From Rebecca billardiae RCC1528 (lineage: Eukaryota; Protista; Haptophyta): 64,000 nucleotides of DNA. The stretch is from NCBI GenBank assembly GCA_965240325.2, contig OZ251237.1, forward strand, positions 558,001 through 622,000. The letters are read 5' to 3'. The position numbers and the translations under genes were made by a program. Of the stretch, positions 1 to 64,000 are shown piece by piece. Position 1 is the stretch's first letter. Each line of letters opens with the position of its first letter. The notes beneath the pieces are model-generated. The model was given only the letters and a program-made list of their open reading frames with translations, made no database searches and had not been told where the DNA came from.

Positions 1-3
1 CTG

Positions 4-1407
4 ATGGACATGGAGCGCGCCGAGGGCCTCTGCGAGGCGGTGGCGTGCGACCCGCTCGCGTACCAGCGGTGCATGTACGACTGCTGCCTCGCCGCGGCCG
101 ACGAGTGCGCGTCCGCGTACCTGCAGAACCCGCTGATCTGCCCGCCGCCGTCGGCGCCGCCCGCGCCGTCCGCGCCGCCCGCGCCGTCGACGCCGCCGTC
201 TCACCCGCCGCCGCCCTCTTGCACGATCGCCGGCGGCGATCCGTGGGCGCACGGCTGGCCCAAGGTCGCGTGCTGCGGCGAGCTCAACGAGTGCCTCGGC
301 GACTGGGACTCGGACGGCACGGCCAGCTTCCTCTGCCTCGCGCAGTGCAACAAGCCGCCTTCGAAGGACATGTGCTCGGACGCGGACGCAAACCCGTGGG
401 CCTCGGGCGCGCACAAGCCGTGCTGCGCGGGTCTGCAGGAGTGCCTCGGCGACTGGCGGCGCGACGGCGACTGGCACTTCAGCTGCCGCGAGATCTGCTA
501 TGTCGAGCCGCCGTCGGCCCCGCCGGCGCCCTCCGCGCCGCCCGCGCCCTCGGCGCCGCCGTCGGCCCCGCCCTCACCGCCGCCCAAGCCGACGTGCACG
601 CCGGACGCAAAGGACCCGTGGCAGTTCTCGTGGCCCAAGGTGCCGTGCTGCGACGGGCTGAGCGAGTGCCTCGGCGACTGGGACTCGGACGGCACGGCCA
701 GCTTCCTCTGCCTCGCGCAGTGCAACAAGCCGCCCTCAGACGGCATGTGCTCGGACGCGGACGCCGACCCGTGGGCCTCGGGTGCGGAGAAGCCGTGCTG
801 CGCCGGCCTGCAGAGCTGCCTCGGCTTCTGGGCGGGCCCAGACGCTGAGCCGCTCTACCGCTGCAAGGCGCAGTGCGAGTCGCTCTCGGCGACCTTCAAG
901 GCCGCCACCGCCGCCAGCTCGGCGGGTGAGGGCGAGGGGCGCGACGTGAAGCAGTCCGGCGGCAACGGCGGCGACGAGCACAAGCGCGCCGCGGCGGACG
1001 TCGACTCCAACGCCTCGTCGGCTGAGGCGCGCGACCCGACCACGAGAAGCGAGGCCAAGCTTGCGACGGGCGGCGCGGGCGGCGACGCCCACGACGCGGC
1101 CGACTTCATCGTGCTCGCCATCGCCTCCGCGTTCGGCGGCATCTTCGTGTGCCTGCTCTTCGCCCTCTTCAAGATGTGCAACCAGCGCGGGCGGCAGGCG
1201 GCGCAGCCCAAGGCTGCTGCCGCCGACGGCGCCAGGGCGCAGGCCCCGAGCTCGGCGGCCGGCGCCGCCGCCGGCGTCACGCCCACGCAGAGCACGCATG
1301 CACCTCCACAGCCCACGCCCTTCGCGCCGATGACCGTGGTGCCCACGACACCCGGCGGCTCCTCTCGCCGCCGGCGCTCAGGCCTGCTCCCAGATATCGA
1401 GGTCTGA
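4..1407 (+). CDS. 5'-truncated membrane-anchored Cys-repeat/Pro-rich surface protein, paralogue of 1797-6020
   Basis: ORF is open from the window edge. It starts in a post-VWD Cys-rich segment (CEAVACDPLAYQRCMYDCC, matching the neighbour). It has four 6-Cys modules (C..DPW..G...CC.GL.ECLGDWDSDG...C...C), PPAPSA linkers, a TM helix (FIVLAIASAFGGIFVCLLFALF) and a cytoplasmic tail. Confidence 0.85.
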   Translation: MDMERAEGLCEAVACDPLAYQRCMYDCCLAAADECASAYLQNPLICPPPSAPPAPSAPPAPSTPPSHPPPPSCTIAGGDPWAHGWPKVACCGELNECLGDWDSDGTASFLCLAQCNKPPSKDMCSDADANPWASGAHKPCCAGLQECLGDWRRDGDWHFSCREICYVEPPSAPPAPSAPPAPSAPPSAPPSPPPKPTCTPDAKDPWQFSWPKVPCCDGLSECLGDWDSDGTASFLCLAQCNKPPSDGMCSDADADPWASGAEKPCCAGLQSCLGFWAGPDAEPLYRCKAQCESLSATFKAATAASSAGEGEGRDVKQSGGNGGDEHKRAAADVDSNASSAEARDPTTRSEAKLATGGAGGDAHDAADFIVLAIASAFGGIFVCLLFALFKMCNQRGRQAAQPKAAAADGARAQAPSSAAGAAAGVTPTQSTHAPPQPTPFAPMTVVPTTPGGSSRRRRSGLLPDIEV

Positions 1408-1796
1408 TGATGCCACTGGAATGTAGGGCATGCCCATCTGAATGACGATCGCACGTCTGATCATCTCGCTGCGGTGCGCCCGGATGTGACGGCTTGTGGT
1501 AGACGCTGTTCGTGCGCCATCGTGCGGTCGCTCCAGCACTTTCCAGCAGCAGGATTCTGGCCGTGTCAGCAATATTAAAAAAGGGGAATATCTTGTGAAT
1601 TAAACTCTGGTCTCTGTGGAATCGGAGATACCGGCTCGTCTTAAGGCTTATGAACCGGAGATTTGATCTCGCAGATTCATGCAAGTTGTAACTCACCAGA
1701 TAGTATTGGGAGATAGCACCTTAGGACCATACAGTCTAAAGCCTCGGCCGTCGTCAGTTCACGTCGCAACTCACAACGCCTCAACGTTCCGACGAC

Positions 1797-4700
1797 ATGA
1801 CGTCCTCCCGCGTCTTCCTCCTCCTGCTCTGCGCGTCGGGCGCGCGCTCCGCCGCCGCGGCGACGTGCGCGGCACCTGGCGAGGACCCCTGGCTCGGCGG
1901 CACCCACTCGCACTGCTGCGAGGGCCTCACGGAGTGCAAGTCGGACTTTGACTCGGACGGCGTCGCCTCCTTCCTCTGCCTCGAGGACTGCGCGGCGCCG
2001 CCGCGCGCGGACATGTGCACGGGCTCGGGCGGCAACCCGTGGGCGTCGGGCGCGCAGCGCCTGTGCTGCGCTGGCCTCGAGCTCTGCCTCGGCGACTTCG
2101 ACTCGGACGGCGTCACCTCATTCCTCTGCCTCGACTCGTGCGACGCGCTGACCGCCGAATCCGCAATGTGCACGCCCAAGGACGAGGACCCGTACGCGTC
2201 GGGTGCGCAGCGGCCGTGCTGTGCGGGCACGAACGAGTGCCTCTTCTTCTTCGACGGCCCAAACACGGTGCCAACCTACCGCTGCCGCACCGACGGCAAC
2301 TGCGCCTCGTTGTGGGCGCCGTCGGCGCCGCCCGCGCCGTCGGCGCCGCCCGCGCCGTCGGCGCCGCCCGCGCCCTCGTCGCCGCCCGCCATCCCGACGG
2401 GCATCTCGGTGTGCGAGTCGGTGGGCGACCCGCACATCTCGACGTTCGACGGCGCGCGGTACGACGTGCAGGCCATCGGCACTTTCGAGCTCGCGCACGT
2501 GCCCGCCGTCGGGCTGCAGGTGCACACGTACCAGTGCCGCTGGGGCCTCGCCGCCTCGTCCAACACGGCTGTCGCGTTCACGCTCGGCAAGCACACGTAC
2601 GAGCTGTACGGCGAGGAGCTGCTGGTCGACGGTCAGCGCCCAGCGTTCTTCAAGGGCGCGTCCGAGGGCAGCGAGGCGCACACCTTCCTCTCCTCCACGA
2701 GCGAGCACCGCCTCGACGACGGCGCCGTGCTCGCACTGCGCGGCGGCCTCCAGGCGGTGCGCGTCGACCTCGGCATGACGAGCGTGCGCGCGTACCGACG
2801 CACGGGCGACTTCGCCACGTCGCACTGGTACGACGTGTACGTGCGCACGCGCGACGACGCGGTGGCAGACGACGCGGGCGTCGAGGGCCTGTGCGCCGCC
2901 GCGCTCGCGCCCGAGCGCCACCTGCTCTCCAACGACGACTCTCTCTTCAGCTCGGAGTCGGCGCCCTTCGCGCAGATGCGCTCGCAGTGCGAGCAGGCGG
3001 CCGCGGACGCGCCCGAGCCGCCGTGCGGCAATCCGGGCGCGGAGTGCTGCGTGATGGAGCGGTCGCACGCGACCGAGCTGTGCGCGCACGTCAAGTGCGA
3101 CCCCGTCATGCACGAGCGCTGCCTGTACGACTGCTGCGCCTCGGGCGTCGACGAGTGCAAGAAGGCGTACCCGGAGACGGCCAACTGCCACGCCGAGCCC
3201 GAGCGGCCGACGTGCACGGGCGACGGCGGCAACCCGTGGGCGAGCGGCTGGCCGAAGATCCCGTGCTGCTCACCGCTGTCCGAGTGCTTCGGTGACCTCG
3301 ATCACGACCCGAGCACGCACTGGTCCTTCGAGTGCCGCGCATCCTGCCCGGCGCCGCCGCCCGCGCCGTCGGCGCCGCCCGCGCCGTCAGCGCCGCCCGC
3401 ACCCTGGTCGCCGCCCGCGTCGCCGCCCTCGCCGCCCAAGTGCACCATCGCGGGCGGCGACCCGTGGGCGTACGGCTGGCCCAAGATCGAGTGCTGCGCC
3501 GGGCTCGCCGAGTGCCTCGGCGACTTTGACGGCGACCGGGACACGCCGGCGAGCTACGAGTGCCTCGAGGCGTGCCTGTCGCCGCCGCCCGCGCCCTCCG
3601 CGCCGCCGGCGCCCTCGGCGCCGCCCGCGGCGCTCGCAGACTCGGCGATGTGCGAGTCGATCGGTGACCCGCACTTCACCACGTTCGGTGGCGAGCGCTT
3701 CGACTTCATGGGCTTCGGCGGGTACGAGCTCGCCAGCGTGCCCGGCGCCGGCCTCCGCGTCCACGCGTACCAGTGCCGCTGGGGCGTCGCGGCCGGCTCG
3801 AACGGCGCGCTCGCGTGGTCGCTCGGCGCGCACACGTTTGAGCTGTACGGCGGCGCGATGCTCGTCGACGGGGTGCCGCTCGGCGCGGGCGAGCACGACT
3901 TCACGACGGAGGACGGCGCGCACGTCGCCTCGACCGACGGCTTCGGCCTCGTCACCGTCACGCGCGGCGGCGTGCAGCTCCGCATCACGCGGCGCGAGGG
4001 CACGGTCGCGTCGCTCGGGCACTGGTTCGACGCGTACACGTACGTGCCGCAGCAGCACGCCACGGCGGAGGCGGGCGCGGCGGGGCTGTGCGTGAGCAAT
4101 GACACGGCGACGGTGCTGGCCAAGCTCGCGGACGAGCAGATGCTCTTCTCCACCGGCTCGCCGCAGTTCGCCGCGATGCGCGAGAGCTGCGGCGAGCTCG
4201 ACGAGATCCCCGAGCTCGACTGCCCTCATCCCGGTCCGGACTGCTGCCTGATGGACGTCGCACGCGCCGAGGCAAAGTGCGCGCACGTCGCGTGCGACGC
4301 GGTGGCGCACGAGCGGTGCATGTTCGACTGCTGCGCGGCCGGCGTGGACGGGTGCGACGCATCGTACCTCGACATGGCGCCGTGCCCTTCGCCGTCGTGC
4401 ACGGCCGCGGGCGGCAACCCGTGGGCGGGCGGTTGGCCCAAGATCGAGTGCTGCGCCGGCATGACCGAGTGCCTCGGCGACTTTGACCGCGACGACGCCA
4501 CGCCGTTCAGCTACGAGTGCCACGAGACGTGCCCCTCGGCCTCGCCACCGCCGTCGCCGCCGCCGTCGCCGCCGTCGCCGCCATCGTGCACCGAGTCGGC
4601 CGGCAACCCGTGGAAGTACGGCTGGCCCAAGATCGAGTGCTGCGCCGGGCTCACCGAGTGCCTCGGCGACTTTGACCGTGACGACGCCACGCCGTTCACG

Positions 4701-6020
4701 TACGAGTGCCACGAGACGTGCCCCTCGGCCTCGCCGCCGCCACCCTCGCCGCACGCGCCGCCGGCCCCGTCCGCCCCGCCAGCGCCGTCCTTGCCGCCAT
4801 CGCCACCGCCGTCGTCGCCGTCGCCGCCCACGTGCACGGGGTCGGCGGGCAACCCGTGGGCCAAGGGCTGGCCCAAAATCGAGTGCTGCGCGGGGCTGAC
4901 GGAGTGCCTCGGCGACTTTGACCGCGACGACAACACGCCTTTCAGCTACGAGTGCCACGAGACGTGCCCCTCGGCCTCGCCGCCGCCGCCCTCGCCGCAC
5001 GCGCCGCCGGCTCCGTCTGCGCCGCCGGCGCCACCGCCGCCGCCGCCCTCGCCGCCATCGTGCACCGAGTCGGCCGGCAACCCGTGGAAGTACGGTTGGC
5101 CCAAGATCGAGTGCTGCGCCGGGCTCACCGAGTGCCTCGGCGACTTTGACCGTGACGACGCCACGCCGTTCACGTACGAGTGCCACGAGACGTGCCCCTC
5201 GGCCTCGCCGCCGCCACCCTCGCCGCACGCGCCGCCGGCCCCGTCCGCCCCGCCAGCGCCGTCCTTGCCGCCATCGCCACCGCCGTCGTCGCCGTCGCCG
5301 CCCACGTGCACGGGGTCGGCGGGCAACCCGTGGGCCAAGGGCTGGCCCAAAATCGAGTGCTGCGCGGGGCTGACGGAGTGCCTCGGCGACTTTGACCGCG
5401 ACGACAACACGCCTTTCAGCTACGAGTGCCACGAGACGTGCCCCTCGGCCTCGCCGCCGCCGCCCTCGCCGCACGCGCCGCCGGCTCCGTCTGCGCCGCC
5501 GGCGCCACCGCCGCCGCCGCCCTCGCCGCCATCGTGCACCGAGTCGGCCGGCAACCCGTGGAAGTACGGTTGGCCCAAGATCGAGTGCTGCGCCGGGCTC
5601 ACCGAGTGCCTCGGCGACTTTGACCGTGACGACGCCACGCCGTTCACGTACGAGTGCCACGAGACGTGCCCCTCGGCCTCGCCGCCGCCGTCGCCGCCGC
5701 CCTCGCCGCCCTCGCCGCCATCGTGCACCGAGTCTGCCGGCAACCCGTGGAAGTACGGCTGGCCCAAGATCGAGTGCTGCGCCGGGCTCACCGAGTGCCT
5801 CGGCGACTTTGACGGCGACCCGAGCACGGACTGGAGCTACGAGTGCCACGAGGCGTGCCCGGAGCAGGCCCGCCGCCGGCTGCTGCTGGCTCCGCGCCGT
5901 CGCCAGATGCCAACTCCGCCGACCGCGGACGCGGAGGGTCCCGCCTTGCAGACGGCTACAACGATCTTGCGGAGCTGGTTGGACGACATGACGGTGACGA
6001 TGCGGATGATGACGAGGTAA
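1797..6020 (+). CDS. Secreted mucin-like protein: signal peptide, 12 six-Cys modules, two VWD domains, Pro/Ser-rich linkers
   Basis: 1407-aa ORF. Signal peptide MTSSRVFLLLLCASGARS. VWD starts CESVGDPHISTFDG and CESIGDPHFTTFGG, each followed by a C8-like Cys segment. Repeated GNPW..GWPKIECCAGLTECLGDFD modules. Confidence 0.88.
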   Translation: MTSSRVFLLLLCASGARSAAAATCAAPGEDPWLGGTHSHCCEGLTECKSDFDSDGVASFLCLEDCAAPPRADMCTGSGGNPWASGAQRLCCAGLELCLGDFDSDGVTSFLCLDSCDALTAESAMCTPKDEDPYASGAQRPCCAGTNECLFFFDGPNTVPTYRCRTDGNCASLWAPSAPPAPSAPPAPSAPPAPSSPPAIPTGISVCESVGDPHISTFDGARYDVQAIGTFELAHVPAVGLQVHTYQCRWGLAASSNTAVAFTLGKHTYELYGEELLVDGQRPAFFKGASEGSEAHTFLSSTSEHRLDDGAVLALRGGLQAVRVDLGMTSVRAYRRTGDFATSHWYDVYVRTRDDAVADDAGVEGLCAAALAPERHLLSNDDSLFSSESAPFAQMRSQCEQAAADAPEPPCGNPGAECCVMERSHATELCAHVKCDPVMHERCLYDCCASGVDECKKAYPETANCHAEPERPTCTGDGGNPWASGWPKIPCCSPLSECFGDLDHDPSTHWSFECRASCPAPPPAPSAPPAPSAPPAPWSPPASPPSPPKCTIAGGDPWAYGWPKIECCAGLAECLGDFDGDRDTPASYECLEACLSPPPAPSAPPAPSAPPAALADSAMCESIGDPHFTTFGGERFDFMGFGGYELASVPGAGLRVHAYQCRWGVAAGSNGALAWSLGAHTFELYGGAMLVDGVPLGAGEHDFTTEDGAHVASTDGFGLVTVTRGGVQLRITRREGTVASLGHWFDAYTYVPQQHATAEAGAAGLCVSNDTATVLAKLADEQMLFSTGSPQFAAMRESCGELDEIPELDCPHPGPDCCLMDVARAEAKCAHVACDAVAHERCMFDCCAAGVDGCDASYLDMAPCPSPSCTAAGGNPWAGGWPKIECCAGMTECLGDFDRDDATPFSYECHETCPSASPPPSPPPSPPSPPSCTESAGNPWKYGWPKIECCAGLTECLGDFDRDDATPFTYECHETCPSASPPPPSPHAPPAPSAPPAPSLPPSPPPSSPSPPTCTGSAGNPWAKGWPKIECCAGLTECLGDFDRDDNTPFSYECHETCPSASPPPPSPHAPPAPSAPPAPPPPPPSPPSCTESAGNPWKYGWPKIECCAGLTECLGDFDRDDATPFTYECHETCPSASPPPPSPHAPPAPSAPPAPSLPPSPPPSSPSPPTCTGSAGNPWAKGWPKIECCAGLTECLGDFDRDDNTPFSYECHETCPSASPPPPSPHAPPAPSAPPAPPPPPPSPPSCTESAGNPWKYGWPKIECCAGLTECLGDFDRDDATPFTYECHETCPSASPPPSPPPSPPSPPSCTESAGNPWKYGWPKIECCAGLTECLGDFDGDPSTDWSYECHEACPEQARRRLLLAPRRRQMPTPPTADAEGPALQTATTILRSWLDDMTVTMRMMTR
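4576..5689 (+). repeat. Near-perfect 474-bp in-frame tandem duplication (about 2.3 copies) inside the CDS
   Basis: tgcaccgagtcggccggcaacccgtggaag recurs at 4587, 5061 and 5535 (period 474). The intervening sequence is almost identical. Confidence 0.95.
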
Positions 6021-6176
6021 CGATGACGACCGCGCGTGCTGCGGACATATATTCGTATACGTGTATATACAGCAGATGATTGTAGTCATCGGTCTATTCG
6101 TCGCGCGCGATAGTATTCATCGCGTCGTACTGCGCTCTGCTCTGACTCTGCTTGCATCGTCATCTGCTGCTGCTCT

Positions 6177-7870
6177 AATGACCGCGTTCCGCGGTCCTTT
6201 TTCCGTAGAACGAACGTAGTTCAGGGCCCGCGGTGGCGGTGCACCCTCCGTCGCAGTCGTCTATTGACAGACCAGTTGCATATGCCCGTACAACTAGACT
6301 CCATCAGCGGCGCGCCGCCGCCCGCCGCGCCGGGCGGGCCCATTGCAGCCGCCGGCGCGGCGCCGATTGTGTACAGGCGGATGCGACGAGGCGTGATCGA
6401 CGCATGAGCGCGACTCCACGTGCACACCAGGCCACGCGGAGCTGACAGCCAGGGAGCACGGTGCGGGGCCGCGGATTCGTTCGGGCCGCTGCTGCTGACC
6501 GCTGTCCCCGGGGTCACCCCCCGCGCCGGCAGCGCCCGGGAGTAGGGCTGGAGGACTAGTGGAGGAGTAGGGTCCGAGTAGGGTTCGACCAGCGCCTGCG
6601 CGACGGCCGACAGGCGGGCGCGAGGCGTGATCGACGCATGAGCGCAACTCTACGTGCACGCCAGGCCACGCGGAGCTGACAGCCCGAGGGAGCACGGTGC
6701 CGAGGTGCGAGGGCACCGGTGATCCGGTTCGCGCACTCTCCGCGCGTGCACGGGCAGCTGACACACCTCGATCAGGCTCGGCACGCGTTGCAGAGGCACG
6801 GCCAGCTCTGGGGACGTCACGCACCACCGTCGCCCGCGCAGCTCGTCCTCCTCGTAGAGTACCGTTCAGTTCCGAGGCGTAGCCCTCGCTCAGAGTCGAC
6901 CGACGATGGACTCGGATCGTCGGCGCGCCTGCTCTCTCTCAATCAAGAAGAGTTCTGGGAGACCCCGGAAAGGCATGGCAAGGGCGGCGCGTGGTGAAGT
7001 CGAAGGCTCAGAGATCGATCAGTCCGGCATCAGGCGCCGCTGCCCCCGAGCTTGCGAGAGCCCGAACACAGGGCGGCGGCTGCGGCGCCGGCTCGCGGAC
7101 ACGCCGGGGCCGCGCAAGGCCGCGCCGAGGCATCGACAGGGCGGCAGGGGCGGCGGGGGCGCGCGGAGTGAGCGGGGGCACGACGAACGCGATGTCGACG
7201 GCAGTCGGGACCCGCCGCAGCCGCGCGCTCCAGGCGCCATTCGCCGCGCGCACCTGCCCATCGCCGTCCTCACCCGTGGCGGTCGCTCGTGAGCCTCGTG
7301 CCCGTGGCTCGCCTCCAAACGCGGGCCGCCTCTGGTGGGCCGCCGCCCGGGGCCACGCGCGCGCCCAACCAAGTCCGTTCGCGTCAGATAGTATTGAGAT
7401 TCGCCGAGGTTGGCCCATCGGCTACTGACCCTTGCCTCGTCGGCTCCTGATACAGACACGGCGCGATTGAATAGTTGATTCAACTGATTCAAGGGACGTA
7501 CATGGACATGGTCACATCGGTTCGCGGCAATCAGTCAGTATCTAGATACGTCATCGCTCCTTGGACCTTGCTGCAATCTCATTGGCCGGAAAAATCGCTT
7601 GTAACGGTTCGTTACGTTAGGGATCCTAAAGGGCGTGAAGTTTTTGGACGGGCGTCACTCCACGCTTTACTATGAACTTGCCGTGGGCGCGACCTTTTTC
7701 GGCCTTGATGCATGTTAGAGAGGGTCTCAAAATTCGAAACTCGGTCTCCTCCAGCCATGAAAATCGTCCCCCGTCCCTTTTTTCTTGATCAAAGATCTTT
7801 TTGAAACGTTGTTCGGGCCCGCTGGTGCGGGCTCCACGCTGCGCGCTCCGCCCTGCACCGCGGGCCATAA
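6177..7870 (-). mobile_element. Non-autonomous Helentron/Helitron2-like (HINE/DINE-1-type) element, copy A
   Basis: 13-bp subterminal IR GGCCCGCGGTGCA at 7854-7866 (reverse complement) and 6225-6243 (with a 6-bp internal duplication). Partial IR at 7816-7828. 3' hairpin GACCGCG-ttc-CGCGGTC at 6180-6196. Both ends are homologous to 61863-64000. Confidence 0.7.
6387..6700 (+). repeat. About 78-bp imperfect direct repeat (6387-6464 and 6621-6700) inside element A
   Basis: cgaggcgtgatcgacgcatgagcgc...ccaggccacgcggagctgacagcc...agggagcacggtgc occurs twice, 234 bp apart. Confidence 0.9.
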
Positions 7871-8135
7871 TAGTCGTACTACGTAGCAGTAGTAGTATAT
7901 ATAGCGCATCAGCAGTATACGCGCGTTGTAAACTGTACGCGACATGATCCGTCCGCGTTAATTTGCATGCGACGAGATCATATCGTATCTCATGATGACT
8001 CATCATCTCTGAGTCTGGGCTCTCATCGCAGTGATGACTGATGATGCCCAGAGGGGGTGCGCGCCCGCCCTATATCTTCGACGGCGCCGCCCGCTGTCAG
8101 ACGTTCACTCTGCGTGCGCGCCCAAACGCGAGTGA

Positions 8136-8198
8136 TGCCGCGAGACGTGCCCGTCCGCCTCACCGCCGCCGCCCTCGGCGCACGCCCCGCCGGCCCCG
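8136..8198 (+). pseudogene. Relic fragment of the Cys-repeat/Pro-rich gene family
   Basis: Translates as CRETCPSASPPPPSAHAPPAP, versus CHETCPSASPPPPSPHAPPAP in 1797-6020. Confidence 0.75.
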
Positions 8199-8211
8199 GC
8201 CGCGGCCCCGC

Positions 8212-10022
8212 TCACTCCGCGTGCGCGACCAAGCGCTTGAGCCGCGCTCGGCCGTCGGCCGAGAGCTCGGCGGCGGCAATGTGCGGGTGGAACGCGTCGA
8301 CGATGAGGTACGCGCTCGAGCGGAGCGCGTGGGTCAGCCGCGCGTGCGCGCGCGCGAGGCGCTCCACGCGCGGCGTCCACTGTGCGCGTGCGCGCGCGGG
8401 GCGGAGGGGGCAGCGGGCGGGGATGGCTCAGGGGTGGCACAGCGGCCGGTCGCGCCCCGCCGAGCGCCCCGCCGCGCGCGCCACGCCGCGCGCACCTGTC
8501 GCAGCGGGCCGAGGACGAGGCGCCGGTGCTGCGGCGTCGAGCTCGCGTGCGCGGCCCCGCCGCGCGGCACCCCGTGCGGCAGCTGCGTCAGCCCGGCCAG
8601 CGCGGGGCTCTCCAGCGCGCCGATCCCGGCCAGCAGCCCGCTGAGAACATTCTCAACAGATCGGGACGTCTGCACGAGGCCGTAACTGTCCTCCTCTCGC
8701 GAGGCGGCGACGAGCAGCGCGGCGGCGCGCGCGGCCCAGATGCAGAGCTGCGCGCCGCCGAGGGCCTCGCGCCAGAGCGCGACGGCCACGCCGTGCTGCA
8801 GCCGCTGCCACAGCGCCGGGCTCACGCCGGGCGGCGCGCTCGGCGGCTGCGCGCAGTGGCGGTCGACAGCCACCAGCGCCGCCGTGAGCGCGCGCACGTG
8901 CCGCGAGCAGCCGTCGAGCGCGGCGCGCAGCAGGGTGCCCGTGTGGTCGGCGAAGAGCTCGGCGCGGCGGTGCGCGTCGAGCCGCGCCAGGCAGCACAGG
9001 TCGAGCAGCGCCAGGTGCTGCGTCAGCGCCGGCTGCTCGCGCGCCAGCGCCGCCGCGAGCGGGAGCGGCGCGCTCGGGGCCACGCCGACCGCGGCGCGCG
9101 TGAGCGGCGCGCGCCGCGTGTACAGAACGCCGGCGAGCAGGATGCAGGCGCGCCAGCCCAGCGCGAAGAGCGCCGCGGCGACGAGGACCTGCAGCCAGTG
9201 CGCCCAGCCCGCGACGAGCACGGCGGCGCGCGCGCCCTCGGCGCCCGGCGCGGCGCCGAGCTGCAGGGCGGCCGCGCGGCCACGGAGCGCAAGCGTGACG
9301 CAGTGCAGCAGGCGCATGAACGGCGTGAGCGTGCGCACGGGGGCGAGGCTGACGAGCGCGAGCAGGGCGAGGTGGGTGCGCGCGCAGAGCTTAAGCGCGC
9401 CCAGCGCGGCGCCCGGCGCGAGCGGGCGCAGCCGCAGGAACGCGTCCTGCTGCAGCTGCGGGAACGACAGCGACTGGTCTGAGAGCGGCGCGTACGCGCA
9501 CAGCGCCGCGCCCGCCGAGAGGAGCACGCCCGCCGTGGCGATGAGCGGCTCGGGCGCGTAGCACAGGAGCTCGGCCTCCGCGCCGGCGCACGCGTAGATC
9601 CACGGCCGGCCGCCGCTGCGGGCCGCCTCGGTGCCCAGGCGGATCGCGTCCGAGGCTGCGACGCTCGCGGCGATCAGCGCGGCTGGTGCCATCTTGGCGC
9701 GGCCGTGCAGCTCGCGCGCGAGGGTCGAGCGGATGGCGAACCACGAGGAGGGCGGCTCGTCGAGCTCGCACGTGGCGGGCAGCACGCCGATGGCGACGCG
9801 TCGATGGTTGGCCAGCACGAGCGCGAACGCGAAGAAGGATGGCAGCACGCGCACGGGCGCCCACGCCAACGCCGCGCCGGGCGAGCTGCTCAGCAGGAGG
9901 CATGCGAGAGCGTGCGCGCAGAGCAGCGTGGCGTACAGGTAGACGAAGCCTTGCAGCATGTGGTCGCGATCGCGCGCACTGGCCCACCGCGAGAGCGCCG
10001 CCGACGCCTCGCCGCTCGACAT
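8212..10022 (-). CDS. NDC1: Transmembrane nucleoporin NDC1 (predicted intron 8380-8495)
   Basis: Several N-terminal TM helices. Motifs HLALLDL...D.HRR.ELF and IWAARAAALLVAASREEDSYGLVQ. Spliced last exon LTHALRSSAYLIVDAF matches the Ndc1 C-terminus. Confidence 0.85.
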
Positions 10023-10160
10023 CGCGCGCTTGCTCGGCCTCGCCGCAAGCCCGCGACGTTGGCGGCTTGGCGCGGCTGCAGCGGCTCCCTTGCGTGGCCG
10101 GACTCGTGTGCCGCGCGGCGGCGCTCTCGCGCGGGACCACCCTTTGCGCGGGTCATCATC
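10023..10160. promoter_or_regulatory. Putative bidirectional promoter, NDC1 / SAC3
   Basis: Divergent ATGs at 10022 (-) and 10161 (+), 138 bp apart. Confidence 0.55.
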
Positions 10161-13100
10161 ATGGCTTCCTTCGCGGGCCGCGGTCGAGGCCGCGGCGGGG
10201 CGTCGCCCATGGGCTTCCCTGGCGGCGGGCGCGGGCCGGGCGCGCAGACGGAGCTGTGCTACTACTTCCAGCAGGGCTTCTGCAAGCGCGGCGACCAATG
10301 CTTCTACCGACACGAGCGACCGCCGAGCTCGGGCGCCGCGCACGACTCGAGCTTCGATTCGTTCGGCGGCCAGATCCGCGGCACGCCCTCGCGCGTGGCG
10401 AGCACAGCGTTCGGAGCCGTGCCGCCGGCAGCCGCCCACGCCAGTGCGTTTGGCGGTGGCGCCGCCGCCGCGCAGGCCGCGCAGCCTTTCGCGATGCCTG
10501 CCGCGCCTGCGTGCGGCGCCGACGAGGGCGCGGCCTGCGCGCGCAGCAGCGCCTTTGGCGGGACGGCTCTGCCGGCGAGCTCCCCCGCGCAGCCGCAGGC
10601 GTCGGTCTTCGCGCAGCCGGCGAGCGGCACCCCCGCGAGCAGGCTGGGCAAGCAGGCGACCGCCTCGCGCGGGCAGCCCGAGGGCGACGAGGCCGCGCGG
10701 CCCAAGCGCAGCCGCGCGTTGGGCGGCGCGGACAGCTTGGCCGCTGCTGCCGGCGGCGCGCCGGGCCAGGGCGCGCGCGCAGGCGGCGGCGGAGACGGCG
10801 GCTCGATGGACGCGGCGCAGGGCGCTACCGCGGGCGCGGCCGCCCTCGCCGCCGCGAAGGAGGCGGCCGCCGCCCTTCGCTCCAAGCTGGAGGACAAGCA
10901 GACGGCGCGAAAGGCCGCGCGCGAGAGGAAGGGCGGAATGAGCAAAGGGAAAGGCGCACAGCCGCAGCCGCAGCCGCAGCCGCAGCCGCGAGCACAGCCG
11001 CGAAGCACGCCCGCGACCCCCGAGCGGCTCGCCGCGGCGCCGCTCGGCGGCGCGACGCCGCCCCAGGCCGGCGGCCGGCCGGCGGCGGCGGCGGCGGCGG
11101 CAGGCGGCGGCGGCGGCGGCGGCGCGGAGGGCGCGGGCGCCGACGCTGGCGCCGACGACGCCGACGACGCCGACGCCGACGACCCCGACTTTGGCAGCGC
11201 GGGCGGCTGGGGCACGTGCCTCGCGTTCTGCCCGCCGGAGGAGGTCGCGCAGCGCCAGGAGGAGATCGGCGGCATCCACCCGTTCGAGCAGGACACGGCG
11301 GTCGGCGGCCCGCGGCTCGACTGGTGCGTCACGACTTTTCACCGGCTGGCGGCGGGCAACGCGATCCCGCCGCCGGAGCGCGTGCGGCCGGTGCACGTGC
11401 TCCGCCGCGTCGTGCGGTACCTCCTGGACGAGGTGCTCACGCGCACGTACCTGCAGCCCGACGGCCGCGTCTGCCCGTTCCCGAAGGCGGCGGCGAGCTG
11501 GCCGCAGCCGGGCCGGCCACTGCTCATCGATCGGTACAACTTCATCCGCGACCGGCTGCGCGCAGTCCGGCAGGAGGTGCAGCAGCAGTGGTCCGGGCGC
11601 ACGCCGGACGGGCAGTTCCGCCCGCTCTCGCGCGAGGCCAAGCTGTGCGCCGTCGACATCTTCGAGCGCTGCGCGCGCTTCCACATCCTCGCCGAGCACC
11701 ACCTGTGCGAGCTCGGTGTGCGCAATCTCGGGCTGGACGAGGCGCGCTTCGACGCCAAGATGAACATGGAGCAGCTCTCGAAGACGATCGTCACGCTGAA
11801 CGAGCACTACGAGGAGCTCTCGCGCGAGCGGATCGGCTGCCCGAACGAGGCCGAGTTCCGCTCGTACAACATGCTCGTCGAGGGCGACACGAGCCTCGTG
11901 CTCTCGATGGTGGCGCAGATGGACGAGGACATGCGCTGCTCGGCACACGTGCGGTTCGCGCTGCGCGTGATCGCCGCGCGCGAGACCGGGGACTACTCGG
12001 GGTTCATGCGCCTCCTGCGCTCGGCCAACTTCTTCGCCGCGTGCCTCATGCACCGCTTCCTCCAGACCGTCCGCGCGGGCGCGCTCGAGCGCATCTGCTT
12101 CGCCTTCTCCGGCGCGACCGCGCTGCCGCTCGCAGAGCTCGTGCGCATCCTCGCGTTTGCGGACGCGGCCGAGGCGGACGAGTTCTGCACCTACTACGGG
12201 CTGCAGTGCGAGGGCGGCTGCGTGAAGCTGCTCAAGACGCGCGCGCTGCAGCAGGGCGAGGGGTTCCTCCCGCTGCACCGCTCGCCGCTCATCGAGGCGA
12301 AAGTGCAGGGGCGCACGCTGTCGAGCGTCGTGCTGAGGCCTGGCCGCGTGCACGCGGCGGGCGCCGAGCCCGCGCCCGGCGCGGGCAAGGCGAAGCGCGC
12401 GCCGAAGCCCGGCGCGGCGATCGGCGCGGGCGCCGGCGCCGCGGCGGCGTGCGCCACGCTCGGCGGCGTGGCCGCCGCGCGGCTGCCCTCAGCGACCGCC
12501 GCCTGCGCCGGCGCGGCTGCCGGGCTGGGCGCGGCCTCGGCTGCGGCCGCGCCCCTGCCGGCCGGCGACGCCGGCGCCGCGCCGCTCGCGCCGACGGCGC
12601 GCGCGCCCGCCGCGCAGCCCAAGCCGCCCGCGGCCGCGACGAAGGCGGTGGCGGCGGAGCCAGCCGGCCCCGTCTTTGGCGGGTTTGGCGCCGCCGGCGC
12701 CACCCCCTCCGCTGGGTTTGGGTTTGGCGAGCCGCCGACAGCACAGCCGGCGGCGGCAGGGTTTGGCTTTGGCGGCGCGAGCAGCGCGACGGCGCAGCCA
12801 CAGCAGCCATCCGGACGCCCCACCGCTGGATTCGCGCCGTCCGCCGCCGGCGCCGCGCCGCCGCAGGCGCCGCCGGCGGCGGCGGCGCCGACACCGCCCT
12901 TTGGGTGCGCAGCGCTCGGCGCCGCGGCGGCGGCGCCGCCGCCAAAGCCGACTGCCACAGGCTTCAGCTTTGGAGCGGCGCCAGCCGGCGGCGCGCAGCA
13001 GCCGGCGGCGGCGAGCCAGCCGGGCGCAGCCGCGTGCGCGCAGCCGCGGCCGCCCGCCCCGGCCGCCGCGGCGGCGGGCACGCCACCCGCCTTCTCGTTT

Positions 13101-16100
13101 GGCAAGCCAGCAGCGCAAGCGGCACCGGCGGGCTCGGGCACGGAGGGCGGCGCCGCGGCCACGCCGCCGCAGCAGCAGCCGTCGCTGCGGCGCACTAAGA
13201 AGCGGCGGGGTGGCGAGGACGAGGACGAGGCGGACGAGGCGGCGCGCGCGACGCACAAGCGCGCGCTGCACGGCACGCCGCCGCAGCCCTCTCAGCCCGC
13301 CCTGCCGGCGTCCAACCCCTTCGCCTCCGCGGCCGCCACGCCCTGCACCGGCGGCGGCGGCGGCGGAAGCGGCGGCGGCGCGTGCCAGGCGGCCATGCTG
13401 ACAACTTGCTCGAGCGGCGGTGGCGGCGTCTTTGGCGGCGTGGGCGCGACGCCGGCGCTCCCGGCGGGCGGCACTGCGCCGCCGGGCACGCTTGGCTCCC
13501 CCTTCGCCCCGCGCGGGCCACAGCCGACCGCCGCGGCGGCGTGCGATCTCGGCACGCCGCCGGCCGGCGCCGCGGCGCCGCGGCCGAGCGACTGGGCGGA
13601 AAGCGAGCGCGCGGCCGGCGCGCCACCGCATCCGCCGAGCGGCGCCGAGGCCGCGTGGCTCTCCGGCGCGGCGGCGGGCGCGGCTGGCGGCGGCGCCGCC
13701 GCGCGCTCGCCGCCGCGCGGGCCGCGCTCGCTCGGCCTCTCGCCGCCGCAGTCGCGCAGCCCGCAGCGGTCTCCGTTCGCGGGCTTGCGGCAGCAATCGC
13801 CATTGCGGCGCTCGACGCCGGTGCCGCCGCGCGCGCCCGACGCCGCGGCGCGGCCGTTCCGCATGGACGTGTCCGAGCGCGCGCTGACGCCGGCGGTGAA
13901 GCAGCACCCGGGCTGGCTCCGCCGCCTCGCCGCCGAGCCCGACGGTGCGCCGGCGCGGCGCAAGCTCCTGCTCTCGCGGTGGCGGTCGGAGGCGAGGGCA
14001 CTGCAGAATGAGCGAGCCGCGGCGCGCGCGCGGCGCGCGGCGCAGCAGCGGGAGGCGCTCGACCCGGTGCGCACGGCGCGCACGCTGGCGCCGGCGCCGC
14101 TCGGCGGCGCCGCGCACGCCCGCACGCCCGCGCACCCGCTCGGCGCCACCGCGCACGCCGGCGCGCAGCTCGAGCGCGCGCTCGCGGACGCGGCGCGCGC
14201 CTCGGCTGCCCTCGATGCGCACGAGGCGCGGCGGCCAAGCAGCCCGCTGCGGCTGGAGCGCGTCGTCGGCGAGCCGCTCGCCGAGCTGCACGCCGCGGCG
14301 AGGGTGGACGAGGGCGCGGCCGAGGAGCCGCTCGGGCCCGCGCTGTGGAAGTGCGCGCTGCTGCTCCCGCCCGCGCGCGCCGACGGCGCCGACGGCGCCG
14401 ACGGCGGCGCGTGCGCGCTCGGCGGCTGGCTCGGCGCGCGGCTGCGGTGGCGCGCGCCGCGGCCGGCGCCGACGCCGCCCGACGGCGAGCGCGTGCTGTG
14501 CTGCGGCGCGGCGCTCGTGCAGCCGCGCCGGCACGTCGTGCCCGCCGCCGCGGCCGCGCTCGCCGGCTCTCCCGTCGAGGTGCGCCTGTGCTGCGTCCGC
14601 GAGGTTGTGGCCCCGACCGCGGCCGCGGCCACGGCCGCGCGCGCCTCTCTGGCGGGGAGCAGCGCCGTTCTGATCGTCGCGAGCGTGCCGCTGGCGCGCG
14701 CGCGCGAGGAGGTGGTCGCGCAGCTCTCGGCGCTGCCCGCGGGCGCGCGCGCCGCCGTCGTCGTCGCTGTCGACGCCGCCGCGCTCGCGCTCGAGCATGC
14801 CCGCCGCGAGCGCGACGGCGGCAGCCGCGGCGCGCGCGCTCGCGCCGCGCGACCTGACGACGGCTCCTCGCCCGGCGAGATTGCAATCTCGCTGCCCGGC
14901 GAGATTGCAATCTCGCTGGCGGAGCTGCGAGCGTACGCCGCGTCCGAGCTCAAGGCGGAGGAGCTGGCGGCGCGGTGCGCGGACGAGCGCGTCGCGTGCG
15001 CGACGGTGCGCGTGCTCATGCCCGCCTCCGACGCGGACGACGACGGCGAGCTGACGCGCGCGCTGCGCTGGCTCGCGGCGCGCGCGCCGCGGCCGCCCGC
15101 ACTCGCCTTGACGAATCTTGCGGAGCTCGTGGAGACGCGGTGGGCGCGCGCGGCGGCGGAGGCGCGCGGGGCTGGGCTTGCGGCGCTGGTGGGCGCGCTC
15201 AACGCCGCGGTGGACGGCGTGCAGGCCGGCGTGCGCCGCGTCACACGCGAGCTTCCGCCTCAGCTCTGGCCTCCGCCCGAGCTCGCGTATGTCGACGCGC
15301 CGCCGCGGGCGGCCGGCGGCGCGGCGGCGGCCGCGCCGAGCGGCGCGCTGGTCGTGCGGGCGGGCGAGGGCGCGCCGGGCGCACCCGCGCCGGCGGCCGC
15401 CGCGCCGGCCGCGCCGTCGGCCGCCATCGCCGCGATCGCGGCCTCGGCGCTCACGGGCAAGCCGCACTGCGACCGAGCGCTCGCCGCGCTGCGAGCGCTG
15501 CGCCTGCCACCGCTGGAAGGCGCGGCGCTCGCACCTTTGCTGCCTGCGCGTGGCGCGCGCGGCGCGGCGCGCGCGCCCTCCGCCGAGGCGCTCCGAGCGG
15601 CGTGGATCGCGTACGCCGACGCGGCGTGCGGCGGCCCCGGCTCGTCGGGCATGCCGCCCGACCTCCGGACTCTGATCGAGCTCGCGGCGGCGCGCGGCGC
15701 GCCGGCGGCTGTCGCGGCGCGCGGCGAGCCGGCGGCTGTCGCGGCGCGCGGCGCGCCGGCGCCTCTGCGCGCCGACTCGGCGCTCGAGCAGGGCGGCATG
15801 TCGGCACTCGCCGCGCAGAGGGCAGAGGAGGAGATCTTGGCCTTGATCGGGCGCAGCCGGCTCGCGTCCGCGGTGCCAGAGGGCCTCGTCGTCGTCTGCC
15901 TCGGCGGCGGCGGGGTCGGAGAGAGCACCGCCGCGGCCGTCGGCGCCGCTGCCGGCCTGAGCGCACGCAGCAGACGTCGCAGCGGCTCGCGCGCGCGCGG
16001 CGCTGTCGCGCAGCCCACGCCACCGTTCGGCGTGCGCAGCCCGCGGCCGAGCTCGCCGGCAGAGGTGGCGGCGCGGGGTCTCGGCAGCGGTGAGGAGCGA

Positions 16101-16883
16101 GTGCCGTGCTGGGCGGTGCCAAGGCCGGCGCGCACCGCGCCAGCGCAGGCCGCGCCGCCCGGCGCGGCCACTGCCGCCGACGCACGTGGCCCAGGCGCGC
16201 AGCACGGCGGCTCACTCGCCCCCGGCGCCGCACAGAATGCCGAGGGCGCAGCGACCGCCGAGCGCTCGACTTGGGAGCCGCCACCGCCGTCGCAGCTCGA
16301 GCGCGTGCTTGAGGCGCTGCGTGCGGAGAGGTGCGGCGCGCCGCTGCGGTCCGCGCGCCGCCGCGGTCCGTGCGACGGACGGCACTCGATGCCATGCGCC
16401 GAGAGAGCGCGCGCGCGCACGCCACGCCCACGCCACGCCCGCACCGGGTTGTACTTTGTGGCGGGGGCACTCGCCCGCGCGGCGCGCGCGCACGCGCGCT
16501 CACGCGGCCTCCCCTGCCCTTCCCACCCCGCACCCGCGCCGCTGCCGCGCGCCGTGCGCAGCGCTGGGATGCAGGCTGCTGCCGCCAAGGCGGGTTCGCC
16601 CCACGGCCGCGCGGCAGCGGCGCGGCCGGCGCCGCCCGCGCCCGCGCCGGGCGCAGCGCGCGCGGTGTGCTCCTACTCCGAGCCAGCGCGCCGCACGCCG
16701 CTGCACGCAGTCGGCAACTGCACGTCGTGCGCGCCCGTCACTCAGCCGTCGGCGGGCGGCGCAGAGCTGGATGCGCGGCCGAGCCCACCCGCGCCTGACG
16801 CGGCGCCGCCCGCCCTCGAGGCCGTGCTGGCCCGCCTGCGGGCCGAGCGCGCCGACTGGAGCCGCGCGCTGGCAGACTCGTAG
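10161..16883 (+). CDS. SAC3: SAC3/GANP-family protein (TREX-2 scaffold) with N-terminal CCCH finger and FG-rich region; probable in-frame intron 16331-16561
   Basis: CCCH motif CYYFQQGFCKRGDQCFYRH. SAC3 motifs GTCLAFCPPEE, VRPVHVL, YNFIRDRLRAVRQE, FERCARFHI and CPNEAEFRSY. FG repeats (VFGGFG, GFGFG, FSFG) at about 12670-13105. Confidence 0.85.
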   Translation: MASFAGRGRGRGGASPMGFPGGGRGPGAQTELCYYFQQGFCKRGDQCFYRHERPPSSGAAHDSSFDSFGGQIRGTPSRVASTAFGAVPPAAAHASAFGGGAAAAQAAQPFAMPAAPACGADEGAACARSSAFGGTALPASSPAQPQASVFAQPASGTPASRLGKQATASRGQPEGDEAARPKRSRALGGADSLAAAAGGAPGQGARAGGGGDGGSMDAAQGATAGAAALAAAKEAAAALRSKLEDKQTARKAARERKGGMSKGKGAQPQPQPQPQPRAQPRSTPATPERLAAAPLGGATPPQAGGRPAAAAAAAGGGGGGGAEGAGADAGADDADDADADDPDFGSAGGWGTCLAFCPPEEVAQRQEEIGGIHPFEQDTAVGGPRLDWCVTTFHRLAAGNAIPPPERVRPVHVLRRVVRYLLDEVLTRTYLQPDGRVCPFPKAAASWPQPGRPLLIDRYNFIRDRLRAVRQEVQQQWSGRTPDGQFRPLSREAKLCAVDIFERCARFHILAEHHLCELGVRNLGLDEARFDAKMNMEQLSKTIVTLNEHYEELSRERIGCPNEAEFRSYNMLVEGDTSLVLSMVAQMDEDMRCSAHVRFALRVIAARETGDYSGFMRLLRSANFFAACLMHRFLQTVRAGALERICFAFSGATALPLAELVRILAFADAAEADEFCTYYGLQCEGGCVKLLKTRALQQGEGFLPLHRSPLIEAKVQGRTLSSVVLRPGRVHAAGAEPAPGAGKAKRAPKPGAAIGAGAGAAAACATLGGVAAARLPSATAACAGAAAGLGAASAAAAPLPAGDAGAAPLAPTARAPAAQPKPPAAATKAVAAEPAGPVFGGFGAAGATPSAGFGFGEPPTAQPAAAGFGFGGASSATAQPQQPSGRPTAGFAPSAAGAAPPQAPPAAAAPTPPFGCAALGAAAAAPPPKPTATGFSFGAAPAGGAQQPAAASQPGAAACAQPRPPAPAAAAAGTPPAFSFGKPAAQAAPAGSGTEGGAAATPPQQQPSLRRTKKRRGGEDEDEADEAARATHKRALHGTPPQPSQPALPASNPFASAAATPCTGGGGGGSGGGACQAAMLTTCSSGGGGVFGGVGATPALPAGGTAPPGTLGSPFAPRGPQPTAAAACDLGTPPAGAAAPRPSDWAESERAAGAPPHPPSGAEAAWLSGAAAGAAGGGAAARSPPRGPRSLGLSPPQSRSPQRSPFAGLRQQSPLRRSTPVPPRAPDAAARPFRMDVSERALTPAVKQHPGWLRRLAAEPDGAPARRKLLLSRWRSEARALQNERAAARARRAAQQREALDPVRTARTLAPAPLGGAAHARTPAHPLGATAHAGAQLERALADAARASAALDAHEARRPSSPLRLERVVGEPLAELHAAARVDEGAAEEPLGPALWKCALLLPPARADGADGADGGACALGGWLGARLRWRAPRPAPTPPDGERVLCCGAALVQPRRHVVPAAAAALAGSPVEVRLCCVREVVAPTAAAATAARASLAGSSAVLIVASVPLARAREEVVAQLSALPAGARAAVVVAVDAAALALEHARRERDGGSRGARARAARPDDGSSPGEIAISLPGEIAISLAELRAYAASELKAEELAARCADERVACATVRVLMPASDADDDGELTRALRWLAARAPRPPALALTNLAELVETRWARAAAEARGAGLAALVGALNAAVDGVQAGVRRVTRELPPQLWPPPELAYVDAPPRAAGGAAAAAPSGALVVRAGEGAPGAPAPAAAAPAAPSAAIAAIAASALTGKPHCDRALAALRALRLPPLEGAALAPLLPARGARGAARAPSAEALRAAWIAYADAACGGPGSSGMPPDLRTLIELAAARGAPAAVAARGEPAAVAARGAPAPLRADSALEQGGMSALAAQRAEEEILALIGRSRLASAVPEGLVVVCLGGGGVGESTAAAVGAAAGLSARSRRRSGSRARGAVAQPTPPFGVRSPRPSSPAEVAARGLGSGEERVPCWAVPRPARTAPAQAAPPGAATAADARGPGAQHGGSLAPGAAQNAEGAATAERSTWEPPPPSQLERVLEALRAERCGAPLRSARRRGPCDGRHSMPCAERARARTPRPRHARTGLYFVAGALARAARAHARSRGLPCPSHPAPAPLPRAVRSAGMQAAAAKAGSPHGRAAAARPAPPAPAPGAARAVCSYSEPARRTPLHAVGNCTSCAPVTQPSAGGAELDARPSPPAPDAAPPALEAVLARLRAERADWSRALADS
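14871..14918 (+). repeat. 24-bp tandem duplication with an 18-bp perfect palindrome, in coding sequence
   Basis: (cccggcgagattgcaatctcgctg)x2. GCGAGATTGCAATCTCGC is self-complementary. Encodes PGEIAISL twice. Confidence 0.9.
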
Positions 16884-17106
16884 TCTGAGGGAGGATGACG
16901 ATGATGAACGTGGTCACCGGGACTGAGCATCACTGAGTAGCAGCTTGCGATTGCTGCTGCAAGCTGCCAAAGAAGCCTACGACTCCAATGACCGAGTCAG
17001 GTCGAGCACGCATCCCGGGAGTTCGCTGCCTGTCCGGTCCGGGTGAGATCGGCCTCGACTCCTCGAGATCTCGGTCGACTGACGGCTCGGGCCGAGCGGC
17101 GCCGCC

Positions 17107-18322
17107 ATGGGGGCCACCACTCGCGCCGTGTACCTGACGTTCAAGGAGCTTTCAAAGCCGCCAGGCCCAGTCTCCATCTGGTACAGCCTTGGGAGCGTGA
17201 TCAGGAGCATCGGCAAGGTCATCGACAGCGCGGGTGCCGCCGTCCAGGCCGACAGCGTGTACGAGGAGAAACGTGCGCGCGCTCGTCTGGCAGACCGGGC
17301 GTCGCGATCCTGCGCGACGGCCATCGCGCCAAGGAGTGCGCTCGCCGTGCGTCAGGCGCGGGTGCTCGCCTGGCGCACGGCGAGCGTGCGCCCCGGGTCG
17401 CGCTCCCCTGCCAGACCGGGCGTCGCGACGGCGCGATGGTGCGATGGTTTTCGCCTGACGCACGGCGCGCGCGCAACCCCCGGGCCCGCCCGTCCGCGCG
17501 GCGCCGCGCAGTTCCGATCCCCTGCACCGCCGTCAGCCTCGACGGCAAGGCGCCCACCATCGGCCAGAGCTTCGTCGCACCCAGCGCCTCCCTGGTGGGC
17601 CCGGTCACGCTGATGCCCGGGGCGTCCGTGTGGTACGGCGCCATCGTGCGCGCGCACGGCGGCGGCGCGATCACGATCGGCGAGCTAAGCAACGTGCAGG
17701 AGAACGTGTCGCTGACGGCCTCGGGGGACGCGCCGCTGAGCGTGGGCCGGCTGGTCACGATCGGCGCGGGGAGCTCGGTCAGCGGCGCCACGCTCGCGGA
17801 CGAGTGCACCATCGGCTGCGGCTGTGTCGTCCCGGCGGGCTCGACGGTGGGCAAGGGCGCAGTGCTAGCCGCCGGGTCAGTTCTCGAGCCCAAGGCAACC
17901 GTGCCGGCCGGCCAGGTGCGCGCCGCGCGGCCGCTGCCGCGCGTGCGCGGGCTCGGCGCGGGCCGGGCGCGTGCGAGGCCGCGCGACGCCGGACTCACCC
18001 GCTCGCTCGGCGCGCGCCCGCGCCGCGACCGCCCTTCCCCGCGCAGCTCTGGGCGGGCAAGCCGGCCAAGAAGGTCGCAAACCTCGCCGCTGCGGACGCG
18101 GAGGCGGGCGCCGCGGCGGCGCGCGCGATGGTCGGCCTCTCCGCCATCCACCAGGAGCACGCGTGGATGCCGCTCGACGAGATTGAGTTCACGAGCTGGC
18201 AGTACAAAACGGAGGCGGGGCGGCCGCGGCAGTACTCGCAGTCGCTGCGCGAGGCGCCTGACTTTGGCGAGTTGCCCAAGCTGCGCGAGCGCCTCGTCGA
18301 GGTCGGCGCCGTCTCGTCTTGA
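17107..18322 (+). CDS. Gamma carbonic anhydrase-like protein, mitochondrial complex I type (introns 17273-17511 and 17916-18046)
   Basis: Spliced product reads SLGSVIRSIGKVIDSAG...EEKL|PIP...FVAPSASLVGPV...SVWYGAIVR...IGELSNVQEN...GQ|LWAGKPAKKV, with hexapeptide repeats. Confidence 0.88.
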
Positions 18323-19233
18323 GCCCGAGCGCTGCCAGAGCTCCTCTCAGAGAGTGTCATGCAGCTAGGGGGCGACGGGCGAGGGCCGGCGGCGCCAAGG
18401 CCGAACGGGCCAGTCGGCACCCGCAGGTGTGACGGATCGAGTGACGCTGACGTGCTAAGCTTACTTTAGTACCACCGGGCCTGGCACTAGTGGCTCCGGG
18501 ACTGCGCGGCGGGGCCGCCCCGCGCGCCCGGAATTGTCCGAATAACCGAATATTGTTGCCAGCCTGGGGCCTGGCCGCCTGGGCAGCCGCCTGGACGGCG
18601 CCCTCCGGCAGGCAGCGGAGCACCGGACGGGGAGGGCCCGGACACGACTAGTACTGGCTGTACTCACGCCAGTACGGTAGGAGATTCCATACAGTTAAGG
18701 TTTTTGTATGGGATCATTCTTTTCATATGGAGGTACGTTTGGGTGCGAATACGAAAAGGAAGCGTCGCAAACCCGCCTGATCATATTTCGTTCGGGGCCT
18801 TCGAGAACCCTCCGGCAACCACCCAGTAGTACGACATGTCTTGCTTTTGAAAGTATGGCTTACCTCTTCACCTATTCATATTGACCGTGGCCAGGCCGAC
18901 GAATCAGCACTCGGTTATGCCGCTCATGGGATGCAAGACAGCCAGGGGTCGCCCGAACCGGCGCAAAAGCACACAGTATGTTTTCAACACCGCAGATACT
19001 GAACCTCGCCACGAGATCGTGTTTTGACGAAGATGAGGTGCACCCATCAATATTCGCCGATTTCGTCATTGAGATGAGGCGACCTCGCGAGTTGTGACTG
19101 AAGTGTCAAGCGACGCTTTTTATGTTCTACTTCGTCTAATGACGAACCCTGGAGTGCGCGCTTTTGTTAAGCGCCCTTCCCTCTCGACCGCGGCACCTGT
19201 CCAACCTCGATCCTCCCGCACGGAACGACGGGA

Positions 19234-22200
19234 ATGGATGGCACAAGCACCGCAGCCTCGTCGCTGCAATGCGACCTCAGTTTGTTAGTCGGTGCGCGCC
19301 GCGCACGCGCCGGCGGCGGGCCAGATACCATGCCATGCACGCTCCAGTCACCGCTGCGCGCCTCTCGTCGCCCGCTCACCGCCGGATGCCGCGACGTGTG
19401 CGCGCGTTGCGCGCTTTGGTGCGCAGAGGGCTCGGCCCAGCCACTCGTCGTCGTGGAGGCGGCGACTGGGCTGGTTGTGGCGGTGAATGAGGTCGCGCAC
19501 TCGACCCTTCACGTCGACAACTCGATTGTTGGGCGGCCGGTCACCACGGTGATCATCGGGCCCGCCACGCTGCTCGAGGCAGGCATGCACCCGTGCTCGT
19601 GCGCGGCCGGCGCGCTCGTGTGCGTCACGCGCCACGCATGCGACAAATGGATCTGCCTCAACCTGATCGCGGGCGTCTCGGACACGGACAAAGTGTCGAT
19701 GGCGAGCGAAAGCCTCGCCTCCGCGATGGACGACGACGGGCTCCCCTCGCCGCTCGCGCTCGCGCAGCCGGACCTGTCCGTGCTGCTCGTCGAGGACGAT
19801 GAGTTCCAGGTGCTGCGCGCACTGCGACGAGCGCCGTGCGCGCGCGCGGGGAGGAGGGGGGGGGGGGGCAGGGTTGGGGCTGGCGTGGCGTCTCCCCCCC
19901 CCCGGGGGGGGGGGAGGAGAGTGAGAGAAGGGCTTCTCCGCTGACACGCTCCGTCTCCTCGGCGCCGCCGCGCCGCGCAGGCGAGCATCGTCCGCTCAAT
20001 GTGCGAGGCGAGCGGGTATGCGATCGACGTGTGCGACAACGGCCCCGACGCGCTCGAGAAGGTGTTCGCGCCGTGGGCGACGTACAACCTGGTGCTGCTC
20101 GACCTGGTGATGGCGCCGATGCACGGGCTGGAGATCCTCAAGGAGATCCGCAAGCGCAACGAGACGCTCACCGTCGTCATCATCTCCAACTCGGACGAGA
20201 AGCACGTCGTCAAGGCGTGCATCCACCACGGCGCCAACTCATACATTTTCAAGCCGGTGCGCGAGCGCGACCTGTCCAACGTGGGGCAGTTCGTGCTGCA
20301 GCACCGGTACCAGACGCTCAAGCTGCAGCACCTGCGGCTGAACCAGCTGCAGCTGCAGCAGTGGTCCATGCACCAGCTCGAGGTGCAGCGCCTCTCGTCG
20401 GAGAAGGAGAAGGCGCAGGCGTGGGCGGTGGCCGCCAAGGAGCACTCGGAGAAGGAGCTGCTGGAGAAGGAGAAGCGCGAGCAGGAGGCGCTGCTGCAGG
20501 CGGCGCAGGACCGCGCGGCGCGAGAGGCGGCGACCAAGGTGCGCGCCGCCGCCCCGCTCCGCGCGCCGCGCCGCTTCCGTGCGCACGCCGCCGCGCGCGG
20601 CGCCGCGCGCTGACTCGCCACCGCGCCCGCCGCGCGCCGCGCGCGGCGCGCGCACGCGCAGGAGGCGGTGATGGTGAAGGAGCGCGCGGAGATGCAGAAG
20701 CAGATGATGCACATGATCTACCAGGAGTCGCACAAGTACATGGACCTCGCCAAGTTCTACAACGACGTGCTCGTCCACGTCACCTCGCAGGCGGTCTCGG
20801 TGCACATGTCGGTGGACGCCAAGGTGCGGCTGGGCCACACGGCGCGCACAACGGACGCCGAGGTGCTCGCGACGGTGCTGCCGGAGGACTTCGAGATGCT
20901 CGCCGGGCTGGTGGGGTACTGCGCGAGCCGCCGCACCGCCGGCGCCGCCGACGCCGAGCCCGCCGAGCACTTTGACCTCTCCTTCCGCTGCCTCGCCGCC
21001 GGCAACCGGCCAGCAGCCATCAACGTCCATTTCTACCCGATCGTCGACTCGCGCGGCGGGATCCGCACCGTGATCGGCGCCGTGCCGCGGCACCACGCGA
21101 GGCGCGCGATCAGCAGGAAGAAGGTGGTCGCGGACCCGCTCTGCGAGACCATCCGCCGCTTCTGCTCGCGCGAGACCGCGCACGAGCTCGCCGGCTCGAT
21201 GTTGGCGAGCTCCAGTGCCAACGACCTCACCGCCACCTCGGACGAGGCGCCAGGCGCTGCCGCCGCCGGCCACGCGGCCGCGGCCGCCGCGGCCGATGCG
21301 GGCGCCGGCGGCGGCGGCACGGGCGCGGCGAAGGGGCAGCGCGGCGCGAGCGAGCCGTCGAGCTCGCCGTCCGCCGGCGCGCGCGTGCACAAGCCGCCGC
21401 CGCCGACCGAGGCGTGGGACGCGGCGAGCGACAACGAGAATGGCGGCTCTGGCGACGACGGCGCCTCGGGCGGCGGCAAGTCGCAGCACCCCGGCAGGGC
21501 GTCGGGCGTGGAGGAGCACCTGACGCTCTCGCGCCTGCTCGCGCAGGCGTTCTCGACGATCAACACGGACGGCGAGGACGCCGTGCCCGAGCTGCCCAGC
21601 GTCGCAGATGGCGACCCGCCCGAACCCGCGGCCGCTGTGGCCGCCGGTCTTGCCGAGGCGGCGGCCGCGGCCGCGGCCGCCGCGGCCGCGGCCGCGGTGG
21701 GTGCGAGCAGCGTGGCGAACGCGATCGGCGGCAGCGGCGGGGCGCGCTCGGCCGCGGCGGCGCACCCGCCATCGGCCGGGGCCGGCGACGCCGCGAGTGC
21801 CGCCCGCGGCGTCCCGTCGCTCTCGCAGCTCGCCTCGGCCGCTTGCGATCCGGCCGAGGTGGCGGCGGCCACGTCCGCGAGCGCCGCGCGGCCCAAGCCC
21901 TCAGCGCTGTCCGCCGATGCGTCGCTGGCCGCGGAGGGCGCGCGCCGACGGCAGGTGGCGCGCGCGTACCTGCTCGAAGGCGACCGCTCCAAGTACACGC
22001 CGCTCGGCCTGGCCGCGCTCGAGCCGGACGGCGCCGCGGAGCGCGCCGTGCGCTCGGTCTTTGCAGACGCCGAGCTGCTCGCCGGCGCAGGCACCTCATC
22101 GTCGTCCGACGACACGACGCCGCTGATCGACGTGGAGGCGGGGTGCCCGACGTGCGGCTGGCAGCCGCTGAACCTCGCGCTGCTCGGCGGCGACGCCAAC

Positions 22201-24297
22201 CTCGGCGCGGTCGCCGTGCTGCTCGACGAGGGCGCCGACATCGAGGCGACGCCGCGCAACATGCGGCTGATGACGCCACTCCTCCTCTCCACGTCTCTCT
22301 GCCAGCCGCTCATCGCATCGCTGCTCGTCACGAGGCGGGCGGACGTGAACAAGCAGAACAAGGGTGCGCGCGCCGCGCCGCACGCGCCGCGCGACCCGCC
22401 TCCGCCACGCACTCGCCCGCGCTCACGCGCCGCCCTGCGCGCCGCGGCCGCCCCGTTCCGTGCGCCGGCCGTCTTCTCGTGTGCTCGCCGCCCTCGCTCG
22501 CGCCGCGCTGCGCAGATGGGTGCTCGCCCCTCCACCTCTGCGCGCAGTGGAGCCACGAGAGCGCGGCGCAGTCGATTGCCTCGGCGCTCGTGCACGCGAA
22601 AGCGGACCTCACCCTCCGGAACAAGCAGGGCAAGACCGCGGAGGTGCGTTCCGCGCGAGGCGCCGCGCGCCTGCTGACGCGCGCCGCGCGCCGCGCGCGG
22701 AGCGCACGCGCGCGCGCGCTCTGCCGCCGTCTGCTGACCTGGACTCCGGCCCGCGCGCGCCCGCGCACCCGCACGCGGCTTCGCGCGGCCATAGGAGCTG
22801 GCGGCGGAGCACGGCTACCGCGAGACCGCCGCGCTGCTGCACCACTTCGCCTCGCCCACCTGGTCCGTCGCGAAGGAGGTCCTTTTGGAATCTCTCGAGA
22901 AGGAAACGACGCCGCGGCACGGCCCGACTTCGAAGAACTCGACGCGGAATCTGAAGAAGCAGGGGCGCGAGGGGCGCGCGGCGGCGCACGACGCGCTCGG
23001 CGTCGGCGCCGTGCCCGTGCACACCAGCCACCTGATGGGCTGCATCGCGCCGAACGCGGCTCAGCCCACCGGACTCGGCGCCACCGGACTCGGCGCCATG
23101 CCGCTGCACACGAGCCACCTGATGGGCTGCATCGCGCCCGGCTGCATCGCGCCCGGCTGCCTCACGCCCGGCGCGGCGCTGACCGACCCGCTGCTCGCGG
23201 CGGGCATCAGCCCGCTAGGCTTGATGCACCCGGCCGCGTACGCGGGCATGCCGGGCGCGGTGCTCCCCGGCGCGACGGCGGCGTACGCAGGCATGCCGAG
23301 CGCGGTACTGCCCGGCGCGACCCTGCCTCTCGCCACCATGCCCGCCAACGCGCTGCCCGGCGCCGCGGTTCCAACCGCCGCGCTGCCCGGGGCGGCGTAC
23401 CCAGCGCACGCCATCCTCTCCGCCACGCCCCCCATCCTGCCCGGCGCGATGCCCGGGGCCGCGCTGCCCGGCGCGGCCCTGCCCGGCGCTGCAATCCCCG
23501 CCGCCGCCGTGCCGATCCCGAATGTCGCCGTGCCGGCCGCGGCGATGCCGGCCGTCCTCTCCGCCACGCACCACATCCCCGGCCTGCCCGGCGTTCTGCC
23601 GGGGGCTCCGCCCGGGGCGGCCCTCCCCGCCGCCCTGCCCGGAGTCGCCCTCCCCGCCGCACTGCCAGCCGCCGCACTGCCGGGCGCCATCCCTACTGCC
23701 GCCATTCCCGGTATCGCCTACCCCGGCGCCGCCCTCCCAGGGGCGGCTATGCCGGGCGCGACGATGCTGCGGATGGCCCCAGTGATGCCTGGCCCGGTGA
23801 CGTGCGTGCCCCTGAGCGCCTGCGCGGGGATGCCTGCGACGGTGGCGATACCCGCCGTCTCGTGCTCCGGAGGAGACATGACCGGCGCGACGCAGCTGAT
23901 GAGCGTGCACGTGCCTGCAAACATGCTCCTCGGCGGCGGGCTCGCGCCGCCCGCGCCCGCCGGATACGGGCCTTACCCGCTGCACGCCGCGCACATGTAC
24001 GCCCATCACTCGGCGGCCTTCGCACCGCCCCTCGCGCCGCCCATGCCGATGGGCGCGCCGCCGGCGGTGCCCCCGCCCGGGGCCGGGATGGCGGGCTTTG
24101 GCGTGCACCCGGGTGCGATCCCCGCATCGTCCGTCGGCATGCACCCCGCCTGCTCGCTGGGCGTGAGCGCCGCGCCGGGCCCGTACTGCACGGCCAGCAT
24201 GTGCGTACCGGCTGCGGGAGGCGGCATGCAGTGCATACCGGCCGCGTACGCCAACGTCAACGTGGCCGCTGCGTCGGCCCCGCCCTACGGCCCCTGA
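19234..24297 (+). CDS. Multi-exon response regulator: PAS - REC - coiled coil - PAS-like - ankyrin repeats - Ala/Pro/Gly low-complexity tail
   Basis: GT-AG introns at 19292-19426, 19810-19980, 20539-20661, 22364-22515 and 22644-22794 join in frame. REC motifs VLLVEDD, LVLLDLVM, VIIS and YIFKP. Ankyrin motifs LLDEGADIE, DGCSPLHLCA and KQGKTAEELA. Confidence 0.8.
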
Positions 24298-24617
24298 GGC
24301 CTCGGATGACGCCCCTGAGGCCTGACCGGCGCCGCGCGGCGCGGGCGGGCCGTGAGTCCGTGACGACGGTCGCCGCGCCGAAGTGACTTGTAGGTCTTGT
24401 TGGTGCCGAGCCGGAGATTCATCGGTCGTAACTCAGACGTATGATGATATAACGCTCGATCGTCATCAGCAAGTCCGCCAATATAAGAATCCGGAACGCA
24501 CGCCTCACCGCGTCCGCGGCAGACTCAGACGGAGACTTCGATCAGCAGCGCAGCATAAGATCTCATCACTAACTACCATATATATCGTCTGCTCATATCT
24601 GCCGGACTGCGCTTCAA

Positions 24618-25630
24618 ATGATGAGCGCAACCACCGACGGCGCGTGACGGACTTGCTCCTCCGCCTCCTCGCGACCGAGTGGCACCGGTGCGCCACCACG
24701 GCTGGGCGGCGATCGCGCTCACCTGCGTCGGGCTGAGCACGCTGGCGGCGCTCCTCTTCGGCGTGGTGGGCGTGGTGGGCGGGGAGGGAGTGATCCCTGC
24801 TGTCAAGGGCGCGAGCTTCAGCGAGAACGCCGGCGCGGCCGTGACGAGCGTGCTGCAGCTCGGCGCCGTGCATGCGGCGGTCGTGCGCGTGTGGCGCGGC
24901 GAGCACGTCGACCCTGGCAAGGCAACGGATCTGCTCCGTCTCAAGCAGTTGGAGGTGGGGCTCGAGGCGGCGCCGCATGTGTTCCTGCAGGAGTGCGTGC
25001 TGCTGTGGCTGGGCGCGCAGCGCGCGTCCGCGCTGCCGTGGGTCTCCCTTCGCCGTCTCCGTCGCGGGCATGAGCCTCGTGCTCGGTGACGCCCACGCCA
25101 ACGATATGCGCATCGCAAACTACCCCGGCGCGAGCGACGACAGCGAAGGGGACGGCGGCGGCGCGGTATGGGCGGCGCGCGCGCTCGGTCCGCTCGGCGT
25201 GGTGAGCCGCGCGCTGCCGATCGCGCTGTTCGGCTGCGCCTTTGGCAGCTGGCTGGCGCCGCCGCTGCTCGGCGCGTTCGCCGTGCTCGTTGCCCTCGCG
25301 CGCTTCGCGCAGGAGGACGATCGCGGGTGGTTCGATGCTGTGCTCTCCTCCTTCGTCTTCTACGCGGCCACGCCCATTGTGGTGCTGACGGGCTACACCA
25401 TCGCGCGCGGCGAGGCGCGCATCGTCGCGTGGACGGCGGCGGTCGAGCTCGCGCTCCGCGCCACCGCGCTCGGCGCGCCGTCGCCCTGGCGCGATGCGCA
25501 GCCCACCGGCTTGCTGGTGGGTGCCGCTTGCGTGTTTGGCGTGTGCTGGCTGGGCCGGCTAGGCGCAGCTGCCGTGCTGCTGCGCGCCAAGGCGGACAAG
25601 CAAAGCGAGGCGCTGATGGCGCTGCGATGA
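24618..25630 (+). pseudogene. XK-related (Xkr scramblase family) frameshifted gene
   Basis: Motifs VTDLLL...EW...GWAAIALT and LLRLKQLEVGLEAAPHVFLQ plus several TM segments are split across frames, with shifts near 24642, 24690 and 25049. Confidence 0.65.
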
Positions 25631-26633
25631 GCGTGCGCACTACATGACTAGTAGTACACGGACAGTAGGTTACTGCGCCTCTGCACTTGCAGTCTCAGAG
25701 CAGCAGCTCAGCGGTGTAATAACAATATATTCTTATAATCGCAACATCAGCATCACTATGTATGAGTATCTGCGCTGCGCGTGCGCACAGAACACGACAG
25801 CACTCAGCATTTGACATCTTAGATCCTGTCACTCAGCGCTGGCCGCGCCGGGCCATGACGGGGCCATCGGCAGCGGACGGCCTGCTCACGCCGCGGCGCC
25901 GGCCAGGCCCAGGCGGCCGGGCCCGGGTCACCGGGCCCGCGGGGCTCAGGCCGCTGGCGCAGCGAGCTGCTTACACGTCCCACGGACCCGTGGCGGCTGG
26001 TCAGCACTCGTCTCACGGGATTGTGTGGGTTGTGCGCCTCGGAATCCATTTTGTCTGCGGCCTAATGGCAGCCCACCCGGACGTACGATGCCGTCATGCA
26101 GTGGGCATGGGATGGTGGCGACCCGGCTTGCCGGAGTCCGGCAGAGCCGCCCGCAGAGCCCAAACCGAAGTGCGCCGCACGCCGCTCGCAGCGTCCCGCC
26201 GAGCGACCGGCCGGTGCGTGCTTCTCGGTGTCTGCTCTCGGCGCATCACACATCGGTTCACCCGGCCGCGCGGTGTCATTTCCTCACATCGGGGTCTCGT
26301 CTTTCAGTCGATTCCGCATCTCGCGGCCCTCGAGATCGTCCGCCTAGTACAATTGGCGGCGGAATACGGCTCGACAATCAGAGGAATGGAGGAAGGCATC
26401 GTGTTCAACAGACCTCGGTTGACGAATGACGCTGCGCGAACAGCGAAGAACTCGGTGAGAAATCGGGCAGTCCTCATCTTTCCCGCCTGGCTTGTTGTCG
26501 TATTATTGCGTGCTTGGAACTCACAAAGAGCGTGTGGCCGGCCGTGTGGGGCGCCACATCTTTTAGACAACCTCGCGTGGTCGTGGCGGGTGGCCCCTTG
26601 GCCTGCGCGGGCGGCCCCAACAGGCGTGGAGCG

Positions 26634-27539
26634 ATGAAGGCATGCTGCGTGCGGAAGGACGCGGCGCGGCGAGCACAGGAGGAGACGGTGCAGGTGGACC
26701 TCTCCTCCCTCGCGGTCTCGCTGCCCCCCCAGCATCGGATCATCCCGACGGGCGACGACGAGTTCGATACAATCCTCGTCAAGCGGCGCGCGCTCGCGAT
26801 CGAGAAGCTGCCGGCGATGCGCGCGCGTTACCCTCTTGAGCGGTACAGCGACGCGCAGCGGACTTTCCTCTCCGACAACACTCTCATCCGCCACATCGAG
26901 GCGCGCGACGGCGATCTCGACAAGGCGAGCGCCATGATCGAGGAAACGCTCGCATGGCGCAGCAAGCACATCGACGGCGTGCCGCTCAGCTGCCCGTCGT
27001 GCGTGGCGAACAAGGACGCGCACTGCTTCTTCCCGATCGGCAAGGACTCGCGCGGCTGGATGCTCATCTACTCGTGCGCCGCGCGCGCCATCGACAAGAA
27101 GCCGGAGTCGTCCATCGTGCACATGTCCACGATGCTCGAGCGCATCTTCGAGGGGAACTCGGCGCCGGGCAAGATCGTGTGGATCATCGACATGCACGGC
27201 TTTGGCTTCGCGGACATGGACTCGACGATGGCGCGCAAGTCGGTGCCCATCTTCCAGGACCACTACCCCGAGCGCATGGGCCAGATCGTCATCCTCGACC
27301 CGCCCGCGCCGTTCAAGGCCCTCTGGGAAGTCGTGTCCGAGCTCGTCGACCCGGTGACCAAGAGGAAGGTCAAGCTGCTGCGCAAGGACAAGCACGAGTA
27401 CTTCCGGCGGCACTGCAACGAGGCGCAGGTGGCGTTCCTCGAAGGCGTGCTGCGCACGGACGCGCGGCCCGGCTCGTATCCGGCGGACGAGACGAAGAAG
27501 GCGAGGGCCGAGGCGGGCGCGTGGTCGCTCGCGCCGTGA
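26634..27539 (+). CDS. CRAL-TRIO / Sec14-like lipid-binding protein
   Basis: LSDNTLIRHIEAR...A..MIEETLAWR, GKDSRG, VWIIDMHGF, FQDHYPERMG.IVILDPP and VDPVTKRKV. Confidence 0.92.
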   Translation: MKACCVRKDAARRAQEETVQVDLSSLAVSLPPQHRIIPTGDDEFDTILVKRRALAIEKLPAMRARYPLERYSDAQRTFLSDNTLIRHIEARDGDLDKASAMIEETLAWRSKHIDGVPLSCPSCVANKDAHCFFPIGKDSRGWMLIYSCAARAIDKKPESSIVHMSTMLERIFEGNSAPGKIVWIIDMHGFGFADMDSTMARKSVPIFQDHYPERMGQIVILDPPAPFKALWEVVSELVDPVTKRKVKLLRKDKHEYFRRHCNEAQVAFLEGVLRTDARPGSYPADETKKARAEAGAWSLAP

Positions 27540-28106
27540 TGGCGGCGCAACCGCGCAACCGCTCAGCGCTGCAGATCGGAGAGACCCAAGCCGCGCACGC
27601 GATGGAATGCGGAGCGCGCTGCGCGCGCCGCACCCAGGGCGTGGACTGAGGCAACGGCCGTGCCGTATGCTCCTCACGGCTGGCGCGTGCTGAGTGGACT
27701 CATTGTCAGAGTCACGCGCGTGATGCTCGCGACGGCTTGCCCGCGATGCGACGCATCTGTGCTTGCCTTGATCGTCACAGTGATCAAGTTGCTGCTGATG
27801 CGTCTTCTGGATGTTACGATTCTAAAACGAATGTCAATGCGAGACCGGATTCTCGGTTTTCGTCTCTACAATAGCGATCGAGTTTCCGGCTTCGGACGTG
27901 ATAATTTCCGGATGATCTACCGGATTTTCGCGGATTTCTGCTTTTTCTGTGCTGACAACGAGCGAGCGCACCAGTTGCGCACGCTCGCCCCCGAGCGAGG
28001 GCTCCATCGCCGGTGAACCGTTGACGGGCCCGGCCCGCGGACGCGAGCACACCGCCACGCCCCAGCCAAGCGCACGTCCGAGCAGCTCAGCGGCGCACGC
28101 GGTCCG

Positions 28107-30822
28107 ATGCCGATCCCCATCTTCGCGCCGTACGAGTGGCATGAGACCGAGACGCACGTGACCGTGCAGGCGCGCATCCACGGCGCGACGCCCGCCAACA
28201 CCGACTTCTTCAGCTCGCCGCACTTTGTCAAGGCGAATTGCAAGCGGCCGGGCGGCGCGCTGCACCTGCTCGAGATCGACCTGTACGGCGAGATCGACCC
28301 GCGGCGCAGCGCCGTCTCCGTGCGCACGGGCGAGCTCGAGTTGCGACTCGAGAAGGCGACGCCGGGCGTCTGGGGGCAGCTCGTCGTGCAGGCAGTTGAC
28401 AAGGCGGAGCGGCTGCGCCGGCGGCAGCGCTCGATCGAGGCGGCGGAGCGGCAGGCGGCGGCCGACGCCGAGGCGAAGAAGAAGCAGACGTGGGAGGCCT
28501 CCCGCCACACGCTCCGCTCGCAGATGGACCTCGAGCGCTCGAGCCGGGGCGCGCTCGAGGAGCGCAAGGCGGCGGAGAAGGCGCGGGAGGCTGCCGAGCT
28601 GGACGCATGGCAGTCCGCGCACGAGGAGGCGCGGCTGCGCGAGCTGCGCGAGCGGTACGGCGCGGCGGCGAGCGAGGAGGCCGACGTCAGACGCAACTCC
28701 GCCGCCGCCACCGCGCCCGCGCCGCGCCCGGCCGGCGCCGCGCCCGCGGGCAAGCCGCTGCCGCCGCCGCGCGCGCCGACGCGCGTCATCGCCAAGTTCA
28801 CGCCAAAGATGACGTCCGCGCCGCTGCGCACGAAGGGCAAGGACGCGGACTACGACCCCGAGCCCGTCGCGCTCGAGACGCCCGGCCTGGGCCCCTCTCG
28901 CGCCACCACGCTCCGCTCGGGCGATCTGTACGATATCTCGCACCGAGATCCGGCGTGGCTCAAGGACCGCGCGGACCGTTATTATTTCCTGCGCGATTTC
29001 CGCGCGGCCGCGAACGCCTACTCCGCGGTGCTGGCGCAGTTCCCGGACAAGATCCCGGCGCAGGCGGTGGACACGTACCTCGCGTGCCTCTCCAACCGCG
29101 CCGCCTGCCACCTGCACCTCGACGAGCTGCTCGAGGCCGCTGCGGACGCGACGCACGCAATCGCGCTCGCCGATAATGGCAAGTCCATCTCGAATGTTCC
29201 GCTTTCGGATGATGAGCTGCGCTCCCGCGCGCGCACGCGCAAGCTGCGGCTGCTCGCGCGGCGCGGCGCGGCGCTGTGCCACATGGGCGCGCTCGAGCAG
29301 GCCATCGCCGACTTCGAGCTCGCCGCCTCCGACTACGCGCCGAGCGCGGACGCCCGCGACGCGCTGCGCGGCGACGCGCGCGCGATGGGCGAGCGCCTTG
29401 AGACTGTGCGAGCGCACAAGGTGGCGGCGGACGAGCTCGCGCAGCGGGCGGCGGTCGCGGCGCAGCAGGCGGGCGCGGGCGAGGAGGGCTCGCGCGCCGC
29501 CGTCGCGCTGGCGAACGACGCCCTCGCCCGCTACTCCGACGCGCTCGGGCTCGCTCCCATGCACATCCCAACGCTCGCGAACGCGGCCGCGGCCGCGCTC
29601 GCATCAGGCGCGCACGCGCGCTGCGCCACGCTGTGCGACACCGCGCTGCGCGTGGCCGACGCGCAGGCCGCGGACGGGCAGCTCTGCCCGCTGCGAACAC
29701 GGCTCAAGCTGCTGCTGCGCCGCGCCACGGCCAAGTGCGAGCTCGGGTGCGTGCCCGCGAGCCGCCCTCACCGAGCATCCACGGACCACGCGACCGACCG
29801 CACTGTGCTGTGCGCCCGACACCCCCAGAGCCAAAGCCGCTCAGTGGCGCCTCGCGACCAACCGACTTCCCGCGCGGCGCGCTCGCGCTGCCGTGCCCGC
29901 AGGAACTGGCGCGGCGCGCACGCAGACCTCAAGCGCGCCACCGCCTTCGCGCCCTCCGACAACGACATCGCTGCCCAGCTGCGCGCGGTGACAGAGGCGG
30001 CGCGCGCGCGCGGCATCCAAGTCGGTGACGATCGCTCGGCCGCGTCGGCAACGCCCTCCGCCGCCATCGCCGCCGCCGAGCTCGAGGGCTCAGACGCGCC
30101 AAAGGGCGGCGCGGGCGAGGAGGGCGGCGGCGCCGAGCCGAGCACCGCGTCGGCAGGCGCGGAGACCACGCCGCGCGGCGCGGACGCGCCCGCCCTCACG
30201 GCGTCGGAGCTCAAGTCGCAGGCCGATCACAGCTTCCGAACCGGCGACGCCGCGGCCGCGATCGCGCTTTACGCGCGCGCGCTCGCGGCAGACGCGGAGC
30301 AGGAGTGGCAGCTGCTGGACCGCGGCTCGGCAGCGGAGGCGCCCGCGGCGGCGCCCGCCGCGGCCGAGCCGGCCGGCTCAACGGTGGGCGGCGGGATCCT
30401 GTTCCGCTGCTCCTGCCTTGCCAACCGCGCGGCGTGCCACCTCAAGCTTGGCGAGTATGCTCGCGTCATCGACGACTGCACCGCCGCCATCGCCGCCGTG
30501 CGGGCGAGCGTGGGCGAGGTGCGCGCGCCGAGGCCGGCGCGTGGGCGCGCACGCCGCCAACCATGCCGCAGCTGACCTCGCCCCGGCATCCACCCCGCGT
30601 GCGCGCCCCCTCGCTCTCCGTGCGCGTGCCCACCAGGCCTCGGCAGCAGAGCCTGCCCTGAGCGCGATGCTGCTGAAGCTGCTCATGCGGCGCGCGGCCG
30701 CGTACTGGCAGCTTGGACGGGTCGAGGACGCGCGCGCCGAGTACGGCGAAGCGCACCGCCTGGCCCCGGAGAACGAGCAGGTGCTCGCTGCGCTGGAAGC
30801 ACTCGGGGCCCCTCCGCCGTAG
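28107..30822 (+). CDS. DNAAF4: Dynein axonemal assembly factor 4 (DYX1C1): CS domain, coiled coil, TPRs (introns 29747-29902 and 30519-30636)
   Basis: N-terminus MPI..YEWHET..V...TDFF...FVKAN, then PPPR...FTPK...PLR and DPAWLKDRA, then SNRAACHL TPR motifs. Confidence 0.85.
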
Positions 30823-31162
30823 GCGGCCCCCACGAGCTAAGAGCAGAGCGCACCGACGCACCCCGACTCCCGAGCTGAGACGGGTCGCCGGGCACGTGCT
30901 GCGTGCACGCAGACAGCTCTGACATGAGCTGATTATGATGCAGGCAGCTCTGACATGAGCCACACGAACAGTATACTAGTGACTCAGTGTCACTCTCGGA
31001 TGAGTCTTTATTGACAACCCCGGTCAAGGCGCGGCGTGTACTATTCATCCGCGGGCATCGTAGCCTCCCCCCGGGGACTGACAACTGTTCAAAGTACAGC
31101 TCGTCAACTCGGGTGCGGAGGTGGTGTCGCGGGGCGCGTAGTCCGCCCGCGGCACGCTGCGC

Positions 31163-31648
31163 TCACTTGGGGTTACCGAATTTGGTCACCCTCTCGAGGT
31201 ATTGTAGCAGCCACTCCTTCGGGTCGATGCCCTCCGCCGGCAACTCGGCGATGGCTGTTTCGATGATGGCGGCAAAGTGATCGAGGACGCGCTTCTCCGT
31301 GATGTACTGCACGAGCGCGCTCTCGGTCGTGCGGAACTTGACGTCATGGGAGGCGAGGTGCGGCAGCGCCCCGCCCTCGGGCTCGACCGCGGGCGCGCCT
31401 TCTGCTCCGTCGCTGGGACCGAGCTTGGCGAGCAGGTAGCCAAGCACGTCGGTCGGGGTGTTGCGCAGAACAGCCTCGAGGAGGACGCCAAGCAGATCGC
31501 CCAGACCGTTGGATGCAAGCTGGTCGAAGTATGGGCACGCCTTGAGCCAGCCGGCGATGTTTGCCGGCGACTCTGGCCGCGTGTTGACGAACGTGCGCAA
31601 GCGCGCAACGTCCTCCTCGCGCTGCGCGATGGAGGTCCGACGCCCCAT
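31163..31648 (-). CDS. Small protein with two RIIa/Dpy-30-like dimerisation-docking motifs
   Basis: YFDQ...LGDLLGVLLEAVLRNTPTDVLGYL and YITEKRVLDHFAAIIETAIAELP...DPKEWLLQYL. Confidence 0.65.
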   Translation of the reverse strand: MGRRTSIAQREEDVARLRTFVNTRPESPANIAGWLKACPYFDQLASNGLGDLLGVLLEAVLRNTPTDVLGYLLAKLGPSDGAEGAPAVEPEGGALPHLASHDVKFRTTESALVQYITEKRVLDHFAAIIETAIAELPAEGIDPKEWLLQYLERVTKFGNPK

Positions 31649-31741
31649 GCTTGCGAATCGAAAACTGGCAGCTCGTCGTCAGTTTCTCTTTCGCCCGCCG
31701 CCCGCGCCCGCGTTCGTTCCGTTTTGTAACGTCATCGCACG
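31649..31741. promoter_or_regulatory. Putative bidirectional promoter, D/D protein / CYB5D1
   Basis: Divergent ATGs 93 bp apart, with T-rich and A-rich tracts between them. Confidence 0.55.
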
Positions 31742-32633
31742 ATGCCTGCCGGTGAGCCCGCCAGCAACCCTCCCCCGGCGCCCTGGGTGCGCGTGCGTGC
31801 CGACCGCGGCACGGGCCGCCCATCCCTGCCCCCGCCTGCCCGAACCGCAGGGCAACGTCGCGTGTACACGCCGAAGGAGGTGGCCGAACACAACCGCGCG
31901 GATGACTGCTGGGTATCTTTTTTCGGCAAGGTGTACGACCTGACCGGCCTGCTGGCGAAGCACAAGGGCGTGCTCGCGCAGCCGATCATTGACAATGCGG
32001 GGCAGGACATCACGCACTGGTTTGACACCGTCACGAAGGACGTGAAGACGTACGTCGACCCGGCGACGGAGATGCGCGTGCCGTACACGCCGATGGGAAG
32101 ATTCATTCACGTCCCGCCACCCGAGCCGATGGCGGACTGGGTGGTGGACTTTGAGAAGCCGTGGTGGCAGGTGCGGGCGTGCGTGCCTGCGTGCTGCGCC
32201 AGCCTCCCCCCTGTGCACCGCCGCCCGCGCCTCGCCGCTCGCCTGCGCCGATCTCCGCCGCGCGCTTGCGCCCTGTCCCGCGCGCGCGCGCGCACAGGAC
32301 GAATCGTTGATCATCGGCACGCTCACGTCCAAGACGCGCATGCTGCTGGTGAAGAACATGCTCAGCCGGCAGGAGCACGCGCTCGAGGTATGCTCCGAGG
32401 AGACGATGGACGAGATCCTCGACCGGTACCTCGACTTCAACGCGCACGCCGGCAGCTACGTGTGGAAGCGCACAGACTCGACGTCAATCGGGCGCGTGCT
32501 CGACATGACGAAGACACTCGACGAGAACGGCATTCCGGACGAGCGGGGCAAATTCGACTCGCTCAGCGTCGCGGATGACTACTACATCCCGACCGTGCAC
32601 CTGTACTTCTCCGACGACCTCACTGTTGCCTGA
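31742..32633 (+). CDS. CYB5D1: Cytochrome b5 domain-containing protein 1, flagellar (intron 32171-32297)
   Basis: YTPKEVAEHN..DCWVSFFGKVYDLT, AGQDITHWFD, TPMGRFIHVPP, PWW|, LEVCSEET, NAHAGSYVWK and HLYFSDDLTVA. Confidence 0.93.
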
Positions 32634-33203
32634 AGGCCTGACGGCCTACTGCGGCTTCTCGGCCAGAACTCGCACGGCGCCGTGTTGACACCGTTCATTG
32701 CCGATAACTGGCGCAGGTGCCACAGGCGGCTGGCGATAACGTCTGACGAACGCGGACCGAACTGCGCACCAGAGAGTCCGCAGCGCCGACTCAGGCTTCC
32801 GCTGTTACAAACGTTCTCTAGACTCTAGCTAAGCCAGCAGATAACTTCGTAACATCAGCATGGTCATCGATCATCCGATCGATCATAAGACATCCACTAG
32901 TTACTGCATGTTCATACATGGAAAACTCATCAGAAGACAGAATTCAGAACTCACAAAGTAATCAAACATCAGTGCTGGACTCAGGACTGCTGCTTTGTTG
33001 ATGTCCGCGACGACCGTCCCGGACCGCCTTCCAGCACGAAGCGGCGGTCCGGTCGCTCGCGCGGTGGCACGTGCTGATTCAGAATCGGGAATCCCGCGGT
33101 CATCTCATCGGGCCCTTTTTTTCTCGCGGCCGGGCATCCTTTCCGTCATCTCGGCGCGTGCCTCCCCGTCAATCGCATCGTCCTTCGCGCGCGTACCGAG
33201 GCC

Positions 33204-34010
33204 ATGTCTCAGGAGCTGAACGGGCTGGAGAACTTCGCCGTCGGGGCGTCGGCGGGTACGATCGAGGTGACCATCCTGCAGCCCATGCTGTACTGCAAGA
33301 ACGCCACGCAGCAGGGCCTGCCGCTCACACTCAACCCGATGGTCTTGTACCGTGGCCTCACCGTCTCGGTGATCAACATGGCCAGCCTGACGGCGCTGCA
33401 GTTCCCGCTCGCCAGCTTCTCGGCCGGCTTGATCACCGGTGGCGCGCAGCGCAAGCTGAGCTCCGTGGAGGAGACGGCTTCGGGCTTCATGGGTGGTGCG
33501 ATGTCCGGGTTCCTGTGTGCGCCGATGGAGCTCGTGCTCATCCAGCAGCAGCGGTTTGGTGGCAGTGTGCTGGGCACGCCGTTCCGGCTGGTCAGCGAAG
33601 TGGGCGCGCTCTCGCTGTTCCGCGGCCTCATCCCTTCGTGCGGCCGCGAGGGCCTCTTCGCCGCCGGGTACATCGGCCTCGGCCCCGCGTTTGCGGCGTC
33701 GCTCCGTGACAGCGCTAAGATGGACCCAGTGCAGTCCAAGATGCTCGGCGCGATCGGCGCAGGCGTGATCTGCGCCACGCTCTCGCACCCGCTGGACACG
33801 ATGAAGACGTGCATGCAGGGCGACGTCGAGCAGAAGACCTACAAGGGCTTCACGCACACCATGAACGAGCTGATGAAGGAGGGCGGCACCGCGCGCTTCT
33901 TCAGCGGCTGGGCGTGGAGGACCGGGCGCATGATCCTCGCGGTCGGGATCATGTCCGAGTGCAAGGAGCGGCTCGGCCCGCTCTTCTTCCCGAGCAAGTA
34001 CAAGAAGTGA
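33204..34010 (+). CDS. Mitochondrial carrier (SLC25) family protein
   Basis: Three repeats with Px[DE]xx[KR]-like signatures: QPMLYCK, APMELVL and HPLDTMK. Confidence 0.92.
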   Translation: MSQELNGLENFAVGASAGTIEVTILQPMLYCKNATQQGLPLTLNPMVLYRGLTVSVINMASLTALQFPLASFSAGLITGGAQRKLSSVEETASGFMGGAMSGFLCAPMELVLIQQQRFGGSVLGTPFRLVSEVGALSLFRGLIPSCGREGLFAAGYIGLGPAFAASLRDSAKMDPVQSKMLGAIGAGVICATLSHPLDTMKTCMQGDVEQKTYKGFTHTMNELMKEGGTARFFSGWAWRTGRMILAVGIMSECKERLGPLFFPSKYKK

Positions 34011-36613
34011 GCCGAGATCTGACCCGTGCCCGGCGCTGCCGCGCTGGCCCTCTGTCTGCTGCCGGATGATGCCGGCTCGGAGCTTGCGGCCGAGCGGGGG
34101 CTGCGGCTGCTGCGCAGGGCGCGCACCGGCCGCAGTCGCGCCCGGCTAGGCGCTGGCCGCCGTGCACGCACGCTGCGGCGCGCCGCCTTGAATCCTACTG
34201 CTGCGCCGGCTCTCGCTACCTGGCGTCGACCAGGAGCACGCGCTGCTCCTGCAACTCTCATCGAAGCAGCACCTTCTGCGATTTTTGGACGACGATGACT
34301 GCTGCGACAACCTGCGGGGCCGGGCCCGCCCCAACCCCCCGCCGCGGGCGCCGTGCGTGGCTCGGCGGCGGCGCCACGCTGATGATGAATTGATGATCGG
34401 TGAGCCTGCTGACACTCACAGACGTCTCACAGCCTGCGATGCTGATGAGTAGCGGTGATGCGCGACGTAAGTGATCAGCTAATACTGCGACGCGTGACTC
34501 GCCGACGACGCGGAGGCCAGTCGGATCGGTCATCGGACGAGCGCCTTATAGTAGGCGGATCGCCGACTGCGCCGACGGGCCTCACACTCTCACAGATCGA
34601 ATAATAACGCGGATCGCGTCATGACCTGCGGTCCTGGACCGCGCGCATCCGCCCGCCATCACTATATATGGACGACGAGTACTATAAAATATAGCGCGCA
34701 GTCCTAATGTCGGTCGTCCCGCGGACGAGTCGTCGAGTCTTCACACTCTGCTTCTAGTTACAGACTAGTACTTCCAGCTTATGGCGCACGGCCCCCCCGA
34801 AAGGTCTGAGCGTGAGCGAAAGCCGGGGGGGGCGGCGCACGTGCTCCGCAAAATCAAAAAAGAGGACGCGCAGGATTTGGGGGATTTTTGTAGGTGGATT
34901 TAGGTGTGCCAATCTGCATTTGACTCGACGATATCGCTGCTCATGATTGCGTTTGTACTGCTCCTTAATCCTTGGATAGTAAGTAATAGAAGAAATCGGA
35001 AGCAAATAGGACGAAGTCATCTGTTATTGGCTTCTTGGCCCAATGCGGGTGGGATTCGAAATCTTTATCTGCGAGGATTAAGAGCTCTCTGATGAAAGAA
35101 GTGTAGTGAGTGTGTCCTAGACAGCCTGAGCGGAAGGGCAATTATTGCGATTGTCATTCAAGATTCCTCACCCCTTATTGCAAACTGATTCCGAAGCCAA
35201 TGCGGGTGTGATCGAAAATAATTGATTGAACCCCCTTGATAAGACTACCAGCATAAGTCGCGTGACGATTCAGATCGCGAGGCGTCATGTTCCGTCGGTG
35301 CCGCCGTGCGCACGTGCCGCCCCGTGCGCGCGCGCGGCGGCGTGGCGCGCGGCCGAGCGCCGGGGAGCCTGGGCGGCGGCAGGCGCGCGGCGGGGCATGC
35401 GCTGCCCGAGAAGCTAGCGCACTCGCCCAGCGCCGCCGCGCACACCGCCGCCGACCTCGCGCGCACGCCCTCCGTCAACTCCTCGGCGTCCCGTCAGTCA
35501 GCGCAGGGGCGGAGCCGGAGGGCGCTAACTAACCGGTCGGCGCACAGTGCCGCCGTCGCGGCGACGACGGCGACGACGGCGGCGCACGCGGGCGGCAGAC
35601 GCTGTGCGAGCGCGCCACCGCCGACGCCGTCGCGCCGCCGCTGCCCTTGCCGCACCGTGCCGCCGTCGCAGACGGCAGAGGCCGCGCCGCCGTTGGTCAA
35701 CGCGCGCGCACGCGCTGCCACGGCCGCCGCACCGCCGCCGTCGAGATTCAAGATCGGCGCGGGCGTACGCTGCGGCTCGCGCAACGCGCCGCCGCCGCCG
35801 CCGCCGCTCCTCCCGCCCCCGTCCGCCCTCCCGCCCGTCCCGCGCCTCGACGGCGCGCGCCTCCAAAATGTGTGCACCACCGTGCTCCGCGCCCTCGTGG
35901 CAGACGGCGGCGCACGCGGGGCTGCTGCCGTGTGGGCGACGGCGCGCGGCGCGCGACCCGACGTACGCGGCGGCGCTCGGCCGCACGCTCGAGGGGCCGC
36001 TGTGCGCGCTCGCCGCGCCGCCGCTGCCCGCCGCCGCCGCAAGCCGCAAGTCGCTCGCGCGCCGCGGCCGCGGCCGTGAGGCGGGCGGGAGGTGGCGGCT
36101 CGGCGCGCGCTGCGGAGGCGCCGCTGCTGCCGCTGCGCGCGGCGCAGCGGCTTCTCGCGTAGTGGTCGGGCGCGGCGCTGAGTGGCTGCTCTGCGCGCAG
36201 CGCGGCTGCGCACACAACGCGCGTGCGAGCTCGCGTGCACCCCCGGCGCCGCCGCCGGCCGCCCGGCTGTCGGACTCGCCAGTGACTCGGCTGCATTCGG
36301 CGCATGGCACCGTCCGACCGTCCGACCGTGTCGTCACAAGCCGGCTGCTGCTCACATTCACAAGCTGCGCGTGATTCGTGACGAATAAGACAGAACGCGA
36401 CAACTAGCCACTATAGGGCCGCGCGCCGTCAACTTCGTTGTTCACTACCCGAAGATCGGCGTAGCCGATCATATAGCTATAGCAGCATATAGTACATAGC
36501 AGTTGAGCACCGTCAGCGGCGCGCGTATCGTCTGCGACAGGCCGTGCGCGACAACCGCGCTGGCACCACGCGCCCGCCGCGCTCGGCCCGCCGCCACGCG
36601 CGCGGCGCGCTCA

Positions 36614-39600
36614 TCAGCCCGCCGCCGGCTGACCTGAGTGACCGGCATGTGCCAGGCTCGCGGTGGCGCCGTCCGGACGGTCCGCGCCGCCGTGGTGCAG
36701 CGCACTCAGCCCGTGGATGAGGCCATCGAGCTCGGCGCGGAAGCTCGCGATCTCGAGATCCTTCTGACGAAGCGCGTTGGCGCACTCTTGCTTTGTCACA
36801 AACAGCTCGACGTCGGCGGCGTGCCGCACGCGCTCCGCCGTCTGTTGCAGCAGCTCCTCGCGCGCCGCGTGCCTCGCCTCGAGCTCGACGAGCCGCGCGG
36901 AGACATCCTGCATGGACGACGGAAGCTGCCGGCCTGCCGCCAGCGCCTCGCGCTTGGCGAACGCGTCTACGCGCGCGCCGAGCGCGCCCACCTCGTCGCC
37001 GAGCTGCTCCGCCATCCGGCTGAGCGTCGCACAGATCAGCTGTACCGCCTGTGCCGCGCCGCTCTCGCCGACGGTGCGCACGACGGCCATCTCCGCACGG
37101 AGCTCGTCGACCTTGGAGTGGGCGTCGGCGAGCGCGGCGCGCGTCAGCGCGAGCTCCTCCTCTGCCGCGGCAGCGGCCGCGCCGCCGCCGGGCTGCGTGC
37201 GCGTAACAAGGGCGGTGCTGCTGCCGCGCTGCGCGCCGCCTTGCTCCGCCTCGGCCGCCGCAGCCGGGTGCGGCGCGGCGCGGCGCGGGCGGTAGGGGGG
37301 GCCAGGCTCCGGGCCCAGGCCGTCGTCGTGCGCGTGCAAGCCGGGCGCGCCTGACTGCTCACGCGCCGCCGCCGCGCTCCCGCCGCCGCCCTCGCCGCCC
37401 GCCGTCCGAGCCCTGCGCGGCGCCGCGCCGCCGCCGCGCCACGGTGCCTGCTGCCCCTGCTGCCCGGCCGCGCCCGCCGGCACCGGCCGCGTCGCGCTGG
37501 CGAGCGACCCTTCGAGCGCCCGGACCTTCTTCGAGTAGAACGCCCGGACTTCGTCCAGTTGACTCTCGAGCTCGCGCACGCGCGTGCGCCCGCCGCCGCC
37601 CGCCGCCGCGGATCGCTGCTCGAGCTCGGCGATCCGTGCCTCGAACTGGGACTTGGCGCGGTCGTGCTGCTGCCGCAGCGTGCGCAGCCGGCGCTCGTGG
37701 GCGCTCTCAGCCGCGCGGCGCTGCGCTTCGCTCTGCTCCAGCTGCTCCTGCAGCGCGCGCGTCTCCTGCACGTGCGCTGGGCTCGGGCCGGCCGCTCGGA
37801 TCAGGTCCGCGAGCGTCTCGCCGCGCCGCGCGTGCTTCCCGCCGCGCGCGCCCGCGGCGGCGCCACGCCCGGCCGAGCCGGCGCGCGGGGGCTCGCTCTG
37901 CAGCAAGTCTGTCAGCATGGTGACCTGTGCCTCCAAAGCCTTGACCTTGTCCGTGGCGGCCGCGACGGCCGGGCGCGCGCCATCGGCCGGCTCCGAGAGC
38001 TCAGACTCGAGCTCGCGGATGCGCTCGTCCTGCCAGGGCGCGGCCACACGGTCGCGGACGCAGACAGCCGCGGCGGTTGGCGCGCGCGCGAGGAGCGTTC
38101 GCACGCGCGCGCAAGAGGCGCGGAGGGGAGGCAGGCAGTTAGCGAGCGCGCGCGCGCGGCGCGGCGGGACGCCGCCCGCGGCGCGCACACTCGCACACGA
38201 CGCGCACAGGCAAGCCCCATGGCGGCCACATGACGCCGCGGCCGGCATCGCGAGTGGCCCCCGGCGCGATCTCCCCGCAATCTCGCCAGCCCCCTGCGCG
38301 GCCTCCTCGCAATCTCGCCCGCCCCCTGCGCGATCTCCCCGCAATCTCAATAAGCGTGCTACTCACCCGGCGTGCAATCTCGTCTGCCATCTCGTCGAGC
38401 AGCGATTGGTTCTCGAGATACCAAGCGAGTTTTGCCTGGGTGGCCTGCAGCTCGGAGCCGAGCTGGTGCCTCTGGGACGTGACGGCGTCGAGCGCGTGCC
38501 GGAGGTGCGCGCACTCCCCCTGCAGGGCGCCGACGTCCACGCCGCCGAGCTGCGCCTCCAGGGACTGCGGGCGCGCGGCGGCGCGCGGCGCGCGGCGCCG
38601 AGCGGCGACGGCGGCGAGCGGCAGACAGGGCGGCGGGCGGTGGCGGCGGTAGGCGTCGGAGGGGTCGACGCAGGGGGGCGCACGGCACGTGGTGAGCGGG
38701 GGGCGTGTGCACAGCGCCGCCGCACGCCGCGGGCGTGGGCTGGTCGCCACGAGACCCGCCCAACCGCCCCCACGCAAGCTGCCCTCGAGACCACGCGAGC
38801 GGCCCGCCGCGCCGTTTGCACCTGGATGGTGGCGTGCGCACGATCGAGCTCAAGGCGTAGCGAGTTGAGCTCGTGCTCGCGGTCGCCGACGGAGGCGCGC
38901 ACACCCGGCGGCGCGGGCTCCGCCGCCGTGCTCGCCGCCGCCTGCTGCTTGGCGCGCACGGCCTCCGCGGCGAGCGTCTTGTTCTCTCGGAGAAGCTTCT
39001 CATTCTCAGCCTGGTACCCACTTATTAGCCGCTCCTGCGCCTTGATATCGGCGACCAGCTCGGCGAGCTGCGAGGGGCCGAGCTGGAGGTCGGCGGGCGA
39101 GGCGCCGGCGCGGATCTCCGCGCGCCACTCGTCGAGCTCCGCGCGCGCGGCCACCTGTCCCTCCAGCGCCAAGATGCGCTCGCGCAGCTGGCGCTCCGTT
39201 TTTTCATGTTCGCGCGTCGCCGTCTTCAGCCGCCACTCCAGTCCGCGTCGCTCGACGGCGGCCTTATTCGCCTCCGCGCTCGGACGCGTGGCGGCGGAGG
39301 GCGAGGGTGCGGCCGAGGCGCGGGCGGAGGGGCTCGGGCTGAGCGAGGCACGCACGCCCGAGCGCCGCGGCGTGCTCGTGCTCTGCGCGCCGCTGCGCGC
39401 CGCGGCTGACAGCCGACTGCTGAAGCTGCCACCGTCCGCGGCGCCGGGCGGGGCCGGTGTGCCGGGGGCGGAGGTGAAGGGTGGCTCCGCTGCCGGCTCG
39501 GCGGCGCGCACGCCACGCGGCGTGTGCGGGGCCGAGTGGTCCTCGCGGGTCGAGGAGGACGATGCGCCGCCCATCGGGCTGGACGGGGCCGCAGGCGCGC

Positions 39601-40528
39601 CGGCATCGCCCTCGTCGTCTACACCGCCGCCGGCGTGCGCGGCCGCGGGCGGCGCCGCCGCCCAAGGCGCGGCGCGCGGCGGTGAAGCAAGCTTGGCTCC
39701 GGGGGGCTGCGGCGTGGGGCCGAGCCGCGAGCGGGCGCGCGTTGGCGCCGATGAGAGCGCATCCGGGCCGACCGATGGCGTCGCCTCGGCGTGCGCCCCC
39801 GGCCCGGAATCGCATGCGTACCGCCCGGCGCCCGGCGGAGCGGCGCGCTCGCGCGCCGTCGCCGGTTGGATCGGTCGCTGCACGGAGACGGGCGAGGGCG
39901 CGGCGACGTCCTCGTCACTGTCGCCGTCGAGCGCGTTCAGCGTCGCGTAGTCGAGCGGGCCGCCACTGCGCGCCTCGAGCGTGCGGAAGAAGAGCTCCTT
40001 CGCCACGCTCTCGTCGTCGCTTTCGCTCTCAACAATGGCTGCTGTCGACTGCGGGCGGCGCCGGGCCGCGGCGGGCGCTGCGCTCGCGCGCTCGTGCGGA
40101 GGGGTGCGCCCCGGGCCGTCCGGGTCGGCGGATCGATCGGCGCTTGACGGAAGAACCTCGACCCTGTCGCCGTGGAAGCTCGGCGTGTCCACAGCGGCCA
40201 CGCGCCCGCCCACGGCGTGTGCGCGCCCGCCTTGCGTCGATACACTGGCTCCAGCCGAGCTGGCGCGGCCCAGGGCGCGCAGCGAGCCGGGTGTCGCGCC
40301 CGAAGACCACAGCGCCAGGGAGATCTCCTCGCGCGCCGGCTTCACCATCGGCGTGAGCGGCGCGTCCGCGCTCGCCCCCTCGGCCGGTGGCGCCACCGTG
40401 TCTGGGGACGCGTGGAGCGACCCGGTCGACGCGCGGCTTTGCAACTCGGCGAGCGGCGAGCCGCCGGGCGTGCCCACGTACGGGCGCGGGCGCGCGGGAG
40501 AGTTCATGTCCAGGAAGCGCTCCGTCAT
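36614..40528 (-). CDS. CEP162: Centrosomal protein CEP162-like (introns 38030-38366 and 38565-38821)
   Basis: Motifs KELFF..LE.....DYA.LN, IKAQERLISGYQAENEKL, KLAWYLENQSLLD, LRTLRQQH and a C-terminal K..EI..FR.ELD coiled coil. Exons join in frame. Confidence 0.8.
38257..38349. repeat. Intronic 32-bp minisatellite (about 3 copies) with a GCAATCTC core
   Basis: cgcaatctc recurs at 32-bp spacing, separated by gccccctgcgcg spacers. Confidence 0.75.
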
Positions 40529-40756
40529 GCTCTCGGCGCGCCCCACCCCGCCTGCGAGTGCTGCGCGCTGCGGCACGCGCGCCACGCGACGTCAATGTCG
40601 TTGGCCTCCTCGGCCCAGGAGCTCGCACAACGCAGGTGAAGACCGTTTGACCACCTGCGAGTCCGGTCGCCCTGTCTCTCCCCTGGTCCGGCTCGAGCCG
40701 CGAGCGCATCCGGATCCCAGAGTTTCAAACGACGCCGAGAGCGGCTTTGGTCAACG
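40529..40756. promoter_or_regulatory. Putative bidirectional promoter, CEP162 / SPC24
   Basis: Divergent ATGs 228 bp apart. Confidence 0.5.
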
Positions 40757-41436
40757 ATGGCGCACAAGTACGCCGACACGGAGGCGGTGCTCAATGAGGT
40801 GATCCAGCTGTTCACGGGCGATGAAGACCTGCAGATCATCCAGAACATCCGTCAGGTGGAGCGTCAGACCAAGGAGCTCTGCGCGCGCAAGGAGGCCGAG
40901 CTGCAGGGCGTGATCAAAGGTGCGTCGCGGCGTGTGGCGCCGAGGACGGCCCTTTGCTCGCCGTGCGCGCTCAGGCGGGCTCCGCGTCGCGCGCCGCCTT
41001 CCCTGCCGTGCGCGCAGCCCTTGCCGCGCAGAACGATACGCACCGAACAGAGCTCGGCGCGCCCGTGGACACCCCGGAGATCGACCAGCTCAAGGCGGAC
41101 ATTGCGGAAGCGGAGGCGGGCATCAAGCGAATGGAAGCCGAGAACGCCGGCTTGAGCGAGCAGCTCGAGGCGATCAAGGCGGCGAATGCGAAGCTGCTGG
41201 AGTCAAAGGCGAAGCTCGCGGAGATCGAGGCAACAGACGTGCCGCGGCAGAGGCACGCGATCAGCCTGTACGCCAACATCTCGAACATCCGGTGGGACTA
41301 CTCAGACGAGTCCAAGGTGAAGGGCTACATGAGCGGCGCGGGCGGCGCGGGCGGCATCCGCTCGTTCGAGCTGGATCCCGCGACGCAGTCGGAGAACTTC
41401 ATCGTCAACTACCTCTGGGACAAGATGGGGGCTTGA
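40757..41436 (+). CDS. SPC24: Kinetochore NDC80-complex subunit Spc24 (intron 40920-41050)
   Basis: Coiled coil followed by ISLYANISNIRWDY...KGY...FELD...SENFIVNYLWDKM. Confidence 0.85.
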
Positions 41437-41735
41437 CGCGTCGGCCGCCGTGCAGCACTTGGAACGCCCCTGGGATTCACGGACGGACCTGTCCAGCACA
41501 AGGTCGAGTGTCAAGTGCCCACGGCCACGGTCGGGCGGCCGCGTCGGGGCCGTCGGGCCGCGAGCCGGCGCGAGCCTGTGCCCACAACCCACAGTTTTGT
41601 TCCCATTCGATCAGACACAAATCAGCAGTCGTAGTCAGTCTGCTCGCCGGGGCGGCCCCGCGAGTGACAGTAGTAGTATGAGACTCAGCATATCGATACA
41701 TAGAGAGAGACGAGACGGAGGCGGCTGAGAGTCTA

Positions 41736-43686
41736 GGTGGGTCCCTGGCGATTTTCCAGCGGTCTTTTAAACATTTACCGGGTTTTCTGGCCTGATTTCT
41801 TTTCGCGCGGCGCGCGGCTCGGGAAAATCGCCGGGCCGCCGGCCGAGGTCGATCTGAACGCTCCCGACGATGTCGGAGCGCCTCTCCAGCGCGACCGAGC
41901 CGCCGTGTGTCGGGTAGACCACAGCCAACACCTATCGCGCGCTCCAGCGCTTTGCGCGTGCTCACGGATGGGATCCGTGGTCACACATCCCCCGCCTGGC
42001 ACGTGCCCGCATGTTTGACTCTCGCCCGGCTAGACGCGTACAGACAACTTGAATCGATCGGCGGGTGTTCGAGCCGTGCCTTCGAGCAGGGCCACTTTTC
42101 GCTACAGGCGGGTCAGGTGACGGGAGGCATGGGCCACCATCAGGCATGGGCATGCTCTTGACGTCCCCGCCGTCTTGAGCAGCTCTACACACCGTGAAGG
42201 TGACATTTGGGCTGTGCGCAAGCTGCTCGTGAGAACGCACGACAGCCAGCCCCGGGCTCTCGGGGAGCCATGTAAGCGATTGGCGACTTCCGAGAGGGCG
42301 TGTTTGGTGGGGGTTGGTACCAATCATCGACCAGCAGGCCTAGGATGGGTGCACTGAGGACTTGGGATGCTGAGAAGCCGCCGCGATGTGCGGCGAGCAC
42401 GCCGACTTGCCATCCGTGTGCACGATCCAGCGCCAGGAAGATCAGCAGGGCCTTTGACAGCGGCAGCAGGCGCTCAGCGATCCTTCCCTATGCCGAGTGT
42501 GGGCATAGTATGCGGTGCTCGAGGGTGGTCGCAGGATATGGGTCCATTCTTGACAGAACGCGGTCGCGTTGACAGGCGCGGGTGCCACCCCACGCTGTTG
42601 CTCCTGCCATTGGGTGGTCCCACTCGTTCCGCTTGTGGTCTGCGAGGACTCGTACTCAGCAACTCTACGGCTAGGCGTAGTAGACCCCTCAGACGCATGT
42701 CTGATGATTGCCCGGCACGTTCTCGTCGTCACGTTGGGTGTACTTGAGCGAGCGGAAGCCGCAACGTGATGGCTAGGCCAGCAGCTCAACCATCTGACGT
42801 CTCGCCGGCCAACCGTGGCTGAGTGCTCTCAGCCTAGCAGCAGCGTCGGTGAACCTATCGTATTGCTGCCTTGCGAGAAGATGGTAGGAGGCATCGTCGG
42901 CGGCATGGGCTGCAGCTGCGGTAGTCATGGACTGGTGGCGGCCTCACGCGGGTGGGCATACGACGACCGGTGACACGCGGAGTACGAGCACGGAAGCCGC
43001 CGAACGCGGCAAGCTCCGGCGGTGGCGTCGGCTGATAGTCCAGCCTCGACGGCGGAGGGCTCCCGTGTGACGACGCTGGCATGCTCGGTGGCGGGCGATG
43101 GTGTGTGCCTCGGCACGCAGCCCGCCACAAACACTGCCACTCGCAGGCAGTCCGGTTGCAGCCCGGGTTGCCTGTGTCCGCGTCGCTCGGCGCCTATTCG
43201 ATGACCCAACAAACGTACCCACATATCGGAACGAATTTGAATATATAGTGAACCGCATCCACGGTCAATATAAAGTGGGTAACACTCATACTATATACGG
43301 GTAATTGTCTATATATGAAGTGGGTAATATGCTCGATCTTGCTGTACGGTTTGTTGGAGGTATCAGCGCACAGCATAGAGCCCCACTCTTTGCTTCATAA
43401 AATGCTTCGGTCGGGTGTCAACGGTTGTCAATAAGTCATTCCGATCGCATGTCGCCATCTAGCCACCATAACCATGAAGTAACGCTTCGCAAAATCTCTA
43501 TGTGACACTACTGGCGCGGCGCGCGCGCGCTCGCCCGCGCGACGGCACGCGGAGTAGGTTTTGAGGTCGAAACTTTTGCTCCGCCCCGATGGGACGCATT
43601 TATAGCGTCGATTCTGGGTGAGAGACAAAATCTAGGACGTCATTCTGAGTGCGCCAGAATATCGCCCCAGTTGGGAGGGACCCACC
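41736..43686. mobile_element. Non-autonomous TIR DNA transposon (1951 bp) with a TA target-site duplication
   Basis: TA|GGTGGGTCCCT ... AGGGACCCACC|TA. Subterminal ggcgattttc pairs with gaatatcgcc. The interior has no intact ORF. Confidence 0.7.
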
Positions 43687-43952
43687 TACTGAGACCTGAA
43701 CACGGTAGACACTGACAGTCTTAACAGTAGTCACTGAGCTGTCTGAGTCACTCTGTCTCTGAGTCGCGGACCCGGTGACTCGGACTGAGATCACTCGGAC
43801 TCGGAGTCGTCGTGAGATGATTACGGGCATGCATATATATTACATACGGCGTCGGCTGCCGCTGGATCGCTGACGGCGACGCCCCGGACTGCGAGTGCGG
43901 GCACTGATCGGCGACCACAGTGCAGCTGTTCGGACTGTCGGACTCAACGTGT

Positions 43953-46178
43953 TCAGGCCTTCGCCACCGCGATGAAGTAGCGCTTCACGCGCTTGCCGTT
44001 CGCCCACAGCCGGTTGAAGTAAGAGGATGCCACCGCGCCGTACCCACAGACGGGCGGCGGCTGGCCCGCGCACAGCGGCACGGGGCCACGCGCCTCGCCC
44101 TGCGCCTCCGCTGTCGACCGCACGGCGTGCGCTTCCGCCGTGTCCAGCGGCACAAAGAGCGCGACGCCGCCATCCTCGAGCGCGCCGATCGTGCTCGCGA
44201 GCGAGCGGCCGTAGCGCACGTTGTCCGTGACGACCGTCAGCGTGCCCCCGCGCCGCAGCGCGCCGTGCGCAAGCCGCAGGAAGCTGCCGCTCAGCAGGTG
44301 GTCGCCATCCGAGTCACCCACCCCTCCGCTCCATTCCGGCGGCTGTGGGTGGTTGACGCACACCGCGTCGAAGACGGCCGGCGGGGTGCGCCGCTCGAGC
44401 AGCTCGCGCGCGTCGGCGCACACGACCGCGAGGTTGCGCGCGCGCGCCAGCGCCATCCGCGCGAAGATGTGCTGCGCGCGATCCGCCCGCAGCTCCACCG
44501 CCACCCAGTCCGCGCAGTCGGCATCGTGCGCCGCCTGCTCCGCAACCCACTCGCCCGAGCCGGCGCACAGCTCGAGGTTAAGCCGGCGCTCGCGCGGCGC
44601 GCCCCGGCGCGCGGCGCCACGTGCGCCGAAGAGGCCGGCGTAGTCGATCATCCCGTCGGGCGTGAAGCACGAGCGCGCCAGCGCCGAGCGAAATGCCCCG
44701 AGCGACGGCGGCGCCGCGGCGTCCGAGGCGCCGCCGCCGGCTGCCGCCCGCGCCTGCTGGGCGAGCCACGCGCGCAGCCCAAAGGAGGCGGCGAGCGCGC
44801 GCGTGCAGCGGCGGGCGAGGGCGCGCGGCGGCGGCTCGTCGGCGCCGTGCCCATCCGCGCCCGCCGAGCGCTCTGGCTGCTCCTCGTCCGCGTCAGCGAT
44901 GACGGCGCCGCCATCGTGCGGCAGCAGGCAGAGCGTGCGCCCGTAGCACCGGCCTAGATCGGGCGCGCGCGCGCCGTCCGCGTCGCCCGCGCCTTCGGCG
45001 CCCGCAGCTCGGTCGATCATCTCGAGGAGCGTCTCGGCGTCTCGGCCGAGCTCGGCACGGCGGTGCGCGAGGAACGCCTCGATAGAGCGCTGCGTCATGT
45101 GCACACCGCCTCCGCCGCCGCCTGCGCGGGCCGCGTCCGTCGGGCCGCCGGCACGACGCGGCGTGTCTCGGACCAGAGCTCGCGCGGGCGCGGCCAGCCG
45201 CAGCAGCGTCTGCGCGCGCTCCAGCGATGCCCTGGCCGCCGCCCACTCGCCCAGGAGCGCCTCGGCGCGGGCGAGGGCGACGAAGAGCGCGGGGTTCTCA
45301 GACGGGTGCACTCCCGTCGAGCCCCCCGCCGCGGCCGTGTCCCCCTCCTCGCCGCCGCCCGCGCTGCCTCCCACACCGCCGCCACCGCCAGCCGGCGCCG
45401 AGCTGTCCCGGAACCTTCCTCGCTCGAGCCTGCCGAGCAGCGCGCGCGCCTTCGCGACGCGGAGCGCCTGGCAGAGCAGCACGAGGACGTACTCGTACGA
45501 CGAGTTGTCCGGCTCGCAACCCCACTCGTCGCGCATGCGGCGCAGCGTGCTCGTCGCCAGCCCGACGTCCCCGGTGCGCACGCAGCCCCGCAGCAGAGTG
45601 TTTGCGGTGCGCAGGTTGGGCGTGGCGCGCGCGCGGCCCGCGGCGCCGGACGTCATCTGGTCCAAGAGCACGCGCGCGCTGGCGAGGTCGCCGGCGGCGC
45701 AGTACCCCTTCAGCATGGACGTGTACGCGACCACGTTGGGGACGGGCCCCTGTCGCTGCATCCGCACGAGGAGCTCGAGGCCGCGCTCGAGCTGGCCGCA
45801 GCGCACCGCGGCGTTGATCATATTCGTGTACGTGTGCACGTCGGCGACGCGGTCGTCGATGGCCCGCGCGAAGAGCTGCTCGGCGGAGCTGAGCTTCTTG
45901 CGCTTCGCGAGCGAGGCGATCTGCCGATTGATCGCGATCGCGTCGCCCTTCCGCTTCTTGCCGCCACCGCCGCTCGGGCCGGCCGGCGTACTGCTCCCGT
46001 CGGGAGGCGCACGCGGCGCTTCGGCGGCGCTGGACTGGGCGATCGCCTTGTTCAGCTTCCCGATCGCAGCGAACACGCGCTTTCGCGCGCGCTTGTCACC
46101 GGGCGCCGTGAGCTCGTCCAGCCGCTTGGACAGGCGGGCGAGCCGCTGCCGCAGCTCGTCAGGCCCGCCAGGCGCCAT
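43953..46178 (-). CDS. PPR-TGM protein: pentatricopeptide repeats plus a TrmB-like tRNA m7G methyltransferase domain
   Basis: PPR motifs DVHTYTNMINA, PNVVAYTSMLKGYC, PNLRTANTLLRGC and EPDNSSY. C-terminal LELCAGSGEW, WVAVELR, NLAVVCADA, NHPQPP and VVTDN. Confidence 0.88.
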   Translation of the reverse strand: MAPGGPDELRQRLARLSKRLDELTAPGDKRARKRVFAAIGKLNKAIAQSSAAEAPRAPPDGSSTPAGPSGGGGKKRKGDAIAINRQIASLAKRKKLSSAEQLFARAIDDRVADVHTYTNMINAAVRCGQLERGLELLVRMQRQGPVPNVVAYTSMLKGYCAAGDLASARVLLDQMTSGAAGRARATPNLRTANTLLRGCVRTGDVGLATSTLRRMRDEWGCEPDNSSYEYVLVLLCQALRVAKARALLGRLERGRFRDSSAPAGGGGGVGGSAGGGEEGDTAAAGGSTGVHPSENPALFVALARAEALLGEWAAARASLERAQTLLRLAAPARALVRDTPRRAGGPTDAARAGGGGGGVHMTQRSIEAFLAHRRAELGRDAETLLEMIDRAAGAEGAGDADGARAPDLGRCYGRTLCLLPHDGGAVIADADEEQPERSAGADGHGADEPPPRALARRCTRALAASFGLRAWLAQQARAAAGGGASDAAAPPSLGAFRSALARSCFTPDGMIDYAGLFGARGAARRGAPRERRLNLELCAGSGEWVAEQAAHDADCADWVAVELRADRAQHIFARMALARARNLAVVCADARELLERRTPPAVFDAVCVNHPQPPEWSGGVGDSDGDHLLSGSFLRLAHGALRRGGTLTVVTDNVRYGRSLASTIGALEDGGVALFVPLDTAEAHAVRSTAEAQGEARGPVPLCAGQPPPVCGYGAVASSYFNRLWANGKRVKRYFIAVAKA

Positions 46179-46426
46179 CGCGAGCCCAGTTGCGTGACAG
46201 GCGTGAGCAGTCCGGGTTGTGGTGATACTGAATACCCGCTCCGGAAGCTCCAAGCGCCGCTTTTTGTAGTTGAGTGGGCACTCGGGTCGATCGGCGGGTG
46301 CCTCGTCAGATCGGGCTGAGATCGACAGTGGCGGGATCCGCTTGGCGGCTGACCGCGAGAGAGTTGGGCGCGTGCGAGGGAGGCGTTGACGGCAACGTCA
46401 AGCTCCGACAAGGCGAGCACCGCCGG

Positions 46427-47713
46427 ATGCCCGACGTGACGCGCACTCATGGGGCGGCACAGGCGCAGCCCAACGAGGAGCAGATGCGTCAGCTCGTGCG
46501 CGAGGTGATGGCCGAGCCCGGCCTCACCGAGCCGCGGGGCGACGTTGCGTCGATCAAGGGTCAGGTGCAGCAGCTCCGCGACGAGTTTGCGAGCATCCGC
46601 ACCGACTTCATGCAGCTCCTGCGCGCGACGCCGCGCGGCGCAAAGGGCGGCGAGGCGCAGCAAGCGCCGGGCCGTGACGACCGGCCCGTGTACGACCTCG
46701 CCTTCAGCACGCCGCTTGAGGACCAGCTTGTGTACGGCCGCGCCGTGGCTCCGTTCGCCGTGCAGCTCGAGGACGCAAAAGCCGCGAGCACGCTGCCGGC
46801 GACGAAGCTGCGCGCGGCGATGTGCCAGGTGGACAGCGACGATGAGGTGGCGCAGCTCCTCCTTGGCGAGACGGAGGTCATCCTGCGCGGCGGCCGCGCC
46901 GAGTTCAGCGGGCTCACGATGGGGAGGCTGCCGACGATGAAGAAGGGCGGAACATTCCGCCTGACGGTCCTCTCGGAGGACAGCACGTGCCCGTACCGCG
47001 TGGCGCAGCTGTTCAGCGAGCCGCTCGACGTGCGCGCCAAGCCGGGCAAGGCCTCTGGCAGCGGCGCGCAGCGGCCCGTGCTCGCCACGCCGCCCGCCAT
47101 GTTTGCGGCGCCCTCGCTGGCTGCGCAGCAGCTCAAGCGCAAGCCGGCCTCCAACGGCGAGCTGCTCTCGGTGGCGCCGGCGCCGTCGGCCGCCGCGCCC
47201 CCGCCGCCGGCCGCCGCCCCCGCTCCCGCGGCGCCGAGCTGGATGGAGATGCTCCGCCCCTCCGCAAAGAAGCGCCCGCCGGCGCCCGAGGACGCGGCTG
47301 TCGCGCACTCGGCGCAGGTGGCGAGTCTGACGACCGGGCTCGGCGCTGTGAGCGTCGGCGTGGCCGCCGCGCCGCCGGGCGGTGCGGCTGGGGGCCAGCA
47401 GAGCGGCCCGCCCCCCGTGCACGCGCCGCTGCACCGAGCGCAACCATCCGCCGGCGGCCCGGCCGCGCCGCCGCCGCCGCACGCAGCGGACGGCTCGGAT
47501 GGTGCCGTGCCAATCGGCGAGACAAAACAGCCCTCGAGCGCCACGCTCAACGCGCTGCAGCTGCTGGGCAGCTCATCCCTGATGGAGCTGGCGATGTCTG
47601 TGCTCGGCCGTGGCGACTCGTCGGAGAACGTGCGCCCAAGAGCGGACCAGCCGTCGCCCGCGGCCTCGCGGCCCCCGCAGGGCGCTGTCGGGCGTGGACG
47701 GTCTGAGCTGTGA
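46427..47713 (+). CDS. Hypothetical protein: coiled coil, beta-rich Ig-fold-like (CBP60/RHD-like) domain, low-complexity tail
   Basis: Long ORF with coding-like codon use. Domain YDLAF...PFAVQL...LLGETEVILRGGRAEFSGL...GTFRLTV...SEPLDVRAK. Basic patches LKRKP and KKRP. Confidence 0.65.
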   Translation: MPDVTRTHGAAQAQPNEEQMRQLVREVMAEPGLTEPRGDVASIKGQVQQLRDEFASIRTDFMQLLRATPRGAKGGEAQQAPGRDDRPVYDLAFSTPLEDQLVYGRAVAPFAVQLEDAKAASTLPATKLRAAMCQVDSDDEVAQLLLGETEVILRGGRAEFSGLTMGRLPTMKKGGTFRLTVLSEDSTCPYRVAQLFSEPLDVRAKPGKASGSGAQRPVLATPPAMFAAPSLAAQQLKRKPASNGELLSVAPAPSAAAPPPPAAAPAPAAPSWMEMLRPSAKKRPPAPEDAAVAHSAQVASLTTGLGAVSVGVAAAPPGGAAGGQQSGPPPVHAPLHRAQPSAGGPAAPPPPHAADGSDGAVPIGETKQPSSATLNALQLLGSSSLMELAMSVLGRGDSSENVRPRADQPSPAASRPPQGAVGRGRSEL

Positions 47714-49083
47714 AGAGCGACTCACAAGCACGACGCACAACTGCCAACCCATCGCACTCGGGCCGCACACGCAGTCTCATCCGAGTCGCGATGGACTGCG
47801 CGCGCGGTGCATTGCAGCACGCCCTGCCGACCAACATCTACTCGGCCCAGGCCTGTGGCCTTGACGGAATGCGGCGCATTCCGTCGCCGCATTCATGACG
47901 AGTCCCGCCGGGCCATCAGGCATACCAGGCTCACCAACGGCATGACTCAGTGGCCCGTTGGACGCAGGACGACGCAGGACGCCGACGGCCTGCGGCTGCG
48001 GAGACGGCCACGGAATGCGGCGACGGCGGACGACGGCGACAAACGTCGGACGGATGACGCACGACAGTATGTACTTTAGAACGGCGCAGCAGCATCGAGG
48101 CCCATGGCCATGGATCGTCATCATCGTCGTCTATCAACGGTCGTAGTCTCAGTGCGACAGTGGCACCGGGATTCTCTGATGATCGATCGCCAGCACCTGA
48201 CAGCTGACTCTGCTGCCCGATCGTCAGCAGCATCGCCATCAGGCAGCCCGCCGATTTCACTCGCAGTGCCCGAGTGGCGCGGCTGGCCGGCTCCGGTCGT
48301 CCACCCGGCACCCCCCGGCCCCGCGGCCCCGCCCACTCGTAACCCCAGCTCCAGCTCGGCCAGCTCCGTTACGTCTTGGCCCCGAGCCGAAGTCAACCAA
48401 GCGGACCATGCAGCAGAGTCCCCGTTCCGACCCCCGATGATTGATATCTTCTTCTTCCCTTCTTCCTTCTTCACTTCTTCAACTTATATATATATATCGA
48501 GAAATGTCGTCGCCTTCGACGACCGCCGACACCTCCTGGCTCCCACATTTTACTATGATGTAATTACCCGGCGTCCCTTACTCAGATTTCAGCACCGCCC
48601 GGGAGCGTTCCGGACACCTGTATATATATGCGAAATGGTTACCCGGACTGGGTATTTAGGTATAGAAAATAGTCTGAACCTATTGGAGCTCGGGCCGTAC
48701 TGTAGTAAGTCGTGTACATACTACATATATACATCATAACATCGTCCACTAGGGAGTTCCTTTGGCCTGCCAGGGTGGTCTGATAGGAGCTAGTGTAGAT
48801 CATCAGACTCAGAGGTGCCAGCGATCCCGCCGATTGCAGTGTCAAGATGTAACGCTCCAGTGACCGGACTGCGGGTGGGTGGACCGAAGCCGAAGCCCAG
48901 TAGCCTGTCCGGTACAGAGTTTAGTTCCGAACGTCAAAATAATCCGGCCATATCGTCGTCGCAGTCATCATCACATTATTTAATAATTTTAGCAGTATCT
49001 ATAGCATATATATATATATTACGCAAATATTCGCGAAAAACGTATATATATATATATTCAGGCTGATGATTGACTGATGATTT

Positions 49084-51516
49084 TCACTCCCTATCTGGGC
49101 GACTGACCCGCGCGGGCCGGTGCCGGTGGGTCGACCGCGGTGAGTGATGCGCTCGGGAGGACATTGGTGCTTTTTCAATGTAGTCGGGATCATTCCGATG
49201 GACGGTCTGTGCCCCGGCGTCGTCGTACTCGTCCTTGCCGATCCACATCTGCTGAAAGCTATCGAGAGAGGCAAGGATGCTGCCGCCAATCCATGTGGCG
49301 TACTTGCGCTTCGGCGGGGCAACCTGGCGCAGCAGGGCGCGGTGCAGGAGCGGGCGGCGTGAGCGCGAGCACGCTGTGCCGCCGGCACGACCCTCTCCTC
49401 AACCGAGGATCCTCAACCGAGGATCCTCAACCGAGGATCCTCAACCGAGGATCCTCAACCGAGGATCCTCAACCGAGGAGGGCCGCGTCTGCAGGCGTGT
49501 CCATGCACGCGCGTGCAGCCCGCTCCCCACGCGCTCGCGCGTGTGCGCTGCACGCACAACGTGGATCTGACTCTCTGCGGACGAGGGCGCGAGGCTCAAG
49601 AGTTCCTTCTCCAGACGTTCCGAGAAGCCCTCGTGCACCGCGTTGCTGCCTGCAAGCACGATGCTGGCGTACAGATCCCTGTGGATCTCCGGCTCACACT
49701 TCGTGATGGCGTTGTAGACCATACGGCCCACTCCGTCCTCCGGCACCCTAATAAAATAGGGCTGGAAGAGCACCTCGGGCGTGCGGAAGCGCTCGTCGCT
49801 GATCGTGACGATCTGGCCATCGGGCAGCTTGTAGGTTTTCTCGAACTTCGACGGCTCCTCATGCGCCCTCAACCACTCCTCATCGAAGTCCAATGCGACG
49901 TACCCCAGCTTCTCGATGATGTCCCCGGCGACGGCGAGCTCGGCGGCTGTCGTGAACGAGTAGCCGCGCTGTGTGAGCGCGTTCGCCATGAACTGGGTGA
50001 GGTCGCGTCCGCCCAGGTCGAGCCGGAGCACGGCGTGCGGCAGGGCGTAGCCCTCGTAGATGGGCACGGCGTGCGTCACGCCCTCGTCGGACTCGAGCAC
50101 GATGCCCGTCGTCCGGCCCGCCGTGTACAGCGCGAGCACTGCATCCATAGCCACGAACAGCGCAGGGACGTTGAAAGTCTCGAACAGAATCTTGGCCATC
50201 TTCTCGCGGTTGAGCTTCGGGTTGAGCGGCGGCTCCGAGTGCAGCACGGGGCGCTCGCTGGGGTCAACCTGGAGCTCTGCGAAGAAAGTGTGTTGCCAGA
50301 TCTTCTCCATGTCGTCCCAGTTGCTCACCGGCCCGTCGAACGTCGGCCAGCTCAGCGTGAGCACGTCATCCTTGGCCAGCGCCTCGGCACCCATGAACGC
50401 ATCTTTCTGCCCCATGCCAGTCATGACGCCCGCGTGGCGCGGCCGGCCGACGACGGCGGGGAAGACGGTGCTCGGGGCATCGTCGCCTGCATACCCCGCG
50501 CTGATCGACATCGCACTCCCCGCGATCACGATGGGCTTCACTTCTTCCTCGTCATCCCAGTACTCCTGCAGGCGGCGCTGGCGCTGCTCGTAGTCTGAGG
50601 CAGTAGCGGCCGGCGTGGCAGGTGCCGGCGTGGCCGTGAGCGGTGCAAGATGCGCGAGGCGGTGCGGCAGGCCCTGTGATGCCTTGAGCAGCTCGAGCTG
50701 CACGTCGATCACTCGCGAGTGCTGCTCGCCCTCCAGAAGCCGCGAGCGCAGCGCGCATGTGTCGTCCGCCTGCGCACGGGCCAAGGAGTGCGTGCGCGCG
50801 CCCGGCCGCGCCGCCGCCTGCGCCAACGCATCTCGCACGACAGCATGGAGCGCCACGCCCGTGCGATCGCCACCATAGAGGGGTAGCGCGGTGTGGGGTG
50901 CCATCGCGTCGCCCTCGAGCGGAACTGACCGCTGTCGCGCCGCGTTGCGCACGCGCGTCTCGTAGCAGCGCAGCAGCAGCGCGTCACCCAGCTTGCTGCC
51001 CTCGTCGTGCGACCAGCCAGCCGCGAGCACGACGAGTCGGGCGCGTGGCTGGTCGGCGATTGCGCGCAGCTTGAAGAGCTGCTCGCACTCGGCGCCCTCC
51101 TCGGCGTGCACGAGCACGTCGCACGTCGATGCATGCACCTTCCAGCGCGCAGCGCACCGATCCTCAATCGTGTCTGCGACAGTGAAGAGAGTGTGTCCAA
51201 CTGCCGCCTCGAGCGCGGTGCACTCGTTCTCCGGGTGAATGTGGGAGGGCATGTCAAAGGAGCGCAGAGTGGTGCCCTCGGGCAGCAGAGTCTCGCGCGC
51301 CGTCTTCTCCGCGTGCGAGCCCGTCACGCACACGTGGTGCGGCGTGTGCGCTGGCAGGCGGCGCAGGTGTGCGCCGAACGAAGAGCGGCTGAGGAGAAGG
51401 GGCGTGGCGTCGGCGTGCTCGCCAGCCTGCTCGAGCGTGAAGGCGGCGACCAGGAGCACCAGACCAATCGCCGAGGTCAGCAGCCCCCACCGGAGCAGAG
51501 CGCGCGTGGATGACAT
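49084..51516 (-). CDS. Signal/anchor, degenerate methyltransferase-like domain and divergent actin in one protein (intron 49324-49557)
   Basis: One open frame from [26 protein letters not shown] into actin ([41 protein letters not shown]). Splicing joins SQIHV to [32 protein letters not shown]. Confidence 0.85.
49396..49479. repeat. Intronic minisatellite (TCCTCAACCGAGGA)x6; each unit is a mini-hairpin
   Basis: Six exact 14-bp units. TCCTC and GAGGA are reverse complements. Confidence 0.97.
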
Positions 51517-51659
51517 CGTACACGCGGCGCGCAACCAGTGGTCAGCAGCGCCGGCCCGGGTGGCGGGGAGAAGGCTCTGCACCCCGCGCTGCAAGGCGTG
51601 CACTCCTGAGTACTGCACCGCCGCGTTACCAGCCGATTGCAGGTGTGCAGCAACCAGTA

Positions 51660-51865
51660 ATCTCGCCTGCCTGAGCTGTGTGCGTCTCTTATTCTTAGTA
51701 CAGTAAACTGTACTGCTTCTGCAGGGATGATCCGCGAAAGTACAGTACTGTAACAGCTGATGCAGCTGCAGCTGCAGCTGTGGCAGCTCTCAGTCTCAAG
51801 TACAGTTTAGTCTCAAGTACAGTTTACTAAGAATAAGATGCGCACACAGCTCAGGCAGGCGAGAT
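51660..51865. repeat. About 50-bp inverted repeat (MITE-like or fold-back) upstream of the actin fusion gene
   Basis: atctcgcctgcctgagctgtgtgcg..tcttattcttagta(cagta)aactgtact pairs with agtacagtttactaagaataagatgcgcacacagctcaggcaggcgagat. No clean TSD. Confidence 0.8.
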
Positions 51866-51899
51866 ACGCCCTTGCTCATAGTTACTGGTTCATCCGAAA

Positions 51900-52705
51900 G
51901 TCGTGGCGGTTCCCCCAAACTAAATAAAAAAAACTGTGCCCTGGCGGGCGGGGGGGTCGGCGGGCCGTGCCAGTGCTGTCGCAATGTTTCCTCTGCGGGT
52001 TCGCGTCTTTCCACAGCATTCGCTCGTGGCCGGGTGACGGACAGTCGGACCAGTGACACCTGTGAAGTTCTCCAATCTCCCACGCGGTGCGGTACGCGTT
52101 CGTGCACATCAGCAAGGCCCACGACACCCACGAGGGAATGTGCAGCACGCGGGGCGGGGCGGGTAGCCCGTTGCTCCGCGCGAGCGCGGGTACGCGCTGT
52201 ATGTGCCGCATCTCGACCGCGATGGCGTAATCGAGCGCCTCGCCACCGACGAAGCCGCCAGAGTAGATCGTGTGCATGTCCTCCTGCCGCCAGCCGAGAG
52301 CGGTCGTCGCGAGGACGCTTGCCGATGTCCGCTCCGGGCATGATGGGCTCGGCGCAGGTCGCGTTGACGTCGTACACTGCCGCCACGCTGAGCACGAGCG
52401 CGTTCACGTTCACGCGGTCGTCGCTCTTCGCCTCTTCGACAGGTCTGGCGCCCGCGTGTTCGGCGGCACGAGGAGCTGTTGGTTGTGCGCGCGCGCGCGC
52501 ACAGCGACAGCGTGTGCCACTCGCGATCGAGAGTGGGCACGAGCTGCTCACGCGGGCACACGAATCGCAGCGCATCCGTCACCGGCGTGACGACTTCCGC
52601 CTCGTCCCGCAGCGCCTGCGCCATGGACGAGGATGGCGCGTCGATGTTGCATGCTCGACGTTTCATCTCTCTGCGGATGGCATCACGGGGTTGTCTGTGT
52701 CGCAC
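51900..52705 (-). pseudogene. Degenerate frameshifted coding remnant, possibly a transposon Ulp1/SENP-like protease fragment
   Basis: EDMHTIYSGGFVGGEALDYAI...VLHIPSW resembles the DL..L....WLND.IID start of Ulp1 domains. Frames are broken. Confidence 0.3.
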
Positions 52706-53453
52706 TGCGGCGAGGGTCGCCAGCTCGCGAAGACGCGGTTGCTGCCACGGCGACAGACCCGGGAGGCGCGTCTGCTGCGCGTCGTACGCCGTTGGCGCTG
52801 CGCTTCCGTCGCATTGGTCACCGTCGACGCCATGCAGGTCGGACGTGGGCAGCCCCCGCAGCGGGGGCTTTGCTTTTCACGAGCGTGTGGCAGGATCCCG
52901 GGAACGCCCTTGAGGGCCGTTGGTGCGATGGCGCTTCCCGCCCGCGAGACACCTCGTGATGAGGGCCTTTCCGCACCGAGCCCGACGCGCGGCGGTGAAT
53001 CGAGCGAGGCGGCCATCGTGCGCAGCGCTTGATGCTATGGCTGGTGCGAGCGCTCGACGTGCAAGTCGGGCGAGGACCGCCCCAGGTCGCACGATCGTGT
53101 CGACGCGCCGAGCGTTAGCGTACCTCCAAACGCGTCGACTTTGGCCCTCGTTCGACCTGCACGCGAGACGACGAGGGCAGCAATCGCGAATCGGGCGAAA
53201 ACCCGTCTAGGGAATCATCTCACGATGTCCGCGCCGGCGTTGGATTTGGCGCGCGCCGCCCACGCGCTCCGCGCCATGGCCGACACCTTTTTCGGCCGAG
53301 CGTCCCCAGTGGGAGCTGCGAGGGCGCACGGTAGTGAGCAAGGCGATTTTCTTTTCTTTGCGAGGCGATTTTCTTTATTCTTTTCCTTTTTCTTATCTTT
53401 TCCCCGGGCACTACAACTACAGGGGCGGACCTACGGCCCGCCATAAATATTAA

Positions 53454-54130
53454 CGACGTGGTATGCAACGGGCAGGCGTCAGAGTCAGCAAGCTGTAGCA
53501 GCAGATCGAGCAGCAGAGACAAACACCAGGATCAGCGCTCCTCGCCGTCGTCCCCCCCCTCATAGTCGCCCATCACTCCATCGCCGAGCGGAAGCTCGAC
53601 GCACCGTCTGGCGTCGACGCGCACGCGCCACCGCGGTGGTCGCGGTGCCACGCGTCGTCAGCAGTCGTCTCGAAGTAGTCGTCGTATGCAGCGCCCCCGC
53701 GGGCGCGTGCCCCCGGGCGCACGTGCGCCATGCGCGCGCGGGCGATGAGCATCTTGGCCTGGCCACGCAGGCAGCGCATGCCCAGCTCGCGCCGCATGGT
53801 GCCGAGCAGCGCGCGCTCGGCGGCGGGGCGCGAGGGCGCGCTGAGGCGCGCGCGCCACGTGTCCCGCCCCATCTTGGCGATCTTCTTGAGGGTGAGGTCC
53901 ACCTCCGCGCTCCACTCGCCGAACGCCCCCACGACAATCGGGACGATCGCGGGGAAGGTGTCGAGCCGCGCCTCGTATGGGCCCACCTGGCCCTCAAGCG
54001 TGCCGTAGACCTCGCGGTCGAGGAGCTGCAGCTGCTTGCGCCGCTCGCGCGGGACGAGTTCCGCGCGGTGGCGCACCGCACCGTTGCGGCCGTCGCTCAC
54101 CCTGTAGCGCGACTGGCTCAGCGAGATGGA
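53454..54130 (-). mobile_element. 5'-truncated CRE-like (RLE) non-LTR retrotransposon fragment
   Basis: ORF 53573-54100 (AV..RA..V...LD...GP...L..F..IVPIVVGAFGEWS...RRELG...R.QA) resembles the C-terminus of CRE-clade ORFs. Flanked by ccgccataaa(t)attaa at 53438 and 54131. Confidence 0.65.
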
Positions 54131-54619
54131 CCGCCATAAAATTAAATACCCGCCATTCCCCTTTATGACGGGCTCCGGGTGATCAGATCATATCATATCG
54201 GACGAATAAGCACTGCTGCTACTTCAAGCAGATCGACAACCGTGGCGACTGATGATGACAGCCTGCGGCTCGGTGCTGCTCCAAATAACTAACGTTCAGT
54301 GTTTATTGTGTTAGACCTTGGTCCGTTGAAGTGGTCCGTTGAAGCATGCCATCGTCATCTGTACGAGTAAGCTGCGGAGTGTCGGGCCATGCAGGGTAGC
54401 CGGCAGTGAGCGGCGCAGCGCGCGCGCGCAGGGGCAGTGTGAGCACGCCACACCGCACGGCGGAGGTGCGCAGACGCGCGCCCCCGCAGTCCTCCGGCAC
54501 GTCTCGGGAGGGCCGCGCAAGCGCACCCGGCCCCCCCATCCCGGGCCGCCCTGCGGCCTCCGGACCTGCCTGCCCCAGCTGTACCTAGAGCCAAGGCGGC
54601 GCGCGGCTCATCCCGGCCC

Positions 54620-56302
54620 TCAAAACAGCTGGGGGCTGCCAGACAGTGCGAAAGACAGCGCGTGCTGTGGCAAGAACGTATGATGGAAGAGGGCACCGAG
54701 AGCAGGCCCTCTGCTGGAGTCTTGCGTGCGAGAGTGCACGCGCGTGCGCCCGTGCGCGTGGGCGCCCCGCCCCGCGCGCGCCGCGCGCAGCGACGCACCC
54801 ACTCGAGGCTTGTGCTCGAAGGCGCTCTGCGCCGCGCGCCACGCGCGCTCAATCGTCTCATCCACGGCCGACGTGTAGCCCGCAGCGGCGGGGTCGGCAT
54901 GCGCGAGGCTCGGGCGTGGGGTGGCGTACGCGGGCGGCATCGACAACGGTGGCGGCGCCCCGCGCGGCGTCGGCCGAGCGGGGCGCGTCAGCGTGCCCAC
55001 GGCCGGCGTCCTGCTCACCCACGCGCCGTGCGCGCCGAGCGAGTGAAGCGGCGGCGTGTGCTGTGGCGGCGTGCGCCGTGGCGGCGTGTGCGTGCGCCTC
55101 GGCGCAGCGCCAGCGCCAGAGGAGATGGCGCGGGCGTGCGCCGCGGCGTACGAGTCGATGAGCTCGGATTCGGCCGCGCTGTGCGCGAGGGAGGCGTACG
55201 AGCCGCTCCCACGCACGCCGCTGCTCGCATCCACGCTCGGGCGGCGGAGGCGGGGCGCGCTCGCCGGCCGATGCGAGCGCGCGCGGCCGTGCTCCGCCAG
55301 CCGCCGCTCCGAGCCTCGGCTGAGCTGCGGCGTGAACGTGCAATCCTCCAGCTCCTGAAGCTCTCGGCGGATGCGCGCCTCCTCCGCCTCGCGCGCGAGC
55401 TTCGCCCGCGCCGCCACCGCACGCTCGTACATCGCCGCGCCGTCGCCCGTGCCGCGGCTCTCGGGCGGCGGGTCGAAGTGCGAAATCCGCTCCGGCTGAA
55501 AGCTCAGCTCCGCCTCGGCCGCGTCCGCCTCCTCGTCGCGCGCCGCGGCGAGGCGGTGCTCGCGCTGCTCAATGAACTCGCGGCCGCGCTCGTAGATGTC
55601 CTTGGCCGACGGCGCGTCCGAGTGCCGCCGCCTGCTCGCCGTCTTGGCAGGCTTGGGCGGCCGCGTCGGCGTCGCGCCGTACCGGCCCGCGACCGAAGCC
55701 TTGGTCGAGGCCGTGTACTGCTCCGAGCGCCGCGCGGCGAGGTGCCGCGAGCCCGGGGCCATGCGCGGCTGCTCGGTGGACGCCGCGTCGATCTCGGTCT
55801 GCAGCGCCTCCGCGTGCGCCCGGCGACGCTCCAGCACCTCGAGCCCGCGCGCGTACAGATCCTCGCCGAGCAGCAGGGCACGGTCATCCGCCTCGGCGGT
55901 CCGGGCCGGGCGCGACTCCTCCTCGGCCGCGGCGGTGTACGCCTTGAAGCTGGCGGTCGGGGCGGCGATGTCGTCGATCGTGCGCTCGAGCCCGGTCGAG
56001 TATGCGTTTATCCTCGGTCTGAACGCGTCCGGGCCGGGCCCAGGCGCAACCGCCGCCTTGCGCGCCGCCCAGCTCTCCTCCGATTGCTCCCAGCCCGACA
56101 CCGGGCCGGCGTAGCCGGTCGCGTTGAGAATGTGCGCGGAGACCTCGCTCACGAACGGCACGGGCGCCGTCGCATTCGCCTCGAGCTCGGCTCGCCTCGC
56201 CTCCGCCTCGCGACGCAGGGCCTCCAGACGCTGCTCGCGCGCCTGCAGCCACTCCTGATTGCGCTGGTAGACGCCGCCCCCCGATTGATGGGCTGCCGCC
56301 AT
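54620..56302 (-). CDS. Hypothetical protein with repeated F.P.I / CTF.P motifs and charged helices; 3' end uncertain (likely intron near 54800)
   Basis: Starts MAAAHQSGGGVYQRNQEW. Repeats PFVSE, FRPRIN, LSFQPE and DCTFTPQL, with LYARG/IYERG/MYERA helices. The ORF extension upstream of 56302 runs into the transposon TIR. Confidence 0.65.
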   Translation of the reverse strand: MAAAHQSGGGVYQRNQEWLQAREQRLEALRREAEARRAELEANATAPVPFVSEVSAHILNATGYAGPVSGWEQSEESWAARKAAVAPGPGPDAFRPRINAYSTGLERTIDDIAAPTASFKAYTAAAEEESRPARTAEADDRALLLGEDLYARGLEVLERRRAHAEALQTEIDAASTEQPRMAPGSRHLAARRSEQYTASTKASVAGRYGATPTRPPKPAKTASRRRHSDAPSAKDIYERGREFIEQREHRLAAARDEEADAAEAELSFQPERISHFDPPPESRGTGDGAAMYERAVAARAKLAREAEEARIRRELQELEDCTFTPQLSRGSERRLAEHGRARSHRPASAPRLRRPSVDASSGVRGSGSYASLAHSAAESELIDSYAAAHARAISSGAGAAPRRTHTPPRRTPPQHTPPLHSLGAHGAWVSRTPAVGTLTRPARPTPRGAPPPLSMPPAYATPRPSLAHADPAAAGYTSAVDETIERAWRAAQSAFEHKPRVGASLRAARAGRGAHAHGRTRVHSRTQDSSRGPALGALFHHTFLPQHALSFALSGSPQLF

Positions 56303-56354
56303 AGCGTCATCGTACGGTTCGCCGTGCGCGTCGCACTGAAAAACTTGGATGGGT

Positions 56355-59300
56355 TCCCCCCCCCAAGAAGGGCTCAGCCCTCGATTTGCGCGCGGGACGC
56401 GCGCCGTCGAAGTCGCGCTTTCGCCGCTTCTGAAAAGCGCCGTGGTACCTTTCCGCGCGCTGCGCGCCAGTGGGCGCACAGTGGCGGCCGCGCGCCGCCG
56501 CGCGGGCCGCAGCCTCGCGGCCACTGGCGCCACCGCGAGGCCGCGCGCTCGGGCGGCGCGGGCTGCCAGCCGCGCGTAGGAGCCCGCCGCGCGCGCTCGG
56601 CCCGGCTCGCGGCCTGCTCGCCGCCCGTGCGCTCGGCACGCGGCCGGCGCGACCCGGGCGGCGCGGCGCGCGAGGTTCGCGCGCCCGCTCGGCGGGCGCG
56701 TGAGCGAGTCGAGCGCGTTCGGTCGGCCGCGCCTGGGCGAGCGTGTCCGCCACAGGCTGTAGCGAGCCGGGCTCCCTCGCCTCGACGCCCGAGGCGGTGC
56801 GCCGCGCGCGTTCTGTGCCGGTCTGCGGCGGCGCAGCGGCTGCGCTCGCGCACGGACGGCCGCTGGGCTTGGATGGGCGCTCTCGAGCGCGTTTGGCGGC
56901 GGATCCCGCGCGGAGGGCTGGGGCAGGCACGGCATTCCGCTCTGTCCGCGCCCGGCCCGCCTCGTGACGGAGGCCTTGCCCATCGACCGCTCGCGCGCCT
57001 CGCCGCCGGCGCTCGACCGGAGTCGGGCGTGGGCCGCACGCGCCGCGCGCGCCGCGCGCCCGCCCGGTCGGCCCATGAAGGCGATGCGATGTGCTCTTCA
57101 CATTGCCTGGCTCCCGCGTGCGCTGGCTGGTCGCACGCCTTCCTGGACGTCGCCTTTGGCGCGCCTCGCTCCAGCATGCGCGCGTGTGTCGCTGTGCACG
57201 CCGTGGACACAGGTCAGAAGTGTTGCAATCGTGAGCGGAGCTTAGCCCGTGGGCTGCACGCAGCTCGCCCCGTGCCTGATTTAATCGCTGGGCGCGCGAG
57301 AGGCTGTGCCACACACATCCAGGTGTGCGCCAGTAGATAGCACGTGGCTGCGTCCAACACGTCTAGGCGGAAGGTCGGGTGAGTCTAACAACTTGAGGCG
57401 GCGACCCGAGTACCTGACAACAACGACGGCCGAGCCCGTGGTGCACACGCCAGCTGAGACTCTCTGGCTGACAGGTCAGAGCCGCCACCACCGATGCCGT
57501 GCCCGCTCCGGTGCGGCTAGGCACATCACCGAGCGAACATGCGCCATCACGGTGTGCCCGAGGCAGGTCCGAGGCAGCCCACCATGCTGGCCGACATCAT
57601 CTCGGGCTCGGCACCGCAGGACAGCAGCCGCTGGCCGAGCAGAGGCACTCGCGTGGCCCATAGTGTGCTCGCAAGTTCGCTCGGCCCATCAGGCGCTGCC
57701 TCCCGAGGGCGAGATCGCGGTGGGCCACCGACCGTGCGCGCCGGCCAACCTTGCCTCAATCGCCAAGCGCAAGCACCCCGCCATCTGCTGCCGCTGCAGA
57801 GGCGCGCTGAGGGCGCAAGCCAGCCTGTGTGACCGTCTGTCAGACAGAGGCATCATTGGTGACTGCTCGTGTAGCCGTGCCATCCAGAGTGCACTTAAGT
57901 GGGGCGAAATGCTGGTGGTCAGGCGGTAGAGGCTGTGCCCCGTGTCACACGCGGACGTCGCAGTGCGAAAGAGCACGCCGAGGCGGCGCTGCAGGTAGCG
58001 AGTGCGGTTGAGAATCATGCCCGATTGACACTGCTGCCTGTATTGTCAGCGTTGCTTGCAGGAAGGGCTGGCTGCAGGTGCCACCCAGCCCACCGGCCGG
58101 CCAACCGCTGTCGCCACCACTATCGCCGCTGGCATGCCCGCCACCATTACCGCCACCGTCTCCGCCGCTAAGCCCGCCGCGTAGAACGCGGCCGTCGCCG
58201 CCGCCACGCCCGCCACCGAGCTCGCAGCCGAGCCCGCAGCCATCACCGCCACCGTCGCCCCCTCCTCCCAATCCGCCGCCGAGCCCACCGCAGATCCCAC
58301 TACCACCATCGCTACCACCATCACCGCCTGCGTCGTCACCACCTAGTCCGCCGCCGTCATTACCGTCATCATCACCGCCCAGTCCGCCGCCGAGCCCAGA
58401 GCGTCGTCGCCGCCATCGTCTCTGCCACCATCGCCGCTGCCCAGCCAGTCTCAGGGTACACGCAGCCGTCATCGCGCGGTCGTCGTGCAGTATTCAAGTT
58501 CAACGACACTGCTACATCAGCGGGCCGGATGGCGATCCCAGGTGCGCATGGCAACGGATGTCAAGCAATGTCGTCCGCTCAGCAGGTGTACGTTCCCTAC
58601 ATCCATGCTGCTGCTCGGGCTCTGGCGAGTCTGGCAGACCTGTCGGCACTGCACACGCGCGGGCTCGCGCGTGCACACGCGCGGGCTCGCGCACACAGTA
58701 GCAGACTAAGTGCAGCACTGCTGAGTGAACAGCACGCGCACAGCCATGGGCACGGTATGCCTAGCACGGCCGTGAGACGGGCGGGCACGGGTGCGCTGGG
58801 GCGGCCCAGGCTGCATCAACTGCCCCCGTCGCTCGCCAACACTCTAGCTGGGCCTGCTAGCTCAGCTTGTGTTCATGCGCTGCCGGCGCTCAGTCGGCTC
58901 GGCACAGTCACTGCAATGGGCAATAGCGCTTTGTGCCCTGCCGGCCCCGCCTGCTGGCGCTGCGCCAAGGTCAGCACAGTGGTGGGCCCATTGGGCGCGG
59001 ACAGCAGCACGCGCCGCGCGTCTCATGTCTGTGACCGCTGCCAGTTCGGGCACTCAAAGGGCCGCAGCCAGTGGACGGTCCAGACCCCGCATGAGCGCTG
59101 AGCAAGGCGAGGAACGAGTGCGACCGGCTGAGCAGAGATGCCAGCTGAACAGTAGGCTGCTGCAACTGCATTGCCCTCGCGTGCCGCTGGATGCCGCGCT
59201 GCCTTCGTGGGCCGACCGGGCGGGCGCGCGGCGCGCGCGGCGCGTGCGGCCCACGCCCGACTCCGGTCGAGCGCCGGCGGCGAGGCGCGCGAGCGGTCGA

Positions 59301-59928
59301 TGGGCAAGGCCTCCGTCACGAGGCGGGCCGGGCGCGGACAGAGCGGACTGCCGTGCCTGCCCCAGCCCTCCGCGCGGGATCCGCCGCCAAACGCGCTCGA
59401 GAGCGCCCATCCAAGCCCAGCGGCCGTCCGTGCGCGAGCGCAGCCGCTGCGCCGCCGCAGACCGGCACAGAACGCGCGCGGCGCACCGCCTCGGGCGTCG
59501 AGGCGAGGGAGCCCGGCTCGCTACAGCCTGTGGCGGACACGCTCGCCCAGGCGCGGCCGACCGAACGCGCTCGACTCGCTCACGCGCCCGCCGAGCGGGC
59601 GCGCGAACCTCGCGCGCCGCGCCGCCCGGGTCGCGCCGGCCGCGTGCCGAGCGCACGGGCGGCGAGCAGGCCGCGAGCCGGGCCGAGCGCGCGCGGCGGG
59701 CTCCTACGCGCGGCTGGCAGCCCGCGCCGCCCGAGCGCGCGGCCTCGCGGTGGCGCCAGTGGCCGCGAGGCTGCGGCCCGCGCGGCGGCGCGCGGCCGCC
59801 ACTGCGCGCCCACTGGCGCGCAGCGCGCGGAAAGGTACCACGGCGCTTTTCAGAAGCGGCGAAAGCGCGACTTCGACGGCGCGCGTCCCGCGCGCAAATC
59901 GAGGGCTGAGCCCTTCTTGGGGGGGGGA
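56355..59928. mobile_element. 3574-bp non-autonomous element with 728-bp TIRs and a 4-bp TSD (GGGT)
   Basis: 56355-57082 is the reverse complement of 59201-59928 (3 mismatches seen). Termini are TC9AAGAAG and CTTCTTG9A. GGGT lies at 56351-56354 and 59929-59932. Confidence 0.92.
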
Positions 59929-60034
59929 GGGTGGTCGCGTCGTCGACTCGCCCGTGCATTCAAAAAATAGAAAACCCGCGGATTGCGCGCGAAAAGAACG
60001 CGCCTCCAGAATGATACAATAGCCGCGAGCCAGC

Positions 60035-61183
60035 ATGGCGGTCGGCTCGCGACTCCTGTGCTCGCTCGCGGTGTCGCTCGGCACCCGGCCGATGCGAACG
60101 CGCATGCACGCTGCGGACTCGGTCGATGCGCCTGGCCTTGGGGATTACGATGCTCCGTCCAGCGGGCTGCCGCCCGCACCGGCGGGCGCCGAGCGCGCGC
60201 ACCGCGCGGGCTTTGTCTCGATCGTCGGCAGCCCAAACGTGGGTAAGTCCACGCTGATGAACCGCTTGCTCGGCGAGCACATGAGCATCGTCACGCCGAA
60301 GGCATCGACGACTCGGCAGCGTATTATGGGCATCGCGAATGAGCCCGACTGGCAGATCGTCTACTCGGACACGCCGGGTGTCGTCAAGCCCAAGTACAAG
60401 CTACACCAGGGGATGATGAGCGCCGTCCGCTGCGCCATCGAGGACGCGGACATCATCCTCTTCGTCACCGACGTGCTCGAGAGCGGGTTCCGGGACGAGA
60501 AGATGCTCTCGCGCGTGCAGCGTGCCTCGGTCCCGGTCCTGCTCATCATCAACAAGGTGGACCTCCTTGATCGCCCACAGCGCGGCCGCGCGCGAAAACG
60601 CGCGCCGCGCGCTCCGCCTGGTGCCGCCGCCGCCGCCGCTGACGACGACACGGGCGGCGAGGAGAAGGACGGCCCGCCGCCGATGGACCTGCCCGGGATC
60701 CGAGCGTGGTGGTCCCGCGTGCTGCCCGACGCGGAGGTGCACGAGGTCTCCGCGCGCAACGGCTCGAACGTCGAGCTCGTGCTCGAGCGCGTGCTGCACC
60801 TTCTCCCTGAGCACCCTCCGTTCTACGACAAGGCGCAGCTCTCCGACCGGCCCGAGAAATTCTTCGCCGCCGAGTTCGTGCGCGAGCAGATCTTCGAGAC
60901 GTACGAGGACGAGGTGCCGTACTCGTGCGAGGTGGTCGTCGAGAGCTTCAAGGAGCTCGACAACAAGATCGTCTGCGAGGCCGCCGTGCACGTCATGCGC
61001 GATTCGCAGAAGGGGATCGTGATCGGACACAAGGGCCAGAAAATCAAGGAGGTGACGGAGCGCGCGCAGCGCTCGCTGTACCGCTTCTTCGGCAAGCGCT
61101 TCGACCTGCGCCTGCGGGTGAAGGTGAGCAAGGGCTGGAGGGCGGACGATGCGCTGCTGCGCGAGTTCGGCTACCTAATGTGA
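60035..61183 (+). CDS. era: GTPase Era, organelle-targeted
   Basis: GSPNVGKS, STTR, DTPG and NKVD, KH domain (SQKGIVIGHKG), EVPYS, and an N-terminal targeting-like extension. Confidence 0.95.
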   Translation: MAVGSRLLCSLAVSLGTRPMRTRMHAADSVDAPGLGDYDAPSSGLPPAPAGAERAHRAGFVSIVGSPNVGKSTLMNRLLGEHMSIVTPKASTTRQRIMGIANEPDWQIVYSDTPGVVKPKYKLHQGMMSAVRCAIEDADIILFVTDVLESGFRDEKMLSRVQRASVPVLLIINKVDLLDRPQRGRARKRAPRAPPGAAAAAADDDTGGEEKDGPPPMDLPGIRAWWSRVLPDAEVHEVSARNGSNVELVLERVLHLLPEHPPFYDKAQLSDRPEKFFAAEFVREQIFETYEDEVPYSCEVVVESFKELDNKIVCEAAVHVMRDSQKGIVIGHKGQKIKEVTERAQRSLYRFFGKRFDLRLRVKVSKGWRADDALLREFGYLM

Positions 61184-61862
61184 CGGTGCGAGCTCAAGGC
61201 CCGCGGTGCCGGTAACTTGTGGGCTGCGTGTACAGTAAGTACCAGTACGTACGCGTTGGCGTTGGCGGCGTTAGCCGCGCTGGCGCCAGTCAGGTGCCGC
61301 TGCTCATCGCATATGCGCGCTGCGGACATTGACAGGCTGCTGAGGCTTGTCGCCGCCTCCACCTCATCAGCACGTCTGGGTGGCAGCAGGTCCCGCGTCT
61401 CAGTCCGGATTCGCTCCGCCACTGCTGGTAGTGGCGCTGCCTGGCGCCGGTCGGTCCGCGCAGCGTGCGCGGCAGCGCGCGGCGTGCGCGCGTCGTGTGC
61501 GCAGCCGTGCGCGCGCGTCGCGCCACATACGCGGCGCAGCAAAGTGATGTTGACGACGTGCGTTCGATCTGTGCGCTGATGATGCTGATCATTGACGAGC
61601 GCGCAGATTAAAATATATACTGATGCGACGATGCATCGTCATCGCCGATCATTCTGCGCTGCTGCTAACTACTGTCTACTGAGGCTGAGCCGCCGCCGGA
61701 GGCCGCTGGCCAGGCGGATCGGAGTTTGAGAGTTTCGGACGGATCGTCTTCAGTAGAGTGAGTGAGTGAAGTAAGAGTCTTCACTCACGACTCACTCTTA
61801 TTAGGAATATATTCTGAATTAGTATTATAATAATAATAATAATGTCGTAGTCATTATCGATC

Positions 61863-64000
61863 ATGGCCCGCGGTGCAGGGCGGAGCGCGTAGCGTGGAGC
61901 CCCGCCGGGGGCCCTCACTACGTTGTCAAAAAGCAGATCTTTTGATCAAAGAAAAGGGGACGGGGGACGATTTTGAGGGCTGTTGGAGGGTGAGTTTTCG
62001 CTTTTTCGAGGGGTACATTCGCCCATTGCTCTGCATTAGCAAGACGCGATTGACGAAATAGCCGCGCCCGGGCCATTTCGCATATGTCGATGGACGGACG
62101 TGCATTTGTCAGTATATCTGGGTGAACGAATCTGCGATTTGTTGTAAATCTTCATAGCATATTGCCAAATAGGACGAGGACCCAGCGCGTGCGCTGGAGG
62201 TCCTGGGCTCCTGGCAAAAAGTCTTCGTCAAGTACTCAACTTTACTAACGACGAACCTTTATTGCGCGGTGCCAAATTACTCAACTTTACACCTGAATGA
62301 CCCCAGTGGGCGGAAATGGCCATATCTCCCGGAGATCGGGAGTACTCACACGTGTGAGTCATGTTTCGTCCTTTTTCCCGAGACGTTGATTGGTCAAACG
62401 CTCAGCATTCTATGTCCACAATTCCATATCGACACAACACAACTCCTACCAACCTGTGTACTAAAAACCTTGGGTTAGCTGCACAACGACCAATCAGCGC
62501 GCAGCGAGCGGAGAGACTCGAAAACCGAGAATCACTCACGCATTTACTATGATGTTTGCTCTTCGCCCATGCCAACTTTGCTATTGACAAAAACGCAGCG
62601 GCTTGGTTACGACCCATAGAAAGACGACCACCAATCAGCACACAGCAAACGAGACAACCTTCACTTTCGAGCGGGCGAAAGGAGCTTTGGCCTTCAACCC
62701 GCAGGCATATGCGTTCTGGCGCTGGCCTTCGTTCGGCGCCCGAGCATCATCGGTAGACGTGTGGCGTGCCGGCCCACGGTCCGCCGCCCTCGCCCTGCTC
62801 ATCTTCATCGTCTCCTCATCCTCCTCGTCGTCCGCGCCGCCGCCGTGCGCCAGCGCCTCCGCCAGCGCGGCGCCGCGCAGGTGCTCGCGGAACAGCACGA
62901 CGGCGCCAGAGCGCGCCGGCCGGCGTGGCGCCGGCGGGCGGGCGCGCGGCGCTCAGCGCGGTGCCGAGCAGCCCGCCGAGCGCGCGCAGCTGCGCACCCG
63001 CCGGCAGCTCGAGCAGCGCCGCGTGGCACGCGCCCGCGCCGGCGGCGCCGAGCTCCGCGCACAGCACGGACAGCCCTCGTGCCCACGCCGCCGCGCGCCC
63101 GCCCGCGCCCGCGGCGTGCAGCGCGCCGAGCGCGGCGCCGAGCGCGGCGCGCGCTGCGGACGTGTCGGCGGCGCACAGCGCACCCGCCACCGCGCCCAGT
63201 GCACACGCGGCACACGCGAGCAGCTTGAGCACGCTCGCGCATGCCAACTGCGAGTGCGGAGGCGCTGGGCGCCGAGCTGGCGAAGCGCGGCGCCGAGCTC
63301 GACGCGCTGCGCGACGCGGAGACGGACGCGCTGGGCGCGCGTGGCGCCCTCGTCGCGACGCCCCGTGCAGCAGCTCGAGCAGCCAGCTGTGGAGTAGACG
63401 GCCGTCGAGGCGATCGGCGCCGGGCGCCAGCGCGCACGGGCTCAGCCCGTGCCGCTGGCTCGGGCCGCCGCAGCCGTCTTCGAGGCCGACGCGGCGGAGG
63501 AGGCGGCGGGCGAGCACGGCGGCGCGGTGGAGCAGGCGCGCACGCGCGGCGGCAGGCGCGACGCGCCGCTCGCCTCGTTCCACCCCGAGCTCCGCTCGGT
63601 CTCGGTGCGCGGCTGCCGGCAGCGCAGGCCGGGGCAGCACTGCGCGGCGCGCGCTCTCGCTCCGTCTGCCGGCACGAGGTGCGCCGGCTGAGTGAGCGAC
63701 CAGCGGCCCGTCGTCGAGCGCATGGCGCCGCGCGAGCACGTCAAGCAGACTGTGCGCCCGCACGCGCGCACGCGCTGGCCCGCGCCGCGCGGCGCCTATC
63801 GCCCTGCCTGCGCGCGCGCGCCGCCCCGCGGCGGCCGCTTCCCCGCGCGGCGGCCCGCCGGCGACAGTCCTCGGCCCGCCGGCCCGGTGGGCGGTAACTG
63901 AGTTGTGGCGGTGGCAGCTCCGAGGCAAACGAACTGTTACACATGTCCGACTGAGACAGCAGCCGACGGAGGGTGCACCGCGGGCCCCTAACTGCGTTGG
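61863..64000 (+). mobile_element. Non-autonomous Helentron/HINE-like element, copy B (3' end runs past the window)
   Basis: GGCCCGCGGTGCA at 61865 and TGCACCGCGGGCC at 63974-63986. The first ~140 bp are homologous to the reverse complement of 7730-7868. The last ~40 bp are homologous to the reverse complement of 6211-6253. Confidence 0.7.

Follow-up and report, generated by a model that had tools for sequence, protein, structure and literature searches.

By the prevailing view, to our knowledge, actin is an ATPase confined to the cytosol and nucleus and dependent on the cytosolic chaperonin CCT for folding, and we know of no conventional actin with a hydrophobic N-terminus. In yeast Arp7 and Arp9 the nucleotide pocket is degenerate and the actin fold serves as a protein-interaction module without canonical ATP binding. 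Here we analyzed a window of 64,000 nucleotides from Rebecca billardiae RCC1528, in which a fusion gene encodes a protein of 732 aa with a hydrophobic leader, an N-terminal domain (N-domain) of 250 aa, a linker, and a C-terminal actin. Unlike this protein, Arp7 and Arp9 are nuclear or cytosolic, far more diverged from actin, and without a signal peptide or G-like domain. A related arrangement is the chlorarachniophyte ubiquitin-actin fusion (Archibald et al., 2003, as cited in PMC3542566), and two sequences, P0080 and P0102, match that architecture (PF00240+PF00022). There too actin forms the C-terminal part of a precursor whose N-terminal partner ends at the acidic actin N-terminus, a cleavable junction there and a putative one here; it differs in that the partner is ubiquitin, cleavage is cytosolic, no leader is present, and the actin is fully functional. 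For the junction, the nearest comparison is the Golgi protease ASP5 of Toxoplasma, which cuts RRL at either protein end (PMC4764566). As with the RRL (TEXEL), PEXEL (RxLxE/Q/D), and RXL motifs of alveolates and diatoms, RRL in the 732-aa protein lies in a disordered linker behind a predicted signal sequence, and its RRLQE also fits RxLxE. Unlike those motifs it is a candidate site, and some relatives carry KR/KKR, which points to kexin-type convertases.

The 732-aa protein is encoded by two minus-strand exons (51516..49558 and 49323..49084; Table 1). The first belongs to an ORF at 49441..51618 (-), whose earliest in-frame ATG is at 51516 with A at -3, and the second carries the actin on in frame after QIHV. 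An earlier reading of the same DNA from its letters alone (the sequence-only reading) had described one frame from a hydrophobic helix to actin; that frame is indeed continuous, and it is split between two exons by a 234-nt intron. In a relative, L001, an intron of 133 nt falls at precisely this codon boundary. GC content by codon position in the fusion gene is 0.69/0.47/0.83. We concluded that the predicted fusion gene is genuine and nuclear, with an intact frame and good splice sites.

Table 1. Coordinates of the fusion gene features in the window (aa numbering of the 732-aa protein).
Feature	Position	Strand	Remarks
Leader, aa 1-28, with start codon	51433..51516	-	n-region MSSTRALLR (two Arg), then 19-aa hydrophobic run
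Cysteine-rich N-domain core, aa 56-237	50806..51351	-	Ras/Arf-like G-domain fold predicted
N-domain helical extension, aa 253-290	50647..50760	-	model secondary structure; motif LRxxL...D.xxE.LKxxQG conserved
Pro/Ala/Thr-rich linker, aa 291-307	50596..50646	-	read from translation
RRL, aa 314-316	50569..50577	-	candidate processing site directly before acidic actin N-terminus
Actin, exon 1 part, aa 321-653	49558..50556	-	starts DDEEE; Pfam Actin 289.6 bits
Phosphate-1 loop	50500..50523	-	AGSAMSIS for DNGSGMCK; alignments
D-loop, retained	50401..50439	-	85% of positions 39-51 kept
Phosphate-2 loop	50080..50094	-	ESDEG for DSGDG; alignments; change common to P0001
Adenine/phosphate loop	49636..49653	-	AGSNAV for SGGTTM; alignments
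Intron	49324..49557	-	phase-0 GT..AG, 234 nt; in-frame stops and 14-nt tandem repeat inside
Actin, exon 2 part	49195..49323	-	Pfam Actin 5.9e-16, profile positions 365-407; 58.5 bits
C-terminal tail, 36 aa	49084..49194	-	basic, His/Arg-rich, in place of KCF; TGA stop 49086..49084

The actin part covers the full-length fold. Pfam Actin (PF00022) matched aa 324-652 at E = 4.1e-86, the two exon parts together reached 289.6 + 58.5 bits over the whole fold against a cut-off of 27 bits, and solved actins in the PDB matched at E about 1e-129. In the alignments the actin part is 61-62% identical to conventional actin, and over conventional actins of many eukaryotes identity is 57-62%, which argues that the actin part may be an offshoot of conventional actin rather than a member of a classical Arp class. 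It shares with conventional actin the acidic N-terminus, the D-loop, the barbed-end groove, and the C-terminal block ending MWI; it differs in the leader and 300-aa extra domain that precede it, and in the loss of H73 (H73D), of the terminal KCF, and of most of the nucleotide pocket. The phosphate-1, phosphate-2, and adenine loops as well as K18, Q137, and K213, intact in conventional actins, are all altered here: the pocket changes include D11A, G13S, S14A, G15M, K18S, Q137D, D154E, G156D, D157E, K213I, G302S, and T303N. Nucleotide-pocket residues are kept at 7/25 positions vs 216/342 (63%) elsewhere (Fisher p = 0.001), and the contrast sharpens to p = 1.1e-5 when restricted to positions invariant in conventional actins. 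The barbed-end groove is 82% kept and the D-loop 85%, with 61% for the whole actin. The sequence-only reading had proposed just this, a nucleotide site replaced on a conserved scaffold (changes in DNGSGMCK, Q137, DSGDG, K213, GGTTM [to GSNAV], and H73; DDEEE and the D-loop kept; KCF exchanged for a basic tail, which is 36 aa long), and the alignments agree with it at every one of these sites. As judged from the alignments, the predicted ATP pocket is selectively lost in the 732-aa protein. Six of the changes (D11A, Q137D, D154E, G156D, D157E, and T303N) are common to the relative P0001, so the loss is old and retained. Through the family the decay is graded, from 24/25 pocket residues kept down to the 7/25 of the copy here. 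The basic C-terminal tail is not conserved among relatives.

The hydrophobic run of the leader (aa 10-28) is the sole Kyte-Doolittle peak of the 732-aa protein outside the actin core, with no second hydrophobic segment, and the N-terminus of P0001 begins in the same way. The leader is predicted to act as a signal peptide or, alternatively, as a type II signal anchor. When hydropathy and charge were scanned in a simple way, a heuristic for such calls, a signal-peptide-like or anchor-like hydrophobic segment of 8-26 aa was found at 13/13 complete family N-termini, and 13/13 likewise combined a hydrophobic h-region with a basic n-region and lacked any further membrane segment. Several relatives have classic-looking short cleavable signal peptides, e.g. 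MAPLRGVLLLTLLAGSNA. The suggestion of a signal or anchor sequence thus extends from one protein to a family-wide trait. The 19-aa hydrophobic run of the 732-aa protein could be an uncleaved anchor.

At the other end of the N-terminal half, the linker differs in length and sequence among relatives. The junction motif behind it (QRRLQE, aa 313-318) had been read as a processing site; RRL recurs at the domain junction of 8 distinct relatives, and is carried by the fusion gene here and by P0002, P0003, L006, L004, P0125/P0152, P0130, and P0163. In alignment A2, R314, R315, and L316 are invariant and the flanking residues vary. The junction of P0001 reads RAL, and that of other relatives KR/KKR.

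The N-domain had been described as methyltransferase-like, and this part of the sequence-only reading did not stand. Among 25 members no Pfam match was found down to a permissive E of 1, none was found in the PDB by sequence, and no methyltransferase was among the top structural matches. An AlphaFold model built from 25 sequences (pLDDT 84.7, pTM 0.79) has the predicted secondary-structure order b1-a1-b2-b3-a2-b4-a3-b5-a4-b6-a5. VIA-align placed it closest to an Arf GTPase (Z 11.7, 165 of 185 residues aligned), with GTPases as all of the top 50 matches, and two Foldseek searches and the ESM Atlas likewise returned GTPase G domains only. We rejected the methyltransferase reading on the blank Pfam result in 25 members and on these four structure searches; an ESM feature lead to Methyltransf_21/22 scored 0.84-0.85, under the 0.9 reliability level of the tool. 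In the model the N-domain resembles Arf/Sar1/Ras small GTPases and pseudo-GTPases, with the same predicted order of elements and 160-165 residues superposed at Z 10-11.7. It differs from them in lacking any sequence-level match, in having six conserved cysteines, and in sitting behind a signal sequence. The P-loop GxxxxGK[ST], with its lysine and serine, the G3 DxxG, and the G4 NKxD were not found as conserved columns in the N-domain alignment; the loop after b1 reads TG[SN]xAxx, with Lys-Ser/Thr not conserved there. From the model we confidently assign the N-domain as a predicted cysteine-rich, G-domain-like pseudo-GTPase module without a P-loop.

Six cysteines of the N-domain are near-invariant (C63, C99, C121, C132, C144, and C184) and H137 is invariant. 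Two further cysteine pairs are gained or lost jointly. The split in this co-variation, 15 sequences with both cysteines, 7 with neither, and 0 with one, maps to a single change on the tree; the joint loss of C144/C184 comes from one sequence. We dropped this co-variation as proof of disulfides, each case being a single tree event, and regard it as suggestive and not significant. The helical extension that follows the core has conserved columns at L256, R257, D271, E275, K278, Q281, and G282.

A word search with the N-domain retrieved three N-domain+actin proteins, and an exhaustive profile search gave 29 representatives of sequence clusters among 1.84 billion. Every full-length N-domain member (598-820 aa) carries Pfam Actin, followed in P0125/P0152 by a beta-thymosin domain (30.7 bits vs a cut-off of 24.8), and relatives of 2.0-2.3 kb have a single unbroken ORF over both domains. 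The sequence-only reading had also proposed a search for the fusion in transcript data, and one such member was found there: P0163, a transcript of the cultured dinoflagellate Effrenium voratum (MMETSP1110), in which an N-terminal anchor is combined with a 140-aa Lys/Glu-rich spacer. No viral relatives were found in IMG/VR, and our literature search found no paper describing a leader + N-domain + actin family. We concluded that the fusion gene belongs to a small undescribed marine-protist family. In a tree of the actin domain, a single origin of the fused actins has a p-AU of 0.46, and the tree neither establishes nor rejects it. The coccolith/coccosphere actin EhG30140.1 of Emiliania was considered as a family member and rejected, for it is grouped together with numerous further actin gene models, and the authors of that proteome assign it to the cytoplasm (PMC10290126).

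Two of the explanations that we weighed against a functional fusion concern the gene itself. That two neighboring genes or an assembly chimera had been read as one frame is barely credible: at least 12 independent contigs or transcripts keep the N-domain+actin order within a single open frame; they differ in sample and GC content and include the cultured dinoflagellate transcriptome, and no full-length N-domain protein without actin was found among the 29 representatives. The earlier claim of a single gene fits this conservation. It is also quite improbable that the gene, as a duplicate of a secretory actin gene that once worked, is now decaying or without function, with pocket loss reflecting relaxed selection. 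Such decay would agree with the erosion of pocket and D-loop in several other family members and with the dN/dS of the actin part, an analysis proposed in the sequence-only reading. Measured against L001 the ratio is 0.64 for the actin part and 0.31 for the N-domain; the former indicates weak constraint and is unreliable, and the comparison is of limited value, because the strong GC3 bias (0.83-0.86) compresses dS. The N-domain value itself speaks against decay, as do the intact 732-codon frame, the good splice sites, and the coding-type GC periodicity. Loss is moreover concentrated in the pocket; conventional residues persist at 63% of the remaining positions and in the D-loop and groove, and the six substitutions that predate the split from P0001 have been kept since.

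The other two concern the location of the actin. A membrane-tethered protein with actin facing the cytosol, where the pocket-dead actin caps, nucleates, or recruits actin-binding proteins at an organelle or the plasma membrane, would account for the well-kept D-loop (85%) and barbed-end groove (82%) and for an anchor-length run of 18-26 aa here and in P0001, P0002, P0125, P0130, and P0163. It is also in keeping with the cytosolic location of CCT, the established folding machinery of actin, and of beta-thymosin, normally a cytosolic partner, which is fused to the actin in P0125/P0152. We nevertheless consider this explanation unlikely. In several relatives the h-region spans 8-15 aa and small residues precede a likely cleavage site, and with such short h-regions and no other hydrophobic segment these proteins could not stay anchored; in the copy here, P0001, P0125, and P0130, basic residues lie N-terminal to the hydrophobic run, and therefore an N-in, C-out orientation is predicted; and the N-domain has an even set of conserved cysteines. 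Alternatively, the leader may be the first half of a bipartite signal that leads via the ER to a complex plastid or periplastidial compartment, with an actin-like protein serving the relic cytoplasm. The host is a haptophyte-type alga, the putative cleavage site is followed by F here (VAA/F), by L in P0001, and by Y in P0002/L006, and in the last two the sequence that comes next is rich in Ser, basic, and free of acidic residues. This route is rather doubtful: the stretch that follows the leader carries acidic residues (E29, E33, and D36 in the copy here, and four Glu in P0001), unlike a transit peptide, the +1 aromatic residue is missing in most relatives, and the dinoflagellate member has its anchor and Lys/Glu-rich spacer. 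No periplastidial actin turned up when a diatom genome was surveyed (PMC3101018).

We slightly favor the explanation that the 732-aa protein represents a family architecture of leader, pseudo-GTPase module, linker with RRL/dibasic site, and actin, which would be routed to the secretory pathway with an actin that is nucleotide-independent. From the earlier interpretation this keeps the single gene, the leader, the RRL, and the selective pocket loss, and gives up the methyltransferase-like partner. The arrangement suggests that the actin fold may serve within the secretory pathway or extracellularly. We infer ER import, topology, disulfides, cleavage, loss of ATP binding, and function as follows. 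The leader would carry the nascent chain into the ER, so that both domains would face the lumen or the cell exterior, and disulfides would stabilize the N-domain. A secretory-pathway protease would probably cut at RRL, and the actin module, with its usual acidic N-terminus, would thereby be released or at the least exposed. In the copy here bulkier or acidic side chains have replaced the nucleotide pocket; given this replacement and the retained D-loop and barbed-end groove, the fold would most likely be a nucleotide-independent protein-binding or scaffold module, not an ATP-driven polymer.

To fold, actin relies on the cytosolic CCT/TRiC and prefoldin; both are absent from the ER lumen, and this requirement runs against a luminal reading. 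So do the kept D-loop and barbed-end groove, which would be most sensible beside cytosolic actin-binding partners.

More broadly, and with somewhat less than even confidence, we propose that several lineages of marine protists, among them no fewer than one haptophyte-type alga and one dinoflagellate, may keep a conserved gene family that delivers an actin fold to the secretory lumen or exterior, as a precursor behind a disulfide-bonded pseudo-GTPase pro-domain from which it would be released at the RRL/dibasic site; away from the ATP-rich cytosol, the fold would repeatedly lose its nucleotide-binding and polymerization features and become a pure binding module. If true, this would give the eukaryotic actin family its first luminal or extracellular branch, and actin could fold without cytosolic CCT; a conserved family of signal-peptide actins would challenge both the cytosolic/nuclear-only location and the CCT dependence. 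It would also point to a possible RRL processing pathway common to haptophytes and alveolates. With the family comes a new domain, rich in cysteines and similar in shape to a G domain. The family also offers a natural series of nucleotide pockets, intact at one end and fully replaced at the other while the rest of the scaffold stays conventional, which can help to explore what the actin fold is capable of without nucleotide. Its members, so far unannotated, all come from ecologically important marine plankton.

The fusion gene lies on the minus strand in two exons and encodes a product of 732 aa, in which a hydrophobic leader, a cysteine-rich module of ~250 aa (N-domain), a linker and an RRL site precede an actin. 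The actin homology breaks off at ...SQIHV, where GTGCGTG and then stop codons follow, and the actin frame picks up again after a CAG, which led us to the two-exon model. The coordinates proposed for the gene by the sequence-only reading agree exactly with this model. The codon-position GC of 0.69/0.47/0.83 is typical for coding sequence in the same genome, and the region upstream of the ATG is low in GC and non-coding in appearance.

Features of the fusion gene and its surroundings
Feature	Coordinates	Strand	Remarks
ORF	49441..51618	-	first ATG 51516, A at -3
Exon 1	51516..49558	-	653 aa
Intron	between exons 1 and 2	-	234 nt, phase-0, GT..AG
CAG before resumed actin frame	49326..49324	-	
Exon 2	49323..49084	-	79 aa plus stop (TGA, 49086..49084)
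Tandem repeats within intron	49397-49478		~5 copies of 14-nt unit
Downstream neighbour ORF	43953..46253	-	PPR_2 repeats (3e-23), Methyltransf_4 (TrmB-like; 2.1e-13)

The domain fusion recurs in other sequences. When the N-terminal 320 aa were used in a word-based search, three proteins emerged (P0001, P0002 and P0003), each with a Pfam Actin domain behind a homologous N-domain. An exhaustive HMMER profile search gave only 29 N-domain relatives among 1.84 billion cluster representatives. Every full-length match (P0124, P0125/P0152, P0130, P0135, P0139, P0144 and P0163; 626-820 aa) carries actin; the remaining matches are short fragments, or short contigs lacking actin or ending before any actin. 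The dinoflagellate Effrenium voratum contributes P0163 as a transcript (MMETSP1110); most other relatives are contigs of 2.0-2.3 kb, drawn from JGI, Logan and Tara-type sources, in which a single uninterrupted ORF spans both domains. A scan of JGI metagenomes added contigs L004 and L006; no N-domain relative was found on viral contigs. The nearest relative is P0001 on contig L001 (66% GC, N-domain identity 64%), whose actin is interrupted by a 133-nt intron at the identical codon boundary. With the fusion conserved and the intron position shared, a pair of separate genes can be ruled out for practical purposes, as can an assembly chimera and recent transposon capture. In this part of L001 (2250-2476) the actin also stops early, at ...SAWITN*, and its fold lacks ~18 residues at the end. 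The metatranscriptome contig behind P0003, L003, extends the N-domain upstream in frame (1-140), but the extension contains an in-frame stop (..HEIME*YVLPNG..) that points to a sequencing error or else to a disabled allele and leaves the P0003 protein call N-terminally short.

The C-terminal half is clearly an actin: Pfam Actin matches aa 324-652 at 4.1e-86 (289.6 bits) and exon 2 at 5.9e-16, and solved actins match at ~1e-129. Among the matches listed from 5.8 billion proteins, within the length window of the search, the top ones, 57-60% identical, are conventional actins from many different eukaryotes; identity to the aligned conventional actins is 61-62% overall. In that alignment (standard numbering), 7/25 nucleotide-pocket residues are kept, with the changes D11A, N12G, G13S, S14A, G15M, K18S, H73D, Q137D, D154E, G156D, D157E, R210G, K213I, G302S, T303N, M305V and F/Y306H, whereas the D-loop is 85% and the barbed-end groove 82% retained, and the acidic N-terminus is kept. 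The depletion is significant over all positions (Fisher p = 0.001) and among positions invariant in conventional actins (p = 1.1e-5), so the replacement of nucleotide sites on a kept scaffold, which the sequence-only reading had claimed, is real and no chance pattern.

Leader, junction and nucleotide-pocket retention in family members
Member	Leader	Junction	Pocket kept
Fusion gene	anchor-like, 18-26 aa	RRLQE	7/25
P0001	anchor-like, 18-26 aa	RALQS	10/25
P0002	anchor-like, 18-26 aa	RRLDG	23/25
P0003		RRLPE	23/25
P0124	short, signal-peptide-like		15/25
P0125	anchor-like, 18-26 aa	RRLQD	16/25
P0127	short, signal-peptide-like, MALFLVAALLFMTMSHG		
P0130	anchor-like, 18-26 aa	RRLGA	12/25
P0135		KKKRG	24/25
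P0137	short, signal-peptide-like		
P0139	short, signal-peptide-like, MAPLRGVLLLTLLAGSNA	MKRG	17/25
P0142	short, signal-peptide-like		
P0143	anchor-like, 18-26 aa		
P0144		NKRK	16/25
P0152	anchor-like, 18-26 aa	RRLQD	17/25
P0163	anchor-like, 18-26 aa	RRLSG	21/25
L004		RRLQG	
L006		RRLEG	

The graded pocket decay across the family suggests that the actin of the ancestral fusion was probably functional and that features for nucleotide binding and polymerisation were lost later in several lines. Such losses would suit a compartment in which polymerisation driven by ATP is beside the point. Six substitutions (D11A, Q137D, D154E, G156D, D157E and T303N) are common to the fusion gene and P0001; the pocket loss is thus older than the divergence of the two and has persisted. 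In contrast to P0001, the actin of the fusion gene stays near conventional actin outside the pocket. The D-loop is shortened or replaced in P0125/P0152, P0124, P0144, P0130 and P0001, with outright deletion in P0125 and P0152. L004 (JGI contig Ga0181565_10135990, 65% GC) is a GC-rich genomic relative with the junction SRRLQGDEE, a half-decayed phosphate-1 loop (DAGSSTTK) and an intron elsewhere, after ..MKWPIG; within the same subfamily, it may stand partway along the loss of the pocket. P0125 and P0152 carry a genuine beta-thymosin/WH2 domain (PF01290) immediately behind the actin at aa 671-703 and 675-709 (28.5 and 30.7 bits vs a cut-off of 24.8), which suggests that the groove presented by the actin module is that of native G-actin and that the module is kept as a monomer. 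These two proteins form a natural leader-domain-actin-thymosin chain.

A hydrophobic segment opens all 13 family members with a complete N-terminus, which extends the proposed secretory targeting to the whole family at the level of prediction. Basic residues stand ahead of the hydrophobic run in the fusion gene, P0001, P0125 and P0130, and no second membrane segment was found. Two points are difficult for a luminal location: the conserved D-loop and groove would be explained most easily by cytosolic partners beside the actin, and actin folding normally requires cytosolic CCT and prefoldin. The short, cleavable-type leaders of other members are unable to keep a protein in the membrane, and judged by these leaders both domains of those proteins must enter the ER lumen. 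Some members may instead carry a bipartite plastid or periplastid signal, as a possible +1 position is occupied by Y in P0002 and L006, with a Ser-rich basic stretch behind it; against this, the segment behind the leader is acidic in the fusion gene and P0001, and a diatom survey found no periplastidial actin (PMC3101018).

The inter-domain linker varies in length and sequence among relatives, yet RRL is kept, and its recurrence gives family-wide backing to the RRL site that had been noted at the junction. Diatom silaffin maturation uses RxL sites. In Toxoplasma, RRL is the cleavage motif of the Golgi aspartyl protease ASP5 (PMC4764566). We infer that the fusion-gene product may be cleaved at this junction. 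The chlorarachniophyte ubiquitin-actin precursor, as cited in PMC3542566, sets a precedent: there, actin is synthesised behind a partner that can be cleaved off (compare P0080 and P0102). Actin fusions among the listed actin-part matches P0080, P0102, P0042 and P0054 comprise ubiquitin-actin (from Amorphochlora amoebiformis and JGI contigs), actin with a PF01712 domain, and PF17898 with actin.

The AlphaFold model of the N-domain was poor with four sequences (pLDDT 56) and improved with 25 (pLDDT 84.7, pTM 0.79). In the improved model, the secondary-structure elements run b1-a1-b2-b3-a2-b4-a3-b5-a4-b6-a5, as in Ras-like G domains. VIA-align against 48,161 PDB representatives gave Z 11.7 to an Arf GTPase (165 residues aligned) and GTPases in 50/50 top entries; Foldseek (PDB and AlphaFold DB clusters; TM-scores low, 0.25-0.5) and an ESM Atlas shape search (similarly low) also returned GTPases only. 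The G1, G3 and G4 motifs are absent, and the loop after b1 reads TG[SN]xAxx. The N-domain had been taken for methyltransferase-like; this is not supported, since no sequence match was found in Pfam or PDB, the fold searches gave GTPases only, and the weak language-model pointer to Methyltransf_21/22 (0.84-0.85) falls below the reliability level of the tool. The best description of the N-domain, going by the model, is a new pseudo-GTPase-like module rich in cysteine. Of its cysteines, six (C63, C99, C121, C132, C144 and C184) are near-invariant; two further ones occur together in 15 sequences and are both missing from 7, and P0142 lacks C144 and C184 together. Because each case is one event on the tree, this co-variation is a hint of a disulfide pattern, no test.

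In a comparison with L001, NG86 dN/dS of the fusion gene came to 0.31 in the N-domain and 0.64 in the actin part, values that lean upward as strong GC3 bias compresses dS. The frame, the splice sites and the selectivity of the changes speak against a pseudogene; the actin part may be under weak constraint. A full-text literature search turned up no account of an actin with a signal peptide or of an N-domain-actin fusion. The actin detected in Emiliania coccosphere proteomes shares its protein group with many other actin gene models, and the authors place it in the cytoplasm (PMC10290126). We concluded that the observation is confirmed and its interpretation partly supported: fusion and pocket loss stand, the predicted secretory targeting and the RRL site gain support across the family, and the methyltransferase assignment falls, with location, cleavage, loss of nucleotide binding and function as predictions from sequence.

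The tandem unit in the fusion-gene intron is gaggatcctcggtt, and neighbouring copies build the perfect 18-nt palindrome aaccgaggatcctcggtt, which makes the array hairpin-prone; intron retention would truncate the actin by in-frame stops. The downstream neighbour ORF probably encodes an organelle RNA-modification protein and appears unrelated to the fusion gene.
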